Assembly (NCBI GenBank): GCA_903858085.1
Contig: CAIOHJ010000103.1
Span: forward strand, 21,598-85,597
Length of the DNA: 64,000 bases
Direction of reading: 5' to 3'
Origin: an uncultured Chloroflexota bacterium
GTDB lineage: Bacteria > Chloroflexota > Anaerolineae > Caldilineales > Caldilineaceae
Made by a program: the position numbers and the translations under genes
Shown here: positions 1-64,000 of the stretch, piece after piece
Layout: the number at the start of each line of letters is the position of its first letter
How positions within the stretch are numbered: the stretch's first letter is position 1
Notes under the pieces: generated by a model
Told to the model about the DNA's origin: nothing
What the model saw: the letters and a program-made list of their open reading frames with translations, nothing else
The model's database searches: none

Positions 1-236
1 CGCTCGGCGCCAAAACTGGTTTTGTCAAGCTGATCACCGACGCCCGCTACGGCGAGATCCTCGGGGCACATCTGGTCGGCCCACAGGTCACCGAACTGCT
101 GCCCGAGCTGAGCCTGGCCCAGATGATGGAGATCACGCCGTCCGAAATTGCCCGCAACGTGCATGCCCACCCCACCTTGAGCGAAGTCCTGATGGAAGCT
201 GCTCATGCGGTGGAAGGGCATCCGATTCATCTGTAA
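1..236 (+). CDS. lpdA: Dihydrolipoamide dehydrogenase, C-terminal part (truncated by window start)
   Basis: Frame from nt 3 reads [30 protein letters not shown]...HAHPTLSE...HPIHL*; HPTxSE is the E3 interface motif. Confidence 0.92.
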
Positions 237-240
237 TCCG

Positions 241-690
241 ATGGCTGCCCACGATGGGTCTGCGCTCCCTGCAGCTCCCTTTGCGCTCGATCTGACGGTC
301 CGTTTTGCCGAGACCGACGCCATGGGGGTCGTGCACCACAGCGCGTATGTGATTTGGATGGAAGCGGCGCGTGTCGCGTGGATGGAAGCGGCCGGTCTCC
401 CCTATGCAGAGATCGCAGCGGGCGGCCACCATTTTTCGGTCACGGGGCTACAGGGCGAATATCGAGCGCCGGCCCGGTTCGGGGAGGTCGTGCGGGTGCA
501 GGTGACGGTGAGCCAGCTGCGGAGCCGGCAGATCTCCTTTGCGTATGTCGTCACCAATGCCGCGACAGGCCAGCTGCTGATGACCGGCTCCACAGAGCAC
601 ATCTGTGTCGACCTGACCGGCAAGATGGTCCGAATCCCGGAAGCGGTCGTGGCCCGTTTTCGGGGCAGAAAGCACACGGGCCTGCCATGA
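241..690 (+). CDS. Acyl-CoA thioesterase, YbgC/FadM hot-dog family
   Basis: VRFAETDAMGVVHHSAY motif; ATG 241 directly after the lpdA stop. Confidence 0.88.
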   Translation: MAAHDGSALPAAPFALDLTVRFAETDAMGVVHHSAYVIWMEAARVAWMEAAGLPYAEIAAGGHHFSVTGLQGEYRAPARFGEVVRVQVTVSQLRSRQISFAYVVTNAATGQLLMTGSTEHICVDLTGKMVRIPEAVVARFRGRKHTGLP

Positions 691-1619
691 TTCAGGTGGA
701 ACAACACGGCTCGGTCACGGTGATCCGAATGGCACGGGCGATCCTGGGCCGGCCACTTTACTGGACAGCCGCCTACTGGCTGGACGGGCTGCTGATCGAC
801 AGCGGGCCACGCTGCACAGCGCACGAACTGGTGCGGGTCCTGGACCAGGTGCCGGTGCGGCAGATCGCCGTCACCCACAGCCACGAGGACCACACGGGCG
901 GGCTGGCGGCACTGCTGGCCCGCTATCCGTCGGCGACTGTCTATGCAGCCCGTCAGGCCCTGCCACAGATCGCAGACCCTGAATTGCTCCAATTGCACCG
1001 CTACCGCCGTTGGGTCTGGGGCGCTCCTGAGCCGGTAGACCGCGTGCAGTCGCTGGATGACGTGGCGGATCGGCTGTGCACGCCACGGTACACCCTGCGT
1101 GCCGTGGAGACGCCGGGCCACAGCCGCGACCATGTCAGCTATTTTGAACCGTCGTTGCGTTGGTTGTTCTGTGGGGATGCCTTTGTCGGGGGCCGTGACC
1201 TGGCCTGCACCCCAGAAATGAACCTCTTTGCCGCAGTCAGCAGCCTGCGCACGCTGGCCTCGCTGCGGCCGGAGCGTCTGTTTCCGGGCAGCGGCACCGT
1301 CTGCCGCACCCCGCTGCCAGAACTGCTCGGCAAGATCGGGACCCTGGTCCAGCTGGCCGCCGACGTGCAGAAGCTGGTGGCGGGCGGACACACGACAGAC
1401 GAGATCGTCCAGATGCTCTTCGGCGGTGAGCCCCCCCTGCGCTGGTGGACCTTCGGCCACTTTTCGGCAGCCCACCTGGTCGACGCCTGCCGCCAGTACA
1501 ACGAGCTGGTGCCGCCGACCGGGCTGACCCTGCCTCTCGATACAGCCGAAGGGCGGCGCACCCGGCGTCCCAACTCGTCGACCCGCCGCCCTTCGGACAG
1601 TGGCGACCGCGCCCGCTGA
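687..1619 (+). CDS. MBL-fold metallo-hydrolase
   Basis: HSHEDH (HxHxDH), TPGHS and FCGD motifs; ATGA overlap with the thioesterase stop. Confidence 0.88.
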   Translation: MIQVEQHGSVTVIRMARAILGRPLYWTAAYWLDGLLIDSGPRCTAHELVRVLDQVPVRQIAVTHSHEDHTGGLAALLARYPSATVYAARQALPQIADPELLQLHRYRRWVWGAPEPVDRVQSLDDVADRLCTPRYTLRAVETPGHSRDHVSYFEPSLRWLFCGDAFVGGRDLACTPEMNLFAAVSSLRTLASLRPERLFPGSGTVCRTPLPELLGKIGTLVQLAADVQKLVAGGHTTDEIVQMLFGGEPPLRWWTFGHFSAAHLVDACRQYNELVPPTGLTLPLDTAEGRRTRRPNSSTRRPSDSGDRAR

Positions 1620-1673
1620 GCCGTGGCCTGAGGAGCTCGGCCAGGAGGAGTTGTTCAACAAAGGAAGTGCTGT

Positions 1674-2621
1674 ATGCGAGTTCTGATCACCGGCGGCGCC
1701 GGTTTTATCGGCACCCACCTGGCCAACCGGCTCTGCAAACGGGGAAGCATCGTACGGGTCCTGGACGACCTCAGCAGTGGAGACCCCACGAATCTGCTCT
1801 CGGCCGTCCATTTTGCCCGCGGGGATGTGCGCGATGTGCCAAAACTCTGGTCGCTGCTGCAGGGGGTAGAGGTCGTCTTCCATCTGGCCGCCCTGGTCAG
1901 CGTGCCAGCTTCGGTGCTCTACCCGCGCGAATACAACGACGTGAATGTCGGGGGCACGGTCTCTCTGCTCGAAGCTTGCCGGGATGTCGGGGTGAAGCGG
2001 GTCGTGCTGGCCAGCAGCGCAACCATCTACGGGGACCAGCGGATCCATCCGGTCGTCGAGGAGCTGCCTCCGCTGCCGGCAGTTCCTTATGCGGTGAGCA
2101 AACTGGCTGCCGAACGCTACCTCTTCACGATCGGCCAGCTCAGTGGCTTTGAGACGGTGGCGCTGCGCATTTTTAACGCCTATGGGCCGGGGCAGCCACT
2201 GCCCCCGACCCATGCCCCCGTGATCCCGCTGTTTATGAAACAGATCGCCGGCCACGGCTCGGTGATCATCTACGGCAACGGCAGCCAGACACGCGACTAC
2301 GTGTACGTCGACGATGTGGTCGACGCGCTGGTCAGCGCTGCCGCCGCGCCCGCCATCGACCAGGAAGTGATCAACGTCGGCAGCGGACAGGAGACCTCGA
2401 TGCGCCAGCTGGTCGACCAGATCGGCCATATGGTGAAGGCAACGGCCCATGTGCTGGAGAACCACGAAACGTCTGGCGGGATCCAGCATCTGGTCGCCGA
2501 CCTGACCAAAGCGCGCCAGCTGTTAAACTACCGGCCGCGCACCACGCTGGCGGATGGGCTGCGCCAGTTTTACGATCTGGACCCCCGGATGCAGGCGCGC
2601 CAGGGCAGGGTGCTGGCCTGA
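1674..2621 (+). CDS. NAD-dependent epimerase/dehydratase (GalE-like extended SDR)
   Basis: GGAGFIG, YxxxK (YAVSK) and FNAYGP motifs. Confidence 0.92.
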
Positions 2622-3733
2622 TGGGTCTCTTCTGGCGTACCTGCGCCGCGCTGTTCGGCATGGCGCTGCTGTTGGCAGCCTGCTCGCGCGGGGGGGGCGG
2701 GCTGGATCTCTACCTGCGCGCCAATCAGGCAGGGCTGGACCGGCCCGCCAGCGTCGACACACGGACGGTGCGGTTCGATGTGCCCCCCGGCACCCCAGCC
2801 CGCACTGTCGGCCAGCAGCTTGAACAGGCAGGGCTGATCCGCGATGCCACCCTCTTCGAAGCCTATGTACGGGTCAACGGGCTGGACGGCCAGCTGGCCA
2901 GCGGCACGACGGTGTTGGCCCCTTCGATGACCCTGCGTCAGGTGATCGCAGCGCTGACCCAGCCCGTGCAGGCGGCCTCCGCGTTCCGCGTCACCCTTCT
3001 GGAAGGCTGGCGGGTCGAACAGACAGCAGATTTTCTGAGCAGCGCCGACCGGCTGGGCCCAGAACAGGCTGCCCGCTACCGTGCGTTGGCGGTGGACGGC
3101 GCTCTGGGAGCGCTCGACCCGGCCCGTTATGCTTTTTTGCAGCAGCGGCCGGCCGGTGCCTCGCTGGAAGGCTATCTGTTCCCAGACACCTATCTGCTCC
3201 CGGCGGTCAGCCCCACCGCAGAGGATCTGCTCAGCCGCCAGCTCGATGTCTTTGCCCAGCGAGTTCTGCCCCTCTACCAGGAAGCGTACACCGGCGGGCG
3301 TACCCAGCTGGCGCTGCATGCAGTGCTGACCGTGGCCTCGATCGTGGAACGGGAGGCGGTGTTGGCGGCAGAACGCCCTGCGATCGCAGGGGTCTATCTC
3401 AACCGTCTGGCCAGTGGCATGAAGCTGGATGCCGACCCGACGGTTCAATATGCGCTGGGCTACCAGCCGGACAGCGGCCAGTGGTGGAAGAGCCCAGTCT
3501 TTCTGGAAGAGTACAGCTCGGTGGAGAGCCCCTACAACACCTATCTTTACACAGGGCTGCCCCCCGGCCCGATTGCGGCGCCGGGGCTGAGCAGCATCGC
3601 AGCCGTGCTGGATCCGGCCGAGCACGGCTACTTCTACTTTGTCGCGACAGCCGACGGCAGCGGCAGCCATGTCTTTGCTGCCACCTACGCCGAACACGAA
3701 CAAAATGTCCGCCGCTATCTGGGCGTCCCCTAG
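2621..3733 (+). CDS. mltG: Endolytic transglycosylase MltG
   Basis: [17 protein letters not shown] (catalytic Glu), LDADPT, SPYNTY..GLPPGPI, YFYFVA. Confidence 0.93.
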
Positions 3734-3752
3734 AGCGCGGCGGACAGAGGCT

Positions 3753-5159
3753 CTACTGCACCTGCTCCAGGATCTCCTGGAGGGCCTGGGTGAACGTTTC
3801 CAGCGGCAGTGCGCCCTGGACGATCCGCCCCTCCCCGTTGAAGAGCACAATAAAGCTCGGCGTGCCCTGCACGAAGGGGGCACCGTCGTTCAGGTCGCTG
3901 CTGACCCGTTGGGCCATTGCCGGGTCACTGAAGCAGGCGGTGAAGGCGTCTGGGTCGAGGTCGAGCTGTGCGGCCAGATCGACAAAGATTGGGGTCGGGT
4001 CACCGATCGACCAGCTGCTGACTGTCTCGAAGAGCAGGTCGTGCATTTCCCAGAATTTTTCCTGTTCGCCGGCGCACTCGGCGGCCACACCGGCTGCCGG
4101 GGCCTGGGGGTGGTTCTGAAGGGGGAAGTGTTTGAAGACCCAGCGGACGGCGCCGCTGTCGACAAACTGTTCGTCGAGCGCTGGCTGGGTTTCCAGGGTG
4201 TGCTGGCGGCAGAAGGGGCACTGAAAATCCGAAAATTCGATCACGACCACCTTGGCGTCTGGGCTGCCCCGCTGCCAGTCACCGGCCAGATTGGCGCCGG
4301 GCCGGTCGGGGTCGGGCTGCCACCCCTCGGCGGTCGCCCACACCGGGATCTGTGTATTGCCAGTCTCGGGCTCGGCTGCCCCTGCAGGAACTTCGCCGGC
4401 CAACAGCGCGTCGATGTAGCCGGCAAAGCTGGCAAAGGGCTGGGCACCGACCAGCAGATAATTGGCCCCGCTGCGGTCGACAAAATTGAAGCTGGGGGTG
4501 CCGGAGACCCCCAGCTGCTGCCCCTCGGCCAGCGCCGCCTCGATCCAGCCTTGTTTGTCTGCCTGTTCAGTCTCCATACAGCGGTTGTACAGCGTCAAAT
4601 CCGCCCCGACCTCGCTGGCCAGCCGCTCCAGAACAGCCAGCGGCTCCAATGCGTTGCTCCATTCGGTCTGGCTCTGAAAGAGTCTGGCATGCATCTCCCA
4701 GTAAAGCGCAGCCCCCTGGTCGGCGACGCAGAGACTGGCGGTGTGGGCTGCTGGCGCATTGGGATGCAGTGACTCGATCGGGAAGTCCCGGAAGATGACC
4801 CGCAGCTGCCCGGAACGCACGTAGGTCTCGTTGAGTGCGGCTTCGGTCTGGACAAAATGGCGGGCACAGAAAGGACATTCGTAGTCGCTGTACTCGTACA
4901 AGGTCACGGCTGCATTGGGGTCGCCGCGGAACGGATAGCCCTCTTCCGTAAAGCCCACCGGCATCCCCTCATAGGTTTCGTCCGGGAGAGGGAGCCGTTC
5001 GGTTTCCGCTGCAGCGCTCTCTGCAGCGCTCTCTGCAGCGCTCTCTGCGGCGGTTCCTGTGCTGTCGGCGGTCGGGCGGATCGGTGTGCAGCCTGCCAGC
5101 CACACGAGCACAAACAACAAGATGGCGTGAAGAGAGCGGTGAGACAGTTGTGTTTTCAT
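3753..5159 (-). CDS. Lipoprotein with two tandem DsbA-family thioredoxin domains
   Basis: LAGC lipobox; two CPFC motifs ([18 protein letters not shown]) and two GTP cis-Pro loops. Confidence 0.88.
5009..5044. repeat. 12-bp tandem repeat x3 (CTGCAGCGCTCT) encoding AES-A linker repeats in the DsbA protein
   Basis: Three perfect copies read directly. Confidence 0.9.
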
Positions 5160-5208
5160 GGAAGACTCCTGTTTTTGAAAGAACGATCGGGTTGTCTACG
5201 GCGCCACA

Positions 5209-5241
5209 CAGAGACCACACAGAGACCAGACAGAGACCAGA
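5209..5241. repeat. 11-bp tandem repeat x3 (CAGAGACCA[C/G]A) upstream of the DsbA gene
   Basis: Read directly. Confidence 0.85.
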
Positions 5242-5283
5242 CAGCGCTGCTGCCGAAGGGCAGCTTTGGGGAGGGGCACCCGG

Positions 5284-6666
5284 TCAGGCTCGTTCGGCCA
5301 GCCAGCTTCGCAGGTGGGCGATCTGGGCCAGCACAGCGCGGCGGCTGGTCCCCCCGGCCACATCGCGGCGTTCAACACTCTGCTCGAAGCTCCACACCTC
5401 TTCGACATCGGCCGCAAAGGCTTTGTGCAGCTTTTGCAAGTCTGCCAGCGCCAGCTCTGGCAGGGTCACGCACTGCACCTCCGCCATTCGGACGGCAGCC
5501 CCGGCGATGTGGTGGGATTCCCGAAAAGGCACCCCACGGCGGACCAGGTACTCGGCGAGGTCGGTGGCCAGCATTTCTGGGGAAAGGGCAGCCCGCATCG
5601 CGGCGGGGCGGGTCTGCAAGGTGGAGAGGACCCCACAGGCGATCTGGAGCGACCCGCTCATGCTGGCGACTGCATCGAAAAGTGGTTCTTTGTCTTCTTG
5701 CAGATCCTTGTTGTAGGTGCTTGGCAGCCCTTTGAGGGTCATGATCAGGCCGGTGAGGTGGCCGGCCAGGCGGCCCGATTTCCCGCGCAACAGCTCCAAG
5801 GCGTCGGGATTTTTTTTCTGCGGCATCAGGCTGCTCCCCGTGCTGTAGGCGTCAGCCAGTTTCACAAAGCCAAACTCACGGCTGCTGTAAAGAATCAGAT
5901 CTTCGGCCAGCCGGCTCAGGTGCACCATCGCCAGCGTGGCCCAGAACAAAAACTCGATGATAAAATCGCGGTCGCTGACCCCGTCCATGCTGTTCTGGGT
6001 GATCCCGGCAAAGCCCAGCTCTGCGGCCAGCAGATCGCGGTCGATGGCGAAGGGGGTACCGGCCAGCGCGCCGCTGCCCAGCGGCATCAGATCGACGCGC
6101 GCAGCCAGTTCATCCAGCCGCTGGGCGTCGCGCTGCCAGGCCCAGGCATGGCTGAGCAGCCAGTGGCTCCAACGCACCGGCTGCGCCGGCTGCAGATGGG
6201 TGTAGCCGGGCAGCAACAGGTCGATCTCTTCTCCGGCCCGTTCGACGGCGGCGGCGATCAGCTGCTCCAAATGGGCACGCAGGTGGACGATCTCTGCGCG
6301 CAGCCAGAGCCGCACATCGGTCGCGACCTGGTCGTTGCGGCTGCGCCCGGTGTGCAGCTTGCCGGCCACTGCGCCGATCCGTTCGGTCAGCCGGCGCTCG
6401 TTGGCAGTGTGAATATCTTCGTCTTCCTCTTGCAGGACGAAGGTGCCGCTCTCCCATTCGGCGATGATCGCTTCCAACCCGTCGACGATCTCCGTCCGCT
6501 CGCTCTCTGTCAGCAAGCCACTCCGCTCCAGCGCGCGCGCGTACGCCTGGCTGCCACGAAGATCGACTGCCCACAGTTGACGATCAAAGCGGATCGAAGC
6601 GTTGAATGCCTCCATCAGCGGATCGGTCTTGCCAGTAAAGCGTCCACCCCAAAGCTTTTTGGTCAC
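5284..6666 (-). CDS. argH: Argininosuccinate lyase
   Basis: KLWGGRF start, [34 protein letters not shown]; GTG start with GGAG SD. Confidence 0.97.
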
Positions 6667-6677
6667 AACAGCTCCTT

Positions 6678-7688
6678 TCAAATTCTTGTACTGTCTTCCC
6701 CCTGCCTTTGGGCAGGGGACTCTTGCCCCCACCCCCCGTTTTGGTTGACCCGCAACCGGCGCAGCGACAGGTCTCCGTAGCGCCACCGAACCCAGCCGGC
6801 AATCGCCGCCATCCCTGCCACGGTCGCCAGGATTCCCAGCAGGCCAGCCTCCGGGCCGAATGCCCCGCCGGTCCATAGATCGGGGCCTTGCTCCTGGACG
6901 GCGATGACGGTCGTTCTGAATTGCATCTTCCCGCTGACCGCAAACCCATAGATATTGCCCTGCACCAGATTCCAGGTCAGGTGCAGGCCGATCGGCAGGG
7001 CCAGCTCGCCGGTCAGCACGTAGGCCAGCCCGAACATCCCCCCCATCAGGGCCAGGTTGACGGTGCTCATCCAGGTCGCATGTGGGTTGTCCACATGCAG
7101 CAGACCAAAGATCAACGATGAAAAAAACCAGGCGGCCAGCACTGCCGGGACATAGCCGAACGCCAGCAGCCCTTCGGTGAAGTTGAGAATCTGGTTGCCG
7201 CGCGTCAGCAGCTCTTCGGCGATTGCCACGACCAGATACAAAATGAGGGGGGCGAGAAAAGCAACCCCCCATCCCAGCCAGTGTGGATCGCTGCGCCAGA
7301 CCCCGACCACCGCCACCCAGCTCGCCTGCCACTGCACCGCAAAGACCAGGGCCATCAACGCAGCCCCCAGCAGCAGGCCGAAGCCGAGATCCAGCCACCA
7401 GCCCGCTGAAAAATGCCACCCGTAGTCGGCAAACGCCCGGCGGTCGATCAGGCGGGCAATCCCCCAACCGGCAACCAGGATGATCAACAGACGGATCAGG
7501 TTGAGCAGGCTCGTCTGCAGCCACACCCAGTCTGCGGAGACCTGGGCGAACAAGGTGTGCGCCAGGAGCGTGTGGGCGACAGCAGGCCCGTACCCCCAGG
7601 CCCCAAAAAAAAGAAGGGCCCGGCCAGCCGCGTTCAGACGTCCGTCTGCGCCCACCCATCCGGGTCTGCCACGACGAGCCAGCCGCAC
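6678..7688 (-). CDS. CPBP (Abi/CAAX) intramembrane glutamic endopeptidase; start uncertain
   Basis: EELLTRG, FGLLH and GLHLTWN motifs; multiple TM segments. Confidence 0.85.
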
Positions 7689-7694
7689 CGTTCT

Positions 7695-8942
7695 CTACCC
7701 GTGTCTGTGCACAAAACGTGCCATTCGTTCCAGCGCAATCTGGATCTGCTCGATGCTGGCGGCGTAGGCGCAGCGGACATGGCCTTCCCCTCCTTTGCCG
7801 AAGGCACTGCCTGGGATCACCGCCACATGTTCTTCGACGAGCAGCCGTTCGCAGAATTCGTGCTCGTTCATCCCAGTCGCCCGGATGCTGGGAAAGGCAT
7901 AAAAAGCGCCTTTGGGTTCAAAACAGTCCAGCCCGATCTGGTTCAACCCAGTGTAGATCAAACGGCGCCGAACATCATAGCTTTCGACCATCTGCCGCAC
8001 ATACGCTTCGACAGCCGGGTCGGTGAAGGCGGCCAGTGCAGCCTCCTGGCCGGTGGTGGGGGCTGACATGATCAGGTACTGGTGGATCTTGCGCATCGCC
8101 CCGATCAGATCAGCAGGGCCGGCTGCATAGCCGATGCGCCAGCCGGTCATGGCATAGTCTTTGCTCATCCCTCCCAGATGGATCGTCCGTCGGGCCATCC
8201 CTGGAAGGGCCGCAAACATGATATGCCGGTGGTCTCCATAGACCAGTCGGTCGTAGATTTCATCTGAAATGACCAGGAGGTCATGTTCTTCGGCGATGCG
8301 GGCGATCTCCAGCATGCCATCCAAGTCCATGACAGCGCCGGTGGGGTTGTTGGGGAAGCCGATCAGCAGCAGCTTGGTGCGCGGGGTGATGGCAGCCCGG
8401 ATCGCTTCGGGGCGGATGGTGAAATGGTCGCTGGCATAGGTCGGCAGGTCGACGACGGTGCCCCCCGCCAGGAGGACGCTGGCCGTGTAGCTGACAAAGC
8501 AGGGTTGGGGCACGATCACCTCATCCCCAGGGTCCAGCAGCGCCTGCATGGCCAGATACATCGCCTCGCTGACCCCTACCGTGATCAGGAGTTCGCGCTC
8601 TACATCGTAGGCAGGTCCACCGTAGAGGCGCTGCAGCATCTGCATCACGGCTTCGCGCAGCGCGTAGGTGCCCGAATTGGAGGTGTAGGAGGTCTGTCCG
8701 TGCTGGAGGCTCCGGATTCCGGCCTGCAGAATTGGGGAGGGGGTGATGAAGTCGGGTTCGCCGATCCCAAGGCTGACCACATCTTCCATCGATGCGGCGA
8801 TGTCAAAATACTTGCGAATCCCGGAAGGTGGGACAGCCAGCACCCGCTGGCTCAGGCGGCCCGTCAGCGGGCGCAGGGAACCCTTGTGGCCATTGATGGC
8901 TGTTTGGGAAGCCACCGCTTCAGCAAAAATGGAGAGAGTCAT
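7695..8942 (-). CDS. Class I/II PLP-dependent aminotransferase
   Basis: [32 protein letters not shown]. Confidence 0.93.
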
Positions 8943-8970
8943 CACAACAACACCTTTCTGGTGGATTGAA

Positions 8971-9120
8971 CTGGGGAAAGCTACCGATCCGAACGCAGCG
9001 GAAAACCGATCGGTTCCGGAGCGTTCTTTCGACACTGGCCATGGCCGGTGAGCGCCGCTCACAACCTGCGGTCCGGCTTACACCGCAAGTTGCCGGCCTG
9101 TAGCTGTGGCCAGTCCCCCG
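8971..9120 (-). ncRNA. Candidate structured cis-regulatory RNA between gatA and the aminotransferase (family unassigned)
   Basis: Nested inverted repeats 9034-41/9107-14, 9043-48/9093-98, 9062-71/9083-92, 8991-96/9021-26, 8973-77/9114-18; a G-U pair forms only on the minus strand. Confidence 0.45.
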
Positions 9121-9160
9121 ACACCAGCACCTCTTTGCACGGTTTGCATTGCCCCTTCTG

Positions 9161-10615
9161 TCAGGCCCACCGGCTGTGCCAGGGTGTCGCCTGTTCGTAG
9201 GCGTGTGCGGCGCGCAGCAGCGTGGCCTCACCCAGGTGCGGGCCCATCAGCTGCAGCCCGATCGGGAGCCCCTGCGCGTCGAACCCGCAGGGCACGCTGA
9301 TCCCACACATCCCAGCCAGGTTGAGGGGAATGGTGAAGAGATCGCTCAGGTACATGGCCAGCGGATCATCCACCTTTTCGCCGAGACGGAAGGCTGTCGT
9401 CGGGGCCACCGGGCTGGCGATCAGATCGACCTGGGTGAAGGCAGATTCGAAGTCTTGTTTGATCAGCGTACGAACCTGCTGGGCTTTGAGGTAGTAGGCG
9501 TCGTAGTAGCCGGCGCTGAGGACGTAGGTGCCCAGCATGATCCGGCGTTTGACCTCGGCACCGAAGCCCTGCCCGCGCGAGTCGCGGTAGTTGTCGAGGA
9601 TGTTGGCAGAGTCGGCGCTGAACCCATAGCGCACGCCGTCGAACCGTGCCAGGTTGGCGCTGGCCTCGGCGGTTGCCACCAGATAGTAGACCGGCAGGGC
9701 CTTGTCGGTGTTGGGCAGGGAGATGCGCACGACTTCTGCGCCGAGTCCTGCCAGCACGTCGATGGCGGCCTGTACTGCGGCGTTGACCTCGGGCTGCAGC
9801 CCCTCGACAAAGTACTCGTCGGGCAGCCCGATCCGAAGCCCGCGCACATCCTCGCTCAACAACTGGGAATAGGGGGGCACTGGCGCCGGCATCGTCGTGC
9901 TGTCGTGGGGATCCTGGCCGGCGATGACGCCCAGCAGCAGTGCTGCGTCGCGCACATCCTTCGCCAGCACCCCGATCTGGTCCAGGCTGCTGCCGTACGC
10001 GACCAGACCATAGCGGCTGACCCGCCCGTAGGATGGCTTGAGGCCGACGACACCGCAGTAGGAGGCAGGCAGGCGGACGCTGCCGCCGGTATCGCTGCCC
10101 AGCGCAGCCATGGCCATCTGGGCAGCCACTGCTGCGCCGGAGCCGCCACTGCTGCCACCAGGCACCCGTGCCAGATCCCAAGGGTTGTGGGTCGGGAAAT
10201 AGCCGCTGTTCTCGGTGCTTGACCCCATAGCAAACTCGTCGGTGTTGGTCTTGCCCAAGAGGACCATCCCCGCTGCGGCCAGCCGATGCACCGCAGTCGC
10301 CGTGTAGGGGGGGATAAAGTGCTCGAGGATGCGGCTTCCACAGGTTGTGCGCACCCCCTCTGTACAGAGCACATCCTTGACCGCCAGGGGGATGCCCAGC
10401 AGCGGGGCCGTTTCACCGCGGCTGCGGCGGTCGTCTGCTGCAGCCGCCTGCGCCAGTGCCAGCTCAGCGGTGACTGTCAGATAGGCGTTGACCTGGCCGT
10501 CGACCTGGGCGATCCGATCCAACAGCGACTGGGTCAGCTCGACCGCACTGAAATCACCGCGCTGCAGGGCGGCCCACGCGGCATGGAGGGTGAGTTCGTA
10601 CAGGGCTTTGCTCAT
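9161..10615 (-). CDS. gatA: Asp/Glu-tRNA(Asn/Gln) amidotransferase subunit A
   Basis: [42 protein letters not shown]. Confidence 0.97.
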
Positions 10616-10616
10616 A

Positions 10617-10907
10617 TCACTCCTCGAAGACCGCGCGCACGCGAAAAAAACCGTCCTCGCGGTCAGGTGCATTGGCGGTTGCCAGCTCATTGGGCAGAGA
10701 AGGTGCCGGCAGATCCTCGGCCCATACATTCACCAGGGGCAGCACATAGGGGGTCGGCGCGACGCAGCTGGTCTCTACCTGCTGCAGACGTTCGGCATAC
10801 TCCAGGATCGCCGACAGCTGGCCCGCATACAAGGCCAGTTCCTGCTCGCTCAGACGCAGTTTGGCGAGTTCGGCCACATGGCGCACTTCCTCGCTTGTCA
10901 GGTGCAT
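10617..10907 (-). CDS. gatC: Asp/Glu-tRNA(Asn/Gln) amidotransferase subunit C
   Basis: [12 protein letters not shown]...[15 protein letters not shown]; strong GGGAGG SD; directly upstream of gatA. Confidence 0.95.
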
Positions 10908-10953
10908 CGCGCTCCTCCCTACAAAATCGCTCCAGACAATCCCAACAAATAAC

Positions 10954-10985
10954 AAAAAACGTCGTGGGAACAGACTCCACGACGT
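10954..10985 (-). terminator. Intrinsic terminator inside the gatCA leader
   Basis: Minus strand ACGTCGTGG/CCACGACGT 9-bp stem followed by TTTTTTGTTATTT, about 45 nt before the gatC start. Confidence 0.8.
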
Positions 10986-11103
10986 GTAACTTGCTCCTCC
11001 CAGCTGATGGAGCTGCGGAGTTGCAAGAAAGACCAACTGCGCAATTGTACTCTGCTCATCATTTCCAAAATTGCTGTACACGCCACAGCTCAGCCTGGAG
11101 TCG

Positions 11104-11132
11104 AGTATACGGGTTTGGCGTTCACCTGTCAA
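11104..11132 (-). promoter_or_regulatory. Sigma70-type promoter for gatCA
   Basis: TTGACA-N17-TATACT on the minus strand. Confidence 0.85.
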
Positions 11133-11167
11133 ACTTTCACCGCGGCAGGCTCAGCAATTTTCTCTGA

Positions 11168-11210
11168 AAACAGGGGGGAAACAAGGGGGAAACAGGGGGG
11201 AAACGGGGGG
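11168..11210 (+). repeat. ~11-bp G-rich tandem repeat x4 (AAACAGGGGGG-like); potential G-quadruplex
   Basis: G6-N6-G5-N5-G6-N4-G6 read directly. Confidence 0.8.
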
Positions 11211-11217
11211 CGGTCTG

Positions 11218-11226
11218 TGGTACACT
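11218..11226 (+). promoter_or_regulatory. Extended -10 element of the FNT gene
   Basis: TG-G-TACACT about 40 nt upstream of the SD-preceded ATG. Confidence 0.55.
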
Positions 11227-11264
11227 GAGAGATGTACAGATTTGTTCACCCACAGGAGTCCATC

Positions 11265-12146
11265 ATGTCCAACGAACTACAGATCGATTCACTGTTGCCG
11301 GCTGAAATGGCCGCCAAGGCCGAAGCGGTCGGCGTCAAAAAGGCGAATCTGGACGGGGCCAGCATGTTTGCGCTGGCTGTGCTGGCGGGCGCGTTTATTG
11401 CGTTGGGTGCGATCTTTGCCACGACCGTCGGGGCCGGCACGTTTGGCTCGACGTGGGCCGACGGCAACGCCACCACCAGCTGGCCGACCGGCCTGCAGCG
11501 GCTGCTCAGCGGGCTGGTTTTCAGCCTGGGGCTGATCCTGGTCGTCGTCGGTGGGGCCGAACTTTTTACAGGCAACAACCTGATTGTGATGGCATGGGCG
11601 AACCGCAAGGTGAGCACCGCACAGCTCGCCCGCAGCTGGGGTGTGGTCTTCGCCGGCAACTTTGTGGGGGCCCTCGCGACCGCGGTGCTGATGCTCTGGA
11701 GCCGCCAGTATGAATTCGCCGGCGGCCAGATCGGCCTGCAGGCGCTGACGATCGCCCAGCACAAGGCGACCCTGGCTTTTGGACAGGCGGTTGCACTCGG
11801 CATCCTGTGCAACGCCCTGGTCTGTCTGGCTGTCTGGCTGACCTTCAGCGCACGCACGACGATCGACAAAATCGCTGCAGTCGTGCCGCCGATCACGGCC
11901 TTTGTGGCGGCTGGCTTCGAACACAATGTCGCCAACATGTATTTCATCCCAATGGGGATTTTGATCAAAGAGACCGCTTCGCCGGCATTCTGGGCGGCGA
12001 TCGGCAAAACGCCCGCCGATTTTGCCGCTTTGAACCTGGCCAATTTTCTGGTCAACAACCTGATCCCGGTCACCCTCGGCAATCTGATCGGCGGAGCTCT
12101 GCTGGTTGGAGGGGTCTACTGGTTTATCTATCTGCGCAAGCGTTGA
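11265..12146 (+). CDS. Formate/nitrite transporter (FNT; FocA/FdhC/NirC family)
   Basis: LAGAFIALG, AELFTGN, GILCNALVCLAVW, GFEHNVANM, VTLGNLIGG; AGGAG SD. Confidence 0.93.
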   Translation: MSNELQIDSLLPAEMAAKAEAVGVKKANLDGASMFALAVLAGAFIALGAIFATTVGAGTFGSTWADGNATTSWPTGLQRLLSGLVFSLGLILVVVGGAELFTGNNLIVMAWANRKVSTAQLARSWGVVFAGNFVGALATAVLMLWSRQYEFAGGQIGLQALTIAQHKATLAFGQAVALGILCNALVCLAVWLTFSARTTIDKIAAVVPPITAFVAAGFEHNVANMYFIPMGILIKETASPAFWAAIGKTPADFAALNLANFLVNNLIPVTLGNLIGGALLVGGVYWFIYLRKR

Positions 12147-12154
12147 AGCGCAGG

Positions 12155-12193
12155 GGCCCGCCGTCTGGTCAATCCGGCGGGCCGGCAGCTTTT
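12155..12193 (+). terminator. Possible terminator after the FNT gene
   Basis: GGCCCGCCG/CGGCGGGCC stem; short, offset T tract. Confidence 0.4.
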
Positions 12194-12316
12194 CACGCAC
12201 CGCTGGTTTGGGCGGGTACGGCCGTTTTGCTACAATACAGAGGCCAATGTGAAGAGGGAAGTACCTGGTCGAAGGGTACATACCCACTGTACGATCCAGA
12301 GGAGACCTGTCACGCC

Positions 12317-12610
12317 ATGAAAGCGATGCTCTATTTGTCTGGCAAAGAGGAACCTGCAGCTGTTTTGGACGAGGTCACGGTGGTCACCTACAACGACAAC
12401 CACCAAGACAGCCCGCAGCGGGTTCAGTTCAAAAGCCGAAAATTCAACGCTGGCCGTACCATGACCGAATTGCACCGACACGCAAAGATGCAGGTCCATT
12501 TTGAGGATGGCCGGCAGGCGGAGGTTCTGCTGCAGCACGCAAGCCTGGACCTGCAGGGCAACATGGTCGGTGTGCTGCGCGTGCTCGGCGAGATCGCTGA
12601 AACTGCGTAA
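12317..12610 (+). CDS. Hypothetical beta-rich protein (97 aa)
   Basis: GGAG SD, typical codon usage, fills the gap between neighbours. Confidence 0.7.
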   Translation: MKAMLYLSGKEEPAAVLDEVTVVTYNDNHQDSPQRVQFKSRKFNAGRTMTELHRHAKMQVHFEDGRQAEVLLQHASLDLQGNMVGVLRVLGEIAETA

Positions 12611-12611
12611 C

Positions 12612-13136
12612 TTGTCGTTGCCCTCCCCAGCATCTGCGCAGCCTATAGAGCGGGCTGCGCAAGGCCGTTCTCGGTTCTGGCCCGGGTTTGTGGTGGGTTT
12701 TGGCCTGCTGCTCTTTGCCAGCTGCAGCGTCGGTGCCGTGGCCTTGGGCCTCAACCGGCTCAACCTCGCCGACCTGCGCGCAGGGGCTGTTGGCTGGACA
12801 CCGGCCCCCTACACCCCGGCAGTGACACCGTTGCCCGCCGCCGAGAGTCCGCCAGCACCGGCCGGCTCCCTGCGTTTTGCCGCAGGCCAGAAAGTCCGCA
12901 ACATGACCAACAGCCGGGTCAACCTGCGCCGCAGCCCAGGTTATCTGAGCAAGCCGGAGGGGGATGTGGTCGGCGTGCTGCAGCCAGCCGCCGCGGCGGT
13001 GGTGTTGGGGGAGAAACAGCTGGCCGACAGCCTGACCTGGTGGCAGGTGCGTGCCACACTGGACGACGGCCGAGAAGCCGAGGGCTGGGTGGCCGAGGCG
13101 ACTGCCTCCGGGGTTCAAATCCTCGGCACAGAGTGA
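12612..13136 (+). CDS. Membrane-anchored bacterial SH3-domain protein; start uncertain (TTG)
   Basis: N-terminal TM, Pro-rich linker, VNLRRSPG...WWQV...GWV SH3b pattern. Confidence 0.75.
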   Translation: MSLPSPASAQPIERAAQGRSRFWPGFVVGFGLLLFASCSVGAVALGLNRLNLADLRAGAVGWTPAPYTPAVTPLPAAESPPAPAGSLRFAAGQKVRNMTNSRVNLRRSPGYLSKPEGDVVGVLQPAAAAVVLGEKQLADSLTWWQVRATLDDGREAEGWVAEATASGVQILGTE

Positions 13137-13142
13137 GCAGCC

Positions 13143-15470
13143 ATGCCCGACACAGAGACCCCGCTGCCCCACCCATCGTTTGTCCCGCGCCCGGCGCAGA
13201 CGAAAATCCTGGCCTATACCGGCGGCCCGATGGGGGTCAGCGCAGTGCCGGGCAGCGGCAAGACCTTCACGCTGAGCCTGCTGGCAGCCAAGCTGGTCGG
13301 AGAACTGGCCACCAGCCCCACGTTCGAGCCGCGCGAGATCCTGGTTGTCACCTTCACCAACAGCGCAGTGGCCAATTTCCGTGCCCGCATCGGCACCTTT
13401 CTGCGCCAGGAGCGCGGACTGCTGCCTGGGGTCGGCTACCGGGTGCGGACCCTGCACGCGCTTGCCCACGATATCGTGCGCGAACGGCCAGCGCTGGTCG
13501 GGCTGGGCGAAGGCTTCGAGATCGTCGACGGTGATACCAGCGCCGAGATCAAACGGGAAGCCGCGCGCGACTTCCTGGCCAGACACCCAGACGCCTTTGC
13601 CCCCTTTATCCGGCCAGAGTTGCTGCACAACCCGCGTCAGTTCGAGCGCCACTTTCAAGAAGATGCGCTCGAACTGGCCAACGTTGCGATCCGCGTCGCC
13701 AAAGAGCTGACGGCCAACCCCGCTTTGTTGCAGCAGAGCCTGGCCCGCCAGTCGGGCACATTCCCGCTGGTCGAATTTGCCCTCTCCGTCTACACGACCT
13801 ATACACGCAGCCTGAACACGCGCGGCGCGGTCGATTTTGACGACCTGATCGTGCTGGCGCTGCAGGCGCTGCGCGCCGACGAGGGCTATCTGGCCCGGCT
13901 GCAGGCACGCTGGCCCTATATTCTCGAGGACGAAGCCCAGGACTCCAGCCTGCTGCAGGAAAAGATGCTACGCCTGCTGACCGCCGCCCACGGCAACTGG
14001 GTGCGTGTCGGCGACCCCAATCAAGCCATCCACACGACCTTTACCAGCGCGGACGCACGGTTTTTGCAGCGGTTTTTGCGCGAGCACCCCCAACAGGCAC
14101 GGGATCTGCCCAACTCCGGCCGCAGCGCCCTGCCCATCCTCGAACTGGCCAATGCGCTGATCGACTGGTCGCGCACCGCACATCCGACCCTGGGGGTGGA
14201 GCAGGCGCTGGCCTACCCGCGCATCGAACCGACAGCGCCCGACGATCCCCAGCCGAACCCGGCAGCAGGCCAGCCGCCAGTCCACTTCCATGAAAAAGCG
14301 CTGACGGCCGATGCAGAGCGCGAGAGCGTGGTGACGTCGGTGCGCCGCTGGGTCGCCGACAACCCGGGCAGCACCGTAGCCGTGCTGGTCCCAGACAACC
14401 AGCGCGGGGACCAGCTCGTCGCAGCACTCAAAAACGGCGGGCTGCCGTTCGACGAATCTCTGCTGCGCAACAACCAGAGCAGCACGCGCGCCGCAGCCCA
14501 CCAACTGGCGATTGCGGCCGGCTATATTGCCAATCCCCACTCCGCCAACCTGCTGCAACAGCTGTGGGCCGAGGTCTGGTCCCCACGGCGGACAGCCGCC
14601 TCCTCTCCAGAGGAGGCCGCAGAAACCGGCGGCTCCCCCCGAGAAGACAAACGACCGGCGCAAATCTTTGCGCTGGCATTGGGCAAATTGAAGGAGCCAG
14701 AACGGTTTGTCTTCCCAGGACCCGACGATTTTCTGGACAGGCTGGCATGGCTGGCAGAGGCTGGGGAGCCATTTCGCCGGCAGATCGAGCAATTTCGACA
14801 GGATCTGCAGCGTTGGTGCCGGGCTCTGGTGCTGCCAGTCGACGAGCTGCTGCTGACGCTCGGCAACGACCTGTTCGTGGAACCCAGTGACCTGGCGCTC
14901 ACCCACCAGCTGGCCGTGCTGCTGGCCAAACTGGCGCGCGAAAACCCGGCGCTGCGTCTGGCCGATCTGGTCAAGGAGCTGCAGAACATCGCCCAGAACC
15001 GGCGCCGCCTGATCAGCTTCACCGAAGAGAGCCAGGGGTACAGCCCTCGCCCTGGGGTCGTCACCGTCGCCACCATGCATGGCGCCAAAGGGCTGGAGTG
15101 GGATCGGGTCTACCTGACCAGCGTCAACACCTTCAGCTTTCCCAGCGGCCTGGCCGACGAACCCTACCGCAGCGAACGCTGGTATCTGCGCGAGGGGAGC
15201 AACCTGGCCGCCGAGCTGGAAGAACAGCTCAGACAGCTGCACATGGGCACGCTGGACGACTATCTGCCAGGAAGGGCCAGCCAGCAGGCACGGCTGGCCC
15301 TGGCCGCCGAGCGGCTGCGGCTCTTCTATGTCGGAATCACACGCGCCCGCCGCGAGCTGATCGTCACCTACAACCTGGGCCGCCAGCCCGAGAAAGCGCT
15401 GCCGCCCGCCCGCCCCTTTCTGGCGCTGGCTGAATACTGGCAGCGCCGCTCCGCCCAGAACCCACGCTGA
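13143..15470 (+). CDS. UvrD/REP-family SF1A ATP-dependent helicase
   Basis: AVPGSGKT, DEAQD, VGDPNQAI, TMHGAKGLEW, RLFYVGITRAR. Confidence 0.92.
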   Translation: MPDTETPLPHPSFVPRPAQTKILAYTGGPMGVSAVPGSGKTFTLSLLAAKLVGELATSPTFEPREILVVTFTNSAVANFRARIGTFLRQERGLLPGVGYRVRTLHALAHDIVRERPALVGLGEGFEIVDGDTSAEIKREAARDFLARHPDAFAPFIRPELLHNPRQFERHFQEDALELANVAIRVAKELTANPALLQQSLARQSGTFPLVEFALSVYTTYTRSLNTRGAVDFDDLIVLALQALRADEGYLARLQARWPYILEDEAQDSSLLQEKMLRLLTAAHGNWVRVGDPNQAIHTTFTSADARFLQRFLREHPQQARDLPNSGRSALPILELANALIDWSRTAHPTLGVEQALAYPRIEPTAPDDPQPNPAAGQPPVHFHEKALTADAERESVVTSVRRWVADNPGSTVAVLVPDNQRGDQLVAALKNGGLPFDESLLRNNQSSTRAAAHQLAIAAGYIANPHSANLLQQLWAEVWSPRRTAASSPEEAAETGGSPREDKRPAQIFALALGKLKEPERFVFPGPDDFLDRLAWLAEAGEPFRRQIEQFRQDLQRWCRALVLPVDELLLTLGNDLFVEPSDLALTHQLAVLLAKLARENPALRLADLVKELQNIAQNRRRLISFTEESQGYSPRPGVVTVATMHGAKGLEWDRVYLTSVNTFSFPSGLADEPYRSERWYLREGSNLAAELEEQLRQLHMGTLDDYLPGRASQQARLALAAERLRLFYVGITRARRELIVTYNLGRQPEKALPPARPFLALAEYWQRRSAQNPR

Positions 15471-15570
15471 CCGCCCACGGCCAACAGCCTCCTCGGTTGA
15501 ATCCGCCCCCAGAAGCAGCTTTCGATTTGTGAAAATTTGGGGAAGGTCGCAGAAGTGTTGTATCCTGTAC

Positions 15571-15584
15571 AGAACAGACGTTCT
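15571..15584. promoter_or_regulatory. LexA (SOS) box, Gram-positive/Chloroflexi type
   Basis: AGAAC-AGAC-GTTCT perfect inverted repeat, 4 nt downstream of -10-like TATCCT (15561-15566). Confidence 0.75.
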
Positions 15585-15708
15585 ACCTGCGGCTGCAGAG
15601 ACCCTCTGGCCAGCGTTGATGGGGAGTCAACGCCGGAGCAACGCCGACCGCGGTAGAGTAGGGGCAGCAAATGGAAGAAGGATCGATTGACACAAGGCTG
15701 CTTTCACC

Positions 15709-16059
15709 ATGACACTGTTCCAACGACTTCGCTTCAACAAATTGCCGCAGACCCACACCACGCTGCCCGCTACACTGGCCAGCCCCACCGAGCCGCCAGG
15801 CCGGGACAGCTGCAAATATTATGTCACCGGCATCGACCGTATCCGGCTGCGCTGTGCCTTCCTGTTGGGTCCCTTCGACAGCGCAGAAGGGGCACTGGCC
15901 AACATCGAACATGCCCGGGCACTCACCGCCGCCAAGTTTCCTGCTGAGGCGCCGCAGCTGGTCTACGGCACAGCCGGGATTGAAAGGGGCATGGGGCTGC
16001 CGCTGGCGCTTTTCAGCCAGCGGGCCCGTCTGCGTTCGGGTCAGCCGACCAACGCCTGA
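15709..16059 (+). CDS. Hypothetical protein (116 aa), putatively SOS-regulated
   Basis: ORF downstream of the LexA box; globular core YYVTG..R..FLLGPF...ALA...AR; ATGA-coupled to a 13-codon uORF (15671-15712). Confidence 0.6.
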   Translation: MTLFQRLRFNKLPQTHTTLPATLASPTEPPGRDSCKYYVTGIDRIRLRCAFLLGPFDSAEGALANIEHARALTAAKFPAEAPQLVYGTAGIERGMGLPLALFSQRARLRSGQPTNA

Positions 16060-17240
16060 TAGACCTGGTTGCGGAAATCTGCCACCACAGGATAGGTGTC
16101 GGACGGCATATACTGCAGCATCAGCAGGCCGACGATCTGCTCTTGCGGGTCCACCCAGAAATTGGTATTGGCAGCCCCACCCCAGCCATAATTGCCCACG
16201 GACCCCAACGCAGCTGACCGTCCCAGGTCCATCAGCACGCTGACCCCCAGCCCAAAGCCGGAGGCTGGGTTCTCGAACGGATGGAGGCCAGGAGGCAAGC
16301 CATTGGTGGTCATCAGCTCGACTGTTTTGCGCCCGAGCAGACGAACGCCGTCCAATTCCCCCCGGTTCAAAAGCATCTGGGCAAAGCGCAGATAATCCCC
16401 AGCTGTGGAGACCAGCCCACTGCCGCCGAACGGGCAGGCCGCGGGCTGCAAATAATGGCCCGTCTGGGTCCCGTCGAGAAGTTTCAGCCCTCCCTGCTCC
16501 CCGGGTCCGTAGGTCGCCGCAAAGCGCCCGCACTTTTCGGCGGGCACATAAAAAGCAGTATCCACCATGCCCAACGGCTGGAAAATTCGTTCGTGCAGAA
16601 AGTGGTCGAACGGCTCGCCAGCCACCGCCTGCACGATGCCGCCCAGGACATCGGTAGCCATGCTGTAGCGGTATTTGCTGCCAGGGTGGTGGGCCAACGG
16701 CAGGGAGGCCAGGATCTCCATCAGCCCATCCAGCGACAGAGCGGCCGGGTTCTGCCGCCACGGTTCCCAGACACGCTGTTGGTAGAGTTGGTCGATGTAA
16801 ACAGCTGCGTCGAAGCCGTAGCTGAGACCTGCGGTGTGGGTCAGCAGGTCGTGCACCGTCGGTGGCCGGGCAGGTGCCACAGAACGCACGCCTGTATCGA
16901 GGCTGGTGTCCAGCACTTTGACATTTTGGAATGCAGGAAGGTAAGCGGCGACCGGGTCAGACAGACGCAGCCCTCCTTCCTCCATCAGCATGAGCACAGC
17001 CACGCTGGTGATGGGTTTGGTCATGGAGTAGATTCGAAAGATCGTATCCGCTTGCATGGGGGTGTTGCTCTCGCGCACTGCCATGCCGGCATGGTGCCGA
17101 TGGACGATCTGGCCGTTCCGGGCGACCAGGCTCACGACACCGGCAATCTTTTCTTCGGCCACATAGGCGTCCAGCACGGCATCGATCCGCGCCAGCCGCT
17201 GGCTGGCAAATCCTTGTGTTTCAGGCAGGATACTGTTCAT
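16041..17240 (-). CDS. Serine hydrolase, beta-lactamase class C-like family
   Basis: SxxK (SMTK), LLTHTAG, YRYS, WGGAA motifs. Confidence 0.92.
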   Translation of the reverse strand: MNSILPETQGFASQRLARIDAVLDAYVAEEKIAGVVSLVARNGQIVHRHHAGMAVRESNTPMQADTIFRIYSMTKPITSVAVLMLMEEGGLRLSDPVAAYLPAFQNVKVLDTSLDTGVRSVAPARPPTVHDLLTHTAGLSYGFDAAVYIDQLYQQRVWEPWRQNPAALSLDGLMEILASLPLAHHPGSKYRYSMATDVLGGIVQAVAGEPFDHFLHERIFQPLGMVDTAFYVPAEKCGRFAATYGPGEQGGLKLLDGTQTGHYLQPAACPFGGSGLVSTAGDYLRFAQMLLNRGELDGVRLLGRKTVELMTTNGLPPGLHPFENPASGFGLGVSVLMDLGRSAALGSVGNYGWGGAANTNFWVDPQEQIVGLLMLQYMPSDTYPVVADFRNQVYQALVG

Positions 17241-17328
17241 GAAAACGGCACCTCTTCTTTCTATGAACCTGGTGAGAGACGGATGCCCCCGCCTGAAGGC
17301 AGGGAGGCTTGCCCAAAAAATCGATGCA

Positions 17329-18297
17329 TCAGCGGCCGGCCTGCCACCAGGTCTGCGCCAGGGCAGCCAACCAAAAGTAGAGCGGAATTCCGAACACCAC
17401 ATTGAACGGGAAGGTGATGGCAAGCGAAGCGGTCAGATAGAGGGTCGGGTTGGCTTCGGGGACAGCCACGCGCATCGCTGCGGGGGCTGCGATGTAGGAT
17501 GCGCTGCCGGCCAGCGTCGCCAGTACAGCCACGCCGCCCAAGGAGAGCCCGCTCGCCATGCCGACCGCGATCCCCAGCAGAGCAGAGAGGATCGGCATCA
17601 GAATGCCAAACAGAACAAGGAAGGGGCCGACGCGCCGCAGATCAGAAATGCGCCGAGACGCGACGGTCCCCATCTCCAGAAGAAAGAGTGCGAGTGCTCC
17701 TGGGAAGAGGCCAACAAAAAGCGGGTTGAGCCTTTCCATTCTTTCTGCGCCGGCCAGGTAGCCGACAGCCAACCCGCCCAGCAGCAGAAAAATGCTTTTG
17801 CCCAGCAGCACTTCGTGTGCCAGCGCTCCCCAGCGGATCTGTCCTTGCGCTCCGCCCAGCCTGGCCAGCAGCACCCCAAGTGCGATGGCCGGAATTTCGA
17901 GGATCACGAGCAGCACCGGCATGTAGGCCTCGTAGGCGACGCCAATATCTGCTGCGTAGACCAACGCCAGGGCAAAGGTGACAGCGCTGACCGAACCGTA
18001 ATGGGCGGCCAGCGCCGCGGCGTCGGGCCGCCCGAAGCGCCCCAGTCGGCGCAACAGGACGAAAGCCAGTGCCGGAATCCCCAACCCCAGCAGCAGGGTG
18101 CCGGCCAGAGGCCCCATCACCTCGCCCAAGGGGGTGCGCGAGAGTTCCACCCCCCCCTTGAGCCCGATTGCAGTGAGCAGATAGAGGCTCAGCGTCTGAT
18201 ACAAGGCTTCGGGAAGACGCAGGTCGGTGTGCAGCAGGCCGGCAACCAAACCTACCACAAAAAAAAGCACGATCGGGTCAAGCAGGTTGTCGATCAC
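17329..18297 (-). CDS. Sodium-dependent bicarbonate transport family permease (SbtA-like)
   Basis: YLLTAIGLKGG, AAHYGSVSAVTF, SASYIAAPAAMR, SLAITFPFN. Confidence 0.88.
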   Translation of the reverse strand: MIDNLLDPIVLFFVVGLVAGLLHTDLRLPEALYQTLSLYLLTAIGLKGGVELSRTPLGEVMGPLAGTLLLGLGIPALAFVLLRRLGRFGRPDAAALAAHYGSVSAVTFALALVYAADIGVAYEAYMPVLLVILEIPAIALGVLLARLGGAQGQIRWGALAHEVLLGKSIFLLLGGLAVGYLAGAERMERLNPLFVGLFPGALALFLLEMGTVASRRISDLRRVGPFLVLFGILMPILSALLGIAVGMASGLSLGGVAVLATLAGSASYIAAPAAMRVAVPEANPTLYLTASLAITFPFNVVFGIPLYFWLAALAQTWWQAGR

Positions 18298-18567
18298 GAA
18301 GTCCTACCCTTGCCTTTCAACGTCGCATTCAGCCAGTCAACCGACAACCCATTATCGCACACATCGCAGCAAGAGGACGAGTGATCGAAGCGAAGAACAA
18401 AACCAACACAGAGAAGGTCAGCCCCCAACATTCATTGCCGGCCCGCTGCACCTCCCCAGCCCGACTGAAACCGTGATCCCATCATTCAACCGGGCGCAGT
18501 GCTGTGTTTGACGATTTATTCTATTTTGTTGCCTGCAATCAACCGTCAAAAGGCAAGGAGGATACCG

Positions 18568-19331
18568 ATGAATACCTTCCAGATGGGCGATCTTTCCAAT
18601 GAGCAGGTGCTTCCTGCGCTGTCACCGGTGGCAGTGACTCCGGTGGCAGTGGCATACGGGGATGGGATTGGGCCAGAGATCATGGACGCTGTGCTGCGCG
18701 TGCTTGATGCAGCCAATGCGCCGCTGCGCTACGATGTCGTTGAAATGGGGGAAACGCTCTATCGACAGGGCTACAAATCGGGCATCACACCAGAAGCATG
18801 GACAACGATTCGACGCAACCAAATCCTGCTCAAAGCACCGATCACGACACCCCAGGGAGGCGGCTACAAGAGTTTGAATGTGACGCTGCGCAAGGTACTC
18901 AACTTGTACGCCAATGTACGCCCAGCCAAATCGTATGCACCCTTTGTGGCGTCTCGTCATCCCAAGATGAACCTGGTGATTGTCCGCGAAAATGAGGAAG
19001 ATCTCTACGCCGGTATCGAACACCAGCAGACGCCCGAAGTCGTACAAGTGCTCAAGTTGGTGAGCTGTTGGAAGCAGCAACGCCAGCTCCCTGGCTGCTC
19101 AAAATGATCACCAACCGTGGGGTCAAAGTCTACCCCGATGGCATGCCAGAGACCTTCTGCACCGATCACTGGCGTTGCCGATTCGTGGCTGTTGAGGAAA
19201 CAGGCGTCACCTTCGACCAGGTACTGGCCCTGCTGCACGCGCTGCACAACGCCCACGTGGCTGTCATCAAGACCGAGCATCTTTATACCTTTGATGGACG
19301 TTGCGGCTATTCTCTCGGCCAAGGAGAATAG
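18568..19331 (+). pseudogene. icd: NADP-isocitrate dehydrogenase with large internal deletion and frameshift
   Basis: N-part (GDGIGPEI, LKAPITTPQGGGYKSLNV, IVRENEEDLY) stops at LKLVS; C-terminal domain (KMITNRGVKVYP..ETFCTDHWRCRF..YSLGQGE) follows in another frame; central catalytic region missing. Confidence 0.85.
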
Positions 19332-19486
19332 CCGGCAGGGGCGCTGGGAGCACAGTGGAGGGCAAGGGTGCGCCACTCGGTACGTGCCTGCTGTCGGGCA
19401 GAAAGGCCTTCGTTTGGTCTTCGGGCTGGCGTGCGCTATAATCAGCAGGCAGTTGTGGGTTTGGACCAAAGCGTTTGGAGCAAGGT

Positions 19487-20086
19487 ATGTCGCCAGAGTT
19501 GATTAACACGATCGGCACCATTGTCGGTGTGCTGGTTGCCGGGCTGGGGGCCTTTTTGTTTGCGTTCTGGATCGCGATGGGGATCTGGACCTTCAACGAC
19601 ATCCGGTCGCGCACCCATGACTGGCTGGTCATCTTGCTGGCGGTGACCTTGGTGTTGATCTTCCCGCTGATCGGCTTCATTCTCTATCTGATGATTCGTC
19701 CCAAGGCGACCCTCGCCGAAATCTACGACCGTGCCCTGGAAGAAGAAGCGTTGCTGCGCGAACTGGAAGAGACCCGCACCTGTCCTCAGTGTGGTCTGCC
19801 GGTTCAGGAGGGCTGGGTGTACTGCCCGAACTGCCACAACCAGCTGCAGCATTCCTGTCCGACCTGTGGCAAGCTGGCACGCAACGAGTGGGAGATCTGC
19901 GTCTTCTGCGGTGCTCCGCAGATGGCAGTACGGCCCCAGCTGGTCCCCCCTGCCGCCCCGCTCCAACCGGCTGTGCCGGTCGCTGCCCGCAACCCGTTGC
20001 GCCGCGAACCGCTGGCCCCTCCCCCCGGACGCAACGTCGAGCTCGACGAGCCCGCCTATCGCCCGGTCCAACGTCCCCCCGAATAA
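19487..20086 (+). CDS. Membrane protein with double zinc ribbon
   Basis: Three TM segments, then CPQC/CPNC/CPTC/CVFC and a Pro-rich tail. Confidence 0.85.
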   Translation: MSPELINTIGTIVGVLVAGLGAFLFAFWIAMGIWTFNDIRSRTHDWLVILLAVTLVLIFPLIGFILYLMIRPKATLAEIYDRALEEEALLRELEETRTCPQCGLPVQEGWVYCPNCHNQLQHSCPTCGKLARNEWEICVFCGAPQMAVRPQLVPPAAPLQPAVPVAARNPLRREPLAPPPGRNVELDEPAYRPVQRPPE

Positions 20087-20102
20087 TGTTGATGCCTTCT
20101 GT

Positions 20103-20133
20103 GCCGTGGCGACGGTGTCGCCACGGCTTTTTT
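20103..20133 (+). terminator. Intrinsic terminator
   Basis: GCCGTGGCGAC/GTCGCCACGGC 11-bp stem followed by TTTTTT. Confidence 0.9.
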
Positions 20134-20156
20134 GTGTCGGTTTTTGGGCGCTCTTT

Positions 20157-20669
20157 TCAGCTGACGGCGAGCAGCTCCGCCTGGGTCACACGCATCAACT
20201 CGGCGATCTGCAGCCGCATCATGGTCTGGTCGTCGCCGCCGCCGGCAAAAATTTCGATGTCTGGCCGCAGCTGTTGCATGCTGGCGTCGAGGATCGCAGG
20301 CACTGGGGTGCGGTGGCCAAACGGCGGCACCCCGCCAGCCGGATAGCCCAAGGTTGCGAGCACGACGGGGGCTGGAGCCAGCACGACCCGTTTTTTGCCT
20401 ACCCCAAACCGCTCTGCCAGCCGCCCTTTATCGACCCGCCGCTCGCCGTAGCTGATCACCACGATCGGAAGTGCCGTGTCGCCTCCAGGCTGTTCGACCA
20501 AAAACAGCAGGGTCTTGACGATCTGGTCGGGGGCCACCCCCAACGCCGCTGCTGCTGCCGGAACAGTTGGGGTGTGGCCCAGGTCGAACAGCAGCTCGGC
20601 CTGGATCTGGTTCTGCTCGACAAAGCGCAGCAGGTCAGCTGGGGTCCAAGGTTCGGTCGGGCCGCTCAT
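20157..20669 (-). CDS. YbaK/EbsC-family aminoacyl-tRNA editing protein
   Basis: TVPAAAAALGV..QIVKTLLF, GYPAGGVPPFG, GGG motifs. Confidence 0.88.
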   Translation of the reverse strand: MSGPTEPWTPADLLRFVEQNQIQAELLFDLGHTPTVPAAAAALGVAPDQIVKTLLFLVEQPGGDTALPIVVISYGERRVDKGRLAERFGVGKKRVVLAPAPVVLATLGYPAGGVPPFGHRTPVPAILDASMQQLRPDIEIFAGGGDDQTMMRLQIAELMRVTQAELLAVS

Positions 20670-22230
20670 CGGTTGGCTCCTCGTCTTGTGCAAGGTCGGT
20701 GAACTGCACCACCCACACGGTGCGGGTGGTGCCGGTGATTCGGGCGCTGTGTGACTGTGCCAGCCCGCAGACCCAGAGCAGCCGTCCGTCGCTGCGGTCC
20801 ACAAGAACAGGCCAGCCGGGGCGCAGGGCCGGGGCAATTTTGGCGTCGGTAAACAGTTTGCCGAGTGTTTTGTGCCGTCCTCCCATGCCCAGCGGGTCGA
20901 TGCGTTGGCCGGGCACTGCGGCACAGAGCACAGGCTCCTGGATCTGGTCGGCATCCAAGAAAAGCTGCCAGCGTTGCCCAGAAGGCTGCCTGACACACTT
21001 CAGCGCTGCCCGTTCCACCAGCCTGCAGGAGAGCTGCCAGCCGCCCACAGCCGTTTTTCCGGTGCGTGGCAGCGGCTCTGCCAGCTGGCGGTCGGCTGGC
21101 GCCAGCCAGGGGCCGGGCGGGGCCAGCGGAAGCTCCCCGTGGAGGTGCAGGGAGAGACAAAGCCCCTGCCCTGGCAGCGCCACCACACTCCAGGCCAGCG
21201 GGCCAGCCAGCGGGTGGGGGCCTGAGGTGCGGCTGGCCCGGCGCAGCGCTGCTGCCAGCGTCTCCAGCCGGTCGGCGCCGACCTCGCGCAGATCGCGGGC
21301 GAGCCGGTTCACCGCCAGCCGCAGCACCCCCTGCTGGCTGGCAGGGTCCAGCTGCTGCAGGCCAGCCAGGTCGAGCAGCAGGTACCGGGCGGAGGAGCGC
21401 TGTGGCTGGCGCATAAGCCGTTCGAGGGTCTCTACATCCAGCCTATGCAGCCGGTCCGCCTCTGTCGCCAGGACGCGCGCCGTGCGCGCCAGCGTGGCCA
21501 CGATCGAAGGGGCCTGCTGCTGCAGCAGCGGCAGGAGTTGCTGGCGAATCCAGTTGCGGCTGAAGCGTTCGTCCTGGTTACTTTCATCCTCGTCCCAGAC
21601 AAGCTGCTGCTGGCGGGCGTAGGCAACGATGCTGGCACGGGTCGCTTCCAGCAGAGGGCGGAGAAGGTGTACCGGCCGTTCGGCCAGATTGGGGTCTGTC
21701 AGGAGGGTCAGCGGGCGCATGGCAGCCAGCCCCTGGACCCCGCTGCCTTGCAGCAGCCGGAGCAGAACGGTCTCGGCCTGGTCGCCGGCATGGTGGGCCA
21801 CGGCGACCAGAGCGGTTTGTGGCGAGGGCGCCAGGTCGTTGGCCAACGCGCACAGAAAGCGGTAGCGCGCCCGGCGGGCCGCCGCCTCCAGCCCGGACGG
21901 GTCTGCCCGGAGGGCTGCGCTGTCCAGGCGAATGCTGTGCCAGGGCAACCCCAGCTGCTCGGCCAGCTGGTGCACCTGGTGGGCCGTTGTGGCCGAAGAG
22001 GGGCGCAGGGCATGGTCGACGTGGGCCACATGGAGCAGCAGCTGGCGGGTGGGAGCCAACTGGTGCAGCAGATGGAGCAACACCACGCTGTCGACGCCGC
22101 CGCTGACCCCCACAACCAGCGGTTGGGGGCCGTGGCTGCTGGGTGGCAACAGGCGCTGGCAGGCCTGCCAGAGCAGACTTGCCAGCGGATGCTCCCATCG
22201 AGGTGGACGAACCGGTGCGCAATGTGCCAT
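20635..22230 (-). CDS. tilS: tRNA(Ile)-lysidine synthetase
   Basis: PP-loop VSGGVDS, EAAARRARY, AHHAGDQAETVL, RPLL, DESN...RNWIR, TilS_C region. Confidence 0.93.
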   Translation of the reverse strand: MAHCAPVRPPRWEHPLASLLWQACQRLLPPSSHGPQPLVVGVSGGVDSVVLLHLLHQLAPTRQLLLHVAHVDHALRPSSATTAHQVHQLAEQLGLPWHSIRLDSAALRADPSGLEAAARRARYRFLCALANDLAPSPQTALVAVAHHAGDQAETVLLRLLQGSGVQGLAAMRPLTLLTDPNLAERPVHLLRPLLEATRASIVAYARQQQLVWDEDESNQDERFSRNWIRQQLLPLLQQQAPSIVATLARTARVLATEADRLHRLDVETLERLMRQPQRSSARYLLLDLAGLQQLDPASQQGVLRLAVNRLARDLREVGADRLETLAAALRRASRTSGPHPLAGPLAWSVVALPGQGLCLSLHLHGELPLAPPGPWLAPADRQLAEPLPRTGKTAVGGWQLSCRLVERAALKCVRQPSGQRWQLFLDADQIQEPVLCAAVPGQRIDPLGMGGRHKTLGKLFTDAKIAPALRPGWPVLVDRSDGRLLWVCGLAQSHSARITGTTRTVWVVQFTDLAQDEEPTDERPDRTLDPS

Positions 22231-22483
22231 CTTCGTCGAACAGTATACAGCGTTTCCTCTCTGGCAAAGAAGTGCCGGGGAAGAAACGCAACTCCTGCTC
22301 CCTCGCACAACTTTGCAAGAACATTTTTGAAGGCCGTCCGTCTATGCTATACTGACATATAATTTTTGCATGGTGCTCTCTGGCGGAGAGTGGAGAGCTG
22401 CAGCAAGGGCGATGGCAGGCAACCGGAGAGCAGATCGATGGGCTTTACAACCGGGTCGAGGGTAACGAGGAGAAGCGCAACGC

Positions 22484-23551
22484 GTGAACAATCCGCTTGA
22501 TTGGCTGTTGGGGCTCTTTTCTCTCGACATTGGGATCGATCTGGGAACAGCCAACACGCTGGTCCATGTAAAAAATCGTGGAATTGTCATCAACGAGCCT
22601 TCTGTGGTTGCGATCGACATCTCTTCCCGGCGCCGCAACCGAGTCAAGGCGGTCGGCAGCGATGCCCGAGAGATGGTCGGGCGCACCCCAGCCCACATCG
22701 TGGCCATCCGGCCGCTGCAAGATGGGGTCATCTCTGATTTTGATGTCACCGAGCAGATGATCCACCATTTCATCGGCAAGGTGCACGGGGGGCGGTTTGG
22801 CGCTGCCCGCCCGCGCGTGGTGATCGGCATCCCCTCGGGGGTCACCGAAGTCGAAAAGCGGGCGGTGCGGGATGCTGCGATCAGCGCGGGGGCACGCGAG
22901 GCAGGGCTGGTCGAAGAGCCGATGGCGGCGGCGATCGGAGCAGGGCTGCCCGTTACGGAGTCGGTTGGCTCGATGATCGTCGACATCGGCGGCGGCACCA
23001 CCGAGGTCGCCGTGATCTCGCTGGGGGGGATCGTGGTCTCACGTTCGATCCGCGTGGCTGGGGACGAGATGAACGAGGACATTGTCAACTACTCGCGGCA
23101 GAAGTACAACCTCCTGATCGGCGAGCGCATGGCCGAACGGACCAAGATCGAAATCGGTTCGGCCTACCCGCTGGAACGCGAACGGACCCTGATCCTGCGT
23201 GGGCGCAACCTGATCACAGGGTTGCCTGAGGCAGTAGAAGTCAGCTCGGTGGAGATCCGGGAGGCACTTTCCGGGTCAGTGCAAGTCATCGTCGACGCGG
23301 TCAAAGCCACCCTGGACGAGACACCGCCTGAACTGGTGGCAGATCTGATGGAGTACGGGATTGTGCTGGCGGGGGGAGGGGCCTTGCTGCAGGGGCTGGC
23401 CCAACGTCTACAAGATGAAACCCGGATGCATGTCTACGTCGCCGACAACCCGCTGACAGCCGTAGCGATGGGAACCGGCATGATTTTGGAGAAACCAGAA
23501 TTTTATCGAGAGACCTTGACCAGCATGCAGCGCAAAGCGATGATTCGCTAA
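22484..23551 (+). CDS. mreB: Rod shape-determining protein MreB
   Basis: IDLGTANT, EEPMAAAIG, DIGGGTTE, LAGGGALL. Confidence 0.97.
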   Translation: MNNPLDWLLGLFSLDIGIDLGTANTLVHVKNRGIVINEPSVVAIDISSRRRNRVKAVGSDAREMVGRTPAHIVAIRPLQDGVISDFDVTEQMIHHFIGKVHGGRFGAARPRVVIGIPSGVTEVEKRAVRDAAISAGAREAGLVEEPMAAAIGAGLPVTESVGSMIVDIGGGTTEVAVISLGGIVVSRSIRVAGDEMNEDIVNYSRQKYNLLIGERMAERTKIEIGSAYPLERERTLILRGRNLITGLPEAVEVSSVEIREALSGSVQVIVDAVKATLDETPPELVADLMEYGIVLAGGGALLQGLAQRLQDETRMHVYVADNPLTAVAMGTGMILEKPEFYRETLTSMQRKAMIR

Positions 23552-23578
23552 CTTTGTTCACAGACACTGTCGTTTTCT

Positions 23579-24505
23579 ATGCGTAGCACGGAACGAAGAC
23601 CGCGCACGGTCGGTGATTTAGGGGTACGAATCGGGCTGCTCTCTTTGGCAGCGTTGCTCTTGCTGGCGTTGCAACTTTCCGGCAACTTGCAGCCTGTTCA
23701 AAATTTCTTGACGCAGCTGACCATGCCTGCCCAGTTGAGTGCGACCGGGCTCACAACAGCGTTCAGCCAGCTGATCGAGAGCGTGCTCCAGATGCGCACG
23801 CTCAACCAGGAGTTGGCTGTGCTCCAAAGCCGTTCTCGCCAGCTGGAAGCAGAGCTGCAGACCCTGCGCGAGGTCGAAAAAGAAAACGAAACGCTGCGCA
23901 CCCTGCTGAACTTTGCCCAGACACGCCCACGTCTGGAGCTGCGCGGGGCCCAGATCGTGGCCCGCGTCGTCGGCGAGGAAAGCACCAATTTTATCGACAC
24001 CCTCCTGATCGACCTGGGGGCCGTGCACGGCCTCCGCTCTGGAATGCCCGTTGTCACCGATCAGGGGCTGGTGGGGCGTATCAGCTCGGTGACGGAAAAC
24101 AATGCCAAGGTGCTTTTGCTCAGCGACCCCAGCAGCCTGGCCAGCGCGCTGTTGGCTGACAGCCGGCTGAACGGGATCGTGCGCGGGGACACCGGCAACC
24201 ATCTGGTGATGGACTTTCTGCCCCAGGGGCCGACCTTTGCAGTCGGCGAGGCGGTCCTGAGCTCTGGGCTGGGGGGCCAGTTTCCCCGTGGCCTCACGAT
24301 CGGCACGATCGACACGATCGAATCCCAGCCCAACGCAGTCTTTCAGACCGCGACGGTGCGCCCGGCAGTCGATTTCAGCAGCCTGGAGCTGGTGATGGTG
24401 ATCACCAACTTTGCACCGAGCCAGGGGCTGAACGACCTGCTGAACCAGGCCGAGGAGGCTGCCCCTGCACAGAACGCCCCTGCACAAGAGGAGACGGCAC
24501 CATGA
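23579..24505 (+). CDS. mreC: Rod shape-determining protein MreC
   Basis: TM, coiled coil, GLVGRI, VLSSGLGGQFPRGLTIG; synteny. Confidence 0.93.
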   Translation: MRSTERRPRTVGDLGVRIGLLSLAALLLLALQLSGNLQPVQNFLTQLTMPAQLSATGLTTAFSQLIESVLQMRTLNQELAVLQSRSRQLEAELQTLREVEKENETLRTLLNFAQTRPRLELRGAQIVARVVGEESTNFIDTLLIDLGAVHGLRSGMPVVTDQGLVGRISSVTENNAKVLLLSDPSSLASALLADSRLNGIVRGDTGNHLVMDFLPQGPTFAVGEAVLSSGLGGQFPRGLTIGTIDTIESQPNAVFQTATVRPAVDFSSLELVMVITNFAPSQGLNDLLNQAEEAAPAQNAPAQEETAP

Positions 24506-25017
24506 ACCGCGGGGCCTTGTATTATTTGATGGTTCCACTCTTGTTGCTCTGTGCCTTGTTGCAGTCGACGACGCTGGCTCGATTCAAGCTGGCCGGGGTC
24601 AAGCCTGAGCTGGTGCTGCTGGTGGTGGTGATAGGGGCCATGGTCTACGGCGCACGGTCAGGTGTGCTGTGGGCTTTCGTGGCAGGGATCGGCCTGGATC
24701 TCTTCAGCGGGGGCCCCTTTGGCGCCTCCAGCCTGGCTTTGATGGCGAGTGCACTGGTGGCCGGGCTGGGGCATCGCCCGTTTTCCCGCTTCAACCTGCT
24801 GGTGCCGTTGGCCGCTGCCGCCTTGGGCACCCTGGCCTTTGCTGCGGTCTATCTGGGCCTCCTGGCGGTGCTGACAACGGCCGGCTTCTCTGTGCCGCAG
24901 CTGCCGCTGGGGGGGACGCTCCAGGACATTGTGCTGCCAGTCACGCTGTACAATGTGGTGTTGATGTTGCTGGCGATCCCGCTGTTGAATCGTCTGCCTG
25001 AAAGCCAGGATGTGTAG
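24502..25017 (+). CDS. mreD: Rod shape-determining protein MreD
   Basis: Hydrophobic, KPELVLL, GIGLDL..G motifs; synteny. Confidence 0.9.
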   Translation: MNRGALYYLMVPLLLLCALLQSTTLARFKLAGVKPELVLLVVVIGAMVYGARSGVLWAFVAGIGLDLFSGGPFGASSLALMASALVAGLGHRPFSRFNLLVPLAAAALGTLAFAAVYLGLLAVLTTAGFSVPQLPLGGTLQDIVLPVTLYNVVLMLLAIPLLNRLPESQDV

Positions 25018-25063
25018 CGCCTTCCCGCTGTTGTGAGATGTGCTGGACTTTGAGCGAGTGATC

Positions 25064-27244
25064 ATGTTTGAAGAACGCACGGGAAAAGACACGGCCGATA
25101 TCACGATGGCGATTTTTCGTCTGGGCATTGTGGTCACGTTTGTGGTCATGGTGGCCCGCATGTTTGACCTGCAGGTGCTGCAGGCGGGCCGCTACGCCGC
25201 GCTGGCCAACCAGAACCGCCTGTTGCGCATCGAATCGCCCGCCCCGCGCGGGGTGATCTACGACCGCAACGGCACGATCCTGGTGCGCAATCGCCCCTCC
25301 TTCGAGGTGGCCTTGGTGCCAGAAGATCTGCCCACCGATACACTGGAGAGCGAAGAGGTCGACGAGGAGGCTGTCGAGATCGAGAAGATTCTGCGCATTC
25401 TGCAGGCCGACCGTGACTCAGAAGTCGCCTTGCGCATGGCTGAAATTTTGTTCAACAAACTGGGCTACGACGACTTTATCCGTACAGTCGAAGCCGTCAA
25501 TGTCCAGGTTTCGTATCTGGACGATCCCGCTTTTGTGACCCCAGTCACCGACGGCGGACGGATGGTGATGGCTGCGCCGCTCGAAGTGTACCTGCCTGAC
25601 CTGGACAAGGTGCTGCCGCTGGAGGGGCTGGTGGCGCTCGTCAAACGCACGGTGGCGATCCAAAGCATGGGGAGCGCCTCCGACCCTGTGCCGATCCTGG
25701 ACGGCGTCGACCGCATCCGTGCTTTTGAAATTTCGGAGGACAGCTTTCGGATTCCAGCGGTGCGTGTGACCCAGGTGCCAGTGCGGGAGTACCTCTACGG
25801 CGACCTGCTCAGCCACGTCCTGGGCTTTTTGGGGCCCATCCCGGCCTTCGCCGCCGAGACCTATCGCCAGAGCGGCTACAACAACCCCAACGAACGGGTA
25901 GGGCTAAACGGTCTGGAGTACACCTACCAGACCGAGCTGCGGGGGACGCCGGGCGTGCGCTATTCGGAACGCAACATCCTGGGGATCGATGTGCGCACCA
26001 TCGGGCCGGAGGTCGAGCCGGTGCCGGGCTGGAATCTGCATCTGACCATCGACTGGCGCCTGCAGTCGATCATGCGTGCGGCTTTGCAGGCGAAGATGGA
26101 GGAGGTCGGTGCTCCATGGGCCGTGACCGTTGCAATGAACCCGCAAAGCGGCGAGATTTTGGGCATGGTCAGCCTGCCCTCTTACGACAACAACATCTTT
26201 GCCGAACGGATCGGCGAAGAGTATCTGCTTCTGGAACAGGACGAACGGCGCCCTTTGATCAACTATGCGATCGGCGGCCTCTACCCGCCCGGCTCCGTCT
26301 TCAAAATGGTGACCAGCCTGGCCGGCCTCGCTGAGGGGGTGATCACCCCAGAGACCCTCGTCGTCGATGCTGGCCCGATCTATCTGCCCAACCGTTATTT
26401 CCCCAACGACCTGACCCAGGCACAAAAATTTGTGAGCTGGAACCACAAAAACGGGGTCGTGCATGGCCGGATCAACGTGGAAAGCGCGCTGGCACTTTCC
26501 AACGATATCTTTTTTTACTATCTGGGCGGCGGCTATCTGGAAGAATTTGTCGGACTTGGCCATGTGTTGCTCAGCAAATGGACCGAACTGTTTGGGTTTG
26601 GTGAGAAGACCGGCATCGACCTGCCGGGAGAGGTCACTTCGCTGGTGCCGACAGACCAGTGGAAACGTCAGCTTTTTGCAGAACCCTGGACGACCGGCGA
26701 CAGCTACAACATGGCAATCGGCCAGGGGTATGTGCTGGCAACCCCGCTGCAAGTGCTGGTAGAGACCGCAGCGCTGGCCAATGGGGGCACCTTGTATGTC
26801 CCCAAGGTCGTCCACCATATGACCGATGCCAACGGAGGGGTCCAACGCGACTTCCAGCCAGAGGTCAAACGCCAGCTGCCGGTCGACCCGGAGGATATCG
26901 AAGTGGTCCGCCGGGGCATGTGGGATGTGGTCAACGCCAGCTATGGGACTGGGCAGGTCGCCCGGGTTGCTGGGGTGGAGGTGGCTGGGAAAACGGGGAC
27001 CGCCGAGTTTTGTGAGTATCTTCCCGAAAAGAGCGACTGCCGCCGCGACGAAAAGGAGTTTCTGCCTTTTCATTCCTGGTTCAGCGCCTTTGCGCCTTAC
27101 GACAACCCAGAGATTGCCGTGGTCACTTTTGTCTACGACGGCGGTGAAGGCTCTGCTGTCGCTGCCCCGATCACCCAAAAAATCCTGGAAGGCTACTTCA
27201 CCGAGATCGCACCTCGCCCACAGCCTGTGGCAACGGAACCGTGA
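25064..27244 (+). CDS. mrdA: Penicillin-binding protein 2
   Basis: APRGVIYDRNG; SxxK (SVFK), SND and KTG motifs. Confidence 0.95.
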   Translation: MFEERTGKDTADITMAIFRLGIVVTFVVMVARMFDLQVLQAGRYAALANQNRLLRIESPAPRGVIYDRNGTILVRNRPSFEVALVPEDLPTDTLESEEVDEEAVEIEKILRILQADRDSEVALRMAEILFNKLGYDDFIRTVEAVNVQVSYLDDPAFVTPVTDGGRMVMAAPLEVYLPDLDKVLPLEGLVALVKRTVAIQSMGSASDPVPILDGVDRIRAFEISEDSFRIPAVRVTQVPVREYLYGDLLSHVLGFLGPIPAFAAETYRQSGYNNPNERVGLNGLEYTYQTELRGTPGVRYSERNILGIDVRTIGPEVEPVPGWNLHLTIDWRLQSIMRAALQAKMEEVGAPWAVTVAMNPQSGEILGMVSLPSYDNNIFAERIGEEYLLLEQDERRPLINYAIGGLYPPGSVFKMVTSLAGLAEGVITPETLVVDAGPIYLPNRYFPNDLTQAQKFVSWNHKNGVVHGRINVESALALSNDIFFYYLGGGYLEEFVGLGHVLLSKWTELFGFGEKTGIDLPGEVTSLVPTDQWKRQLFAEPWTTGDSYNMAIGQGYVLATPLQVLVETAALANGGTLYVPKVVHHMTDANGGVQRDFQPEVKRQLPVDPEDIEVVRRGMWDVVNASYGTGQVARVAGVEVAGKTGTAEFCEYLPEKSDCRRDEKEFLPFHSWFSAFAPYDNPEIAVVTFVYDGGEGSAVAAPITQKILEGYFTEIAPRPQPVATEP

Positions 27245-27254
27245 GGAAAAGAGC

Positions 27255-28406
27255 ATGAGCGAGACAGCCCGATCGGCCCCGCGGATCCACAGCGTTGCCC
27301 CCGCCGGCGAACCTGCCTTCCAATCTCGGATCGCAGACCTGCTCGACGATGTGACAGTCCCAGCAGACTCGTCTGCAGAGGACCCTGCGGCGCCCCTGCC
27401 CTCTGCGGGGGAGGAAACTCCTCTCGCCCTGAACGGGGCGGCTGGCCGTGGAGCGGTGCTGGAAGAGGGGGGCCCCTTGCTGCCGGGCGAGCCGTTGATG
27501 GGGGCTGGACGGCGTCTTCTGACCGCTGCGGAGATGACATCTTTTCTGCCCTACAAGCCGGTTGACCCTCCGAGCGAGCCAGAAGCGGAGACCCCGAAGG
27601 CACCGCTGCCCCCCGCTGCCAAGCTGCCTGGCGCTGAACAACTGATCAACCTGCGTGGGCGCAGCGATGGGGTGGTGATCGAAGTGGGACGCCAGCCGTG
27701 GCCTGAAATTTTGTCCGGGTTGACCGAACGGCTGAACCAGTCGGCCAGTTTTTTTTATCACAGCAGCGTGGCGCTCGACACCGGAACACGGCCGGTCACC
27801 GAGGAGGAACTCTCGCAGGTGGCCAAAGTGCTCTCTGAACATGCGATGACCCTGGGGCTGGTGCGCACCGCCTCGGAGCGCACCTTTCAGGCGGCGTTGG
27901 CGATCGGGATGGCAGCCACATTGGAAGCCCCCGACGGCAGCACGATGGCAGAAGCCAGCCGTGCGAGCAGCAACCTGGTTCCAAAACCTGGCGAAGAGGC
28001 TGGCTATTTTGTCTTCCGCGGCTATCTGCGCTCCGGCCACCGGCTGCAACGTACCGAACACATCCTGGTGCTGGGCGACATCAACCCGGGCGCTGAGGTG
28101 ATCAGCGACGGGGATGTCATGGTCTGGGGGCGGCTGCGCGGGGTCGTTCATGCGGGCGCACAAGGCAACCGGCGGGCGCTGGTGGCCGCGCTCGACCTGG
28201 AACCGACCCAACTTCGCATTGCCGATCTCTTCGTTCAAGGGGCGGACCCCAAACCAGGGCAGCCAGGACGTTTTTTTTGGCGCCGCTCTCAACATAAACG
28301 CCCCGAAATTGCCCGGTGGATCCAGGGACAGATTGTTGTCGAGGAGTGGGATGTCTCACGCCCAGGAGGATTGACCTCGTTGCACCGCCAAGCAGGACGA
28401 AGCTGA
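27255..28406 (+). CDS. minC: Septum site-determining protein MinC with long acidic/Pro-rich N-terminal extension
   Basis: LRSG, GDINPGAEVI..GDVMVWGRLRGVVHAG, PTQLRIA. Confidence 0.9.
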   Translation: MSETARSAPRIHSVAPAGEPAFQSRIADLLDDVTVPADSSAEDPAAPLPSAGEETPLALNGAAGRGAVLEEGGPLLPGEPLMGAGRRLLTAAEMTSFLPYKPVDPPSEPEAETPKAPLPPAAKLPGAEQLINLRGRSDGVVIEVGRQPWPEILSGLTERLNQSASFFYHSSVALDTGTRPVTEEELSQVAKVLSEHAMTLGLVRTASERTFQAALAIGMAATLEAPDGSTMAEASRASSNLVPKPGEEAGYFVFRGYLRSGHRLQRTEHILVLGDINPGAEVISDGDVMVWGRLRGVVHAGAQGNRRALVAALDLEPTQLRIADLFVQGADPKPGQPGRFFWRRSQHKRPEIARWIQGQIVVEEWDVSRPGGLTSLHRQAGRS

Positions 28407-28407
28407 C

Positions 28408-29199
28408 ATGACAGGGACCGTGATCACCGTGACTTCTGGCAAAGGGGGGGTCGGCAAGACGACGACCACCGCCAATCTCTGTGCGACGTTGACCCGCCTG
28501 GGCCAGCGCGTGATCGCAGTCGACGCCGACATCGGGCTGCGCAACCTTGATCTGGTGATGGGACTGGAAAACCGCATCCTGTACGACTCGATCGACGTAG
28601 CCGAGGGACGCTGCACGCTGCAGCAGGCGCTGGTGCGCGACCCACGCGCCGAGTTTCTCTACCTGCTGCCGGCGGCACAGACGCGCGACAAACACGAGAT
28701 CAGCGCAGACCAGCTCTGCACGATCTGCAAACAGCTGGTCAACCTGGCCGACTATGTGTTGATCGACTCTCCAGCAGGCATCGAACATGGTTTTGCCGCC
28801 GCGATCGCCCCTTCCGACCGCGTTTTGATTGTCACAACGTCGGATGTCAGCGCGCTGCGCGACGCCGACAAGGTGATCTATCTGCTCGAACGTGACTGGC
28901 AGCGCCAACCTGGGCTGGTGATCAACCGCTTCAACCCACGCCTGGTCAACAGCGGCGAAATGCGGGGGATCGACGATGTGCTCGATATTCTGGCGATCGA
29001 CTTGATGGGGGTGGTCCCCGAGGATGAACGGCTGATGCTGTCGACCGACCGTGGCACACCTGCCGCCTTCGACCAACGCATGTATGTGCGCCGTGCCTAC
29101 GAAAACATTGCGCTGCGTGTGATGGGACACAATGTCCCGTTGACCGACTACCATCGTCCAGGTCTGTGGGGCTGGCTGGCCAGGTGGTTCAGAAAATAG
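28408..29199 (+). CDS. minD: Septum site-determining ATPase MinD
   Basis: SGKGGVGKTT, DIGLRNLD, IDSPAGIE; C-terminal amphipathic helix GLWGWLARWFRK. Confidence 0.96.
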   Translation: MTGTVITVTSGKGGVGKTTTTANLCATLTRLGQRVIAVDADIGLRNLDLVMGLENRILYDSIDVAEGRCTLQQALVRDPRAEFLYLLPAAQTRDKHEISADQLCTICKQLVNLADYVLIDSPAGIEHGFAAAIAPSDRVLIVTTSDVSALRDADKVIYLLERDWQRQPGLVINRFNPRLVNSGEMRGIDDVLDILAIDLMGVVPEDERLMLSTDRGTPAAFDQRMYVRRAYENIALRVMGHNVPLTDYHRPGLWGWLARWFRK

Positions 29200-30381
29200 A
29201 TGTTGACACGGATCTACTGGCGCCATTTCGACTGGCTGTTGTTGGGGGTTGTCCTGCTGCTCTGCGGGGTGGGGGTTGCTGTCATTTACAGCGCCACCCG
29301 CAATTCGCCCGACCTGGTCGACTACTGGCAGCGCCAGATCAACTTTATTGGGATCGGCCTGGTTGCGCTCTTCGCTGTGGCCCTGTTTGATTACCGACAG
29401 CTTTCGCTGCTGGCTGTCCCTGCCTTTCTGGCCTTTATCCTCTCGCTGATCCTGGTCTATCTCTTCGGCGACGCCCAGGGAGGCTCGCGCAGCTGGATCT
29501 CGGTGGGAGGCACGCTGGTACAGCCGACCGAGGCAGGAAAATTTCTCCTCATCATCTTTCTGGCCTGGTATCTGAGTGGACGCCGCGAGAGCATACACCG
29601 ACTGCCCTACCTGCTGGCCGCGTTGGTGCTGCTGCTGGCACCGCTTGTGCTGGTCTATATTCAGCCGGATTTTGGGATGACCATCACCTATGCCTTCATG
29701 GGAGGGACGCTGATCCTCTCGGCGGGCATTCGCTATCAACATCTGTTGTTGTTGCTCGGCGGGGCTCTTCTGGCAATCCCTGTGCTGGCGGCCTCGCTGC
29801 AAGGGTACATGCTGGCCCGGGTCTGTATCTTTCTGCCTACCGGCGAAGACGGCCAGATCGTCGCTCCTTTGCTGAATTTTCTGCGTGCCGTCTTCAACGC
29901 GCTGCCCAGCGAATGTCTTCAGCCAGCCGCCAACACGGCAGCCTCCTACAACGTCGACCAGGCCCTGATCGCTGTGGGGAACGGTGGGTTGACTGGGATG
30001 GGCTGGACCCAGGGAACCCAGAACCAGCTGCTCTTTCTGCGGGTGCGCCACACAGATTTTATCTTCAGTGTGATCGCAGAGGAGCTGGGCATGGTGGGAG
30101 CCGCGCTGATTCTGCTGTTTTTGTTGTTTGTGGTCTGGCGCATCCTGCGCATCGCCGCCCAGGCACCCGACCCCTTTGGCCGGTTGCTGGCTGTCGGGAT
30201 TGCAGCCCTGATCTTTTTTCAAATTGTGATCAACGTCGGCATGAACCTCAAGCTGATGCCGGTGACCGGTCTGACCCTGCCTTTTATCAGCTATGGCGGC
30301 AGTTCGCTGGTCTCCATGCTCTTTGCCATTGGTCTGGCGGAGAGTGTCTCGATGCGCCAGCGCAGGATCAACGCCTATTAG
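29200..30381 (+). CDS. rodA: SEDS peptidoglycan polymerase RodA
   Basis: [37 protein letters not shown]. Confidence 0.95.
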
Positions 30382-31103
30382 CGCAACGGCTCTGGGCCCA
30401 ATGCCTGTTCCAGATCGACTACCAGCTTTTCACACAACAACATCAGCTGCGGTTTCCAGCGGTCGTGCAACGTCAGCGGGTCGACCCAGCGCGCCGACAA
30501 CGCTGGCTGGTTCATCTCCGCCAGCGTGAAGGAAGGCTCCTCCAGCAAGCGCAGACGGTTCTCGCGCGGCGCATAGCGGCCAAACTGGGCTTCAACCACA
30601 CCGATCGGAGGAATCCGGTGCGCGCTTTCGGTCGACCAGCGGAGAATTTCGGTGAGCAACAGCCGCAGCGGGTGGTAGCGGCGATGGACCTGTGGGCGCG
30701 TTGCAACCAGCTGCTGCCAGAACTCGCTGCTGGCAAAGGTCATGGACGCCAGGGTGAGCGGCAGCGCATACAGCCCGGCCAGAATCGAGGCACCTGTATC
30801 GAGCAGGGCCCGGCAGGCCCCCAGATAGCCGACCCAGAAGGAGCGGGTCAGCAGGGGGGCTTTTTCTTCGGCCTGTGGGTCCACCTTGTGCCGCTTGCGC
30901 GCATCCTCGATCAAAAACGCATACATCTCGACATCGGCCATCCGTGCACACAGACTTTCGGCCATGACCACACAGGCGCTGGCCAGCGCCTCCTCGTAGG
31001 TTGCAAACTGCTGGTCGAACCGCTCGTCCAGCCGGACAAAACAGCTAGGGACCGGCTGGTCTGACAGCTGATAGGCGGTTCTCTCATAAAAACGCGTGCG
31101 CAT
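30378..31103 (-). CDS. Hypothetical all-helical protein (possible HEPN-like fold)
   Basis: 241-aa ORF with normal codon usage; family assignment speculative. Confidence 0.65.
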
Positions 31104-31317
31104 GCGGAGTCTTCTCCTGTGAAAGCGGTGCCTCTGCGAAAACAGGGCCCCGTGTCCGCGGGGTCCGGGTCAGCCTGCCAAAACTGGCAGCCCAAATCGG
31201 TCAAATGCCGCTCCCCAGGCAGGGGGGGCGACACAGTATACTGAGAGCGGAGAAGCAAGCTGAAGACATCGTCGTCTCCCTCTCTCTGCAGGCAGGGGGA
31301 GACCACTGGAGGATTCG

Positions 31318-32028
31318 ATGAGTCATCTGCCCAACACCGAGGAGACTCCCTTGATCCGCGATCTGCCGCTCGAGCTGCGCCCTCGTCAGCGTCTGGTCTA
31401 TGCAGGTCCGAATGCGCTGAGCAACGCCGAGCTGCTCGCCATCATCCTGCGCATGGGGGGGCGTGGAGAGAGCGTGCTGCATCTGGCGGAGCGGTTGTTG
31501 AGCCAGTTTGGCGGTCTGCCAGGGCTGGTGCAGGCCAGCCACGACGAACTGTGTGGCGCACATGGGATCGGAGAAGCCAAGGCGACCCAGATCAAAGCGG
31601 CGCTGGAGCTGGGTCGACGGCTGCTGGCCACCGCCCCCTGCGAACGCCCCCGGGTACGCAGCCCGGGGGACGCCGCCAGTCTGCTCATGTTGGAGATGGG
31701 CCTGCTCGAACAGGAGCAGCTGCGCACGCTGCTGCTCGACACCAAAAATACCCTCCTGCGTGTCGTCCACGTCTACACCGGCAGCCTCAACACGGCGGTG
31801 GTGCGGGTCGGCGAAGTCTTTCGAGAAGCAATCCGCGCCAACTGTGCCTCGATCATCGTGGTACACAACCATCCTAGCGGGGACCCGACCCCCAGCCCGG
31901 AGGATGTGCGGGTCACCGAACAGCTGGTGGCCGCCGGCCGCCTGCTCGACATCGAAGTGCTGGACCATCTGGTGATCGGCCACAATCGATATGTCAGTCT
32001 GAAAGAGCGCGGGCTGGGCTTTCGGTGA
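31318..32028 (+). CDS. radC: RadC (HhH plus JAB domain) protein
   Basis: [37 protein letters not shown]. Confidence 0.96.
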
Positions 32029-32066
32029 GCGCTCAGGAAGCTGGTCTGCCCGGCTCGCCTCCTGTC

Positions 32067-32879
32067 CTAGCTGTCGGCTGTCGGGTCGAATTGGGCCTTG
32101 GAGCCCAGATATTCACAGAGGGCACGGACAGTGCCATTGGTCAGCCGCGCCTCTTTGGCGCGTGCCCGCACGTAGTCTTTGAGCTGGTCTGCGCGCAACA
32201 CTGGGAGCGTCGGGCCATTCAGATCGAGCTGGATTTCCTGGTTGAGAAAGACGACGGCGCCCTCCACCGGCACCGCAGCCAACGGATTGGCCTCCCCCTC
32301 ATTGGCTGGAGCCTCTGCCAGCAGCTGGCGAATCTTCTTCTGCTGCTCGGCGAGCTCCTGGGCTGGGTTCCCGACCCCTTCGCGCGAAAAGAGGGTGAAA
32401 ATTCTCCCCAGGCTGAAGGGCTCACGCCAGCGATCCCCGGAGACCGCCACCCGTCCTTTGTCGGAGCGAACGATCCAGATCAGGACACCGTGTGGTCCGG
32501 CCAGCAGATAGCTGGTGGGCAAGCTCATGGCGAAGTAAGCATGTTTGTCGTCGAAGCCTTTGAGGCTGCGTTCCAGCACCTCGTCGGGGCGCTCAAAGAG
32601 ACGGCTGCCGGGCCAACGGCGCCGCGCAAAGCGGTTGATAAAATAGCTGCCGGTGCTGGCCAGCATGAACCCTGCAGCCAGCGCAGCAAAGCTGATCCAA
32701 GACCAGTACAGCTGCAAAAAGCCAGGAATGCCCGGCTGGATGGGCTGGTCGGGCGGGTACCAGGTCGGGACAAAGCTGGCCAGCAGCCCGACAAAGAGGA
32801 CAGCCAGCCCGGCCAGGCTGAAGCGACGCCCCAACGACTCTTTGCGTTTGATCTGGGTCAGGTTTCGGTATAGTTTCAT
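32067..32879 (-). CDS. Membrane-anchored hypothetical protein with degenerate NERD-like domain
   Basis: Two N-terminal TMs; LLAGPHGV resembles the NERD strand motif, acidic catalytic residues not evident. Confidence 0.7.
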
Positions 32880-32946
32880 AAAAGATACCCTCCTCCTCGT
32901 TGGGCGTCCCCAGATGGGCGACGCCGTCAAAATGGATCTTCCGAGC

Positions 32947-33972
32947 TCAGCGTGCCGCTTCTGCACGCTCGTCTGGCTGGGCAAGCGCTGCAATCCCCCG
33001 TTGGATTTTGGCCGGCACCTCGTGTTCGATCGCCTGTTTGGCGACGCGGATGGCATGGCGCACCGCCAACGAGTTGCTGCGCCCATGGGCCACCACCACA
33101 AGACTGGAGAGCCCCAACAGCACAGCCCCGCCGTAGTGGCTGTCGTCCATCCGCTCCCGCACGCGCCCCATGGCCCCGCGCGAGAGCAGGGCCCCCAGGA
33201 GGGCAACTGGACTCTTTTTGATCTCTTCTCGCATCACCTGACTCATCAACCTGGCTGTCGTCTCGGCGGTTTTGACAAAGATGTTGCCCGTGAACCCGTC
33301 GGTCACAACGACATCGGCCAGACCCGCCGGGATCTCTTTGCTTTCGATATTGCCCTCAAAACGAAGGCTGGGGGTCTTTTCGAGCAGCTTGAAGCTGTCG
33401 ATCACCAGCTGGTTGCCCTTGCCCGCCTCTTCGCCGTTGCTCAGAATGCGGACCGTCGGCTGCTCGACGCCGAGCAGTTCGCGCGCATAGATGGTGCCCA
33501 TCATCGCAAATTGCTGGAGATGTTCCGGCCGCACGTCGGCATTGGCGCCAATATCCAGGATCAGACAGACACCGTGCAGGGTGGGGAAGGGGCAGATCAA
33601 CGCAGGCCGTGAGATCCCTTGGATCCGCCCCACATGCAAGATGCCGGCGGCCAGCGCCCCGCCTGTATTTCCGGCTGACACAAATGCCTGCGCCGCGTTG
33701 CTTTTCACCAGTTTACAGCCGACGACCATCGAGCTGTCTGATTTGGCACGCACCGCAGCAGCAGGTTTTTCATCCATTTCGATCACCTGTGTGGCAGGGA
33801 CGATCGGGAGGTCGAGCCCACGCACGTTGTATTTTTTGAGCTCCGCTGCAACGACATCGGGTTTCCCCACCAGCGAGACGGTCACACCGTAGATACGTGC
33901 CGCCTCCACCGCGCCGGCAACGATGGCTTCCGGCGCATGATCGCCTCCCATAGCATCCAGTGCAATATTCAT
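32947..33972 (-). CDS. plsX: Phosphate acyltransferase PlsX
   Basis: [43 protein letters not shown]. Confidence 0.97.
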
Positions 33973-34174
33973 AATCGGTCTGGCGGCCGAAACCACCCTG
34001 GCGGGTGGAGGAAGCCGCTTTCCTCCTTTCGTGGCACAATTGTTCGCATTGCTTAAAATTTTCGCGCACCTGTGCTCTTTTAGGAGTCCTGAAACAGCTC
34101 ACACAGGTCAAACTCCTGCCTGCCAGACACGTTGCACCGCAGGATGAAACAGGCGAACGCAGCCAGCCAGTTTG

Positions 34175-35827
34175 TCAGTGGCCAGCCCTGGAAGAGACAC
34201 CCCTTTCGCCAGCACGATTTGCATCCCCTCTGCTGTGACGGGGTGCTCCACGCAACTGTTGCTGCAGCGGGGGCAAGAGAGGGAGCAGATCGCTGGCGAC
34301 GACCCCTGCCTCGCCGAGGGTGGCAGCACACTGCAGGCCCGCCTGGCCATGCAACCAGGCGCCGACGCACGCTGCCGCAAACGGAGAACTGCCCTGCGCC
34401 AACAAGCCACCGATCAGCCCGGCCAGAATGTCACCGCTGCCAGCGGTTGCCAGCGCCGCAGTGGCAACCGGCAGCACAGCCAACTGGCCGTCGGCGGAGG
34501 CCACCACCGTGTACGGGCCTTTCAACAACACCGTGCACTGCCACTCCTGTGCTTTTTGTCTGGCCAGCGCCCAGCGGTGGGCAGTCACCTCAGCCACCGG
34601 CCGCCCACACAGACGGGCCATTTCGGCAGGGTGTGGGGTCAGCACACAATCGGCTGGCAGCCGCTCAGCCCAATTTTCGAGCGCGGCCAGCCCATTCAGC
34701 CCGTCCGCATCAAACACAGTGGCTGGCAGAGGCCGCTCCAGCAAATGGGCGAGCAGTGTGCAGGTCTCTGGGGTCTGGTTCAGGCCACAGCCCACCACCA
34801 GCGCCCGGCAACCCGACAGCTGCGGAGCGATCCACTCGGCTGCTTTGCCGGCAATCCCAGCCCCGTTTGTCCCTTCGGCGGCAGGCAGCAGCAGCCAGGT
34901 CGGTTCAGGAAGTCGGCCTGCAACCTGAGCCCAGACCGTTCGAATCGTTGCCACCGTGACCAATCCGGCGCCAACGCGGCCAGCTGCGCTGCTGGCCAGC
35001 AGCGCAGCACCCGGATAGGCTTCGCTTCCGACAACCAGCAGCACCCTGCCAAAGGTTCCTTTGTGGCTGTTCGGCGGACGGGGCGGCAGCCAGGCGCGCA
35101 CCGCAGCCGCGTCGAGGACAAAGGTGGGCACCGCTGCGATCCATGCCGGGTCAATCCCAATGTCTACTACAGCAAGCTCGCCTACTGCAGCAGCTGCCGG
35201 AAACTGGTAGTGGCCCACCTTGGCACAGGCAAAGGTCACTGTCAGATCAGGAAAGAGTGTGTGTGGATCCAGATCGCCTGTGTCACAGTTCATCCCGCTG
35301 GCACAGTCGACGGCCACGAGAGGCGGGGCCGGCGAACGAGCAACCTGTGCCGTGCGGGCCGCAACCAGGATGGCCGCCAGTGACCCTGTCACCGGACGGT
35401 TGGCACCGGTCCCGAGCAGCGCGTCGACGAAGACGTCGGCTTGCTGCAGCCACGCCCGCAGTGTGGCCAGGCTGGGGTCGCTTTCTGCATCGGCGACAGC
35501 CACGCCTGCTTCCTCCACCCTGGCCAGCCAGAGACCGACAGCCGTGCCCTCCTGGGCTGGTCGTTTCCAGAGATAGACCTGCACGCTGGCCCCAGCCTGT
35601 CGCAGCCAATCAGCACAGACCAGCCCGTCGCCGCCATTGTGGCCCGGCCCGGCCAACACCAGATAGGAAACGGCACCATAACGCCCCCAGAGCGCGGAGG
35701 CAACGGCCCGGCCTGCCGCCTCCATCATCGCCCCATACGAATGGCCGGCCGCAGCGGCGCGCCGTTCAAGTGCCTGCATCTCAGCGACACTCACAATACG
35801 CTTCGGCGAGAGCACGGCTTCCAGCAA
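34175..35827 (-). CDS. nnr: Bifunctional NAD(P)HX epimerase/dehydratase
   Basis: MEAAGRAVA, GPGHNGGDG, DALLGTG, HKGTFG, DADGL, TPHPAE, LATAGSGD. Confidence 0.93.
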   Translation of the reverse strand: MLEAVLSPKRIVSVAEMQALERRAAAAGHSYGAMMEAAGRAVASALWGRYGAVSYLVLAGPGHNGGDGLVCADWLRQAGASVQVYLWKRPAQEGTAVGLWLARVEEAGVAVADAESDPSLATLRAWLQQADVFVDALLGTGANRPVTGSLAAILVAARTAQVARSPAPPLVAVDCASGMNCDTGDLDPHTLFPDLTVTFACAKVGHYQFPAAAAVGELAVVDIGIDPAWIAAVPTFVLDAAAVRAWLPPRPPNSHKGTFGRVLLVVGSEAYPGAALLASSAAGRVGAGLVTVATIRTVWAQVAGRLPEPTWLLLPAAEGTNGAGIAGKAAEWIAPQLSGCRALVVGCGLNQTPETCTLLAHLLERPLPATVFDADGLNGLAALENWAERLPADCVLTPHPAEMARLCGRPVAEVTAHRWALARQKAQEWQCTVLLKGPYTVVASADGQLAVLPVATAALATAGSGDILAGLIGGLLAQGSSPFAAACVGAWLHGQAGLQCAATLGEAGVVASDLLPLLPPLQQQLRGAPRHSRGDANRAGERGVSSRAGH

Positions 35828-35850
35828 AAATCCCTCCAGTAAAACTGGAC

Positions 35851-36480
35851 TCAGGTGCCTGACATTTGGGGCGGCTGCGGCGCCAGATCCATCTCTTGCA
35901 GCAGGCCAACCAGCGCGTAGTTGTGGCTGAGCACCAACAGCCCGGGCAGAATCAACAGGACCGGCACCACCAACACGATGCTGACCACGGCCAACAACAG
36001 TTGAAAGATCAGCATCAACACAGAATAGAGGGGGTGGCGAATCACCAACAAAAAACTGTTGCGCAACAGCAACGGCACTGTCGGTTCATTTTGTTGCCAG
36101 AAGAGCGGGTAAAAATACTGGGCAGCCAGCACCGAAAGCAGCAGCAGCCAGAGCGTGATAAACCCAGGCACCACCAGCCAGCCGCCGCCGCTCAAATAAA
36201 AATTGATACTGATCGTCATGGCGATCGGTGCAAACACCAGCAGCAGTGCCAACAATACCCCACGGCCAATATGCTGTCTGGCCCCTTCCCAGAAAAAGCC
36301 AAACTCAACCCGTTTGTAGTTGGCCATGCGGTTGGCCACATGGTGCATGCCAGCCCAGGTCATCGGTGCCGTAACGACCAGCAACGTCCCAATCCAGAAG
36401 AGAACACTGAGGCCGACCACCAAAAAAAATTCTTCGTAGGCGCCTTTGAAGGTACGCCCCATGATTGTGAACGCTTTCAT
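35851..36480 (-). CDS. Integral membrane protein (DUF624/YesL-like)
   Basis: Five to six TM segments; family assignment by pattern only. Confidence 0.7.
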   Translation of the reverse strand: MKAFTIMGRTFKGAYEEFFLVVGLSVLFWIGTLLVVTAPMTWAGMHHVANRMANYKRVEFGFFWEGARQHIGRGVLLALLLVFAPIAMTISINFYLSGGGWLVVPGFITLWLLLLSVLAAQYFYPLFWQQNEPTVPLLLRNSFLLVIRHPLYSVLMLIFQLLLAVVSIVLVVPVLLILPGLLVLSHNYALVGLLQEMDLAPQPPQMSGT

Positions 36481-36747
36481 GGGAAAAAATTATACCACAG
36501 CCGCCCCCTACAAACTCGTGTCGAAGCTGTCGAACACACAAACACCGCTGTCGGCCGCTGGAAGTGCAGGAAACAGCCCCCACAGAATCCCCCCAATATG
36601 GGAAGTGACCTTGCTGGCCCCCATCTCAATAGACGCTACGCTCAAAGGAGCGACCTGTGTCCGGCCGCCACACCGATTGTGGATGTAGCAGAATCTGGGT
36701 GTATGCTACAGATCTGGTGAAAGATTGCAGGCAGAGCAAGGAAACGC

Positions 36748-38946
36748 ATGATGAAAAAATGGTTGAGACAACTCGAACACAACGGACCGCTGCTCTACGT
36801 GTGGATCGCCCTGCTGCTGGTTGCTGGGCTGGTCGCAGCCCCGCTTGTCGCCGTGCCCGCCGTCGCCCAGAGCAGCCTGGATATGGGGAAAACGGCGGTC
36901 GCTGGCCTGGACGGCGCTCTCCTGATGGACCAGCCAGATGGCAGTCCGCTGCAGAAGTTGGCCGCCGGTGAAGTCGTGACAGCCATCGGACGCACGCCGG
37001 ACAGCCAGTTTCTCTGGGTCGTCACCGACCGCCAGGTCGAAGGCTGGATTCAGGCGAGCCAGCTCGTCATCTTTGGCGCAGCCAGCCTGCCGGTGATCGG
37101 AGGGGATGCCGCCACAGCAGCCGCGTCGCCGACAACACCCAGCACAAAAAATACGCCGCTCGTGACGGCGACACCGGCAGCGACCGCCACACCGACTGTC
37201 CCCCCGACACCGACCGTCACGCCGACGCCGACCATCCCCCCGACACCGACCGTCACGCCGACGCCGACCGTCCCCCCGACACCGACTGTCACGCCGACAC
37301 CGACTGTCACGCCGACACCGACCGTCCCCCCGACGCCAATTCCAACCAGCGACGCGATCGGGGTCACACTTGGGGAGGGGGCCTTGCTGTACAAAACCCC
37401 GGAAGGCGAGCGCTCCCAGGAATTGCCCGGCGCTGAAGCAGTCAATGTATTGGGGCGTACCACCGACGCAACCTGGCTGCTGGTGGAAACGTTCGACGGC
37501 AAACAGGGCTGGCTGCCAGCAGAGCAACTGGTGACGTTTGGCATCGAGGAGCTGCCTGATTTGAGCGGCCAGCCGGCCACCGATCCGTCAGCTGCCGCAG
37601 CGGTTGCCCCAGCGACCCCAACGGTTGTGGCCGCCGAGGAGACATCGATGATCTCTGCTGCCAGCGGGGCTGCGGAGGAGCAGAGGGTTGTCGCCAGCGG
37701 GGCAGTGACGACGATCGACACCCGGCTCAACATTCGTTCTGGCCCTGCCAGCAGCTCCCCGATCGTCGGCAAAGCAGCCAGCGAAGAGCCGCTTGCCGTC
37801 GCAGCCCGCAGCAGCGACAACCTCTGGCTCTTGATCGTGCGGGCCGACCTCCCTGCTGGAGCCGGCTGGGTTGCGGCCGAACTGGTCACCCTGGAAGGCG
37901 CTGTCGGCGACCTGCCGGTGGCAACCGACACCTTTGAGGACACGGCTGCGCAAGAAGCCCCTGCGAACTGGCTCCCTACTGCGACCGCTGAAGCTGCGAT
38001 GCCGGCCCCCCGACAGGCTTCGACGGGGCTCGACGGCACCCTTGTTTTTCAAGACGGACGCGGCGCACTCTATGTGTACGACTTGGCAAGGGGCTCTGTG
38101 CGTTACCTGACCAGCGGCTTTGACCCGGATATCAGCCGGGATGGCAGCAAGGTCACCTTCGTGCGCGACGGGGTGTACACCATCCAGATCGACGGGACAG
38201 GCGAACGCCTGCTCCACCGCAGCGAGCTGGTGACCTCCCCCAAGTGGAGCCCGGACGGCCAATATGTGCTCTTCAGCCGGCTGCTGGGGGAGTACAAATG
38301 CTGGGACACCGAATTCTTCGGGTGTGTCAGCGTCAAGGAACTCTCTGGTCGCTTTCCGGGTGCGCCGCCAGCCATTCTCCAATCCATCTTCTTGAGCGGC
38401 TACGACCGCATCTCGCTGCCCAATTTTGGCCTGTCTCGGGTCGACGCTGACGGCAAAGAATTTCGGGATGTGGCGGCGCTTGACTCTGCGATGGCCCCTG
38501 ATTGGAGCGACGGCGGGATCGTCTACCAGTCCAAGGCAGGCCTCGAGGTGACCGACGACACCGCCGACGCCGACACCCGGTCGGTACAAAATGCGCACTG
38601 GGACTGGGACCCGGACTGGGCACCCGACGGCGGGCGCATCGTTTACCAGTCCAAGGAGGGACCCCACTGGGAAATTTTTAGCATCTCTCCGGATGGAAGC
38701 GGGGTCTTTGCCTTGACCCGACCGGTCACAACCCTGGTCGACGAACTGCCCAGCAATGTAGCCCCTGCTTTCAGCCCCACTGGCCAGCAGATCGTCTATT
38801 TGAGCAATCGCGATGAGGAGAACGACGCAGGTCCCTGGCGGCTTTGGGTGATGGCAGCAGATGGCAGCAACCAGCGTCCACTGCCGATCGAAATTGAAAT
38901 TTCTTATGGATACGGTGGGGAGCAAGTTGTCAGCTGGGGACCGTAA
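36748..38946 (+). CDS. Secreted or anchored protein: three SH3b-like domains, Pro/Thr linker, C-terminal TolB/PD40-like beta-propeller
   Basis: Repeated GR..D..W.......GW patterns; P.WSPDG, PDWAPDG and PAFSPTG blades. Confidence 0.82.
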   Translation: MMKKWLRQLEHNGPLLYVWIALLLVAGLVAAPLVAVPAVAQSSLDMGKTAVAGLDGALLMDQPDGSPLQKLAAGEVVTAIGRTPDSQFLWVVTDRQVEGWIQASQLVIFGAASLPVIGGDAATAAASPTTPSTKNTPLVTATPAATATPTVPPTPTVTPTPTIPPTPTVTPTPTVPPTPTVTPTPTVTPTPTVPPTPIPTSDAIGVTLGEGALLYKTPEGERSQELPGAEAVNVLGRTTDATWLLVETFDGKQGWLPAEQLVTFGIEELPDLSGQPATDPSAAAAVAPATPTVVAAEETSMISAASGAAEEQRVVASGAVTTIDTRLNIRSGPASSSPIVGKAASEEPLAVAARSSDNLWLLIVRADLPAGAGWVAAELVTLEGAVGDLPVATDTFEDTAAQEAPANWLPTATAEAAMPAPRQASTGLDGTLVFQDGRGALYVYDLARGSVRYLTSGFDPDISRDGSKVTFVRDGVYTIQIDGTGERLLHRSELVTSPKWSPDGQYVLFSRLLGEYKCWDTEFFGCVSVKELSGRFPGAPPAILQSIFLSGYDRISLPNFGLSRVDADGKEFRDVAALDSAMAPDWSDGGIVYQSKAGLEVTDDTADADTRSVQNAHWDWDPDWAPDGGRIVYQSKEGPHWEIFSISPDGSGVFALTRPVTTLVDELPSNVAPAFSPTGQQIVYLSNRDEENDAGPWRLWVMAADGSNQRPLPIEIEISYGYGGEQVVSWGP
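37171..37340 (+). repeat. Degenerate 18-bp tandem repeat encoding (TPTVPP/TPTVTP)n
   Basis: About 8-9 units such as ACACCGACCGTCACGCCG. Confidence 0.85.
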
Positions 38947-38959
38947 TCTCACTCTGGAA

Positions 38960-38996
38960 AAAATCAGGCTGGGGCAAATATCGCCCCAGCCTTTTT
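38960..38996. terminator. Bidirectional intrinsic terminator between convergent genes
   Basis: AGGCTGGGGC/GCCCCAGCCT stem, A-run before and T-run after. Confidence 0.85.
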
Positions 38997-39402
38997 AATT
39001 GGCGTCTCCCACGATCTGACGCTGCAATTTCTGCAGAGGCGTCACCCCGTGGTTGATCGCCACAGGACGCAACTCGGGGTTCAGGACCACGGTGGCCGGC
39101 ACCGTCATGATGCCGTACAGGTCAGCGAGCGCGCGCTGTTCGATGGCGTCGAGCTTGTGCACGGCGACATCTAACCGGGCTTGCAGCTGGGCCAGAATTG
39201 GGGTCTGCTGCAGCCGGCACTGCGCACACTCGTGGGTCGTGAAATAGAGGACAGCAGGTTTGCCGCCTTGCACAGCAGGTGGCACGGCTGGGGGGGCTTT
39301 TTGCAATTCTTGGAGCTGGCGCTGCTGCCAATGGCGCCAGAGCCCATAAAGAAGCGCTGCTGCCAGAGCGATTGCAGCAACGATCAGCACTCTTTCCAAC
39401 AT
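38995..39402 (-). CDS. Membrane-anchored thioredoxin-family protein
   Basis: N-terminal TM; CAQC (CxxC); VPAT cis-Pro region. Confidence 0.85.
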   Translation of the reverse strand: MLERVLIVAAIALAAALLYGLWRHWQQRQLQELQKAPPAVPPAVQGGKPAVLYFTTHECAQCRLQQTPILAQLQARLDVAVHKLDAIEQRALADLYGIMTVPATVVLNPELRPVAINHGVTPLQKLQRQIVGDAN

Positions 39403-39415
39403 GGCACACCCCTTT

Positions 39416-39874
39416 TTAGGATTGCTTGGTTTTGACAGCAGCCGGCCAGGAGGGCAGCACGGGGGTCACGCCCAGCCTCCCCAGCTGGTAGAAAAGAAAA
39501 CAGCCTGCGCAGAACCCCAGAAACAGGTTGACGGCAGCCAGAGCCACGACCAGCCAGGCCAGCGTCCAGCCAGCGACGGGCAGCGCACCCCAGAGCAGCC
39601 CTGCGCTGGCCAACAAAAAAAGTCCGCCAAGCCCCTGGGCAAAGAGATGGGGGCGAAGGTCATCTTTGCGTAGATCAGGGCGGAGCCAGCCCTGCGGCGC
39701 GATCAGCCGGGTATAGACAAGTTTGAACAGCCCAGCCTGCGGCCATATCGTGCCGACCAGCATCACTGCGGCCACGGCGGCGACCAGCCCGCGCGCATCC
39801 AGGAGAAAGGCCACCACCACCAGGCTGACAATCGCGGCCTGGTTAAAACGCAGCGCAGCATAATCGACGTTCAT
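39416..39874 (-). CDS. DUF4395-family membrane protein
   Basis: RFNQ, P..FAQGLG and LFLGFCAGC motifs. Confidence 0.82.
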   Translation of the reverse strand: MNVDYAALRFNQAAIVSLVVVAFLLDARGLVAAVAAVMLVGTIWPQAGLFKLVYTRLIAPQGWLRPDLRKDDLRPHLFAQGLGGLFLLASAGLLWGALPVAGWTLAWLVVALAAVNLFLGFCAGCFLFYQLGRLGVTPVLPSWPAAVKTKQS

Positions 39875-39919
39875 TTGGTCTCTCCTTTGCAAATGCCGAG
39901 CAGGGAGGAGCCCCCCTGC

Positions 39920-40855
39920 TCAGCCAAACAGCCCCAGACTGACATATTTGCTGCCGTCGTCGGGCAGCACGGTCACGATGCAACCTTTTTGCACCTGGTG
40001 GGCCAGCGCCACCGCCACTTGCACAGCTGCACCGGCGCTGATCCCGACAAAGAGCCCACCAGTTCGAGCCAGCTGCTGGGTCATTGTCCAGGCATCTTCG
40101 CTGGCCACCCCCCAGAAACGGTCCGGGAGGCCGGCATCGTAGATCCCCGGTACGATCGCACTTTCCAGATGCTTCAACCCCTCGATCACCGCAAGCTCGT
40201 CTTCAGGCTGTACAGCGACCAGCTCGATCGCTGGGTTGCATTCCTTCAGATAGCGTCCGGTCCCCATGAACGTTCCGGTCGTGCCCAGCCCGGCCACAAA
40301 ATGGGTCACCCCTCCGGCGCTTTGCTGCCAAATTTCTGGGCCCGTCGTCGCATAATGCGCCTGCCAGTTGGCAGGGTTGTTGTACTGGTTGGTGTAGACA
40401 TACCGTTCGGGGGCAGCGGCCACGATGGCGCGTACGGTTTCGATCGCGCCGTCTGAGCCTTCCAGCGGGTCTGATTCGATCAAGGTGGCCCCGTAGGCCT
40501 TGACCAGCGCCTTGCGTTCGGCGCTGACGTTGGCTGGCATGACCAGCTGTACCGCATAGCCCTTGACCGATCCGATCAGGGCCAGCGCGATGCCAGTGTT
40601 GCCCGAGCTGCTGTCGATCAAAATTTTGCCGGCTGTCAGCTGGCCAGAACGCTCGGCTTCTTCGACCATGCGCAACGCGGCGCGTGCTTTGATAGAGCCG
40701 CCGGGGTTGGTCCATTCCGCCTTGGCCAACACTCTGACCGAACTTGGCACCCCCTGCCGATGGGCAAATTCGCTCAAATCCAACAGGGGGGTGTTGCCGA
40801 TCTGGGCCAGGATCGTGCTGGCGGCTGGGGTACTGGGTTCAAGCGTGCGAAGCAT
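39920..40855 (-). CDS. cysM: PLP-dependent cysteine synthase, CysM type
   Basis: IGNTPL, NPGGSIK, SSGNTG, GLGTTGT, GISAGA; basic residue in IEGLKH rather than the CysK-type IQGIG. Confidence 0.88.
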   Translation of the reverse strand: MLRTLEPSTPAASTILAQIGNTPLLDLSEFAHRQGVPSSVRVLAKAEWTNPGGSIKARAALRMVEEAERSGQLTAGKILIDSSSGNTGIALALIGSVKGYAVQLVMPANVSAERKALVKAYGATLIESDPLEGSDGAIETVRAIVAAAPERYVYTNQYNNPANWQAHYATTGPEIWQQSAGGVTHFVAGLGTTGTFMGTGRYLKECNPAIELVAVQPEDELAVIEGLKHLESAIVPGIYDAGLPDRFWGVASEDAWTMTQQLARTGGLFVGISAGAAVQVAVALAHQVQKGCIVTVLPDDGSKYVSLGLFG

Positions 40856-40870
40856 GGCCGGGTTCTCCTC

Positions 40871-42091
40871 TCAGACAGCAACCTGTTCGATGCTCTGTTC
40901 GCGTGCTGGGAAACCACAAAACTGTTCGTAGTCGATCAGCTGGGTCACGGTGGCGTGCTCCCCGCAGAGCGGGCAGTCCGGGCTGCGCTGCACCTTGAGC
41001 GTGCGGAAACTCATGTCGAGCGTGTCGACCATCAGCAGCTGGCCCACCAACGATTCACCCACACCCAGGATCAGCTTGATCGCTTCGATCGCCTGGATAG
41101 AGCCGACGATCCCGGGCAGCACGCCGAGCACTCCGGCTTCGGCGCAGCTGGGCACTTCGCCGGGCGCAGGTGGTTCCGGGTAGAGACAGCGGTAGCAGGG
41201 GCCGCCGCGGAGCCCGTGCTCCGGGGAATCAGGCAGATAGACAGTTGCCTGGCCCTCGAACATAAAGATGCTGCCGTCGACCAGCGGTTTGCCCAGCATA
41301 TGGCAGGCATCATTGACCAGGTAGCGGGTGGGGAAGTTGTCTGAGCCATTGAGCACAATGTCGTACTGGCGGAGGATCTCCAAGGCATTGTCGCTGGTCA
41401 AAGGGGCGTTGTGTGGCACGACCTTGACATCTGGGTTGATGTCACGGATGCGGTCGGCGGCCGACTCCACCTTGGGACGGCCGACATCCTTGTTGCCGTG
41501 CAGCAGTTGCCGCTGCAGATTGGAGACATCGACGACATCGAAATCGACGATGCCGAGCGTGCCGACACCGGCAGCTGCCAGGTACATGGCAGCCGGGCTG
41601 CCCAGCCCGCCCGCCCCGATCAGCAACACTTTGGCTTCCAGCAGCTTGATCTGGCCAGCCTCGCCCACCTCTTTGAGCAGGGTGTGGCGTGAATAGCGCA
41701 GCCGTTGATCGTCGCTCAGGATGCGTGGCACCGTGAAGCGAAAACCGACGTTTTTCCAGCCGTTGAAACCGCCGATCATCGAGGTCACTCGGGTGTAGCC
41801 CATCTCTTTGAGGTTGCGGGCAGCCAGCAACGAACGCACACCGCCCGCGCAGTAGACCACGACGGGCGCATTCCGGTCGGGCTGGTGCTGTTCGATCTGC
41901 AACTCCAGGTAACCGCGTGGGATGAAGATCGCATCGGGCAGGTGTCCCTGCACAAACTCGTCGCGCTCGCGAATGTCGACGATCGTCACCGGCTGGCGGG
42001 CATCGATCTGTTGTTTGACCTGGTGTACGGTGAGCTCGGGCACCTCACGGCGGGCCCGGTCGAGCAGCTGGTCTCGGTTGAGCGCTGTCAT
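40871..42091 (-). CDS. moeB: MoeB/MoeZ-like adenylyltransferase with N-terminal rhodanese domain
   Basis: Rhodanese loop CAGGVRS; RYSRH, GAGGLG, SNLQRQ, SDNFPTRY, CYRC, SCAEAG, CPLC. Confidence 0.92.
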   Translation of the reverse strand: MTALNRDQLLDRARREVPELTVHQVKQQIDARQPVTIVDIRERDEFVQGHLPDAIFIPRGYLELQIEQHQPDRNAPVVVYCAGGVRSLLAARNLKEMGYTRVTSMIGGFNGWKNVGFRFTVPRILSDDQRLRYSRHTLLKEVGEAGQIKLLEAKVLLIGAGGLGSPAAMYLAAAGVGTLGIVDFDVVDVSNLQRQLLHGNKDVGRPKVESAADRIRDINPDVKVVPHNAPLTSDNALEILRQYDIVLNGSDNFPTRYLVNDACHMLGKPLVDGSIFMFEGQATVYLPDSPEHGLRGGPCYRCLYPEPPAPGEVPSCAEAGVLGVLPGIVGSIQAIEAIKLILGVGESLVGQLLMVDTLDMSFRTLKVQRSPDCPLCGEHATVTQLIDYEQFCGFPAREQSIEQVAV

Positions 42092-42094
42092 CGG

Positions 42095-42373
42095 TCACCC
42101 CTCTCCGCCAGCCATTGCCGGCACAATCGAGACCTTGTCCCCTTCGCGCACGGGTGTATGCAGCCCCTGCAACCCCCGAATTTCATCGTCGTTGACAAAG
42201 ACATTGATGAATCGTTTGACGTTGCCGTCGTCGTCGAGCAGCCGGTCGGCTACGCCCGGGTACTGGGCATCGACCGCCTGGATCAGCGTGCCGATGTCGG
42301 TGCCGGTCGCCTCCACCTTGGCCAGACCGCCGGTCAGCCGGCGCAGGGGGGTAGGTACATAGACTGTCGCCAT
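42095..42373 (-). CDS. ThiS/MoaD-family sulfur carrier (CysO-like), C-terminus GG-EG
   Basis: VPTPLR, INVFVNDDEIR, GDKVSIVPAMAGG-EG; GAAAGAGGA SD. Confidence 0.92.
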   Translation of the reverse strand: MATVYVPTPLRRLTGGLAKVEATGTDIGTLIQAVDAQYPGVADRLLDDDGNVKRFINVFVNDDEIRGLQGLHTPVREGDKVSIVPAMAGGEG

Positions 42374-42397
42374 AAATTGAGTCCTCTTTCTTTGCTC

Positions 42398-42429
42398 AAA
42401 AAAAAACGAGCCATCCGGGGATGTGCTCG
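42398..42429 (-). terminator. Intrinsic terminator in the leader of the sulfur-carrier operon
   Basis: Minus strand CGAGCACATC-CCCG-GATGGCTCG (9 bp, one bulge) followed by T9, just upstream of the SD. Confidence 0.82.
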
Positions 42430-42576
42430 GCAAAATTTGTTTTTGGGTGATGAACAGCGTGCAGAAACGTGTCTAGCAGAAAACTGTCACAATCGATTCT
42501 ATTCAGATTTGCCTGGGCACATCTTCTCCTGTTGGCGGTCAGCGGGAAACGGCCAGCGCCTTGCTGGCTGTCCCCG

Positions 42577-42630
42577 CTATCGACACAAGCACGTCAGTTG
42601 TGATGCCTTCTGGCAAAGCTGTTTCTGCAT
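42577..42630 (-). CDS. Putative Cys-containing leader peptide MQKQLCQKASQLTCLCR
   Basis: 17 codons with 3 Cys, between the promoter and the leader terminator; no strong SD. Confidence 0.4.
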   Translation of the reverse strand: MQKQLCQKASQLTCLCR

Positions 42631-42685
42631 TTTCAGTCAATTTCTGAACTTCAGCGATTTGAAAATAATTCAAATGGCAGCTTCC

Positions 42686-42713
42686 AGTATAGCCAGAGCG
42701 CTGCTGCTGTCAA
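42686..42713 (-). promoter_or_regulatory. Sigma70-type promoter of the sulfur-carrier operon
   Basis: TTGACA-N16-TATACT on the minus strand. Confidence 0.75.
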
Positions 42714-42854
42714 GCTGAAGGATTGGCTGTACGGTATAATTCCTTCCACTTGACGGCAGCTTCCCCCCCCGACAATTGGCCAGGTTTCCCCAGATGGCGT
42801 ACAATCGATCGCAGATTGTTTGTATCCGCTCTTCACCTGGCCAGGAAATGCTCC

Positions 42855-44762
42855 ATGACACCTGCCTATTCGATTCAATCGTTGTTGGCCGCCCGCCAGT
42901 TTGTTGCACCGCAGCGGGTAGGAGATCGTCTTTATTTTATCAGCGACCTCTCTGGCCGCCTGAGCCTGTACACCATGCGGGTCGGCGGCAGCGTCCCCGA
43001 GCCCTTGGTCCCGCCCGATCGGGCGCTGCCCAACCCCCATCTGCTGGAGGGGGGAGTGGTTTTTTGTGTGCTGCCTGCGCTCGGCCAGATCTTGTTGATG
43101 CTCGACTGCGACGGCGACGAGAACTACCAGCCCGTCTTTGTCCCGATCGACGGGGGTCTGCCCGTGCCGATCTTTGGGGATCGCTTCAGCGGCCAGCAAG
43201 TTCTTTGTTCGGCCTGCGACCCCCAGCGGGGGCTGGCCTTGTTCAATGTAGACCCACGGCGCTCCCCGTGGTTGGAGTCCTTTCGTGCCGATCTGGCGAC
43301 ACGGGAGTTGACCAGCCTGGGAAGCAGCCTCTATGGCAACTTTCCTGTGGGCCACGACGCCCCAATGAACATGGTCCTGTTGGCGGACCAGTACACAGCC
43401 GGCGATGTCGTCTGGTACCTCTGGCGCAAGGGAGGGGACGAACGCCAGCTGCTGTATGGGACGCCGCTGGAAAAGCGGGTACCTGGAGAGCCGACCGTGC
43501 CCAACGGGCTCGGCAATGCCCAGGTTGTCGACGACAGAGGGGTACTGTTGATCTCGGCACTTTTTTCTGACACCTATGGGCTGGGCTACTTGTCTCTGCA
43601 AGACCCCACAGAGCTGCTGCCGGTCAGAGTCCAGGGCACACGCCACAGTGGAACAGGCGAACTGGTGGGCCTGCACGCAGCGCTTGACCAGCGCTACCGG
43701 CTGGTCTACAACATCGACGGCGCCTCCTGGGTTTACATTGGCCACTTTGACCGCGACCGTCTGCATTTCGAGGTCGACCAGCTGCTGGTCGGCGAAGAGG
43801 AGTTCAGCGACGGGGTCCTCGAATCGTTCAGCACAGACCCTCTCTCCCGTTCCCATGTGCTCTCTTTTTCGACGGCGACCTCGCCTTCGCAGCTTTACGT
43901 GGTGGAGCCCGCTGGCAGCGTGCAGCGTCAGACCCACGAACGGTTGTTGGGGATTCCCCGTCGGCTGTTGGCGGCGGGAGAAGAGGCCCCCTACCTTTCG
44001 CACGACGGGCTGCGCGTCTCCGCCCGCCTCTATCTGCCGTCGGCTGAGCTGGGCTTTGTGGGGCCGCGCCCGGTGATCTTTTACATCCACGGTGGCCCAC
44101 AGAGCCAGGAACGCCCCGATTTCACCTGGTTTTCGATGCCGCTCATCCAATTTTTCACGCTCAACGGCTTTGCCGTGTGGGTGCCGAATGTGCGGGGCAG
44201 CGCCGGCTATGGGCTGGACTACATGAAGCGGGTGGACCGGGACTGGGGAGGGCAGGATCGGCTCGACCATGTCGCTGCCTTCGAGCGGCTGCGCCAGGAC
44301 AGCCGGCTGGACATGGCGCGCGCCGGCGTGATGGGGCGCTCCTACGGGGGGTACATGACCCTGATGCTGGCTGGGCGTCACCCCGAGCTCTGGAAGGCGG
44401 CCTGCGACATGTTTGGGCCTTCCAACCTCCTGACCTTTCTGGAGCGCATCCCAGAAGCCTGGAAGACCTACTTTACCCTGGCGATCGGCCACCCGCACCA
44501 CGACCACGGCCTGTTGGTCGAGCGATCCCCCAGCACCTATCTGCACCAGATCGCCTGTCCGCTGCTCGTTCTGCAGGGGGCCAACGACCCACGGGTGGTC
44601 GAACAGGAGTCGAACGACGTCGTTGAGCGGCTGCGCAGCCAGGGCAAACGGGTCGACTACGTGGTCTACCCCGACGAAGGGCACGATGTCCTCAAATATC
44701 CCAACAAAGTGGACTGCTACAGCCGGATCACCGAATTTTTCCGGCTGCATCTGCAGCCCTGA
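42855..44762 (+). CDS. S9-family (prolyl oligopeptidase/acylaminoacyl) peptidase
   Basis: IHGGPQ, PNVRGSAGYG, GRSYGG, QGANDPRV, DEGH. Confidence 0.92.
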   Translation: MTPAYSIQSLLAARQFVAPQRVGDRLYFISDLSGRLSLYTMRVGGSVPEPLVPPDRALPNPHLLEGGVVFCVLPALGQILLMLDCDGDENYQPVFVPIDGGLPVPIFGDRFSGQQVLCSACDPQRGLALFNVDPRRSPWLESFRADLATRELTSLGSSLYGNFPVGHDAPMNMVLLADQYTAGDVVWYLWRKGGDERQLLYGTPLEKRVPGEPTVPNGLGNAQVVDDRGVLLISALFSDTYGLGYLSLQDPTELLPVRVQGTRHSGTGELVGLHAALDQRYRLVYNIDGASWVYIGHFDRDRLHFEVDQLLVGEEEFSDGVLESFSTDPLSRSHVLSFSTATSPSQLYVVEPAGSVQRQTHERLLGIPRRLLAAGEEAPYLSHDGLRVSARLYLPSAELGFVGPRPVIFYIHGGPQSQERPDFTWFSMPLIQFFTLNGFAVWVPNVRGSAGYGLDYMKRVDRDWGGQDRLDHVAAFERLRQDSRLDMARAGVMGRSYGGYMTLMLAGRHPELWKAACDMFGPSNLLTFLERIPEAWKTYFTLAIGHPHHDHGLLVERSPSTYLHQIACPLLVLQGANDPRVVEQESNDVVERLRSQGKRVDYVVYPDEGHDVLKYPNKVDCYSRITEFFRLHLQP

Positions 44763-44930
44763 GCCTGCTGGCTGTCCGCAGAGGGCTTCCGCAGGCGCCA
44801 AGAGGATCGCCTGAGGCCTCCAGGCGAACAGCCAGTTTGGGCAAGGTCGCCGAACGCGACGGCTGCCGAGCAATGGTGCTCGGCAGCCTGTTTCCCCTGA
44901 CTGTGCACGATTGTGCACGGTTCCCCTACA

Positions 44931-46754
44931 CTACTGATTGGCGTCGGCCCATGTCTGGATCAACGTGTCGTAGGAGATGGTCTCCGGCGCGCCCTTTTCG
45001 TCTTCCAGTTTCGGATAGGGAGCACCGGGCTGGTCAAACCAGTACTGGGCATCCTGTTCCGGGTTCAATTTGGGCGAGCATTCCTTCAGGCCGGCGCGTT
45101 CGAGGCGGGCCAGCACGTCATCTTGCGCGGCGGCCAGGCTGTCCATGGCTTCCTGGGCTGTCTTCTCGCCGGTGATGGCCGGGGCGATGTTCTGCCACCA
45201 GAGCTGCGCCAGCTTGGGATAGTCAGGAACGTTGGTGCCGGTCGGCGTCCACTGCACGCGGGCTGGCGAGCGATAGAATTCGATCAGACCACCGTACTTG
45301 GCAGCGTTTTCGGTGAAGTAGTCGCTGCGGATGTCGCTGTCGCGGATGAAGGTCAAGCCGACGATGCTCTTCTTGAGCGACGTGGTCTTGGCAGTCACAA
45401 ACTGGGCATAGAGCCAGGCGGCGGCCCGGCGGTCAGCCGGCGTGCTGTTGAGCAGCGTCCACGAACCGGCGTCCTGGTAGCCCAGTTTCATCCCTTCCTG
45501 CCAGTAGGCGCCGTGCGGGCTGGGGGCCATGCGCCACTTGGGGGTGCCATCCTCGTTCATGACGGCCAGCCCAGGCTGGGTCATGTCGGCAGTGAAGGCC
45601 GTATACCAGAAAATCTGCTGAGCGACATTGCCCTGGGCAGGCACCGGGCCTGCTTCCGAGAAGGTCATCCCAGCTGCTTCCGGGGGGGCGTAGGCCTTGA
45701 GCCAGTCGATGTATTTCTGCAGAGAATAGACCGCAGCCGGGCCGTTGACATCGCCGCCGCGTGTGACGGACGAGCCAGCCGGGGAGCAGCCTTCGACGCG
45801 GATCCCCCACTCGTCGACGGGGTTGCCGTTCGGGATGCCAGGGTCGCCGTTGCCGGCCATGGAGAGCCAGGCATCGGTGAAGCGCCAGCCCAGCGACGGG
45901 TCTTTCTTGCCGTAGTCCATGTGCCCATAGACCTTCTGCCCGTCGATCGTGCCATCGCCGTTCACCTTGTTGGTGAAAAAGTCAGCGATATCTTCGTAGG
46001 CACTCCAGTTGACCGGCACCCCCAGCTCATAGCCGTAGGCATCCCGGAACTGCTGTTGGATGTCTGGGTCGGTGAACCAGTCGTAGCGGAACCAGTAGAG
46101 GTTGGCGAACTGCTGGTCGGGCAGCTGGTACATCTTGCCATCGGGCGCCGTGGTGAAGCTCTTGCCGATGAAGTCGTCGACATCCAGCGTGGGCAGGGTG
46201 ACATCCTTGCCTTCACCGGCCATGTAGTCGGAGAGCGGCACGACAAACCCATAGCGGAAGTGGGTGCCGATCAGGTCAGAGTCGTTGACATAGGCGTCGT
46301 AGATATTCTGGCCGGACTGGAACTGCGTCTGCAACTTCTCGATGACATCGCCTTCTTGGATCAGGTCGTGGGTGAGGTTGATCCCGGTGATCTCCGAGAA
46401 GGCCTTGGCCAGGACATTCGCCTCGTACTCGTGGGTTGCGATGGTTTCGGAGACGACGTTGATGCTCATCCCGCGATAAGGAGCCGACGCCTGGATGAAC
46501 CATTTCATCTCTTCCATCTGCTCTTCTTGGCTGAGTGTGCTGGGCTGGAACTCTTCGCTCACCCATTTCTCAGCGGCAGCCAGCAGCGCTGCATCGTCGC
46601 TGGCTGGGGCAGCAGCGTCTCCCCCCTCGGCGGCGGGTGCAGCCGGCGCCGCCGCCGGGGCAGCTGCGCCGCCGCAGGCAGCCAGCACCAGGCTGACGAG
46701 CATCAGCAGACTGATCCACGTCAGCCTGGTGCTTCTTTGTCTTGGTTTTGTCAT
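44931..46754 (-). CDS. ABC transporter substrate-binding lipoprotein, glycerol type (GlpV-like)
   Basis: LAAC lipobox; KWVSEEFQPSTLS, YQLPDQQFANLYWFRYDW, LGYQDAGSWT. Confidence 0.88.
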   Translation of the reverse strand: MTKPRQRSTRLTWISLLMLVSLVLAACGGAAAPAAAPAAPAAEGGDAAAPASDDAALLAAAEKWVSEEFQPSTLSQEEQMEEMKWFIQASAPYRGMSINVVSETIATHEYEANVLAKAFSEITGINLTHDLIQEGDVIEKLQTQFQSGQNIYDAYVNDSDLIGTHFRYGFVVPLSDYMAGEGKDVTLPTLDVDDFIGKSFTTAPDGKMYQLPDQQFANLYWFRYDWFTDPDIQQQFRDAYGYELGVPVNWSAYEDIADFFTNKVNGDGTIDGQKVYGHMDYGKKDPSLGWRFTDAWLSMAGNGDPGIPNGNPVDEWGIRVEGCSPAGSSVTRGGDVNGPAAVYSLQKYIDWLKAYAPPEAAGMTFSEAGPVPAQGNVAQQIFWYTAFTADMTQPGLAVMNEDGTPKWRMAPSPHGAYWQEGMKLGYQDAGSWTLLNSTPADRRAAAWLYAQFVTAKTTSLKKSIVGLTFIRDSDIRSDYFTENAAKYGGLIEFYRSPARVQWTPTGTNVPDYPKLAQLWWQNIAPAITGEKTAQEAMDSLAAAQDDVLARLERAGLKECSPKLNPEQDAQYWFDQPGAPYPKLEDEKGAPETISYDTLIQTWADANQ

Positions 46755-46868
46755 GTTGTTCTCCTTCGAACCGATGTGATGAAAAATAGACTTCCGTACA
46801 GCTTACCGCTGCCCGCCGGGAAGGTGTCGACGGGCAGGCGGATTCGTCAACGGGGAGTGGCAGCGTTG

Positions 46869-47153
46869 CTACCCCCAGCGTAGAACCAAAACCATCCACA
46901 AGGCGCAGAGCGCGACGGCCCCAAGCTGCGTCGCGTCGGTGGCCAGCAGCCAGGCCAGGTTGATGAGCGCGCAGACGATCAGCCCAATATAGAGTCGATC
47001 CCCGCGCGTCGTCTCGATCGGCAGGAACCCCTTGCGGGCATAGGAGGGGTTGCGTGCGCCGAGCAGCGCCATCGAGGCCACCATCAAAAATACCGCTCCA
47101 AAAAACAACGCTGTCGGCGTTGTCCACGCCATCCATTCCAGTGGGCCACCCAT
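46869..47153 (-). CDS. Small membrane protein DUF2160 (GlpU-like)
   Basis: WMAWT.PTALFF and RKGFLPIETTRGDRLYIGL. Confidence 0.85.
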   Translation of the reverse strand: MGGPLEWMAWTTPTALFFGAVFLMVASMALLGARNPSYARKGFLPIETTRGDRLYIGLIVCALINLAWLLATDATQLGAVALCALWMVLVLRWG

Positions 47154-47184
47154 CTGAGACTCCTCCGGGTCAGCGGTCTCTGGG

Positions 47185-48006
47185 CTACACGCGCCCCAGA
47201 GCAAACCCTTTTGCAATATAGTTGCGGACAAAATAGATCACCAGCGCCCCCGGGAGAATGGTGAGCACCCCAGCAGCAGCCAACAGCCCCCAGTCGATCC
47301 CGCTGGCACTGACCGTGCGCGTCATCGTCGCTGCGATCGGTTTGGCGTTGACCGTGGTCAAGGTGCGGGCCAGCAGCAATTCCACCCAGCTGAACATGAA
47401 GGTAAAAAAGGCCGTCACGCCGATCCCACTCCGGATCAAGGGCAGAAACAGTCGAAAAAAGAAGCGGGGGAAGCTGTAGCCGTCGATCGCGGCGGTCTCG
47501 TCGATCTCTTTGGGCACCCCAGACATGAACCCTTCCAGGATCCAGACCGCCAGCGGCACATTGAACAGCATATGGGCCAGCGCAACGCCCAGGTGTGTGT
47601 CAAAGAGCCCGATGTTCTGATAGAGCTGAAAAAAGGGCAACAAAAACACTGCAGCTGGCGCCATGCGGTTGGTCAGCAGCCAAAAAAACAGATGGTTGTC
47701 GCCGAGAAAATTGTAGCGAGAAAAGGCATAGGCAGCCGGCAGCGCCACGGCCACCGACATCACCGTGTTCAACACGGTGTAGGCAATCGAGTTCAGATAC
47801 CCCGAATACCAGGCCGGGTCAGTAAAAATCTGGAGATAATTGTCAAAGGTCGGGGCGTTCGGCAGCAGCGTCAAGCCTCCCAAGATCTCGTTATTGGTCT
47901 TGAGCGACATGTTGATCAGCCAGTAGATCGGCAGCATCAACAGCACAAAATAGACCAAAACAGCCGTCCCCCGCCATGAAATCTGAACCTTGCTCTTCAC
48001 AGACAC
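47185..48006 (-). CDS. Carbohydrate ABC transporter permease (second subunit)
   Basis: EIDETAAIDG (EAA loop), FSWVELLLARTLT. Confidence 0.92.
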   Translation of the reverse strand: MSVKSKVQISWRGTAVLVYFVLLMLPIYWLINMSLKTNNEILGGLTLLPNAPTFDNYLQIFTDPAWYSGYLNSIAYTVLNTVMSVAVALPAAYAFSRYNFLGDNHLFFWLLTNRMAPAAVFLLPFFQLYQNIGLFDTHLGVALAHMLFNVPLAVWILEGFMSGVPKEIDETAAIDGYSFPRFFFRLFLPLIRSGIGVTAFFTFMFSWVELLLARTLTTVNAKPIAATMTRTVSASGIDWGLLAAAGVLTILPGALVIYFVRNYIAKGFALGRV

Positions 48007-48068
48007 ACGCTCCCTTCACCATGCGCCCCTCATCGTGCTGCCGCCAGCTGCGGCCCCCTTGGCTGCCG

Positions 48069-48935
48069 CTATTTGCGCCCGACACGCAGAATCGTCGTGT
48101 AAAAAACAAAACACAAGATCTGGATCAACAAGAAATAGATCAACGAAAAGGCCGAACCGTTCCCCAGATCGAACTGACCGATCGCGATATTGGAGAGATA
48201 GATGCTCAAAAAAGTGGTCGCCGTGCCAGGGCCACCGCCGGTCACCACGAACGGTTCCGTGTAGATCATAAAGCTGTCCATAAAACGAAGCAACACGGCG
48301 ATCAGCAGCACCCCCCGCAGCTTGGGCAGCTGAATGTACCAGAAGATCGACCACAGCTTGGCGCCGTCGATGCGCGCCGCCTGGTAGAAGGGGTCGGGGA
48401 TGGCACGCAGCCCTGCATAGCAGAGCAGGGCGACCAATGGCGTCCAATGCCAGACATCCATCACCAGCACTGTGATCCAGGCGTCGCGCGGCTCCAGCGT
48501 GTAGTTGTAAGAGATGCCCAGGATGTTGTTGACGAAATAGCCGCCCAGGCCGATGTCCGCTCGGCCAAAAATCTGCCAGATGGTGCCGACCACATTCCAC
48601 GGAATCAACAGGGGCAGCGCAATCAGGACCAGACTCAGCGAAGCCTGCCAGCCTTTGGCTGGCAGAGCCAGCGCCACCGCAATCCCCAGCGGGATCTGAA
48701 TGAGCAGCACTTGAAACGAAAAGAGCAGATTGCGCCAGAACGCAGCGTGCAGATCCGGGTTGCGCACGGTGTCGATAAACCACTCATTCCCCACCCAGAC
48801 ACGCTGTCCGGGCCCCAGAATGTCTTGCACGGAGTAGTTCACCACGGTCATCAAGGGCAGGATGGCACTGAACGCCACCGAGAGGACGACCGGCAACACA
48901 AGCAGCCAGGCACGATGGTTCACGGTCTTCTGCAC
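48069..48935 (-). CDS. Carbohydrate ABC transporter permease (first subunit)
   Basis: MDVWHWTP, YQAARIDGA, RFMDSFMIYTEP. Confidence 0.92.
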   Translation of the reverse strand: MQKTVNHRAWLLVLPVVLSVAFSAILPLMTVVNYSVQDILGPGQRVWVGNEWFIDTVRNPDLHAAFWRNLLFSFQVLLIQIPLGIAVALALPAKGWQASLSLVLIALPLLIPWNVVGTIWQIFGRADIGLGGYFVNNILGISYNYTLEPRDAWITVLVMDVWHWTPLVALLCYAGLRAIPDPFYQAARIDGAKLWSIFWYIQLPKLRGVLLIAVLLRFMDSFMIYTEPFVVTGGGPGTATTFLSIYLSNIAIGQFDLGNGSAFSLIYFLLIQILCFVFYTTILRVGRK

Positions 48936-48991
48936 GGCTTCTCCCCCCCTGCGTGGTTGTGACGACAGTCAAGATACACGGCGTTTGCCCC

Positions 48992-50074
48992 TTATACAGC
49001 CATCCCGTTGCGATAGATCCGCAGCCGTTCTGCGGGAAACTGCAGCCAGCCAGGCCCCAGGCTGGCTGCGGCCTCTTCAGCAAGTTTGGCTTTGACCCTC
49101 TGGGCTGTCCCCACAAGTTCGGCGGTGACAATCTGATAGTTGCCCAGATCTTCGACCCGTGTGACGTGCACAGGAAGGGCATCTGGGGCTGCGGCGGTGC
49201 TGTACCGCACGAACTCAGGCCGGATCCCGATCGACAGCTCATCCCCTGCTGCCAGGCGCAGCGCGCCGGCGTTGACCGGCAGCGGCTGGTCGCCGACACA
49301 GACGCGACCGTCGACCAGCCGGGCTGGCAACAGGTTCATGCCGGGCGATCCGATGAAATAGCCGACAAATGTGTGGGCAGGGCGCTCGAAGAGCTCCTGG
49401 GGTGTGCCTACTTGCACGACGCTGCCTTCATACATGACGACGACCTGGTCGGCAAAGGTCAACGCCTCGGTCTGGTCGTGGGTGACATAGATCAGCGTCA
49501 ACTTGAACTGGCGGTGAATCTGCTTGAGTTTGCTGCGCAGCACCAGCTTGAGCTGCGGGTCAATGACCGTCAGCGGTTCGTCAAACAAGATGGCCGCCAC
49601 ATCGCTGCGCACCAACCCACGCCCCAGCGAGATCTTCTGTTTGATGTCAGCGCTCAGACCGCTGGCGCGACGTCTGAGATCCTCGGTGAGGTCGAGTTGT
49701 TCGGCAATTTCTTGAACTCGACGGGTGACTTCGGACGGCCGCACGCCGCGGTTGCGCAGCGGAAACGCCAGGTTGTCGAAGACGGTCATGGTGTCGTAGA
49801 TCACAGGGAATTGAAAGACCTGCGCAATGTTGCGCCGCTCCGTCGGCAACTCGGTCACATCCTTGCCGTCGAAGAGCACCTGACCCTGGGTCGGTTGGAT
49901 CAGGCCAGAGATGATGTTGAGCAGGGTGGTCTTTCCACAACCGGAAGGGCCCAGCAAGGCATAGGCACCGCCATCTTCCCAGGTCATCTCCAGCGGACGG
50001 ACCGCATAGTCTTCAGGTTTGCCCGGTTGGGGATGGTAGCTGTGTGCCAGGCCACGCAATTTTACTTCTGCCAT
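48992..50074 (-). CDS. Carbohydrate ABC transporter ATPase
   Basis: GPSGCGKT, LFDEPLT, YVTHDQ; degenerate signature LSAD. Confidence 0.93.
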   Translation of the reverse strand: MAEVKLRGLAHSYHPQPGKPEDYAVRPLEMTWEDGGAYALLGPSGCGKTTLLNIISGLIQPTQGQVLFDGKDVTELPTERRNIAQVFQFPVIYDTMTVFDNLAFPLRNRGVRPSEVTRRVQEIAEQLDLTEDLRRRASGLSADIKQKISLGRGLVRSDVAAILFDEPLTVIDPQLKLVLRSKLKQIHRQFKLTLIYVTHDQTEALTFADQVVVMYEGSVVQVGTPQELFERPAHTFVGYFIGSPGMNLLPARLVDGRVCVGDQPLPVNAGALRLAAGDELSIGIRPEFVRYSTAAAPDALPVHVTRVEDLGNYQIVTAELVGTAQRVKAKLAEEAAASLGPGWLQFPAERLRIYRNGMAV

Positions 50075-51192
50075 CAGGCTCGCTCCTTGCGTTGGTCAGC
50101 CGCGCGCGGCGGTGAAGCGGCCAGGGCCCCCGAGGCGGTAAAGGCAAAGAGGCGATGCGGGTCAAGATAGAGCCTGGCCTGCTGTTCGTAGCTGAAATTG
50201 TGGATGCCTGACAGTTGTGCGATCAGGTGAAATTCGCCGCCGCTGCCGTCGCGATGGTCGGCATGCACGATGGTTTCTGAGCCGCTCAACTCTGCCAGCT
50301 CGATCCAGGCCGGGATCTCGATTTCCCTGCCCAGGTGTGCCTCCATAGCGACATGATGGGCGCGCACCCCCAGCCAGTAGGTGCCGCCAGCCAGCCCAGC
50401 CATGTGGGGGGGCAGCGGAAAACGGACATCCCCAGAAAGAAGCGCAAGCCCCCCTTCAAAAACCGCCGGAAGAATATTCAACGGCGGGTCGCTGAAGACC
50501 TCCCCCACCCGCCGCTGTGCTGGCTGGTGATAGACAGCCAGCGTCGGGCCGATCTGCAAGAGATCCCCTTTGTCCAAGACGGCGGTCACCCCGCCCATCA
50601 ACAACGCTTCCAGCGGTTCAGTGGTGGAGTAGACCACGATCGCGTTGCGCCGAGCAAAGATCTGACCAAGCTCGGCACGCAATTCCTCACGCAGTTTGTA
50701 GTCGAGGTTGACCAGGGGTTCGTCCAACAAGAGCAAGGGGGCCTGCTTGACCAACGCACGGGCGATCGCTGTACGCTGCTGTTGCCCGCCAGACAGCGCA
50801 GCAGGCAATCGGTCGAGCAGGTGGCCGATGCGCATCATCTCTGCCGTTTCCCGCACACGCCGCTGGATCTCATCGTTGCTGATTTTTTTTTGCAGGCGCA
50901 AGGGCGAGGCGATGTTCTCAAAAACAGTCAGCGAGGGATAGTTGATGAACTGCTGGTAGACAAAAGCGACGTTGCGCTGTTGGATCGGGCGCCCGGTAAC
51001 ATCCTGGCCGTCTACCAGCACCTGCCCTGTCGTCGGGCGGTCCAGGCCAGCCATCACACGCATCAACGACGTCTTCCCTGCCTGGGTGGGGCCGAGCAAC
51101 ACATTCAACCCCGGCTCCAGAGCCATGCTCATCGAATACAGATGCGACTCGCCGTTGACTTCCCGGGTGACCGCTTCCAGCACAAGCTTCAT
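50074..51192 (-). CDS. Carbohydrate ABC transporter ATPase
   Basis: GPTQAGKT, LSGGQQQR, LLDEPL. Confidence 0.93.
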   Translation of the reverse strand: MKLVLEAVTREVNGESHLYSMSMALEPGLNVLLGPTQAGKTSLMRVMAGLDRPTTGQVLVDGQDVTGRPIQQRNVAFVYQQFINYPSLTVFENIASPLRLQKKISNDEIQRRVRETAEMMRIGHLLDRLPAALSGGQQQRTAIARALVKQAPLLLLDEPLVNLDYKLREELRAELGQIFARRNAIVVYSTTEPLEALLMGGVTAVLDKGDLLQIGPTLAVYHQPAQRRVGEVFSDPPLNILPAVFEGGLALLSGDVRFPLPPHMAGLAGGTYWLGVRAHHVAMEAHLGREIEIPAWIELAELSGSETIVHADHRDGSGGEFHLIAQLSGIHNFSYEQQARLYLDPHRLFAFTASGALAASPPRAADQRKERA

Positions 51193-51443
51193 GGCGTCTC
51201 TGCCCTGGCCTTTTGCAGAGCACAAAGAGGGGCGTGGATCGATAGCATCGCTCAAAACCACCTTTCTTGTCTTTTGGCTTGACTTGTCCTCAACAATACC
51301 ATGCGTCGACGCAGGTGTCAAAATGCTCTCCAAACCAAAAATCGGCTCCTTTGCAAGATCGCGTGCCCGGCTGCTAAAATAAAGTGGCTGTCTGCGGAAC
51401 ATCCCTGCAGCCTGCCATCCCAACCGACAAAGAGGCCCAGCAG

Positions 51444-53483
51444 ATGTCCTTCCAAATCAACCAGCAAGTACAGACCTGTGATTTCGTCAACCTCCGCTCG
51501 GCCCCCGGCCATCTGGGCAATCCGCCTCCTGCGGTCCTGGCCGTGCTGCCCGAAGGCACCCTCTGCACCGTCACCGGTTCGGTCCAGCGGGCCGACGGGC
51601 TGGCCTGGTGGCCGCTGCAGGTCACCTTGGCCGATGGCCAGGTATGCTCTGGCTGGGCAGCCGAGCGAGTCGGCAAATTTCAGCTGCTGGCCAGCCGCCC
51701 AGCCCCTGTACCGCCGGTTCAGCCCCCGCCGGTTCAGCCCCCGCCGCTCCCCCCCCTCCCAGGGGCTGGGCATGTCGCGCGCGCCAACCGTCTGGGCTTT
51801 TACCTGCACGACACCAACAACGAGGCAGGCCTCTGGGATGCCATCAGCCAGGTACAGCCGCCGACGATCCTGATCCACCACGACGCCTTCAACGACATGC
51901 TGCTCGCCGAGATCCGCAGCAGACGCTCGCCCGACAGCTTCATCGTCGGGCGTTGGTATCTGGAAAACAACCAGCAGATCGCCCTGCTGGAAAGTGGGGA
52001 TCCTGAAGGGGAGGGGCGCCGTCTGGCCGAACGGATTCTGACCTATGATTTTGAAAAGTTCAAGCGCCGTACCCAGAGCGGGCGCCTCTTCATCGACGCC
52101 TGGATGAGCCTCAACGAGTCTCTGCCCGGCCCTGCATCGGGGAGTTTTCGCGAGAATCCAGCCCGTTTTCGGGCGCTCTATGCCGCCTACGATCGCTTCC
52201 AGGTCGCCTTCCGTGACCGTCTGGTGGCAGAAGGCATCGAGGCAGTCGCCTTCAACTTTGCCGCCGGCAACTTCAGCGAAGCTGCCCACTATCTGGACTA
52301 TTTTCCACGCACGTTGGCCACCTACACCTATCTGGGCTTCCACGAATATGGCTGGCCCTCACTCATTCCGGGCAGCGGCACCCACACCGGTGCAGGGCTC
52401 TACCGTGCCGTCCTTCACCATGCACGCCGGAGCGACGGCCACCGCCACCAGATCCTCATCACCGAGGCCGGTGTGACCCGCGCGTACGGCACCTCCTTCC
52501 ACGACGAAGGCTGGCTCAACCAGACCCAGCCGCTGGACGAGAATAGCTACTGGGCATCGCTGGCCTGGTACAACACACTCCTCGACCAGGACGAGGTCCT
52601 GGGTGCCTGTCTCTATCAGGTGGGACATCGGGGCGACTGGGCCACCTTCCGCCATCTGGGCGTGGACAACGCTGGGCGCCCGCTGCATCTGATGGAGCGA
52701 ATCGCAGACCTGCGTGCCCAGAGCGCTGCCCGCGCGGTGGCGCCAGCTGCGGTCGCTGCACCAGCAGCCCTGCCCCATCCCGCCGGCCTGCTCCAGCTGG
52801 CGGGCCAGGTGACCCTGGAGGGCAACGCTGTCGCCGGGGTCGGGGTGCGCCTCGTCGGGGATCTGGCGACCCTCGGAGCCGTACGCGGCGCGGCGATCGT
52901 TGCACCCGACGCAGTGACCTGGTCTCGCCAAGTCACCGGGTTCAGCGGCACAGTGCGCACCGCCTGGGATCGTTTTGTGGCTGGCCATGTGGCTGGCCTG
53001 ACCTGGGACGACTTTCGGCGGCTGGCACCGATCGTCAACCCGTCGCTGGCCGCGCAGAAGGGACGCTTTGCCGCAGAACAGCCCTATCTTCTGCCCGAGA
53101 ACGCCGCAGCCGCGCCCACCTTTTTGTGGGACCGCAAGATGGCAGGGTACCGCGGCACACTCTACCAGTGCTGGCTCGATCTGGTGCAGGGCAAAGTGAT
53201 CGGCTTCGGCTTCCTCTCTTTCCGGCAACAGTTCCTGGCCTACAACCCAATTCTGGCGCGCACCGACGGTCGGCTGACAGCCGACCAGGAGTATCTCCTG
53301 CCCAGGACGGTAGGGATCGACCTGCTCTCGCTGAGCACAACCACGACCGCCACAGGACGATTCCGCTTTGCCGGCCTTCTGGTCGGGAACTACCAGGTCG
53401 AGGTCGCAGCCCCCCACCCCTTTGCCCTCCCCTGCACGCTCGTCGCCGACAGCACGCTCGACCTGGCGCTGCCGCCCCGTTGA
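51444..53483 (+). CDS. Multidomain protein: SH3b, Pro linker, clan GH-A-like TIM barrel, beta-sandwich interrupted by two LysM-like repeats
   Basis: [12 protein letters not shown]; SLNE, FHEYG, LITEAG; two ~55-aa repeats ending NP.L....GR..A.Q.YLLP. Confidence 0.75.
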
Positions 53484-53629
53484 CCCGGCCTCCTCTTCTG
53501 TTCGACTGGCACTCTGGCAACACGTTCTGTTATACTGCCAGAATAGGGACGCACAACCGGGTGCGTTTGTTTGACTCCAGGCTGACCCCAGACAAATTTT
53601 GTGGGAAGGCTGGCGAAAAGGATCCGACC

Positions 53630-54073
53630 ATGCTTTTTTTTGTGTTGCGCTGTGCACTGGTTCTGTGGCTGCTGCTAAGCGGCTGTGCCGGCCCCAGTGG
53701 AGAAGACGCAAAAGAAGACGTGCTCCCCGCCGCACAGGAGCGACTCACCGAGCTTGCCAGCGACGGCGGCCACTTTCAGGTCAGCTTCACCAGCGAACTC
53801 GACCCGATCACGATCAACCAGCTACATCGCTGGACGCTGCAGGTCGCAGACAAAGATGGCACGCCTGTCGAAGGGGCCACGATCACGGTGAAGGGAGAGA
53901 TGCCCGAACACGGCCATGGGATGCCGACCCAACCCCAGGTGACCGCCGATCTCGGGGGAGGCATCTATCAGGTCGAGGGGATGCGCTTCCAGATGGGCGG
54001 AGGGTGGAGCGTCACCTTCACGATCGAGGCAGACGGCGTCCAGGACAGTGTAACGTTCCAGCTGAAGCTTTAA
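53630..54073 (+). CDS. YtkA/FixH-like lipoprotein
   Basis: LSGC lipobox; GTPVEGATI...MPEHGHG...GIYQV..F.M.G.W. Confidence 0.85.
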
Positions 54074-54078
54074 CCGCC

Positions 54079-55302
54079 ATGCGGACTTGGTTCTTGGCAG
54101 CCATCCTGTGTGTGTGGTGGCTGGTCTCCTGCGGCTCAGCCGAAGACCCAGCGTGGACAGAGGAAGAAATGGCGCTGCTGCGTTCGCTGTCGCTGGCCAT
54201 GCTCCCCCCCCTGCCCCCAGACCCCTCCAACAGCGTCGCCGATCGGCCAGAGGCTGCTGCGCTCGGCCGACAAATTTTTTTCGACACCCGTTTCAGCGTC
54301 AACGACGCTGTCTCCTGCGCCTCCTGCCACATGCCCGACCATTTTTTTACCGACGCTCGCCCTTTTGGCGTCGGGGTTGGGGTGATCCCGCTCAACACGA
54401 TGAGTTTGGTGGGGGCTGCGTACAGCGAATGGCAGACCTGGGACGGCAAAAACGACAGCCAGTGGTCGCAGGCGCTGATTCCGTTGGAGAACCCGCTGGA
54501 GCATGGCGGTACCCGCATGCAGTATGCACAGGTGATCGCCGAGCACTATCGCGCCGAGTACGTTGCCCTCTTTGGCCCGCTGCCCGACCTGGCTGACCGC
54601 CAGCGGTTTCCGCTCCGGGGGGGGCCGGTCGTCGACCCGGCAGCGGCAGCGTCGTGGGCCGCTATGAGAGCGACAGACCAGGACGCCGTCAACCGAATCT
54701 TTGCCAACATCGGCAAGTCGCTGGCCGCCTACGAACGGACGCTGTTGCCCCAGCCAGCACGCTTTGACCGCTATGTGGCCTCGCTCGACGATCCGGATCC
54801 CTCTCAGGAGCCTCCCCTCCTCAACGACGAGGAGATCGCTGGTCTGCGCATTTTTATCGGCAAGGGAGCGTGCACCCAGTGTCACAACGGGCCGCGCTTG
54901 ACCAATGACGCCTTCCACAACACGGCGGTGCCTGGCGCTCCGGGTGTCCCCCTCCAGCGCGGGCGAGTCGACGGGGCAGCCAAGGTGCAGGCAGATCCCT
55001 TCAACTGTCTGGGGCGCTACAGCGACGCTGCACCCGAACAGTGTACGGCGCTGCGCTTTCAGGTCACTGACCCGGCTGGGCTGGTGGGCAGCATGAAGAC
55101 GCCGACGCTGCGCAACGTCGCCGAGACCGCCCCCTACATGCACACAGGCCAGTTTGCCACGCTGGCGGAGGTGGTCGAACATTACAACGGCGGCGGCTAT
55201 TCGTTGCAGGGACACAACGAGCTGAAACCGCTCGGGCTCTCGCCCGAAGAAGCCAGCCAGCTTGCTGCGTTTCTGCGCACACTGACCGCCGAAGCCCGGT
55301 AG
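54079..55302 (+). CDS. Di-heme cytochrome c peroxidase superfamily lipoprotein (MauG/MbnH-like)
   Basis: CASCH and CTQCH heme motifs; TWDG; [16 protein letters not shown]. Confidence 0.9.
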
Positions 55303-55366
55303 AACTCCTTCCTGGCTGGCAAGAGGCCCGCTCGCCCTGGCCGCGGACAAACATATTGAATTCGAC

Positions 55367-55402
55367 GGCGGTCGCAGTTCCCGCCTTATCAAAACAGAGG
55401 AG
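55367..55402 (+). ncRNA. PreQ1-I riboswitch overlapping the SD
   Basis: GGCGG-UCGCAGUUC-CCGCC-UUAUCAAAACAG-AGGAG closely resembles the Thermoanaerobacter preQ1-I aptamer as I recall it (CUGGG-UCGCAGUAAC-CCCAG-UUAACAAAACAAG); lies before a queuosine-precursor transporter. Confidence 0.88.
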
Positions 55403-55409
55403 TCGATCT

Positions 55410-56087
55410 GTGTCCAGCCCTGCCAACATTGTCCGTCGCGTGCCCCCCTCGCACCCCGCTCCCCCGCTCTTGACCCACACTGCGGTCGTTGTGGTGGCCC
55501 TTTATATCGGTGCCCAGATGCTGTCCGACCTGACCAGCCTCAAAATCGGCCTGATTGCCGGGCTGGCGGTCGATATGGGGACGTTCATCTACCCGATCAC
55601 CTTCACCCTGCGCGATGTGGCGCACAAGACGATCGGCAAACGGCACACCCAGCTGCTGATCTGGCTGGCTGCAGCGGTCAATCTTTTTGCTGTGGCCTAC
55701 TTCTGGTGGGTCGGCGGCGTGGCTGGCGACCCTGTGTGGGGGCTCCAGGCGGAATGGGAGGCCATCTTCAGCGTGAACTTGCTCGGCCGCATTGTGCTGG
55801 CCTCGATCGTCGCCGAAGTTGTCAGCGAGCTGGTCGACACCGAAGTCTACCACTGGTTCGTCACGCGCATCACCCGCCGCAGACAGTGGGCGCGTGTGCT
55901 GGCCAGCAACAGCGTCAGCGTGCCGATCGACAACCTGATCTTTGCCGTCGGCGCCTTCGGCTGGCTGTTGCCCTGGGCGGTGGTCTGGCAGATCTTTTTG
56001 GTCAACCTGGCCGTCAAATTCGGGGTGACCCTGGCCAGCATGCCGCTGATCTATCTGGCGCGCGACCAAGAATGGCGGGAAGAGTAG
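55410..56087 (+). CDS. yhhQ: Queuosine precursor transporter (VUT/YhhQ family)
   Basis: GTFIYPITFTLRD, RIVLAS..A..VSELVD, SNSVSVPIDNLIF; GTG start after GAGGAG. Confidence 0.9.
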   Translation: MSSPANIVRRVPPSHPAPPLLTHTAVVVVALYIGAQMLSDLTSLKIGLIAGLAVDMGTFIYPITFTLRDVAHKTIGKRHTQLLIWLAAAVNLFAVAYFWWVGGVAGDPVWGLQAEWEAIFSVNLLGRIVLASIVAEVVSELVDTEVYHWFVTRITRRRQWARVLASNSVSVPIDNLIFAVGAFGWLLPWAVVWQIFLVNLAVKFGVTLASMPLIYLARDQEWREE

Positions 56088-56126
56088 GTTTTTCCGATTG
56101 GCTGTGTCTGGAGTAGAATAGCTGGT

Positions 56127-57263
56127 ATGTGGGTCGAAGAATCGCAGGCGTCGCCGGGAAATGCCCCGGCCTCCCCAGAAGAGCCGTCAGAGCGGTCTGC
56201 GACGAAGGGGTTGGCGCGCCGCCGGTGGCTGCGTGTGGGGCTGACGCTTCTGCTGGCTGCTACAGCCCTGTCGGCTCTCTTTTCCAATCTCTGGGCCAGC
56301 GGTGCCGGTCTGCTCTACCTGTATCAACAGGCGCAGACCTTTGTGACGATTTTTTTGGGAATCTTCGTCGAAGCGGTGCCTTTTCTGCTCGCAGGGTCGC
56401 TTGTCTCGGGGTTGATCGCCGTGTTTGTCGACCAATCTGCGATTGACCGCTATCTGCCCAAGAGGGCGCTGCCAGGGGCCCTGGTCGGGGCGGCGCTGGG
56501 GGTTGTTTTTCCGGTCTGCGAGTGTGGTGTTGTCCCGGTGGTGCGTCGCCTGTACGAAAAAGGGCTGCCACTTTCGATCGGTGTGGCTTTTTTGCTGGCC
56601 GCCCCGGTGGTCAACCCGATCGTGATCCTGAGCACCTACAGCGCGTTTGGCTGGGGGCCCCTCTTTGTCGGCCGCATTGTGTTCAGTTTTCTGATCGCTG
56701 TGGTGGTTGCCCTGCTCTTCAGCCGGGCCCGCCCCGACGAACTCTTGCGGCCTGCCGTCTGCCAGGCCCACCACGACGCCTGCTGCAACGCCCACAGCCA
56801 TTCCCCGCCAGCCCATTCAGCCACAGCTCCTCTGTCCGGCGCAGCAGGACTGGAACAGCGGTTGACCCGCTCTCTCAACCTGGCTGGCGACGATTTTTTG
56901 GAAATGGCCCGTTTTCTGGTGGTCGGGTCGTTGTTGGCGGCAGCGATGCAGACCGTGGTGCCGCAGAGCGCGCTGTTGTCGGTCGGGCAGGGGCCGGTAG
57001 TTTCGGTCTTGGTGATGCAGGCGCTGGCGTTCATCCTGTCGGTCTGCTCGACGGTCGACGCATTTCTGGCCCTGGCCTTTGCTGGCACCTTTACCACAGG
57101 GTCGGTGCTGGCGTTTTTGGTCTTTGGTCCGATGGTCGACATCAAAAGCTCGTTGATGTTTTTAAGCATCTTCCCGCGCCGCGCCGTCGCCTATCTGATT
57201 CTGCTGCCGCTGATGCTGGCGCTGCTGATGGGCATCGGGTGGAATTTGAATCTGGGGTGGTGA
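56127..57263 (+). CDS. DUF318/YcgR-family permease with His/Cys-rich loop
   Basis: [39 protein letters not shown]; loop [14 protein letters not shown]. Confidence 0.88.
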
Positions 57264-57269
57264 CGAAAG

Positions 57270-58010
57270 ATGGCACTGTTTACCCGTCCACGGTTTCAAC
57301 AGGCGGTCAAGGCGCTGACGCTGCTCGGGCTGGCCCTCTTTCTCTACACCCGGCTGGCCGACGGCACGCTGTTTTTTTATATCAATCAACGTTTTCTGGC
57401 CTACACCGTCTTTGCCGTTGTTGCGGCGGTGCTGATCGCTGTCAGCTACCGACCGGGCGTGGCTCAGCCAGCTGCCCAGAGCCATGCGAACCTGACGCTG
57501 GGAGGGCTGTTGTGGGTGCTGTTGCCGATCGGGCTCGGCCTGCTCTTTCCCCCCCAGCCGCTCGGTGCGGCGGCCCTGGGAAACCGGGAGCTGACCCTCA
57601 TCCCCTCGCAGCGCTCTGTTCTGCCCGCTGCAGTGCGGGCGGCGGCCCAGAAGAGTGCTGCCGAGCGCACGGTGCTTGACTGGCTGCACGCGTTCACCGC
57701 CTCTTCTGACCCGGCACAGGAATTTGCTGGCCAGCCGGTCGACGTCGTCGGGTTTGTCTATCACGACCCTCGCCTGCCAGAGGGAAAGCTGCTCGTCAAT
57801 CGGTTCACAGTCAGCTGCTGTGTGGCCGATGCCAGCCCGGTGTCGCTGGTCGTGCAGTGGCCCGACGCGGCGACCCTGGCCAATGACAGCTGGGTGCAAG
57901 TGCAAGGCGTGCTGCAGCCTGGTGAGTTCAATGGCAGGCCGCTGCCGGTCGTCGTGGCTCGACGCGTGGCCCAGGTCGAACAGCCGGCCCAGCCCTATCT
58001 CTATCCATGA
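57270..58010 (+). CDS. TIGR03943/YcgQ-family membrane protein
   Basis: [40 protein letters not shown]. Confidence 0.88.
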
Positions 58011-59413
58011 GGCTGTCGTTGACGCTGCGATTCTGGCGCCGTCTGAGTTCGTTCGACCGTACAGTCCTTGCTGCACTGGCAGCCGTGCTGGCTGCGATCG
58101 GTGTGCTGCTCTGGCGGGGCGATCAGGTAGGGCTGCGTGTGGTCGCTGCGACCCCGGCTGGCACAGAGGTGTCGACCCTCACCACGCTGCAGATTGTCTT
58201 TGACCAGCCGATCGAAAGCACCCCAGAGGAGATACGTCTGACCTTGACGCCACCGGTCGCCGGCCAGCTGCGGGTTGTCGGCGACCGTATCACCTTTGCG
58301 TCTGCCGGGTTGCAGCCAGCAACCCGCTATACGGTGCAGTTGGATGCTGGCGTGCGCGGGGCCTATGGGCGGGCGCTGGGCAGCCCACTCCGCTGGCAGT
58401 TTACAACAGGCCCGGTGCAGGTCCTCTTCACCCGCACGGAGGGCGACCGTGAACAGCTCTTTGTGGCCTCATTGCCTCCTGCGGCAGCCACAGCGCCCTC
58501 CCCGGCCCGCCCCCTGACGGACGCGGCGGGGGGCGTCTGGGACTTTGCCCTCTCGCCCGCCGATGGGCGGATTGCCTTTGCAGCGTTGACGGAAGAAGGA
58601 GCCAGCGACCTCTGGCTGCTGGAGCCGGGCAAAGAAGCAAAGCGGCTGCTGGACTGCGGCGGCAACTTCTGCAGCAGCCCATCCTGGTCGCACGACGGCG
58701 AGCTCTTGCTGTTTTCCCAGCGCAACAGCCGCGACGCCGGCGCAGCAGCGGTCAACCCGCCCCGGCTGTCGATCCTGCATGTGGCCAGCGGAGAACAGGC
58801 GCCCGTCTTCAGCGACAGCCAAAAACTGGGCTTTGAGGCACGCTGGTCGTCGGACAACCAGTGGATCACCTATCTGTCGCCCGATTTTGTGGGCATCGGC
58901 GTCTACAACCTGGAAACCGGGGCAGAACAGTTTTATCCGACCCAGGCGGGGGAGCCTGCCCCCTGGCAGCCAGGCCAACTCCGATTTTTGATGAACGAGC
59001 AGCAGGCCATAGGCGAGCGCAGTGCGATTCACCTCTTTCTGGTCGACCCGGTGGCTGGCACCCGCACCAACCTCAGCGGCGAAGATGCCTTGGTGGAAGA
59101 CGGGGCAGCCGTCTGGTCGCCAGATGGTCAGTGGATCGCCTTTCGCCGCAACATCACAGCCGGAGCCGGAGCCACTTTGAGCAAACAGCTCTGGGTGATG
59201 CGCAGCGACGGCAGCGCAGCCCGGAGACTGACCTCCGACCCGGAGGTCGACCATGGCCCGCCTGCCTGGTCGTCGGACGGGCGTTCGTTGGTCTATCATC
59301 GCTTCCCGCTCAAAGGGCCTGGGATCGTCATTTCGGTCTGGCAGATCGATCTCTTCAGCGGGGTGCAGCGTCTGATCGCAACGCCTGGCCAGCGGCCTCA
59401 GTGGCTGCAGTAG
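58007..59413 (+). CDS. Membrane-anchored Ig-like (Big_5/SbsA-like) plus TolB-like propeller protein
   Basis: N-terminal TM; IVFDQPI...LQPATRYTV...WQFTT; [18 protein letters not shown] blades. Confidence 0.82.
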
Positions 59414-59471
59414 CAAACAGGCTGATCGGTTTCCTGTAGCGGTCCCTTGCGGACCAGAAAGAGTCCTCAGA

Positions 59472-60644
59472 ATGAATGTTCACGGCCAACATTACCGCAC
59501 GATCTGGTTGAAGGCCGGTGACCCGGCTGTTGTCCAGATCATCGACCAGCGAGCGCTTCCTTTTCATTTTGTAGTCGTCGACCTGAAGACAGTCGACGAG
59601 GTGGCCGTTGCCATCAAAGAGATGCTCGTGCGCGGGGCCGGGCTGATCGGCGCCACTGCTGGCTACGGGATGTACCTGGCAGCGCTGCATGCCTCGCGCA
59701 ACTCGCTCTCTGCCTTCGCAGCCGAAGTCGCTGTCGCTGCTGCCCAGCTCAAGGCGACCCGACCGACTGCGGTGAACCTGGCCTGGGCGGTGGATCGCCA
59801 GCTGGCAGCGTTGGCCGCTGCGGGCAACGACCTGGAGGCGCGCACCGCTGCTGCGCTGGCGACTGCGCACGCCATTGCCGACGAAGATGCCAGCTTTTGC
59901 CGACAGATCGGCGAACATGGGCTCCGGTTGATCGAGGAAATTGCCGCCCGCAAAGGCGGTGCCCCGGTCAACGTGCTGACCCACTGCAACGCTGGCTGGC
60001 TGGCGTTTGTCGACTACGGGAGCGCGACTGCGCCGATCTATGCCGCCCACGATCGGGGGATTCCAGTCCATGTCTGGGTCGACGAGACGCGCCCGCGCAA
60101 CCAAGGGGCGCGTCTGACCGCCTGGGAGCTGGGGCAACATGGTGTGCCCCACACGGTGATCGTCGACAACGCCGGCGGCCATCTGATGCAGCACGGCCGG
60201 GTCGACCTGATCATTGTCGGGTCGGACCGCACCACCTACACCGGGGATGTCGCCAACAAAATCGGCACCTATCTCAAAGCCCTGGCTGCACGCGACAACC
60301 AGGTTCCTTTTTATGTGGCGCTGCCGTCCAGCACGATCGACTGGGAGCTACACGATGGGCTGGCAGAGATCCCGATCGAAGAACGCGAAGCCTCCGAAGT
60401 GCGGAGGATGGATGGCCTGCACAGCGAAGGTATCCGTGAGATTCTGATCATGCCCGAAAACAGCCGCGCGGCCAACTACGCCTTCGATGTCACCCCCTCT
60501 CGCCTGGTGACCGGGCTGATTACCGAGCGTGGCATCTGCGCGGCGTCGGCAGAAGGGGTCTTCAGCCTCTACCCAGAAAAACGTCGTGGAGCCGCTAGGG
60601 ACGGTTCAGCAGGGCAGCAGCTACCACCACCTGGCCATAGCTGA
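59472..60644 (+). CDS. mtnA: S-methyl-5-thioribose-1-phosphate isomerase
   Basis: IDQRALP, VRGAGLIG, TRPTAVNL, THCNAGWLA, ETRPRNQG, ANKIGTY, FDVTP. Confidence 0.95.
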   Translation: MNVHGQHYRTIWLKAGDPAVVQIIDQRALPFHFVVVDLKTVDEVAVAIKEMLVRGAGLIGATAGYGMYLAALHASRNSLSAFAAEVAVAAAQLKATRPTAVNLAWAVDRQLAALAAAGNDLEARTAAALATAHAIADEDASFCRQIGEHGLRLIEEIAARKGGAPVNVLTHCNAGWLAFVDYGSATAPIYAAHDRGIPVHVWVDETRPRNQGARLTAWELGQHGVPHTVIVDNAGGHLMQHGRVDLIIVGSDRTTYTGDVANKIGTYLKALAARDNQVPFYVALPSSTIDWELHDGLAEIPIEEREASEVRRMDGLHSEGIREILIMPENSRAANYAFDVTPSRLVTGLITERGICAASAEGVFSLYPEKRRGAARDGSAGQQLPPPGHS

Positions 60645-62955
60645 CGCTCCCGTCGTTGGGGGGGGTGGTGCGGTGCAGCAGCACCTGGAAGCCCTTGGCC
60701 CGCAGCCGGCTGGCCAGCTGGGTAGTCAGCCGGCGGTTTTGGAAGCAGCCTCCGCTGAGCGCGACCTGTGCACACCCCGCTGCCTGGGCGACTGCCACCC
60801 CCATCTCCACCACTGTGTTGTGGAACCGGGCGGCAATCCGTGGCTGTTCTGCGCCGCGACGCAGGTCCGCGCAGATCGACGCGACCAGTGGAGCCCAGTC
60901 CAGTTGAGCAGGCCCTCCGGCGTCGAGCAGGGCAAGGTCGTAACAGCCGGTTTCTGTGGGGTCCGCACAGTGCTCAAGGGCCATCGCCGCCTCCCCCTCG
61001 AAGGTGGCGCGCTGCACCAACCCAAGCAGGGCGGCCACCCCGTCGAAAAGCCTGCCCATGCTCGTTGTCTGCGGGGTGTTGACCTGTCTGGCCAGCAGGG
61101 TGCCCAACAGGCGGCGTTCTGGAGGGGCAAATTCTCGCACCGGCGCCAGCCAATCCCAGCTCCATCCTGCTTCACCGTACAGCGCCCAGAGCAACGCCAG
61201 CGCCACCCGCCGTGGCTCGCGCACGGCAGCCTCTCCTCCTGGCAATCCAAAAGGGCGCAGATGGGCAAAGCGCGTAAAACTGGCTGCATCGCCGAGCAGG
61301 CACTCTCCTCCCCAGATTGTCCCGTCCGGCCCGTACCCAGTCCCATCCCAAATCAGCCCCAGGGCGGGTGTGACCACGCCGTTGTCAGCCAGACAGGCCG
61401 CCAGGTGTGCATGGTGGTGTTGCACTGCAATGCGCGGGGCCGCCAGCGGGGCAGCACGTGCCCACTGGGTCGACAGATAGTCGGGATGGAGGTCATGGGC
61501 CACGGCAGCAGGTTCCGCCGCATAGAGCCGCAAAAAATCTTCGATCACCCGCACGAACGCGTTGAAGGCGGCCGCAGTCTCCAAATCGCCGATGTGCTGG
61601 CTGAGCATGATCTGGTCGCCGATCCCCAACGCCACTGTATTTTTGAGCTGCGCACCGGTGGCGAGGATGGTGGGCTGGGCAGCGGGTGCGGGCAGCGGGA
61701 AGGGGGCATAGCCGCGCGCGCGCCGCAGGAATTGGGGCCCCCCCTCGAACAGACGGAGCACGCTGTCGTCGGCATGGCGGGCGATCGGGCGGTTGTGGAG
61801 CAAAAAACAGTCGGCGACAGCGCCCAGTCGTTCGAGTGCCTCCCACTCGTCGGTGCAGATCGGTTCGTCGGCCAGGTTGCCGCTGGTGGCGACCAGGGGG
61901 CAGCCTACCTGTTCCAACAGCAAATGGTGCAGCGGGGTCGACGGCAGCATCAGCCCCAGCTCAGGGGTGCCGGGGGCCACCTCCAGGGCCAGGAGGGCCT
62001 CCGGCCGGCGGGGCAGCAGCACGATCGGTGCCGCGTTGGAAGCCAGCAGAGTGGCGGCTGCAGGTTCGACAACACAGAGCGCCTCTGCCTGGGCCAGGTC
62101 ACGCACCATCACGGCCAAAGGTTTGAACGGACGCTCTTTGCGCGCCCGCAGCCGCGCCACCGTGGCCGCGTTGCGCGCATCTGCCATCAGCTGAAAACCG
62201 CCCAGTCCCTTGACGGCAACCACAGCGCCTGCTCGCAGGGCGGCCACCGCAGCGTCGAAGGCCTGCTCTGCCTGTCCCTTCAGCTGCCAGGAGCCCACCT
62301 GGGCTGGCCAGGACGCTGAAGGGACAGGCTGCTGGACAGCGTCAGGCGGGCTGTAGAAGGCGAGCTGTGGGCCACAGGCAGGGCAGGCGTTGGGCTGGGC
62401 GTGAAAACGACGGTCGAGCGGGTTGTTGTACTCTCTGAGACAGGCTGGGCAGAGAGCAAAGCCCTGCATGGTGGTGTTGGGGCGGTCGTAGGGCAAGGCC
62501 TCCAGAATGGTAAAACGGGGTCCACAGTGGGTACAGTTGGTGAATGGGTACTGGAAGCGACGGTTGTTGGGGTCAAAAAGTTCAGCCTGGCAGGCAGGAC
62601 AGGGGGCCAGATCGGGCAGGATCGACACAGAGGGCGCGCCGCTGCGCTCGGAGAGCCGGATCTCGAACTGGGTTGCCCCAGTTGCGGCAAGCCAGGTATG
62701 GCTCCAGTGCAGAATCCGTGCATTGGGCGGCGTCTCGTTCGGCAGCCGTTGCAGGAAGGTCGCCAAGAGGGGGGCAGGCCCTTCTACCTCGATCAACACC
62801 CCGTGGGTATCGTTGAGCACCCAGCCGGCCAGCGCCAGTTCGGTCGCCAGCCGATAGACGAACGGGCGAAAGCCCACACCCTGGACTGCGCCAGCGATCT
62901 CGACGTGCAGGCGCAGTCGATCGGGAGGGTGCACAGGCAGCGGCGAGGAGCACAT
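60595..62955 (-). CDS. hypF: Carbamoyltransferase HypF
   Basis: Acylphosphatase GAVQGVGFRPF, Zn fingers (CPAC, CTHCGPR), VKGLGGF, QHHHAH, WDGTGYG, SMGRLFD, SGGCFQN. Confidence 0.95.
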   Translation of the reverse strand: MCSSPLPVHPPDRLRLHVEIAGAVQGVGFRPFVYRLATELALAGWVLNDTHGVLIEVEGPAPLLATFLQRLPNETPPNARILHWSHTWLAATGATQFEIRLSERSGAPSVSILPDLAPCPACQAELFDPNNRRFQYPFTNCTHCGPRFTILEALPYDRPNTTMQGFALCPACLREYNNPLDRRFHAQPNACPACGPQLAFYSPPDAVQQPVPSASWPAQVGSWQLKGQAEQAFDAAVAALRAGAVVAVKGLGGFQLMADARNAATVARLRARKERPFKPLAVMVRDLAQAEALCVVEPAAATLLASNAAPIVLLPRRPEALLALEVAPGTPELGLMLPSTPLHHLLLEQVGCPLVATSGNLADEPICTDEWEALERLGAVADCFLLHNRPIARHADDSVLRLFEGGPQFLRRARGYAPFPLPAPAAQPTILATGAQLKNTVALGIGDQIMLSQHIGDLETAAAFNAFVRVIEDFLRLYAAEPAAVAHDLHPDYLSTQWARAAPLAAPRIAVQHHHAHLAACLADNGVVTPALGLIWDGTGYGPDGTIWGGECLLGDAASFTRFAHLRPFGLPGGEAAVREPRRVALALLWALYGEAGWSWDWLAPVREFAPPERRLLGTLLARQVNTPQTTSMGRLFDGVAALLGLVQRATFEGEAAMALEHCADPTETGCYDLALLDAGGPAQLDWAPLVASICADLRRGAEQPRIAARFHNTVVEMGVAVAQAAGCAQVALSGGCFQNRRLTTQLASRLRAKGFQVLLHRTTPPNDGSVSYGQVVVAAALLNRP

Positions 62956-63013
62956 CAGAGGGCTGCAGGAGAGGCTGCGCCAGCCGGTGGCAGACTCCCG
63001 GCTGGCGTTTCTC

Positions 63014-64000
63014 TCAGTTCGGGTCGTATTTGCAGCGCTGCCCCTTGAGGCTGTTGAAATAGATGCACAGCTCAATATAGGCAGGACGCCATTCGAGCCC
63101 ATTGATCGGGCTCGGCTCCATCAAGGCCCACCAGTACTGCTCTTCGTCCTTCGGGTTGCCGTCGTTGGTCCAGTCGAGGTTGGGCATTGTCAAGGCGCTC
63201 ATCAGCCCGATCCAGGGCCAGTTGGCTGCGGCGTATTGATAGGCGCGTTTGAGATAGTCGGCCTGCACAAACATATCGATGCCTGCATCGGCGCCATGCC
63301 ACTTGTAGGCTGCGTTGACCGAGTCAAAGGTCCAGCCAAATTCCAGCAGCACGATCTTTTTGGCGCTGTCGCCGTATTTCTCCATAATCCGGCGGATGTC
63401 TTCGACATGGCGGAAGGCAAAAAAGCGATAGCCGCCGTACTTGGGGTTGCTGGCTGCCTCGGCCGGATCCAGCTCAGGAGGGGCTGCGTAGCCGGCGCCA
63501 TGGACGCCGAGGGCGTCAAAATAGCCGTTGCTGCTGCCCATCGCCTGATACATCTGTTCGTAGAAAAGGTCGTCCGGCATTGCATTTTCGCTGTTGTCGC
63601 CGGTCGGGGCCATGCCTGCATTGATGACCAGCGCACTGGGGTTGGCAGCCTTGATGGCCCGGTAGGCCTTGCCCAGGAATTGCACGTACTCACCTGGATT
63701 GGGGCGTTTCCCCCCCCATTCCCGCGCCAGGTTGGGTTCATTCCAGATCTGGAAAGCCTGGATACAGCCGATTGCCCCAGGCTGGCAGCTGTAGCGGGCG
63801 GCCAAGGTGCCCGCATACTCGGCGAAAGCATCGCCGTTCTGGGGCGGGTCACCTGCCCAGAAGCCGCGCAGGTCAGGATCCAGGCTCAGACGCGCCAGAA
63901 TTTTGAGGCCGCGTGCGTTGGCATGGGAGACCACCTGGTCGGCGATCGACCAGTCGTAGCTCCCGCGTCCAGCCCCTTCGATCGACTCCCACGAAAAAGA
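63014..64000 (-). CDS. Clan GH-A glycoside hydrolase (GH5/GH39-like), 5' end beyond window
   Basis: [18 protein letters not shown] (acid/base Glu), LLEFGW (nucleophile Glu). Confidence 0.85.

Follow-up and report, generated by a model that had tools for sequence, protein, structure and literature searches.

The DNA upstream of gatC in the window (the whole 64-kb stretch analysed here) raises the question of whether a new RNA switch controls the genes of the tRNA-dependent amidotransferase, since a sequence-only reading had listed this leader as an unassigned terminator/antiterminator switch and a candidate new riboswitch. The promoter given in that reading, TTGACA and TATACT separated by 17 nt, is present on the minus strand (11132–11127 and 11109–11104, spanning 11104..11132); it is of the sigma-70 type, 11 of its 12 positions are matched, and it is above chance, being the sole promoter-like site in 10500–11500, where shuffled sequences give an expectation of 0.1. 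From its position, transcription would start at about 11097 on the minus strand. The stretch between this point and the gatC ATG (10907, minus strand) is a leader of about 190 nt, as had been described. The gatC Shine–Dalgarno sequence, read from the sequence as GGGAGGAG (10912..10919, minus strand), overlaps the UAG of a 47-codon ORF that runs through the leader.

The genes downstream give the context. On the minus strand, gatC (10617..10907; 96 aa; Pfam GatC, E = 1.1e-18) is followed by gatA (9161..10615; 484 aa; Pfam Amidase, E = 7e-164), and 3' of gatA lie genes for a class I/II aminotransferase (9062–7695; Pfam Aminotran_1_2) and an argininosuccinate-lyase-like fusion (7659–5284; Pfam Lyase_1 and ASL_C2). 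The gatB gene of this genome is located on a separate contig. The neighbour on the other side is a formate/nitrite transporter gene starting at 11265 on the plus strand, divergent from the gatC leader, which excludes that a terminator within the leader serves a gene further upstream. No second copy of the gatC leader was found elsewhere in the 4.5-Mb genome.

The strong terminator claimed for the gatCA leader proved to be a real intrinsic terminator (10951..10985, minus strand). Its arms, ACGUCGUGG (10985–10977) and CCACGACGU (10967–10959), form a G+C-rich stem of 9 bp around a 9-nt loop, with an energy of −15.0 kcal/mol, and are followed by UUUUUUGUU (U6GUU); a simple terminator scanner missed it only because of the scanner's 8-nt loop limit. 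The 5' arm with its flank, UACACGUCGUGG (10977..10988, minus strand), could serve as the 3' strand of an antiterminator, pairing with CUGUGGCGUGUA (11088–11077) over 12 bp including four G-U pairs, at −11.5 kcal/mol. This upstream strand lies in a small 5' hairpin, GCUGUG-GCGUG-UACAGC (11073..11089, minus strand; 6 bp; −7.7 kcal/mol). The remaining structures mentioned in the sequence-only reading are all present: the alternative UGUAC/GUACA pairing (11080–11076 with 11050–11046) and the hairpins AGUUG/CAACU (11038–11034 with 11023–11019) and CAGCU/AGCUG (11015–11011 with 11005–11001). Both hairpins, the second with a stem extended to CUCC-CAGCU/AGCUG-GGAG, belong to the leader middle (10991..11068, minus strand), which consists of lineage-specific sequence. 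The 47-codon ORF (MMSRVQLRSWSF...GAIL*; 10919..11062, minus strand), whose reality had been doubted, does span the terminator with its UAG abutting the gatC Shine–Dalgarno sequence, and it remains a candidate ORF. Its own Shine–Dalgarno sequence is weak (GGA), and it contains no Asn codons and three CAA (Gln) codons.

A search of the Infernal type against Rfam 15 returned no match at the gathering score in the whole 64-kb window, and in 10850–11300 at E <= 10 only chance-level matches (E >= 2), on one strand or the other, to models of unrelated RNAs (lncRNA, ylbH). The statement that neither a T-box nor a ykkC-type RNA is present was borne out. The T-box model RF00230 gave nothing at the gathering score in the window or at E <= 10 in 10850–11300, the TGGNACC core does not occur on either strand of 10900–11140, and neither a Stem I nor a specifier architecture was found in the window leader; a search with Rfam models, including the T-box, likewise gave nothing credible in 27 gatC-leader loci from relatives. 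T-box, ykkC/guanidine-I, glnA and all other curated Rfam families were accordingly rejected for the window and its relatives. A T-box or another known tRNA-sensing leader would suit the gene context (gatC) and the presence of a terminator, and an Asn-specific T-box has reportedly been described upstream of gatCAB in Clostridium acetobutylicum, where the genes, the likely signal (tRNA(Asn) charging) and the terminator/antiterminator output are the same. However, the clostridial T-box binds uncharged tRNA directly, without a leader ORF, and the leaders of the Caldilineaceae match no T-box model or core; with RF00230 silent at gatC in the window and in the relatives alike, this explanation is scarcely credible.

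The distribution of the leader was followed through 60 relatives. The whole leader was found only in the sister genome (G011), at 96% identity to that of the window's genome (G000). The next relative (G004) has the first 75 nt and the terminator in common with G000, separated by a much longer middle, and about 12 other genomes of the same genus share with the G000 leader only the terminator hairpin. The leader middle (10991..11068) has no match among the 60 relatives beyond G011. The terminator, common to at least 12 genomes of the genus, is thus the sole part of the leader conserved across it. The possibility that the CGCCGUGG/CCACGGCG hairpin is a dispersed repeat or a generic terminator was rejected, because the hairpin with its T-run is unique in the 4.5-Mb genome G000.

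What the relatives carry at this position became apparent when their gatC upstream regions were extracted from more than 50 genomes of about 25 genera. An intact Caldilineaceae gatC leader consists of a promoter of the TTGACA-17-TATACT type, which is the same across the family; an ATG ORF of 24–41 codons (median 29), Ala-rich and ending in ...A-A-x-x-V-[S/P/L]-R-stop; a segment A, GCGUGUCCCGG, which forms the last ORF codons and is nearly invariant as RNA; hairpin 1, made of CGCCGUGG, a loop and CCACGGCG, where the end of the 5' arm and the start of the loop constitute segment B and the 3' arm constitutes segment C; and hairpin 2, CG[U/C]CGUGG, a loop and CCACG[A/G]CG, with the arms D and E. 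The stems of the two hairpins are near-identical, which allows either A:B together with C:D or B:C together with the terminator D:E. Of 55 leaders, 54 have a U-run after hairpin 2 and only 21 have one after hairpin 1. In most leaders the stop codon is located 0–6 nt past A, while B begins 13–28 nt past A. The terminator of the window's gatCA leader is identified as hairpin 2 (D:E) of this putative attenuator, and its 5' arm with the flank at 10977..10988 corresponds to segment D.

A covariance model of the gatC leader (R1) detected one element per genome in 141 of 151 Caldilineaceae (about 93%), and in 79 of 80 high-quality genomes, always directly 5' of gatC. A second match in one genome (G009, contig C297) was considered as a sign of another regulated gene and rejected, being a contig-end duplicate of the same gatC leader. 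The scores range from 60 to 122 bits in relatives, as compared with 25.3 bits in the window, nearly all of which come from hairpin 2; G000 and G011 are matched only with E of about 0.008. Conservation and covariation of the supposed riboswitch sensor, whose lack the sequence-only reading had named as a refutation, were not found in relatives; instead, the 141 family genomes have a translated leader ORF and the five-segment switch.

The pairings of the intact leader are supported by covariation. RNAalifold predicts both hairpins unaided. In a 36-sequence alignment, 97.7% of the cells of the terminating fold (B:C and D:E) are paired and nine pairs change on both sides, while for C:D 99.7% of the cells are paired. 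In 15 sequences D and E have changed together from C-G to U-A and C has kept its G, which makes a G-U pair with D; a strand that has to serve two partners would be expected to behave in this way. The alignment also contains U-A to C-G swaps in A:B. Since part of A:B lies in the loop of hairpin 1, which is variable, this pairing was also scored separately for each sequence: the duplex of A with its own B has a mean energy of −15.15 kcal/mol versus −11.98 kcal/mol for cross-lineage combinations, and none of 5000 permutations reached the observed mean, the shuffle and permutation controls being ones that ignore phylogenetic relatedness. The matched A/B variants fall into the classes GUGUCC/GGACAC, GUGCCC/GGGCAC, GUGCUC/GAGCAC, GCGUCC/GGACGC, GCUGUCC/GGACAGC and GUGUUGCGG/CCGCAGCAC. 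The five-segment leader thus combines mutually exclusive pairings, an intrinsic terminator and covariation, and the independent double changes are numerous enough to make a convincing case for a predicted RNA switch.

Several signals indicate that the leader ORF is translated. Filtering by motif, ATG and length left 47 distinct leaders, each with an ATG ORF of 24–41 codons in frame with A; the two remaining frames are interrupted by stops in 39 and 35 of the 47. In about 19 leaders the ATG is located 6–10 nt after the −10 box, that is, at the position of a leaderless start. Conservation upstream of A has a 3-nt period (first codon position, 1.03 bits; second, 0.94; third, 0.45); within A the period disappears and all three codon positions are conserved, which is the signature of RNA constraint.

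The composition of the leader peptides points to asparagine. Asn accounts for 6.9% of their residues against a background of 2.3%, a threefold enrichment that is second only to that of Ala, while Gln is depleted. Asn codons are present in 38 of the 47 leaders and absent from nine; there are 0–4 per leader, mostly one or two, with no tandem run. In 35 of the 38 leaders with Asn, the last Asn codon is located 11–22 codons before the stop, and it is never nearer than 11, so that a ribosome at this codon would be far enough away to leave A uncovered. AsnRS and GlnRS were both identified above curated cut-offs in these genomes, along with GatC, GatA and GatB. The same set of genes occurs in Deinococcus and Thermus, where tRNA-bound Asn is made by GatCAB. 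Sensing of Gln was rejected in view of the presence of GlnRS and the depletion of Gln in the leader peptides. With moderate confidence, we propose that the supply of Asn-tRNA(Asn) is the signal; Asn sensing is not universal among the leaders, and this assignment may be wrong.

Taken at the level of the family, the gatC leader is most likely a ribosome-mediated attenuator, probably sensing Asn-tRNA supply. A ribosome that reaches the stop codon would cover A but not B, so that B:C and D:E would form and transcription would terminate. If the ribosome were instead held back before this point, the most plausible site being an Asn codon under a shortage of Asn-tRNA(Asn), A would stay free; A:B would then form first, C would pair with D, the terminator would be blocked and gatCA would be read through. 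Read-through would also be the default without translation. In one genus (loci L046 and L056) the ORF extends 18 nt beyond A, for which the attenuation model predicts constitutive read-through. If the model holds, the ribosome itself controls the tRNA-dependent asparagine pathway in these bacteria.

The window copy differs from this plan. Unlike that of an intact attenuator, its ORF continues through the terminator, and A, B and C are missing. In pairwise alignment with G004, the nearest genome with all five segments (R1 score of 72.8 bits, with a degenerate A:B of −9.2 kcal/mol), G000 shows several large deletions, which have taken away the body of the ORF together with segment A, hairpin 1 and the spacer. 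The leader of G000 and G011 thus lacks the end of the ORF along with A, B and C, and what is left is the promoter, the small 5' hairpin, non-conserved filler and the terminator. A hairpin at 11039–11017, which R1 aligns to hairpin 1, was considered as its remnant and rejected: it is better aligned to G004 sequence in the 5' part of the leader, before and around the start codon of the ORF there, and its 3' arm cannot pair with D. The 47-codon ORF looks like a by-product of the deletion that took the ancestral stop codon. It is open in G011 too, with about six non-synonymous and two synonymous changes between the two genomes, and hence shows no sign of selection on the peptide.

The window element is therefore probably the promoter and leader of gatC-gatA retaining hairpin 2 of the attenuator, a decayed remnant rather than a ligand-binding riboswitch. 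Of the proposed terminator/antiterminator switch, the terminator is real and descent from a true switch is supported, while the particular helix put forward as the antiterminator is not found in G004 and loses to the terminator at equilibrium. With the sensor half deleted in G000 and G011, the most likely remaining role of the leader is to dampen gatCA transcription in a largely unconditional way, and loss of the asparagine-responsive control in G000 appears to be the best reading. Some residual read-through could come from the weak pairing of the 5' segment with the terminator arm or from ribosomes crossing the terminator in the 47-codon ORF. For the annotation of the window, this reading would remove a false riboswitch candidate and replace it with a regulatory leader in the course of decay, which has lost its sensor and retained its terminator.

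A comparison of the two carriers allows the riboswitch proposal to be weighed directly. It would require a multi-branch aptamer closed by the 11088–11077/10988–10977 helix and stabilised against the terminator by a metabolite or a tRNA; the geometry is suitable, as the closing helix shares its 3' strand with the 5' arm of the terminator and encloses three hairpins, and no known family accounts for the leader. Between G000 and G011, 11 of 189 leader positions differ (5.8%), of which seven lie in the 78-nt middle (9%) and four after the terminator; the initial 29 nt, the terminator itself and the promoter (36 positions) have none. At third codon positions, 6.2% differ in gatC and 7.4% in gatA, as against 2.1% and 0.8% at the first and second codon positions of gatA. 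The middle thus differs at or above the rate of third codon positions, which means that the would-be aptamer is evolving as fast as silent sites. One stem pair is lost to these changes (A-U to A-C), and two more survive only as G-U. In public metagenome and genome contigs, an 18-nt word from the junction of the G000 type had its only true match in G011's own record, the other seven matches being due to chance, with no resemblance to the leader. The putative sensor is known only from two near-identical genomes, which makes a covariation test impossible, and the folding of the whole leader is no better than that of shuffled sequences (z = −1.48). With a putative sensor part limited to two 96%-identical genomes and changing at the synonymous rate, in a region that is a deletion product of a translated leader, the candidate new riboswitch is not supported, and we regard it as highly improbable.

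The same two genomes could alternatively have re-evolved a simple switch, in which 11088–11077/10988–10977 is a new antiterminator, accompanied or replaced by translation across the terminator similar to that of pyrBI; in the latter case ribosomes on the 47-codon ORF would suppress termination, and gatCA output would track the coupling of translation and transcription. The 12-bp pairing does exist, and in the transcript before the 3' arm of the terminator is made it belongs to the minimum-energy fold (−41.9 kcal/mol versus −40.8 kcal/mol without it), with a pair probability of 0.57–0.92, the margin being just 1.1 kcal/mol. The stem of the 5' hairpin is retained in G011 and G004 (GCUGUG-GCAUA-CACAGC in the latter), while the loop bases that extend the complementarity to the terminator flank occur in G000 and G011 only; this complementarity was created by three loop substitutions relative to G004 and the new deletion junction. 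The same strands of G004, as read from the sequence, give only 7 bp, four of them G-U, and the helix is absent there. It is also marginal when compared with chance: after 2000 shuffles of the upstream leader that preserved its dinucleotides, 5.3% of the shuffled sequences paired with the terminator arm equally well or better. In the full-length leader RNA at equilibrium the probability of the terminator is about 1 and that of the antiterminator helix about 0.

The pattern of substitutions bears on this alternative as well. The 5' segment and the terminator are free of differences between G000 and G011 while the rest of the leader has 11, and the chance of all 11 changes avoiding the 5' 29 nt and the 40-nt terminator may be estimated as (121/190)^11, or about 0.007, which leaves some room for a possible functional interplay of the two. 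The ORF, open in both genomes and ending exactly at the gatC Shine–Dalgarno sequence, would suit a pyrBI-like arrangement, but its own Shine–Dalgarno sequence is weak and its changes are mostly non-synonymous. Furthermore, stalling of a ribosome at an upstream codon would promote termination, the opposite of what an amino-acid sensor requires, and with only two near-identical carriers covariation is untestable. We consider a re-evolved switch unlikely. Still less probable, though worth stating, is that in G000 and G011, once the ribosome-sensing half was gone, the new closing helix with a small multi-branch fold inside it has taken over the inherited terminator under the control of a ligand, a protein or translation coupling; if true, one mechanism of attenuation would recently have given way to another while the terminator stayed the same. 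Gain of AsnB was considered as the reason for the loss of the sensor in the decayed leader and found not to be explanatory: AsnB is patchy and occurs also in genomes with intact leaders.

The intact form resembles the attenuators of Enterobacteria (trpL, hisL, pheL, thrL, leuL, ilvL) in its short translated ORF, exclusive pairings and intrinsic terminator, in its location upstream of genes for the supply of aminoacyl-tRNA or amino acids, and in the choice of the fold by the position of the ribosome. In contrast to the four-segment scheme of the trp type, the Caldilineaceae leader has five segments, two near-identical stems and a predicted default of read-through without translation; it also differs from the enterobacterial attenuators in having few control codons (0–4 Asn) and an Ala-rich ORF that is often leaderless. 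It is a clean system for studying how few control codons an attenuator needs. The window's leader recalls E. coli pyrBI in that its 47-codon ORF extends across the terminator to a point just short of the structural gene, so that closely coupled ribosomes could block the hairpin; unlike pyrBI, it lacks U-rich pause sites and has no connection with a nucleotide pool, and the translation of its ORF is only putative. In the searchable literature nothing relevant was found on attenuation of gatCAB or on leader peptides of Chloroflexi, and there is no Rfam family; the family-wide gatC leader is apparently an undescribed element in the class of leader-peptide attenuators. The Ala-Ala codons just upstream of A are invariant, which the pairing model does not account for, and a nascent-peptide effect is possible at this point.

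Outside the Caldilineaceae, weaker R1 matches were detected in other families of Anaerolineae, not at gatC but upstream of genes encoding ABC-transporter ATPases. The module found there includes a short ORF with a Shine–Dalgarno sequence, often ending in ...LPCRSAP..., the 3' end of which can pair with hairpin 1, and two hairpins with identical GGCCGUGGG/CCCACGGCC stems (GCCGUGG/CCACGGC). The bmrB-bmrCD system of Bacillus subtilis is an antibiotic-responsive leader-peptide attenuator of ABC genes, and the Anaerolineae module is similar to this type in also preceding ABC genes. The downstream genes and the leader peptides differ from those of the gatC leader. Judging from the shared layout, Anaerolineae seem to have a general attenuator module operated by the ribosome, and the occurrence of the same design before ABC-transporter genes points to a class-wide, reusable module.

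The leader of the gatC gene varies between lineages within the family Caldilineaceae. In two genomes of one genus (loci L046 and L056), UGG replaces the UGA following segment A, the 3' end of the leader ORF, and the ORF extends 18 nt beyond this position, stopping just ~7 nt upstream of hairpin 1, which is formed by segments B and C. Under the proposed attenuation model, a ribosome terminating there would cover segment B, leading to read-through, and regulation may be altered or lost in this lineage. A different variant was observed at locus L102 of another relative, G025, where the terminator hairpin GCGUGGAAACGUCCACGACGUUUUU is multiplied to approximately six tandem copies located between the attenuator and gatC, 3' of hairpin 2.

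The gatC-type attenuator layout was found again in other families of Anaerolineae, upstream of genes encoding ABC-transporter ATPases (loci L138-L145; for example, L139, positions 63-157, and L142, positions 1501-1592). In the leaders of these genes, a Shine-Dalgarno sequence accompanies a short ORF, whose peptide often ends in ...LPCRSAP..., and the 3' end of this ORF shows complementarity to both the 5' arm and the loop of the first hairpin. The ORF is followed by two hairpins with identical stems (GGCCGUGGG/CCCACGGCC), along with U-runs. The layout has the appearance of a ribosome-operated attenuator module used across the class Anaerolineae; at the ABC-transporter genes, it could possibly respond to antibiotics.

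In the window itself, the leader of the ThiS-MoeZ-CysM operon (42430-42700, minus strand) has a promoter of the same type as the gatC leader (TTGACA-17-TATACT) and a short ORF, ending in Cys-Leu-Cys-Arg-stop, upstream of a terminator.

Upstream of the formate/nitrite transporter gene, in the intergenic stretch between divergent genes, lies a tandem repeat of AAACAGGGGGG (11168-11210, plus strand), the copy number of which varies among close relatives: four copies are present in the window, about two in the sister genome G011, and one in the next relative, G004.

Downstream of gatC-gatA, genes for a class I/II aminotransferase and then a 791-aa protein were identified (5284-9062, minus strand). 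Since the argininosuccinate-lyase domains of the latter begin only at residue 339, this protein has an unassigned N-terminal extension of about 330 aa. The gatB gene is separate from gatC-gatA, being located on contig C8.

In the window's genome (G000), its relative G008 and further members of their genus, AsnRS and GlnRS occur alongside a complete GatCAB. GlnRS is encoded in these genomes by a reading frame of about 800 aa (contigs C251 and C197 of G000; C282 of G008), with a C-terminal GatB/YqeY-like domain matching positions 306-480 of the gatB model, an organisation resembling that of the Deinococcus-type GlnRS.

Follow-up and report, generated by a model that had tools for sequence, protein, structure and literature searches.

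A phage-derived small gene behind a predicted LexA operator in a Chloroflexota lineage

What controls the expression of a 116-codon open reading frame (ORF) in an uncultured bacterium of the family Caldilineaceae, and what kind of protein does it encode? The ORF is preceded by a perfect palindrome of the LexA type, a leader for which a multibranched RNA fold has been proposed, and a 13-codon upstream ORF (uORF). A sequence-only reading of the locus had interpreted these elements as a TisB/DinQ-like layout, in which a gene induced by DNA damage is held under two layers of control, one exerted by LexA and the other by the structured leader. The window, which is the whole 64,000-nucleotide stretch of DNA analyzed here, belongs to one contig of a metagenome-assembled genome of 4.5 Mb with a G+C content of 62%. 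A check of the sequence found all the elements listed in that reading where it had placed them. The explanation favored here, to which a probability of about two in three is assigned, is that the gene belongs to the LexA (SOS) regulon as an addition specific to this lineage, with a weak sigma-70-type promoter, translation coupled to the uORF, and a phage-derived product.

The locus and its predicted LexA operator

The gene lies between a helicase gene and a convergent hydrolase gene. The locus was aligned in six sequences from the window, metagenome contigs L002–L006, and genomes G004 and G011. The features of the promoter region and the flanking genes are as follows (positions in the window):
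13143–15470, plus strand: UvrD-like helicase gene encoding 775 residues (Pfam), the upstream neighbor of the 116-residue gene
15537–15542, plus strand: −35-like hexamer TTGGGG (TTGGAG in relatives), 18 nucleotides before the −10-like hexamer; weak, with 3/6 matches
15561–15566, plus strand: −10-like hexamer TATCCT (TATTCT in G004, G011, and L002), in a uvrA-like geometry
15571–15584, no strand assigned: predicted LexA operator AGAAC-AGAC-GTTCT (AGAACagacGTTCT), overlying the predicted transcription start
15709–16059, plus strand: gene of the 116-residue protein, with a conserved N-terminal peptide (residues 1–15), a variable, disordered linker containing an LSAT repeat (residues 16–36), a folded core, and a basic tail
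16041–17240, minus strand: convergent gene of the beta-lactamase family (serine hydrolase), the downstream neighbor

The 3′ end of the convergent beta-lactamase-family gene shares 19 nucleotides with the 3′ end of the 116-codon ORF. A terminator scan detected no terminator between the helicase gene and the 116-residue gene, and read-through transcription could therefore contribute to the expression of the latter. A matrix scan found no LexA box ahead of the helicase gene. The location of the small gene directly after a UvrD-like helicase gene, mentioned in the sequence-only reading, is correct as a position; the adjacency is restricted to one species cluster, and a functional link between the gene and the helicase therefore cannot be inferred from it.

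In Gram-positive bacteria, the GAAC-N4-GTTC palindrome is established as the motif recognized by LexA, and its class, the history of which has been described, corresponds to the Cheo box of Bacillus subtilis and Mycobacterium tuberculosis (PMC3323433). The genome of the window contains a single copy of lexA. Its promoter, AGAACAAACGTGCG ... TTGACA-TCGCACAAATGTTCG-TGTTATGAT, has near-consensus hexamers (TTGACA-17-TATGAT) and is flanked by two boxes. The promoter of recA (TTGACA-N17-TATATT) has a LexA-type box inside it, and that of uvrA contains the hexamer TATACT followed 3–4 nucleotides downstream by a LexA-type box. Boxes are also present in the promoters of a gene of a DinG-like exonuclease-helicase, three FtsK/SpoIIIE ATPase genes, and one Amidase_2 gene; the identities of the box-bearing SOS genes were confirmed by Pfam. 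GAAC-N4-GTTC occurs 55 times in the genome. The extended form AGAAC-N4-GTTCT accounts for 11 of these sites, compared to about two expected from the base composition. Nine of these 11 sites are intergenic, and most have an A/T-rich spacer. GAAC-N4-GTTC is the LexA motif of Dehalococcoides as well.

The 64-kb window contains one GAAC-N4-GTTC site where 0.76 would be expected, which by itself is the level of chance. An independent LexA matrix was derived from the boxes of SOS genes only, with the site under study excluded, and its training sites score 19.9–31.2 bits. The site in front of the 116-residue gene scores 14.8 bits with this matrix and 20.1 bits with a matrix that includes it. The value of 14.8 bits is below that of every training site because of the AGAC spacer and the flanks. 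At or above this score, there are 46 matches in the genome and 9–10 in reversed or Markov-simulated sequence; therefore, roughly one fifth of the matches at the 14.8-bit level are expected by chance. On the matrix score alone, the assignment of the site as a LexA operator is only probable.

The aligned sequences span at least three species-level lineages and have protein identities of 85–97%; the arguments from conservation are of limited depth, because all the relatives bearing the locus are at least 85% identical. Both the GAAC and GTTC half-sites are invariant in all six sequences, and the variation within the box is restricted to its spacer and last base; the flanks vary as well. The orthologous boxes (AGAACAAATGTTCT) score 28.3 bits in G011 and 26.5 bits in G004 and L002, and are among the best of the whole matrix scan. 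In the lineage of L003–L006, the box is without its last T and scores 15.5 bits. The fraction of variable columns is 0.48 upstream of the −35-like hexamer, 0.13 in the block from the −35-like to the −10-like hexamer (15537–15566), and 0.75 in the four nucleotides that separate the −10-like hexamer from the box. The LexA-type box begins four nucleotides past the conserved TATCCT or TATTCT, in the same geometry as at uvrA. The promoter as a whole (TTGGGG-18-TATCCT) has 7 of 12 consensus matches and fails a scan for consensus promoters.

With its perfect half-sites and A/T flanks, the palindrome conforms to the LexA motif that the same genome has at lexA, recA, and uvrA. It is very probable from these comparisons that the palindrome is a LexA operator that is strong in the sister species and has been weakened, with its core intact, in the genome of the window. 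The earlier identification of the palindrome as a LexA-type operator is thus upheld by the genome-wide motif in front of lexA, recA, and uvrA and by the invariant half-sites, and its position over the likely transcription start of the small gene stands as a prediction.

The palindrome could instead be decaying or non-functional in the genome of the window, with the gene expressed mainly by read-through from the helicase gene or constitutively from the weak promoter, and not inducible by the SOS response. The score of 14.8 bits, the missing T in the lineage of L003–L006, the weak promoter, and the lack of a terminator past the helicase gene all speak for such decay. However, the half-sites have stayed perfect and invariant in the six sequences despite the changing spacer and flanks, a perfect GAAC-N4-GTTC bordered by A and T is the feature by which the remaining operators of this genome are defined, and near-optimal sites occupy the same place in the sister genomes. 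A decayed site is therefore considered improbable.

By its motif, the predicted operator falls within the GAAC-N4-GTTC LexA class as an ordinary representative, and A/T flanks are preferred locally. It shares its palindromic core with Cheo-box operators and, like them, is predicted to lie across −10/+1 of a promoter of the sigma-70 type. By contrast, the local consensus has A/T flanks and an A/T-rich spacer (AGAAC-spacer-GTTCT) in place of CGAAC...GTTCG, and the predicted site would control a phage-derived gene present in one species cluster only.

The leader RNA and the initiation of translation

The second layer of control proposed in the sequence-only reading was a conserved, inhibitory four-way fold in the 5′ leader. 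The leader contains the following elements:
15585–15659, plus strand: 5′ part of the leader with the proposed 76-nucleotide four-way fold; variable and without covariation
15582–15592 and 15648–15657, plus strand: arms of helix P1, a proposed pairing
15596–15608, plus strand: hairpin 1, CAGAG/CTCTG, a proposed pairing
15613–15633, plus strand: hairpin GCGTTGA/TCAACGC, the sole hairpin of the fold that is invariant among relatives, its invariance being uninformative
15660–15664, plus strand: Shine-Dalgarno sequence (SD) of the uORF, AGGGG (AGGAG in G004, G011, and L002), six nucleotides before the ATG
15671–15712, plus strand: 13-codon uORF encoding the peptide MEEGSIDTRLLSP, the TGA of which overlaps the ATG of the main ORF (ATGA, 15709–15712)

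The multibranched fold is the minimum free energy structure of the 80-nucleotide segment 15580–15659, but only in the sequence of the window, where its z-score is −1.8 and 10 of 200 shuffled sequences fold equally well; the fold is not conserved. The complete leader has a z-score of −0.06 relative to shuffles. In relatives that have diverged by 5–10%, represented by G004 and L003, the leader adopts different folds. The 5′ arm of P1 changes to TCCACC or TCTTGT and its 3′ arm to CCGA, and hairpin 1 loses pairs, all of which is uncompensated. Counting of pairs on the proposed structure gave a covariation equal to that of shuffled controls (272–309 of 500), and the RNAalifold covariation term of the leader alignment is +1.5. 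The 5′ part of the leader has 0.27 variable columns, which is the level of the disordered linker of the protein and of unconstrained sequence. Rfam contained nothing relevant, either for the whole window at the gathering threshold or for positions 15400–16200 at a permissive threshold. A scan of the minus strand detected no promoter, and the only terminator-like site is at the level of chance. A structured-leader layer of control is not supported by these results and is rejected; since the inhibitory leader is not conserved, the two-layer TisB/DinQ-like layout is not supported either.

The genes tisB/istR-1 and dinQ/agrB of Escherichia coli are LexA-controlled type I toxins with inhibitory 5′ untranslated regions. 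A module of this kind in the Caldilineaceae locus would combine LexA with a conserved inhibitory four-way-junction leader, and possibly an antisense small RNA, to restrain a harmful product. The locus resembles the toxin genes in its LexA-type box, its 5′ leader, which is long relative to those of the other SOS genes of the genome, its main ORF lacking a usable SD, and its small product, and the four-way fold is, as stated above, the optimum for its segment of the window. There are also differences: the product is predicted to be a soluble α/β protein of 116 residues, whereas those of the toxin genes are hydrophobic peptides of about 30 residues; relatives do not preserve the fold of the leader; there is no sign of an antisense RNA; and the entry of ribosomes is explained more simply by the SD-bearing leader ORF. 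The analogy to TisB and DinQ fails with respect to the hydrophobic peptide and the conserved inhibitory untranslated region, and it gains no support from the minus-strand scan with respect to the antisense RNA; a module of that type is very unlikely.

The overlap of the uORF stop codon with the start codon of the main ORF, noted in the sequence-only reading, is present, and the uORF additionally has an SD of its own. The absence of a clear SD in front of the main ORF was likewise borne out, because there is no purine-rich tract within 15 nucleotides of the ATG at 15709. The peptide encoded by the uORF is hydrophilic, and the uORF contains one substitution among the six sequences. The best conserved part of the locus consists of the 113 nucleotides from the SD of the uORF to codon 15 of the main ORF, in which five columns are variable (0.04), compared to 0.11 in the folded core of the protein. 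The start region is unstructured relative to shuffles (z-scores of +0.6 and 0.0), as expected of an initiation region. In several phage homologs of the gene, the start codon overlaps the stop codon of the gene before it (cacgATGA, acaaGTGA, ctaATGa), which indicates that the handing over of ribosomes is the usual mode of initiation in the family. The SD of the uORF, together with the ATGA and GTGA overlaps in phages, strengthens the idea of coupling. Translational coupling of the uORF to the main ORF is plausible and, on these grounds, is given a probability of about two in three.

Two further explanations of the leader were discarded. For ribosomes to pass from the uORF to the frame of the main ORF by a −1 shift, a slippery heptamer would be required past the in-frame stop codon at 15688–15690, and there is none. 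The uORF and leader are not recognizable as a remnant of the gene that precedes the homologs in phages, because tblastn searches with the phage neighbors were empty.

It is possible, although on balance doubtful, that the uORF is incidental, for instance a leftover of the capture of the gene, and that ribosomes start on the main ORF directly, with neither an SD nor a second layer of control. Dinucleotide shuffling of the leader produces an SD-bearing uORF with an ATG start that ends on ATGA in 6% of cases, and in 19% if GTG and TTG starts are allowed, so that the arrangement by itself is no more than suggestive; the unstructured start region favors SD-independent initiation, and the relatives are too close for a test of the reading frame. 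However, the SD of the uORF is the canonical AGGAG with ideal spacing in three relatives, while the main ORF lacks any such tract of its own. The segment from the SD through the uORF to the junction is better conserved than the rest of the locus, and coupling by overlapping stop and start codons is common among the phage homologs.

The arrangement is similar to known cases of coupling through AUGA overlaps and short leader ORFs in that an SD-bearing short ORF ends on a downstream start codon without an SD. It differs from them in the length of the upstream ORF, which is only 13 codons and contains no recognizable sensing motif; the coupling itself is a prediction here.

Under the favored explanation, LexA bound to the GAAC-N4-GTTC operator would cover the start site of the weak sigma-70-type promoter. 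DNA damage would lead to RecA-stimulated self-cleavage of LexA and thereby free the promoter. The resulting mRNA would have a leader of about 135 nucleotides, the 5′ part of which has no conserved structure. Ribosomes would load at the SD of the uORF and, at the AUGA overlap, start again on the main ORF.

Phage relatives and capture by one species cluster

The 116-codon ORF has the coding characteristics of the genome in which it resides. Its G+C contents at the three codon positions (0.64/0.55/0.74) follow the coding pattern of the genome, and the substitutions relative to L002 number 12, 6, and 17 at codon positions 1, 2, and 3. The insertions and deletions among relatives are in frame; they comprise one of six nucleotides and a 12-nucleotide unit encoding LSAT that is present in one to three copies. 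Judged by these coding signatures, the ORF is a real gene. The earlier suggestion of a previously uncharacterized gene is sustained by the substitution pattern, the in-frame changes, and the existence of distant homologs.

An exhaustive HMMER search of 1.8 billion representative sequences identified three distant relatives with E-values from 4e-10 to 5e-4. A profile search extended the family to 26 clusters of proteins with lengths of 71–186 residues, all of which are unnamed or labeled "hypothetical". The part that the protein has in common with the family is its core:
15811–15984, plus strand: core domain of β-β-α-α-β topology (residues 35–92) with the motif YYVT..D....aFLLGPF....eAla.v........P.a....YGTag, common to phrog_20105

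The family core is about 55 residues long, with the consensus YYVT..D....aFLLGPF.t..eALa.V.rgr.la....p.a.wyaYGTag, and the residues V39, L53, G54, P55, A62, and G87 are invariant in the family alignment. The phage protein family phrog_20105, annotated as "unknown function", was matched by all five members tested, with a best E-value of 1.4e-16 and one of 2.9e-6 for the protein of the window. The description of the product as an unknown small protein was therefore correct in that no database assigns it a function; however, the protein is not an orphan, as it belongs to phrog_20105.

Searches with tblastn located the family in the Sinorhizobium phages phiM12, phiM7, phiM19, and phiN3 (SmphiM12_023), in Bordetella phage PHB04 (ATI15667.1), and in Rhizobium RHph phages. 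On long contigs, the homologs are positioned inside arrays of small co-directional genes. The neighbors of the phiM12 homolog encode a DNA polymerase, UvsX, and a gp41 primase-helicase. Other homologs are accompanied by genes of a Prim-Pol and a tape-measure protein, an integrase and FtsK, ThiF/E2, a PAPS reductase, or a P22-like small protein. By gene content, the neighborhoods of the homologs are early or accessory regions of phages or integrative elements.

The gene is present in three of the 16 genomes of the genus: that of the window, G004, and G011. The UvrD-like helicases of these three genomes are 94–95% identical to each other and 67–71% identical to those of the remaining genomes of the genus. 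Unrelated genes and no box follow the orthologous helicase gene in nine of the other species, and DNA related to the box and leader was found nowhere else in the genus. None of the 45 further genera that were sampled within the family and class has the gene. Besides the genome of the window, one of 401 genomes sampled across the phylum (G282) contains a copy, which is uninformative because it has no box and lies in a non-phage context.

The sequence-only reading had suggested checking whether homologs carry LexA boxes; neither GAAC-type nor CTGT-type boxes were found near the phage homologs. The presence of the gene in one species cluster and the lack of boxes in the phage copies indicate that box, leader, and gene joined the SOS regulon of the host as a unit, recently and in this lineage only. 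On this comparative evidence, the distribution of homologs shows that the gene is phage-derived and that it was captured recently, together with the box and leader, by one species cluster.

The locus thereby offers a testable example of how SOS regulons expand at their margins: none of the phage copies of this small gene has a LexA site, and a host operator would have been gained after its capture by one Chloroflexota lineage. The comparison of the leader among relatives also corrects the reading of the locus as a structure-gated module similar to a type I toxin.

The Caldilineaceae copy and the phage proteins of phrog_20105 share the core of about 55 residues, its motif, and its predicted fold. 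The Caldilineaceae copy differs in its chromosomal location, in an N-terminal extension of 36 residues, and in a basic tail, and no other copy was seen behind a LexA-type box.

A phage origin raises the alternative that the gene is a LexA-gated antirepressor or another switch gene of a resident prophage, of the type represented by Tum or GfoA. LexA-repressed small phage genes of this kind do exist. However, there are no phage genes flanking the 116-residue gene in the window, and tblastn detected no remnants of phage neighbors. The family is also present in virulent T4-like phages of the phiM12 group, beside replication genes, where an antirepressor would have no role. A prophage switch function is accordingly given next to no chance. 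The coliphage 186 tum gene and the Gifsy antirepressors GfoA and GfhA are comparable to the Caldilineaceae gene in their phage ancestry; unlike them, it has neither a prophage nor a repressor partner.

Predicted fold and possible role of the product

The product is predicted to be a soluble α/β protein without a membrane segment. In the AlphaFold2 model, residues from about 40 to 100 have pLDDT values above 90; disorder is predicted for the N-terminal 34 residues and for the tail. A second predicted model, of a 76-residue homolog, agrees with the core of the protein of the window. The confidently folded, soluble core of the model is in line with the earlier remark that the protein is not a hydrophobic peptide. 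A Foldseek search of BFVD with the predicted structure retrieved A0A7S5V147 with a target-normalized TM-score of 0.91 and an rmsd of 1.2, and the protein of phage PHB04 with a probability of 1.00; the BFVD matches are uncharacterized viral proteins only. Foldseek searches of the PDB with the two models returned no structural relative (best E-values of 0.6 and 1.9). Pfam, NCBIfam, PADLOC, and PDB sequence-profile searches gave no match for the protein or its family. A likeness of the LLGPF..eA segment to DUF6316 and SPOR is below the threshold (E-values of 0.009–0.03) and was not taken as evidence.

The net charge of the core domain ranges from −3 to +7 across the family, which means that there is no conserved signature of nucleic-acid binding. 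Many small phage early proteins modulate components of their hosts. It is a speculative idea, held with less than even confidence, that the product, as a small binding protein, acts in the same way on a component of DNA replication, repair, or the cell cycle of its host. A more specific version holds that a domesticated phage early protein serves as a DNA-damage effector, gated by LexA and by the 113-nucleotide initiation cassette acting as a translational sensor, and binds a host factor of replication, repair, or division, possibly the neighboring UvrD-like helicase. This version is regarded as decidedly improbable.

The nearest functional analogies may be drawn to lineage-specific small SOS genes and to LexA-gated phage genes such as tum and those of the Gifsy antirepressors. 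SulA, YneA, and DinI are similar to the Caldilineaceae product in being small proteins made after the cleavage of LexA, as is predicted here. The likeness does not extend further, because the Caldilineaceae protein resembles neither these three nor Tum, GfoA, or GfhA in sequence or fold, and has no membrane segment. The predicted operator would nevertheless provide a first physiological handle, DNA damage, on phrog_20105, a family without a function, a Pfam entry, or a structural relative. The copy of the window departs from the family at several typical positions, where TH.EAL is replaced by SAEGAL and RGR by HAR.

Leader and start region of the 116-aa gene

The best-conserved stretch of the locus (window 15641-15753; 0.04 variable columns) spans the region around the 13-codon upstream ORF and the start of the ORF encoding the 116-aa protein. 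Despite this conservation, its structure is weaker than that in shuffled sequence. The N-terminal peptide of the 116-aa protein, MTLFQRLRFNKLPQT, is missing in all phage homologs. The coding of this peptide and of the upstream ORF may not be the whole explanation for the conservation of the stretch.

The leader contains a direct repeat, CAACGCCG, in two copies 11 nt apart (window 15628-15646). GCGTTG (15613-15618) can pair with either copy, which results in two mutually exclusive hairpins; the pairing with the second copy is retained in relatives through a G-U pair.

A 12-nt tandem unit, CTGTCTGCTACA, encodes LSAT within the disordered linker near the N-terminus of the 116-aa protein, and its copy number ranges from one to three across close relatives:
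Window 15754-15815, LSAT-coding unit
L014 (genome G004) 1760-1810, LSAT-coding unit
L002 (close relative), LSAT-coding unit

Putative LexA boxes elsewhere in the genome

Outside the window, the same genome carries five copies of a 145-157-nt repeat, 88-94% identical:
C177:101-257, repeat copy
C231:2052-2192, repeat copy
C277:392-548, repeat copy
C279:215-364, repeat copy
C221:13734-13877, repeat copy

The repeat contains a strong predicted LexA box, ATCAGAACAAA(C/A)GTTCTGGG, and its opposite strand encodes a small-ORF start, M.IAGGKRLGTH.LVH.SDLNQ.LKAFPQHGDAG. One copy is positioned upstream of a dinG-like exonuclease-helicase gene. A second box-like repeat, GCCCGCACAAACGTTCTGGG, is located close to the ends of eight contigs. 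The box-bearing repeats may represent an SOS promoter cassette that is mobile or has been duplicated.

One or two candidate LexA boxes precede three motor-only FtsK/SpoIIIE ATPase genes, also outside the window:
C76:191-1375, ATPase gene or its promoter
C161:5918-6990, ATPase gene or its promoter
C257:4086-4130, ATPase gene or its promoter

A consensus promoter outside the window, TTGACA-N17-TATAAT (C355:1428-1470), holds a perfect AGAACATTCGTTCT in its spacer. No obvious ORF is located 3' of this promoter, which could control an SOS-dependent small RNA or very small protein.

RecA

The RecA of this genome has tandem peptide repeats at both termini, with four copies of VEVGK close to the N-terminus and six of AKES close to the C-terminus:
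C124:10095-11354, minus strand, recA, outside the window

Follow-up and report, generated by a model that had tools for sequence, protein, structure and literature searches.

The window, a stretch of 64,000 nucleotides from an uncultured bacterium of the Caldilineaceae (Chloroflexota, Anaerolineae), carries on its minus strand (38995-42373) five co-oriented genes with a single terminator at the end. In operon order, they encode a CysO-like carrier, a rhodanese-ThiF E1, CysM, a DUF4395 protein and a thioredoxin with a transmembrane (TM) anchor (Trx), and the intergenic gaps are 3, 15, 45 and 13 nt. The gene beyond the terminator is a convergent SH3/PD40 gene. The coordinates, the gaps and the GC-rich hairpin with its T-run agree with the first-pass annotation, which had described five tightly spaced genes of the same orientation and one terminator. 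Judged by this layout, the five genes are one transcription unit, i.e., DUF4395 and Trx are predicted to be co-transcribed with the carrier, E1 and CysM.

Features of the operon and its upstream region (positions within the window).
Feature	Position	Strand	Remarks
Sigma-70-like promoter, TTGACA-16 nt-TATACT	42686..42713	-	11/12 consensus matches
Cys-codon leader ORF, 17 codons, MQKQLCQKASQLTCLCR*	42577..42630	-	conserved …TC(L/S)CR-type tail
Conserved hairpin GCCAGC…GCTGGC, directly 3' of the leader stop codon	42552..42568	-	invariant stem
Attenuator terminator, hairpin GCCGAGCACAUCCCCGGAUGGCUCG followed by U9	42398..42431	-	~25 nt before the carrier RBS
CysO-like ThiS/MoaD-fold sulfur carrier, 92 aa	42095..42373	-	Pfam ThiS 55 bits
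E1, N-terminal rhodanese and ThiF/MoeB adenylyltransferase, 406 aa	40871..42091	-	NF006444 547 bits
CysM-type PLP cysteine synthase, 311 aa	39920..40855	-	PALP 223 bits
DUF4395 membrane protein, 152 aa, GFCAGC	39416..39874	-	PF14340 93 bits
Thioredoxin-fold protein, 135 aa, N-terminal TM anchor, CAQC	38995..39402	-	Thioredoxin_2 29.1 bits
Bidirectional intrinsic terminator closing the operon	38966..38992	.	12-bp stem, 8 GC pairs, T-runs on both strands

In Mycobacterium, the CysO/MoeZ/CysM/Mec route builds cysteine on a thiocarboxylated carrier; in M. tuberculosis, the pathway (CysO-CysM-Mec and MoeZ(R)) is encoded by Rv1334-1336 and Rv3206c, and CysM is specific for O-phosphoserine. Among PDB structures, the window carrier comes closest to M. 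tuberculosis CysO (3dwg_C, E 8.6e-21), which bears out the earlier proposal of a CysO/MoeZ/CysM-type pathway. Both systems have a ThiS-fold carrier, a CysM-type PLP enzyme, an E1 that combines ThiF with rhodanese, and a JAMM peptidase encoded in the genome, and relatives of the window locus possess the full cysM-mec-cysO…moeZ cluster. The E1 consists of a rhodanese domain (residues 21-114, 76 bits) with the active-site loop CAGGVRS and a ThiF domain (residues 133-374, 280 bits) with Zn-type CxxC pairs. The rhodanese is indeed N-terminal, as the first-pass annotation had stated, and the domain order is reversed in comparison to M. tuberculosis MoeZ; this does not, however, set the operon apart, as had been suggested, since the protein is a full-length match to NCBIfam NF006444 (PRK08762; cut-off 449 bits, residues 7-393) and its architecture is a known one. 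In contrast to the M. tuberculosis pathway, the genome has 4-5 carriers, and no ThiF-family E1 other than this one was found in it. CysM scores 351 bits against TIGR01138 (cysM), under the cut-off of 394, and its PDB matches are enteric CysM (239 bits) followed by M. tuberculosis CysM (3dwg_A, 210 bits). We regard the assignment of the first three genes to a putative CysO/MoeZ/CysM-type set as supported.

Two further differences from the M. tuberculosis pathway concern the C-terminus of the carrier and the peptidase. The window carrier ends with AMAGGEG, and most of its relatives also have 1-6 residues after GG. As GG is trailed by EG, processing by a JAMM-type peptidase would be required. The reported lack of mec holds for the operon, in which no JAB/mec gene was found, but not for the genome: mec is unlinked, and another contig carries one Prok-JAB gene (G000:C156:15518-15859), whose product shows the HSHPVSVAYPSATD motif. 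Furthermore, tblastn searches with the JAMM protein of the same genome and the layout-B Mec as queries revealed that ten layout-A relatives have JAMM genes at a distance of 0.5-1 kb upstream of the carrier gene. We infer that these genes of sister taxa are orthologous to the JAMM gene of the window's genome; the match lengths fit the long form. Sulfite reductase and PAPS/APS reductase families were not found in the genome (94.6% completeness), so the host probably depends on reduced sulfur sources.

The putative promoter is situated ~310 nt upstream of the operon, in a divergent intergenic region common with an S9 peptidase gene. The leader ORF contains three Cys codons and ends with …TCLCR*; 24 of 29 layout-A relatives likewise have an ORF with a …TC(L/S)CR-type tail 5' of the carrier, and the codons TGC-TTG-TGT-CG together with the stop are invariant across 17 aligned leaders. 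The hairpin behind the stop codon has compensatory A-U to G-C changes in three of the 17 sequences. The attenuator hairpin is kept in relatives and appears in both the predicted MFE and centroid folds (z-score of the leader, -2.7), and the anti-terminator pairing is a by-eye reading. All elements of a leader-peptide attenuator of the cysteine type (ORF, Cys codons, hairpins, terminator) are present, and according to our best reading the operon would be switched on via leader attenuation when cysteine is scarce. The intrinsic terminator after the leader implies that this control would be transcriptional. Promoter, leader ORF and leader terminator were absent from the earlier reading of the window.

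A related arrangement has been studied in mycobacteria, where the polycysteine leader Ms5788A/Rv0815A heads the operon Ms5788-cysA2-Ms5790 and masks the Shine-Dalgarno sequence; the Ms5788A-Ms5788-cysA2 operon was experimentally shown to be cysteine-responsive (10.1101/834739). Gene order indicates that Ms5788 is probably a DUF4395 protein, and on this assignment the two systems are alike in having a Cys-codon leader ORF over an operon with a DUF4395 gene and a rhodanese. In the sampled Actinomycetota, leaders matching the Ms5788A family (NF042933; 54-56 bits, cut-off 45) are located directly before DUF4395, which is followed by a two-domain rhodanese. Cys-codon leaders also directly precede DUF4395 in Limnocylindria-type loci, as well as stand-alone DUF4395-Trx fusion genes. 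The leader peptide of the window (17 aa) is too short for scoring against NF042933. It differs from Ms5788A in that it has only three Cys and no poly-Cys run, and in that it precedes an intrinsic terminator instead of masking a Shine-Dalgarno sequence.

Besides the leader attenuator, DUF4395 and Trx are what the window adds to the M. tuberculosis pathway. The presence of a CxxC in both extra membrane proteins (GFCAGC and CAQC), pointed out in the first-pass annotation, was confirmed. The DUF4395 protein (PF14340 cut-off, 24.5 bits) has four predicted TM helices (AF2 pLDDT 95.5). Both Cys of its CxxC (C122/C125) reach a conservation of at least 90% across a diverse set of 62 sequences, and the conserved polar residues all cluster at one membrane face. 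The K+R pattern indicates an N-in/C-in topology, and the CxxC is predicted to lie where TM4 meets the cytoplasm, on the inner side of the membrane. In five lineages, the first Cys of this motif is replaced by an in-frame TGA, which probably encodes selenocysteine (UxxC). Trx exceeds the cut-offs of Thioredoxin_2 (27 bits) and Thioredoxin (25.4 bits, cut-off 23.5); it has one N-terminal TM helix, CAQC and the cis-Pro loop TVPAT, and its top PDB matches are thioredoxins. Its mean K+R is 0.88 before and 3.9 after the TM helix, with a positive C-side in 105 of 114 homologues, and the Trx domain is predicted to be cytoplasmic, held by an anchor of N-out orientation. Both topologies rest on the positive-inside rule. 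In natural DUF4395-Trx fusions, the two parts are joined without an intervening TM helix.

A small helical membrane Cys protein with a Trx-fold partner, sometimes tethered or fused, is also the design of DsbB-DsbA, VKOR-Trx fusions, CcdA/DsbD-ResA and MauE-MauD. In these systems the active cysteines act outside, whereas both CxxC motifs of DUF4395 and Trx are predicted to be cytoplasmic; moreover, Sec probably replaces the first Cys in some DUF4395 members. Profile-profile comparison gave no evidence of kinship with MauE (PF07291; hhalign of 62 DUF4395 against 14 MauE sequences, probability 0.6%, E 0.1). A four-TM bundle with a CxxC at the membrane interface, polar residues conserved at one membrane face and a sometimes fused Trx partner would suit an inward-facing DsbB/VKOR-like thiol:quinone oxidoreductase, in which DUF4395 would move electrons from Trx to quinone and its disulfide would capture sulfide as persulfide for the rhodanese. 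Note that this is the oxidative form of the sulfane-delivery idea of the earlier annotation. We consider such a function quite improbable: no sequence match to DsbB or VKOR emerged, and neither is among the Foldseek/VIA matches of DUF4395, which are generic four-helix bundles without functional hint; the family has no known quinone-binding motif; oxidation of sulfide followed by re-reduction would be costly; and the linkage of DUF4395 to cysE-cysK, a user of free sulfide, would be left unexplained. The searched literature gives no function for DUF4395 and mentions the family name only in passing, in two papers.

DUF4395 is present in ~40% of the sampled Chloroflexota and Actinomycetota genomes. 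Its gene is adjacent or fused to that of Trx in 53 of 89 Chloroflexota loci (one per genus) and 42 of 58 Actinomycetota loci, and in the closest loci Trx adjoins DUF4395 in 80 of 80 cases (both Trx queries combined). Across the class Anaerolineae, the pair can be found within CysO/MoeZ/CysM/Mec operons, e.g., in other orders as cysM-mec-cysO-DUF4395-trx-moeZ-rhodanese; in many genomes it is located between cysO and moeZ, and the cysteine and carrier operons containing it have at least five different gene orders. Elsewhere, the neighbours of DUF4395 include cysE-cysK, two-domain rhodanese, TusA-like regulators, carriers, E1 and Ms5788A-type cysteine leaders; the linkage with cysE-cysK needs neither rhodanese nor carrier. 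The gene contexts support the view that DUF4395 and Trx are partners in a conserved putative redox pair, fused in some cases, with recurrent linkage to sulfur-transfer genes in two phyla.

The co-occurrence of pair and pathway is nevertheless incomplete: it is evident inside Anaerolineae cys operons, but of the 29 CysM loci sampled in this class, ~17 have no pair within 1.5 kb. The nearest sampled genus, g2, which belongs to the same family, possesses carrier-E1-CysM but not the pair, and no DUF4395 was found anywhere in its 100% complete genome G094. Because of this absence and of the cysE-cysK linkage, the pair would be an accessory sulfur/redox module and not an obligatory relay step; judged by gene content, it is dispensable for the core carrier-E1-CysM pathway. 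The earlier proposal of a redox or sulfane-sulfur module is thus partly supported: the pair is conserved and sulfur-linked, whereas its feeding of the rhodanese is hypothetical. At most DUF4395-Trx pairs outside the class Anaerolineae no recognisable sulfur gene was found within 5 kb, which, like the lack of the pair in the nearest genus, would be compatible with a protective or housekeeping redox module merely co-regulated with cysteine synthesis (e.g., for membrane-proximal thiol repair or detoxification of reactive sulfur species from assimilation). The Cys-codon leaders immediately 5' of DUF4395-Trx genes that stand alone and the repeated recruitment of the pair into cysteine and carrier operons in at least five gene orders make this highly improbable.

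The same leaders would suit any cysteine-supplying function, including a cysteine salvage reductase, i.e., a pair that would return oxidised cysteine species to the reduced state on the cytoplasmic side of the membrane, beside or after CysM, and would not feed the rhodanese. Candidate substrates would be cystine, mixed disulfides or S-sulfocysteine made from thiosulfate by a CysM-type enzyme; the window CysM is closer in score to the enteric, thiosulfate-using CysM than to that of M. tuberculosis. Such a reductase could also function with cysE-cysK in the absence of a carrier, and carrier-E1-CysM can do without the pair. However, in many genomes the pair is inserted between cysO and moeZ, its rhodanese and TusA-like neighbours suggest sulfane sulfur rather than disulfides, no cystine or thiosulfate transporter is linked with the pair, and it is not evident why an enzyme for a soluble substrate should be embedded in the membrane. 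We therefore regard salvage as unlikely.

Rhodaneses are known to cooperate with thioredoxin in thiosulfate/persulfide reduction, e.g., GlpE/PspE in E. coli. Reduction of a rhodanese persulfide by Trx would explain a dedicated Trx beside rhodanese-containing E1s and CysA2-type rhodaneses. Different from the GlpE/PspE case, the Trx of the window has a predicted membrane tether and, as its putative partner, an integral membrane CxxC protein. To the reading that we prefer we assign about even chances: a cysteine-starvation-induced operon that combines carrier-based cysteine synthesis with a membrane dithiol relay at the inner face serving sulfur supply. The JAMM peptidase encoded elsewhere would trim the GG-EG tail of the carrier; E1 would adenylate the terminal Gly, and the rhodanese persulfide would turn the adenylate into a thiocarboxylate; CysM would couple the carrier thiocarboxylate with activated serine, and the JAMM peptidase would then free cysteine from the carrier. 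DUF4395 and Trx would have an accessory function, as a dithiol/disulfide relay on the cytoplasmic membrane face, and the most likely role of this relay would be to handle sulfane sulfur for assimilation and so to help to supply sulfur for cysteine. Trx may reduce a persulfide or acyl-disulfide on the rhodanese/E1, or on DUF4395, in the latter case derived from membrane-soluble or thiosulfate-derived sulfur species, and the sulfur would then pass to the carrier or leave as sulfide. More tentatively, and with the odds somewhat against it, DUF4395 with its tethered or fused Trx may represent an undescribed class of cytoplasm-facing membrane Cys/Sec redox enzymes, induced by cysteine starvation and catalyzing a missing step of sulfur acquisition; as one candidate for this step, sulfane sulfur that is membrane-soluble or derived from thiosulfate might be mobilised by reduction and made available to rhodaneses, sulfur-carrier proteins and cysteine synthases.

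New here are the promoter, the Cys-codon leader and its terminator, the predicted cytoplasmic CxxC, the pair statistics, the TGA-coded first Cys and the sulfur-gene contexts. The in vivo sulfur source and the reductant releasing the thiocarboxylate are poorly defined for the CysO, Urm1, ThiS and MoaD pathways. DUF4395-Trx, a conserved, Sec-capable and membrane-bound dithiol pair, is a testable candidate for such a source or reductant, in view of its co-transcription with the carrier pathway, the Cys-sensing leaders in several phyla and the rhodanese and TusA-like neighbours. This provides a concrete hypothesis for the function of a Pfam family as widespread in two large phyla as DUF4395, and links the family with a cysteine regulon of mycobacteria that has been studied by experiment. 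Furthermore, it suggests a sulfur route to cysteine for bacteria apparently devoid of assimilatory sulfate reduction.

All five genes that the first-pass annotation had placed on one strand are indeed encoded on the minus strand, at the coordinates listed in the table, with intergenic gaps of 3, 15, 45 and 13 nt (in operon order). The source is a Caldilineaceae-like Chloroflexota MAG that shares 96-100% identity with the record of a Chloroflexota MAG. The operon is bordered by an S9 peptidase gene (divergent) and an SH3/PD40 protein gene (convergent) and is therefore self-contained; at its end there is a 12-bp hairpin with T-runs on either strand. A 755-aa minus-strand ORF (42651-44918) was rejected as a further member, as it has no Pfam match and is a shadow of the plus-strand S9 peptidase gene.

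Coordinates of the operon genes, the control region and the flanking genes
Feature	Coordinates	Strand	Properties
S9 peptidase gene, divergent flank	42723-44762	+	
Control region	42398-42713	-	
Sigma-70-like promoter	42713-42686		TTGACA-16 nt-TATACT, 11/12 matches
Leader ORF	42630-42577	-	17 codons, MQKQLCQKASQLTCLCR*
Terminator before the carrier gene	42431-42398		hairpin + U9
ThiS/MoaD-fold carrier	42373..42095	-	92 aa, ThiS 55 bits
E1	42091..40871	-	406 aa, Rhodanese 21-114, ThiF 133-374
CysM-type PLP enzyme	40855..39920	-	311 aa, PALP 223 bits
DUF4395	39874..39416	-	152 aa, PF14340 93 bits, GFCAGC
Thioredoxin-fold protein (Trx)	39402..38995	-	135 aa, single N-terminal TM helix, CAQC
Hairpin at operon end	38992-38966		12 bp, T-runs on either strand
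SH3/PD40 protein gene, convergent flank	36748-38946	+	

The best solved relative of the carrier is CysO of M. tuberculosis (3dwg_C, E 8.6e-21, full length). The CysM-type enzyme scores 239 bits against enteric CysM versus 210 bits against M. tuberculosis CysM and stays under the TIGR01138 cut-off; a CysK-like paralogue with 40% identity to it is encoded elsewhere in the genome (C232:714-1619). The N-terminal rhodanese domain of E1 (active-site loop CAGGVRS) had been regarded as unusual. However, the protein matches NCBIfam NF006444 end to end (547 bits, cut-off 449), so this is a known architecture. The operon E1 is the sole ThiF-family E1 found in the genome (94.6% complete), which possesses four or five ThiS/MoaD-family carriers (contigs C316, C103, C35, C299 and C104). 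This single E1 probably serves several pathways, i.e., the thiamin, Moco, tRNA thiolation and cysteine carriers; the TtuC E1 of Thermus is likewise shared between pathways.

The C-terminus of the carrier is GG-EG, and its relatives usually have 1-6 residues behind the GG; a peptidase must therefore expose the GG. The reported lack of mec is true of the operon and untrue of the genome, as one Prok-JAB gene bearing the JAMM motif is present on contig C156. Furthermore, tblastn with this protein and with the Mec of cysM-mec-cysO clusters as queries revealed JAMM genes 0.5-1 kb upstream of the carrier gene in ten sister taxa, with match lengths fitting the long form of the window's own genome. The gene on C156 is the only JAMM gene of the genome and encodes a 220-aa protein with a C-terminal extension; its neighbours in this region (L010:3599-6435, minus strand), named from translations only, encode a YedY/sulfite-oxidase-like molybdoenzyme and a MiaB-like radical SAM methylthiotransferase.

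In all of the 80 closest DUF4395 loci (both Trx queries pooled), trx is the next gene after DUF4395. These loci all belong to the class Anaerolineae of the Chloroflexota, and nearly all of them contain pathway genes in one of two main orders. Caldilineales have the order carrier-E1-CysM-DUF4395-Trx, and Ardenticatenales, Promineifilales and others the order cysM-mec(Prok-JAB)-cysO-DUF4395-trx-moeZ(ThiF with C-terminal rhodanese)-rhodanese, which was Pfam-checked for locus L050. The orders carrier-CysM-Mec-DUF4395-Trx-carrier-E1 and DUF4395-Trx-CysK-CysE-like were seen as well. The proposed association of the DUF4395-Trx pair with the pathway thus holds for nearly all close loci, but it is not universal: in an even sample of Anaerolineae, the pair lies inside the 1.5-kb flank of 12 out of 29 loci of CysM orthologues and is absent from ~17. 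The nearest sampled genus of the window's own family (g2) possesses carrier-E1-CysM without the pair, and no DUF4395 gene is found anywhere in a complete genome of this genus (G094; 100% complete, single contig). We therefore rejected the pair as a requirement of the CysO route and regard it as an accessory module rather than an obligatory step.

In a one-per-genus sample of Chloroflexota, DUF4395 is present in 130 of 301 genomes; trx is adjacent or fused to it at 53 of 89 loci, and cys, E1 or carrier genes are found at only 12. Neighbour clustering revealed no other recurrent neighbour outside Anaerolineae in more than ~10 of the 89 loci. DUF4395 is also present in 114 of 301 Actinomycetota genomes, with Trx adjacent, upstream or fused at 42 of 58 sampled loci. 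The 301-genome tallies include unpublished genomes (G272, G173, G570, G303, G476, G320, G450, G422 and G528), on which no locus-level claim is based.

In one Chloroflexota family, DUF4395 and Trx form a single polypeptide, in which an Arg-rich linker connects TM4 and its CxxC directly to a small Trx-like domain (…AFSHPLCTDC…VPT…), and no additional TM helix intervenes. In fusions without a TM helix between the domains (L147, L149, L152, L153, L176, L196), cytoplasmic loop 2 contains another CxxC (RRYCxxC), and every fusion gene is preceded by a Cys-codon leader of its own; the L149 fusion gene is monocistronic. Actinomycetota frames are of similar length (267-268 aa). No DUF4395 fusion above 267 aa turned up in a search, which is weak evidence. 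P0112 (246 aa; five member sequences on two contigs) was predicted as an in-frame fusion of a ThiS-type carrier (…IAGG-SGADTNRK…) with DUF4395. If this fusion is real, the carrier would be synthesised as part of a membrane-protein precursor and released by cleavage behind the GG.

Only A79, G83, C122 and C125 are conserved to at least 90% in 62 diverse DUF4395 sequences. In five Chloroflexota lineages, an in-frame TGA takes the place of the first Cys codon of the CxxC in DUF4395 (…F*MLC…, …GF*LGC…). These loci are L133:1860-2225(-), L134, L178, L201 and L187, and three more TGA cases occur among Actinomycetota DUF4395. The proteins of the five Chloroflexota lineages are candidate UxxC selenoproteins; selenocysteine at a catalytic redox residue would give such a pattern.

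According to an AlphaFold2 model (pLDDT 95.5), DUF4395 consists of four TM helices and an amphipathic loop helix, and a short helix following TM4 has the CxxC at its N-cap. K+R values for DUF4395 are 1.85 (N-terminus), 4.68 (loop 2) and ~2.5 (after TM4), versus 0.08 for loop 1 and 0.03 for loop 3. For the Trx anchor, mean K+R rises from 0.88 ahead of the TM helix to 3.9 over the following 15 residues, and 105 of 114 homologues are more positive on the C-side. Under the positive-inside rule, the two CxxC motifs are predicted to face the cytoplasm, together with every conserved polar residue; the fusions without a linker TM helix require the two CxxC motifs on the same side. This predicted orientation is compatible with a function in the sulfur chemistry of the cytoplasm and distinguishes the pair from DsbB-DsbA, VKOR-Trx and CcdA-ResA, whose site of action lies outside the cytoplasm. 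An inward-facing pair could also be a quinone-coupled thiol oxidase converting sulfide to persulfide. We consider this quite improbable; Foldseek and VIA-align searches against the PDB gave no DsbB, VKOR, CcdA or transporter match for DUF4395, only generic four-helix bundles. MauE is a membrane partner of a Trx-like protein as well, but DUF4395 has no detectable homology to it, and this candidate was rejected (hhalign profile comparison, 0.6% probability). Among Protein Atlas look-alikes outside PF14340, a single unnamed cluster at 0.77 was uninformative, and the searched literature gives no function for DUF4395, whose name appears in just two papers, each time in passing.

Links to sulfur metabolism recur at other DUF4395 loci. 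In a Trx-less subfamily of Limnocylindria-type Chloroflexota, cysE-like and cysK genes come immediately after DUF4395 in 14 of 80 loci (L216, L217, L220, L221, L225, L226, L247, L248, L251, L258, L259 and L261-L263). A weak-PALP gene precedes DUF4395 in ~14 loci of this subfamily, with a carrier in between in five, and DUF4395 adjoins E1 or Mec-carrier-E1 in five loci. At other loci of the subfamily, a threonine-synthase-like PALP protein and a ThiS-like carrier encoded upstream resemble MetM/MetO. In Actinomycetota, a two-domain rhodanese gene is directly downstream of DUF4395 at six loci, the order cysK-cysE-trx-DUF4395 is seen at one locus, and a divergent carrier accompanied by a PALP gene at two. 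Furthermore, a gene for an HTH_20 regulator lies directly upstream at 14 loci, and 9 of these 14 regulators possess a TusA-like C-terminal domain; the HTH_20/TusA-like protein could be a sulfane-sulfur-sensing regulator. The 14 loci with this ArsR-like HTH_20 gene ahead of DUF4395-Trx are L314, L319, L320, L325, L328, L329, L331, L333, L336, L343, L345, L346, L348 and L349. The pair might alternatively be a salvage reductase for cystine or S-sulfocysteine, which we regard as unlikely.

The first-pass annotation overlooked a control region ahead of the operon. Its sigma-70-like promoter is located ~310 nt upstream of the carrier start and is followed by a leader ORF with the tail …TCLCR*. Of 29 relatives sharing this gene order, 24 have an ORF with a conserved …TC(L/S)CR-type tail upstream of the carrier gene, and neither the Cys-Leu-Cys-Arg codons nor the stop vary across 17 aligned leaders. 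Behind the stop lie a conserved hairpin, in which compensatory A-U to G-C exchanges occur, and a conserved GCAAGCGATGAGC element; a hairpin and a U-run come directly before the ribosome-binding site. Judged by eye only, GCAAGCGATGAGC would have two alternative pairing partners, the Cys-codon region and the terminator's 5' arm, resembling the arrangement of classical attenuators. No known riboswitch or T-box was found in 38500-43200, the Rfam scan (E<=1) giving just a chance miRNA match. The region looks like a cysteine-sensing leader-peptide transcription attenuator. If so, all five genes, including those for DUF4395 and Trx, would be expressed when Cys-tRNA is short. That the pair is a protective redox module, merely co-regulated with the pathway, seems very doubtful to us.

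Cys-codon leaders also directly precede stand-alone DUF4395-Trx fusion genes (ending …C-x-C-(x)-C-R*) and DUF4395 in Limnocylindria-type loci (ending …GRCSCxxRA*), and the rhodanese-linked leaders of Actinomycetota match NF042933, the 'Ms5788A family Cys-rich leader peptide' (54-56 bits, cut-off 45). A genome-wide screen for small ORFs with Cys tails upstream of DUF4395 exceeded its reverse-strand control only modestly (14 vs 7, 12 vs 4 and 10 vs 5), so the leader claim rests on the conserved leader families rather than on raw counts. In M. smegmatis, the Ms5788A leader turns on Ms5788, cysA2 and Ms5790 under cysteine limitation (10.1101/834739). Judging from gene order, Ms5788 would be the DUF4395 counterpart.

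Sequence comparison thus establishes a Cys-codon-leader-controlled operon that combines a CysO-type pathway with a conserved redox pair whose CxxC/UxxC motifs are predicted to face the cytoplasm. We see an even chance that this pair is an accessory relay supplying or processing sulfane sulfur for assimilation. In the simplest version of such a relay, a persulfide or acyl-disulfide would form on the rhodanese/E1, or on DUF4395 itself, and the tethered thioredoxin would be its reductant. Neither NIR_SIR sulfite reductase nor PAPS/APS reductase families were found in the genome (94.6% complete), and the organism may rely on reduced sulfur sources.

Follow-up and report, generated by a model that had tools for sequence, protein, structure and literature searches.

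The leader of the thiS-moeZ-cysM operon described here most likely represents an undescribed family of ribosome-mediated cysteine attenuators in the Anaerolineae, judging from its sequence and those of its relatives. We prefer this reading because over 150 Anaerolineae genomes carry the switch in front of cysteine genes. We hold with good confidence that the leader is a transcription attenuator of the leader-peptide kind, in which a ribosome translating a short upstream reading frame (uORF), and stalling on it under cysteine limitation, would report the supply of cysteinyl-tRNA. It lies on the minus strand of the window, meaning the whole stretch of 64,000 nucleotides that was analyzed, and its features are as follows.

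42686-42713, minus strand: sigma-70-type promoter, with -35 TTGACA (42713-42708), a 16-nt spacer and -10 TATACT (42691-42686)
42577-42630, minus strand: leader peptide uORF, 17 codons, MQKQLCQKASQLTCLCR followed by the stop
42615-42613, 42591-42589 and 42585-42583, minus strand: the uORF codons Cys6 (TGC), Cys14 (TGC) and Cys16 (TGT)
42579-42577, minus strand: uORF stop TAG
42612-42621, minus strand: 5' strand of helix P1, CAGCUUUGCC, in uORF codons 4-7 including the Cys6 codon; its partner is 42513-42504
42542-42577, minus strand: hairpin H, GCGGGGAC-A-GCCAGC, loop, GCUGGC-C-GUU-U-CCCGC
42504-42523, minus strand: region 2, GAUGUGC-cca-GGCAAA-UCUG
42522-42499, minus strand: mini-uORF MCPGKSE with its stop, preceded by AGGAG (42530-42526)
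42460-42496, minus strand: variable spacer, complementary to the uORF in the window's clade only
42420-42434, minus strand: 3' strand of the antiterminator, UUUGCC-ga-GCACAUC, overlapping the 5' arm of the terminator
42398-42429, minus strand: intrinsic terminator, with stem-loop 42429-42407 and a U9 tract at 42406-42398
42095-42388, minus strand: Shine-Dalgarno (SD) sequence AAGAGGA (42388-42382) and the ThiS/CysO-like sulfur-carrier gene, ATG at 42373
42501-42636, minus strand: covariance-model match, spanning the core that is conserved in the family (uORF, hairpin H and region 2)

A first-pass annotation, made from the letters alone, had already placed the promoter, the terminator, the antiterminator strands and the 17-codon uORF at these positions, and all of them are there. 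The promoter matches 11 of 12 consensus positions, with a mean of 0.6 promoter-like sites in the shuffled 2-kb region, and a TTGACA...TATACT pair is also seen in relatives at a comparable position. Its predicted -10 box lies 55 nt 5' of the uORF AUG (42630). Going only by this promoter prediction, the AUG would thus stand about 50 nt into the transcript, and the uORF would not be leaderless. The gene thiS is the first of the operon thiS-moeZ-cysM-DUF4395-thioredoxin, which extends to about 38995 on the minus strand and encodes a ThiS/MoaD-like carrier, a rhodanese-ThiF protein of the MoeB/MoeZ type, a CysM-like synthase, a DUF4395 protein and a thioredoxin-like protein. The gene upstream of the leader is a divergent S9 peptidase on the plus strand, with a likely ATG at 42855.

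The proposed switch would operate as follows. Transcription would start about 50 nt upstream of the uORF, which has Cys at positions 6, 14 and 16. When cysteine is sufficient, the ribosome would complete the uORF and depart at the UAG. A free uORF, either finished or untranslated, would pair with region 2 (through P1, and in most relatives also through a second helix, P2), and with region 2 sequestered, the terminator at 42429-42398 would form and end transcription 24 nt before thiS. When Cys-tRNA is scarce, a Cys codon would be left waiting in the A site of a stalled ribosome that covers the uORF strand; a second ribosome may meanwhile queue at the uORF start. Region 2 would then be free to pair with the 5' arm of the terminator as it emerges (GAUGUGC..GGCAAA with UUUGCC..GCACAUC). 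Once this antiterminator had formed, the terminator would not, and thiS-moeZ-cysM would be transcribed. The stalling at Cys limitation, the kinetic order of folding and a role of hairpin H in timing are parts of this scheme that we infer.

Distribution of the element and the genes it precedes

Within the genus, the other 15 genomes all share the leader core at 76-90% identity, but their flanks have diverged. Covariance model R1 has a match in 121 of the 151 family genomes, representing 23 of 26 genera at about one copy per genome. Model R2 finds matches in six further families of class Anaerolineae and zero matches in other Chloroflexota classes, and altogether the element is present in over 150 genomes of the Anaerolineae. 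In a set of 80 moeZ loci drawn from many phyla, the element occurs only in 7, all of them in Caldilineales/Anaerolineae MAGs, and the covariance-model search of the 73 moeZ loci from other phyla returned no match.

The downstream genes are always thiS(cysO)-moeZ(-cysM) or cysK(-cysE). All the family loci with sufficient flank have thiS-moeZ 3' of the element. In the other families, the gene downstream is cysK (TIGR01139, 477 bits with a cutoff of 351), often then followed by a cysE-like gene. If the proposed mechanism is true, cysK-cysE and cysO/thiS-moeZ-cysM would constitute a small ribosome-read regulon, and the element would be a regulatory marker placing the CysO-type carrier pathway and CysK/CysE under the same cysteine signal in mostly uncultured bacteria. 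The search of the source genome for a second copy yielded only a 23-nt chance match within a coding region. Weak reverse-strand matches to the covariance model were discarded as artefacts, hairpin H being near-palindromic.

An Rfam cmscan covered 41800-43300 on both strands at E<=10 and gave only two chance matches of 14.5 and 12.7 bits, far below the gathering scores, with no riboswitch, T-box, SAM or other cis-regulator family matched. A hit to a known riboswitch had been named beforehand as something to look for, and there is none. The first-pass annotation knew of no such case in Chloroflexota, and our literature search likewise found no description of the element for that phylum.

The predicted leader peptide reading frame

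The uORF is conserved as a reading frame and is presumably translated. Its length in relatives is 13-21 codons, mainly 15-18. Of 77 loci, 68 have an ATG in frame 0 at 9-17 codons 5' of a C-x-C motif, compared with 0 and 3 for the two other frames; a stop within 8 codons after C-x-C is in frame in 70 of the 77, against 2 and 6. The stop codon is UAG in 70/77 loci, and the C-x-C stands 1-4 codons before the stop without exception. It had been noted from the window that three Cys codons occur in the uORF, two of them near the stop. That count is correct, and the two near the stop are the C-x-C pair, retained in 77/77 loci. Cys14 is encoded by TGC in 74 loci and TGT in 3, and Cys16 by TGT in all 77 and never by TGC. 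The codons beside them are variable (Leu, Ser, Ile or Ala at codon 15; Arg, Leu, Cys, Gln, Pro, Ser or Met at codon 17), and the N-terminal part of the leader peptide is without conservation. Additional Cys codons upstream of C-x-C occur at 6.9% in frame versus about 2% out of frame; the Cys content of six neighbouring proteins is 1.2%. A few loci from other families lack the UAG, and their frame continues for 3 codons or through hairpin H.

The SD complementarity 5' of the uORF is weak, although distinguishable from background across the family (mean -3.9 versus -2.6 kcal/mol; p = 4e-7). The window's own uORF has none (+0.2 kcal/mol), so initiation there would need an A-rich, SD-independent route. 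The string UGC-N3-UGU-N3-UAG-CGGG is almost invariant, synonymous sites included; therefore, RNA-level and codon constraints are mixed in it.

This synonymous-site invariance is what would be expected of a riboswitch or protein-binding site, in which the conserved core senses a sulfur metabolite or a regulator, a ligand stabilises the pairing of the uORF with region 2, and the uORF is untranslated with its Cys codons kept as RNA. The weak or absent SD, the almost invariant base of hairpin H and the frequent retention of the terminator in single-footprint equilibrium folds (both described below) are in line with it as well. We nevertheless consider it improbable, since the start, frame and nearby stop are conserved in one frame only, the extra Cys codons are enriched in that frame, and the two Cys codons keep their identity whereas the amino acids at codons 15 and 17 change, with matching changes in the opposite strand of the helix. 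The variable apex of hairpin H, which has no aptamer-like conserved unpaired loop or junction, and the lack of an Rfam match also argue against it.

The placement of the motif brings to mind an arrest peptide, similar to TnaC or SecM and ending in C-x-C-x-stop, that acts by its amino-acid sequence and not by hungry Cys codons; free cysteine or the redox state would cause the ribosome to halt at its stop codon. The constant proximity of C-x-C to the stop, the predominance of UAG and the stable hairpin adjoining the stop would all suit such a peptide. However, a ribosome halted there would mask the P2 strand and favor read-through at high cysteine, the opposite of what biosynthetic genes call for. 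Around both Cys, the residues are free to vary, the N-terminal part is unconserved, and several loci shift the stop by 3 codons or lose it while the C-x-C remains. An arrest peptide is hardly credible on these grounds. If the uORF is instead read for cysteinyl-tRNA, as we propose, its fixed geometry (C-x-C-x-UAG against a hairpin, with a long spacer) may reveal a variant sensing mode, possibly hairpin-assisted stalling or a two-ribosome queue over the whole uORF.

Alternative pairings of region 2

In alignments derived from the covariance model, which are biased towards the modelled structure, two helices, P1 and P2, join the uORF RNA to region 2, and both show compensatory changes. P1 in the window joins CAGCUUUGCC to GGCAAAUCUG (42621-42612 : 42513-42504); over 46 sequences, each of its 9 pairs has changes on both sides, and paired cells make up 86%. 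P2, present in most relatives, pairs the Cys14-x(-Cys16) codons with the bases immediately 5' of CGAUGAG and covaries as GCUUG:CAAGC, GCUCG:CGAGC, GCUCC:GGAGC and GCAUCUGUC:GACAGAUGC. The Cys6 codon is therefore inside P1 and, in relatives, Cys14-x(-Cys16) is inside P2, and the amino acid changes at codons 15 and 17 are compensated in the partner strand. Overall, 91% of cells in the uORF:region 2 pairing are paired versus 31-50% with slid partners, a level reached by 0/500 shuffles. This direct pairing (P1, plus P2 in relatives) appears to be the conserved anti-antiterminator.

Hairpin H begins at the final base of the uORF stop codon and has 94% of cells paired. Its base, GCGGG/CCCGC, is nearly invariant. 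Its apex differs among loci in both sequence and length, and one family has a large insertion there; it has no junction or loop of conserved unpaired bases typical of aptamers. It may serve as an RNA polymerase pause, a timing element or a spacer. With the first 20-sequence alignment, RNAalifold gave an alternative small hairpin, CUUGCU:AGCGGG, whose bases are invariant, so that covariation is impossible there; this hairpin was neither taken into the model nor discarded.

Region 2 has a dual use, 42523-42508 being the 5' strand of the antiterminator and 42513-42504 the 3' strand of P1. In the window, GATGTGC-cca-GGCAAA (42523-42508) pairs with TTTGCC-ga-GCACATC (42434-42420), with a predicted duplex energy of -20.0 versus -9.8 kcal/mol for shuffles. 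In the family, a region 2 core CGAUGAG pairs with the terminator 5' arm CUCAUCG, covarying; the duplex ranges from -16 to -29 kcal/mol across loci and is better than shuffles (p<=0.05) in 55 of 67. Alignment A5 of the antiterminator has 74.9% of cells paired versus 31-44% slid, changes on both sides in 11 of 14 pairs, and covariation reached by 0/500 shuffles; these counts keep, as unpaired noise, L054, L063 and L085, which the automatic arm anchoring misplaced. The antiterminator competing for the 5' arm of the terminator, as the first-pass annotation had drawn it, is thus borne out by the duplex in the window and the covariation in relatives. That annotation had also suggested aligning the leaders of orthologous operons, and in such alignments the Cys codons are conserved and P1, P2 and the antiterminator covary. 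Together with the conserved frame and Cys codons, the exclusive tie to cysteine-synthesis operons of two kinds and the lack of a riboswitch or T-box match, these alternative pairings support its core idea of a leader peptide with Cys codons, on which the translating or stalled ribosome would decide between antiterminator and terminator.

The terminator stem in the window is CGAGC-A-CAUC CCCG GAUG-GCUCG (42429-42407; RNAfold -10.8 kcal/mol), which a simple pattern scanner missed because of the bulged A. A hairpin with a GC-rich stem and a tract of 4-9 U is found in 49/52 family loci. This bears on whether the output could be translational or Rho-dependent, as has been proposed or shown for the Cys leader ORFs of actinobacteria, instead of passing through an intrinsic terminator. 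There is precedent for both, in that mycobacterial Cys sORFs free a downstream ribosome-binding site (bioRxiv 10.1101/834739) and actinobacterial Cys leaders are without terminators (PMC1262725). Here, however, the 5' arm of the terminator is itself the conserved partner of region 2, and the thiS SD is 3' of the U-tract, outside the switch and unpaired in the predicted folds. Control of either of these kinds is very improbable for this family.

The first-pass annotation had wired the window differently, with the uORF (42628-42598) paired to the spacer (42496-42460) in a helix enclosing region 2. It had also noted the mini-uORF MCPGKSE on region 2, which in such a wiring would add a second Cys sensor. 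The complementarity is real (GCAGAAAC at 42628-42621 with GTTTCTGC at 42468-42461, and TCACAA at 42603-42598 with TTGTGA at 42492-42487). Folding the leader, as had been suggested, shows the whole to be more stable than shuffles (z = -2.6) and places this helix in the minimum free energy fold, at -90.7 versus -82.7 kcal/mol with P1 forced. The mini-uORF also exists, with a good AGGAG 4 nt upstream. However, the spacer is unconserved beyond the window's clade, and in L004, a locus 89% identical, GCAGAAAC becomes GCTGAAAC, GTTTCTGC becomes ACTTCTGC and TTGTGA becomes CTGTGA, breaking pairs with no compensation. Because region 2 is transcribed earlier than the spacer, P1 has the chance to form first. 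Both L003 and L004 have CGC (Arg) in place of the mini-uORF's Cys codon, and other genera have no SD before its ATG, which is part of the invariant GAUG of region 2. We regard this wiring as unlikely in the window and the mini-uORF as probably incidental. As a conserved anti-antiterminator, the spacer helix was rejected, being uncompensated in L004 and absent elsewhere, as was the mini-uORF as a conserved coding element.

The attenuator that we favor was also modeled with a ribosome footprint, using transcripts ending before the 3' arm of the terminator as a rough stand-in for co-transcriptional folding and counting a switch where region 2 paired with the terminator arm over 6 bp or more. This pairing forms in 16 of 73 loci with the uORF free, in 50 with the footprint at Cys14 in the A site, in 34 with Cys16 there, and in 71 with the whole uORF covered. 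For the full leader of the window, the free uORF gives the terminator, and an imposed footprint replaces it with the antiterminator. When full-length leaders are folded at equilibrium with one footprint, at Cys14 or Cys16, P1 and the terminator remain in 4 of 6 test loci; therefore, the model needs either kinetic co-transcriptional competition or a second queued ribosome. In the truncated transcripts and the window's leader, masking the uORF moves the predicted folds from uORF:region 2 pairing to the antiterminator.

Relation to known attenuation systems

Leader-peptide attenuation is a textbook mechanism. To our knowledge, nearly all documented cases come from Proteobacteria, Actinobacteria and a few Firmicutes, and we know of cysteine versions only as the translational, leaderless sORFs of mycobacteria. 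It is likely that the present element is the founding example of a conserved Cys-tRNA-sensing attenuator family within part of one class, the first leader-peptide attenuator described from Chloroflexota, and the first described that is specific for cysteine and switches an intrinsic terminator. It would then extend the attenuation mechanism to a poorly studied phylum and define a new RNA family, a candidate Rfam entry, whose natural variants would be useful for asking how few regulatory codons, and in which geometry, suffice for attenuation.

The plan resembles that of the enterobacterial attenuators trpL, hisL, leuL, thrL and pheL: a small ORF in the leader in which codons for the amino acid end product are over-represented, regulatory codons within the strand that sequesters the antiterminator, exclusive 1:2, 2:3 and 3:4 pairings, an intrinsic terminator directly before the first structural gene, and termination by default when the leader is unoccupied. 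The Anaerolineae element differs in its predicted sensing of cysteine, in having 2-3 Cys codons in a fixed C-x-C-x-stop rather than a run, in the conserved hairpin H of ~36 nt between regions 1 and 2, and in a spacer between regions 2 and 3 that varies from 70 to 120 nt, such that a ribosome at the stop codon cannot mask region 2. It is found in Chloroflexota and has no sequence similarity to them. The Cys T-box and S-box (SAM-I) of Firmicutes share the attenuation of cysteine and sulfur-assimilation genes by antiterminator and terminator, and the T-box also reads tRNA charging, but the Anaerolineae element would sense through the translating ribosome and not by direct binding of tRNA or ligand.

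Two further systems are actinobacterial. The cys/cbs leaders predicted by Seliverstov et al. 2005 likewise precede cysteine-synthesis genes and are short ORFs whose Cys codons stand close to the stop; they lack conserved hairpins and terminators, and Rho dependence was suggested for them (PMC1262725), whereas the Anaerolineae antiterminator, terminator and anti-antiterminator are all conserved and covarying. The sORFs of the mycobacterial 'Cys ribulon' are leaderless, contain consecutive Cys runs and unmask a downstream ribosome-binding site (bioRxiv 10.1101/834739). The Anaerolineae motif is C-x-C and not a consecutive run, and its output is an intrinsic terminator with a U-tract, the thiS SD lying outside the switch. 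The two are alike in that stalling at Cys codons of an upstream small ORF raises the expression of cysteine-metabolism operons, which for the Anaerolineae is a prediction, and in that several operons per genome may each own a copy; genomes G431 and G339 carry two copies of the element, one per operon.

Leader and downstream operon

The 481-nt gap on the minus strand between a divergent S9 peptidase gene and a ThiS/MoaD-type gene holds a whole leader.

Features of the leader and its flanks in the window
42855, plus strand: likely ATG of the divergent S9 peptidase gene
42713-42686, minus strand: predicted sigma-70-type promoter TTGACA-N16-TATACT, an 11/12 match to consensus
42630-42577, minus strand: uORF of 17 codons, MQKQLCQKASQLTCLCR and stop
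42577-42542, minus strand: stable hairpin (H), whose first base is the last base of the stop codon
42523-42508, minus strand: antiterminator 5' strand (region 2), GAUGUGC-cca-GGCAAA
42434-42420, minus strand: antiterminator 3' strand, UUUGCC-ga-GCACAUC
42429-42407, minus strand: terminator stem-loop, followed by U9 at 42406-42398
upstream of the thiS ATG (42373), minus strand: thiS ribosome-binding site, AAGAGGA
42095-42373, minus strand: ThiS/MoaD-type sulfur-carrier gene, ATG at 42373
40871-42091, minus strand: E1-like rhodanese-ThiF adenylyltransferase gene (MoeB/MoeZ type)

The promoter, the 17-codon frame, both antiterminator strands and the terminator with its T9 all lie where the first-pass annotation had placed them. 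The promoter scan returns 0.6 sites per 2 kb of shuffled sequence, and the leader folds more stably than its shuffles (z = -2.6). The operon runs from the ThiS/MoaD-like carrier and the rhodanese-ThiF protein (MoeB/MoeZ type) to a CysM-like cysteine synthase, a DUF4395 protein and a thioredoxin-like protein, a layout that we take to match the CysO-dependent cysteine pathway of Mycobacterium. In the E1-like enzyme, the rhodanese domain is N-terminal (residues 21-114), and the ThiF domain comes after it. The window's carrier ends in ..AMAGGEG, two residues past Gly-Gly, and the carriers of other families in ..AMAGGR; such a tail would imply C-terminal trimming before activation.

By BLAST, the core of the leader (~42620-42540) is 76-90% identical in 15/15 other genomes of the genus, all with thiS-moeZ downstream, while the flanks diverge. 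A covariance model of the core built from 20 sequences (R1) finds the element in 121/151 genomes and 23/26 genera of the family, at about one copy each; a second from 46 sequences (R2) extends it to six further families of the class. R2 gave no hit in a sample of ~380 genomes from the phylum's other classes. Of 80 moeZ loci drawn from many phyla, the motif appears in seven, all from Caldilineales/Anaerolineae/Chloroflexi MAGs, and was not found in the other 73. Within the family, the first genes downstream are thiS and then moeZ. In other families, the element precedes either thiS-moeZ or cysK, which scores 477 bits for TIGR01139 (cutoff 351) and often has a cysE-like gene after it. Two genomes, G431 and G339, have two copies, one on each operon type. 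Since the element has been taken up by two biochemically distinct cysteine routes and by nothing else, gene context makes it very likely a cysteine sensor. Genus g21 of the window's family (~20-30 genomes, many complete) gives zero R1 matches.

The uORF as a reading frame

Alignment of the leaders of relatives, a check proposed with the first-pass annotation, found the uORF and its last two Cys codons conserved over 77 loci. The three-Cys frame of that annotation ends in a pair, Cys14-x-Cys16 in the window's numbering (C-x-C), that is kept in 77/77 loci. An ATG stands 9-17 codons 5' of C-x-C with no stop between in frame 0 in 68/77 loci, against 0 and 3 in the other frames. Most of the rest start with GTG or TTG, and a few are artefacts of motif anchoring. 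A stop within 8 codons 3' of the first Cys is present in frame 0 in 70/77 loci, against 2 and 6. The peptides are 13-21 codons long, mainly 15-18, save at a few read-through loci.

Codons at the end of the uORF in 77 loci
Cys14: TGC in 74, TGT in 3
Codon 15: Leu, Ser, Ile or Ala
Cys16: TGT in 77
Codon 17: Arg, Leu, Cys, Gln, Pro, Ser or Met
Stop position: TAG in 70

The N-terminal part of the peptide is not conserved in sequence, and extra Cys codons are frequent there (e.g., MTFQVCCCRYRTYCSCR, MAQKVCTSIHCLCCLCR). Cys accounts for 6.9% of the codons upstream of C-x-C in frame versus ~2% out of frame; the Cys content of six neighbouring proteins is 1.2%. Changes in codon 15 are matched by changes in its paired strand, while the identity of the Cys codons never changes, which points to selection on those codons themselves and not only on base pairing. 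The UGC-N3-UGU-N3-UAG-CGGG block is nearly invariant, synonymous sites included, so constraints on the RNA and on the codons are intertwined. The Shine-Dalgarno (SD) signal 5' of the uORF is weak across the family overall and absent in the window.

In the window and in all relatives, the first base of H is the G of UAG. Its base, GCGGG/CCCGC, is almost invariant, and its apex ranges from 5 nt to an insertion of ~40 nt. It could serve as a pause site, a timer or a barrier lengthening stalls. RNAalifold offers as a possible alternative a small hairpin, CUUGCU:AGCGGG, linking the base of H to the region around the Cys14 codon; its bases never vary. A few loci of other families have another codon in place of UAG, and their frame extends by 3 codons or through H. 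It is 3 codons longer and ends in UGA in L077, L089 and L097 (..CSCLKRA-stop). In L093, L095, L096, L178 and L180, all of one family, and in L079, it continues through H for ~35-47 codons, gaining additional Cys codons (e.g., ..TCSCCKRACAGHGRAPRYCC..), and these loci sit upstream of cysK. Possibly these loci use a variant mode, with H melted by the ribosome itself.

Two competing pairings of region 2

In relatives, region 2 has the core CGAUGAG. This core and its 5' neighbours pair with the 5' arm and loop of the terminator; in L005, CAAGCGAUGAGC and GUUCAUCGCUUG form a 12-bp duplex. The duplexes are predicted at -16 to -29 kcal/mol, similar to the terminators themselves, and are better than with shuffled region 2 (p<=0.05) in 55/67 loci. 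In an ungapped alignment whose two strands were anchored separately, pairing holds in 74.9% of cells versus 31-44% when slid, 11/14 pairs have changes on both sides, and the covariation score is reached by 0/500 shuffles. One compensated change is GAUG-U-GC:GC-A-CAUC in the window versus GAUG-A-GC:G-UU-CAUC in relatives. The antiterminator proposed to compete with the terminator is supported, both strands covarying across relatives.

Region 2 also pairs with the uORF. In helix P1, the partners are uORF codons 4-6 and the 3' portion of region 2 (window, CAGCUUUGCC:GGCAAAUCUG; most of the genus, GAGUUUUGC:GCAAAACUC; L017, CGGAUUUUGC:GCAAAAUCCG). Helix P2 forms between the Cys14-x codons and the bases directly 5' of CGAUGAG, covarying as GCUUG:CAAGC, GCUCG:CGAGC, GCUCC:GGAGC and GCAUCUGUC:GACAGAUGC. 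With the caveat that the alignment was fitted to the covariance model, all 9/9 pairs of P1 have changes on both sides (46 sequences), and P1, P2 and H jointly have 91% of cells paired versus 31-50% with partners slid, values reached by 0/500 shuffles. Covariation therefore links one short strand (CAAGC, CGAGC, GUGCG or GAUGC) to two partners, and two covarying alternative pairings are, at the level of comparative sequence, the signature of a switch.

The first-pass annotation had instead paired the uORF with 42460-42496, in the spacer. That helix is present and part of the minimum free energy fold (-90.7 kcal/mol versus -82.7 with P1 forced), but substitutions in both its strands in L004 break pairs and are uncompensated, and the spacer is conserved in the window's clade only. 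By covariation, it is the uORF's direct pairing with region 2 that is conserved as the anti-antiterminator. The mini-uORF MCPGKSE exists too, but L003 and L004 have an Arg codon in place of its Cys codon, and its SD is absent in most other genera; its ATG is part of the invariant GAUG in region 2, and it is probably incidental.

In free full-length leaders, the uORF is predicted to pair with region 2 in 5/5 relatives tested and with the spacer, not region 2, in the window; the terminator forms in 6/6. A ribosome footprint spanning -12 to +15 relative to the P site, with Cys14 or Cys16 in the A site, changes the full-length window and L084 leaders to the antiterminator, and 4/6 loci retain P1 and the terminator at equilibrium. 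Since the decision would occur during transcription, we added folds of transcripts ending just 5' of the terminator 3' arm, counting region 2:arm pairing at 6 bp or more. It forms in 16/73 loci with the uORF free, in 50/73 with the A site at Cys14, in 34/73 at Cys16 and in 71/73 with the entire uORF covered. A ribosome stalled at codons 14-16 would leave just enough space for a second at the start codon, which, queued there, would cover P1. Such a two-ribosome arrangement would be in keeping with how little uORF lengths vary.

Relation to known attenuators and repeats nearby

The Rfam search suggested with the first-pass annotation turned up no known riboswitch: cmscan of the leader against all of Rfam 15 (E<=10) gave two chance matches, far below thresholds, and no T-box, SAM or other riboswitch. 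The element would work as the trp, his and leu leader-peptide attenuators do, and every structural feature of that class that the analysis covered was found. It differs from them in the amino acid that it would sense, cysteine, in its fixed C-x-C-x-stop motif, in an inserted hairpin and long spacer, and in coming from another phylum. It would also work differently from the cysteine-sensing leader ORFs of Actinobacteria. Those of mycobacteria are leaderless, have polycysteine runs and act on translation (bioRxiv 10.1101/834739), and the predicted actinobacterial Cys leaders are without terminators (PMC1262725). An earlier survey, which added new leader peptides from Firmicutes, knew them until then only from Proteobacteria and Actinobacteria; our full-text literature searches found no such element described for Chloroflexota. 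We consider it quite probable that the element is a ribosome-mediated cysteine attenuator. The original reading stands in this, with its wiring revised so that the uORF:region 2 helix replaces the uORF:spacer helix.

Repeats occur near several leaders. L006 and L012 have tandem repeats of ~60-nt units (GAAGAGAGCCGCGAAGACGCAAAGG..GGCACGAAGGAAGAGTTGGTCAAGAAAGT) between terminator and thiS, and in L077 hexamers to heptamers (GGAAGCTA/GAAGCT and CCAGCAT) recur in runs 3' of the motif; these lengthen the 5' UTR to >250 nt. Elsewhere in the window's own genome, locus L002 (G000:C19, ~1540-1900) holds at least 6 head-to-tail units of ~50-57 nt directly 3' of a multi-pass membrane-protein gene, each unit carrying a small hairpin, CCCCATCGGGG (..CGCCCCATCGGGGYGGATGAATTGAGCGARGGCACGCACG..).
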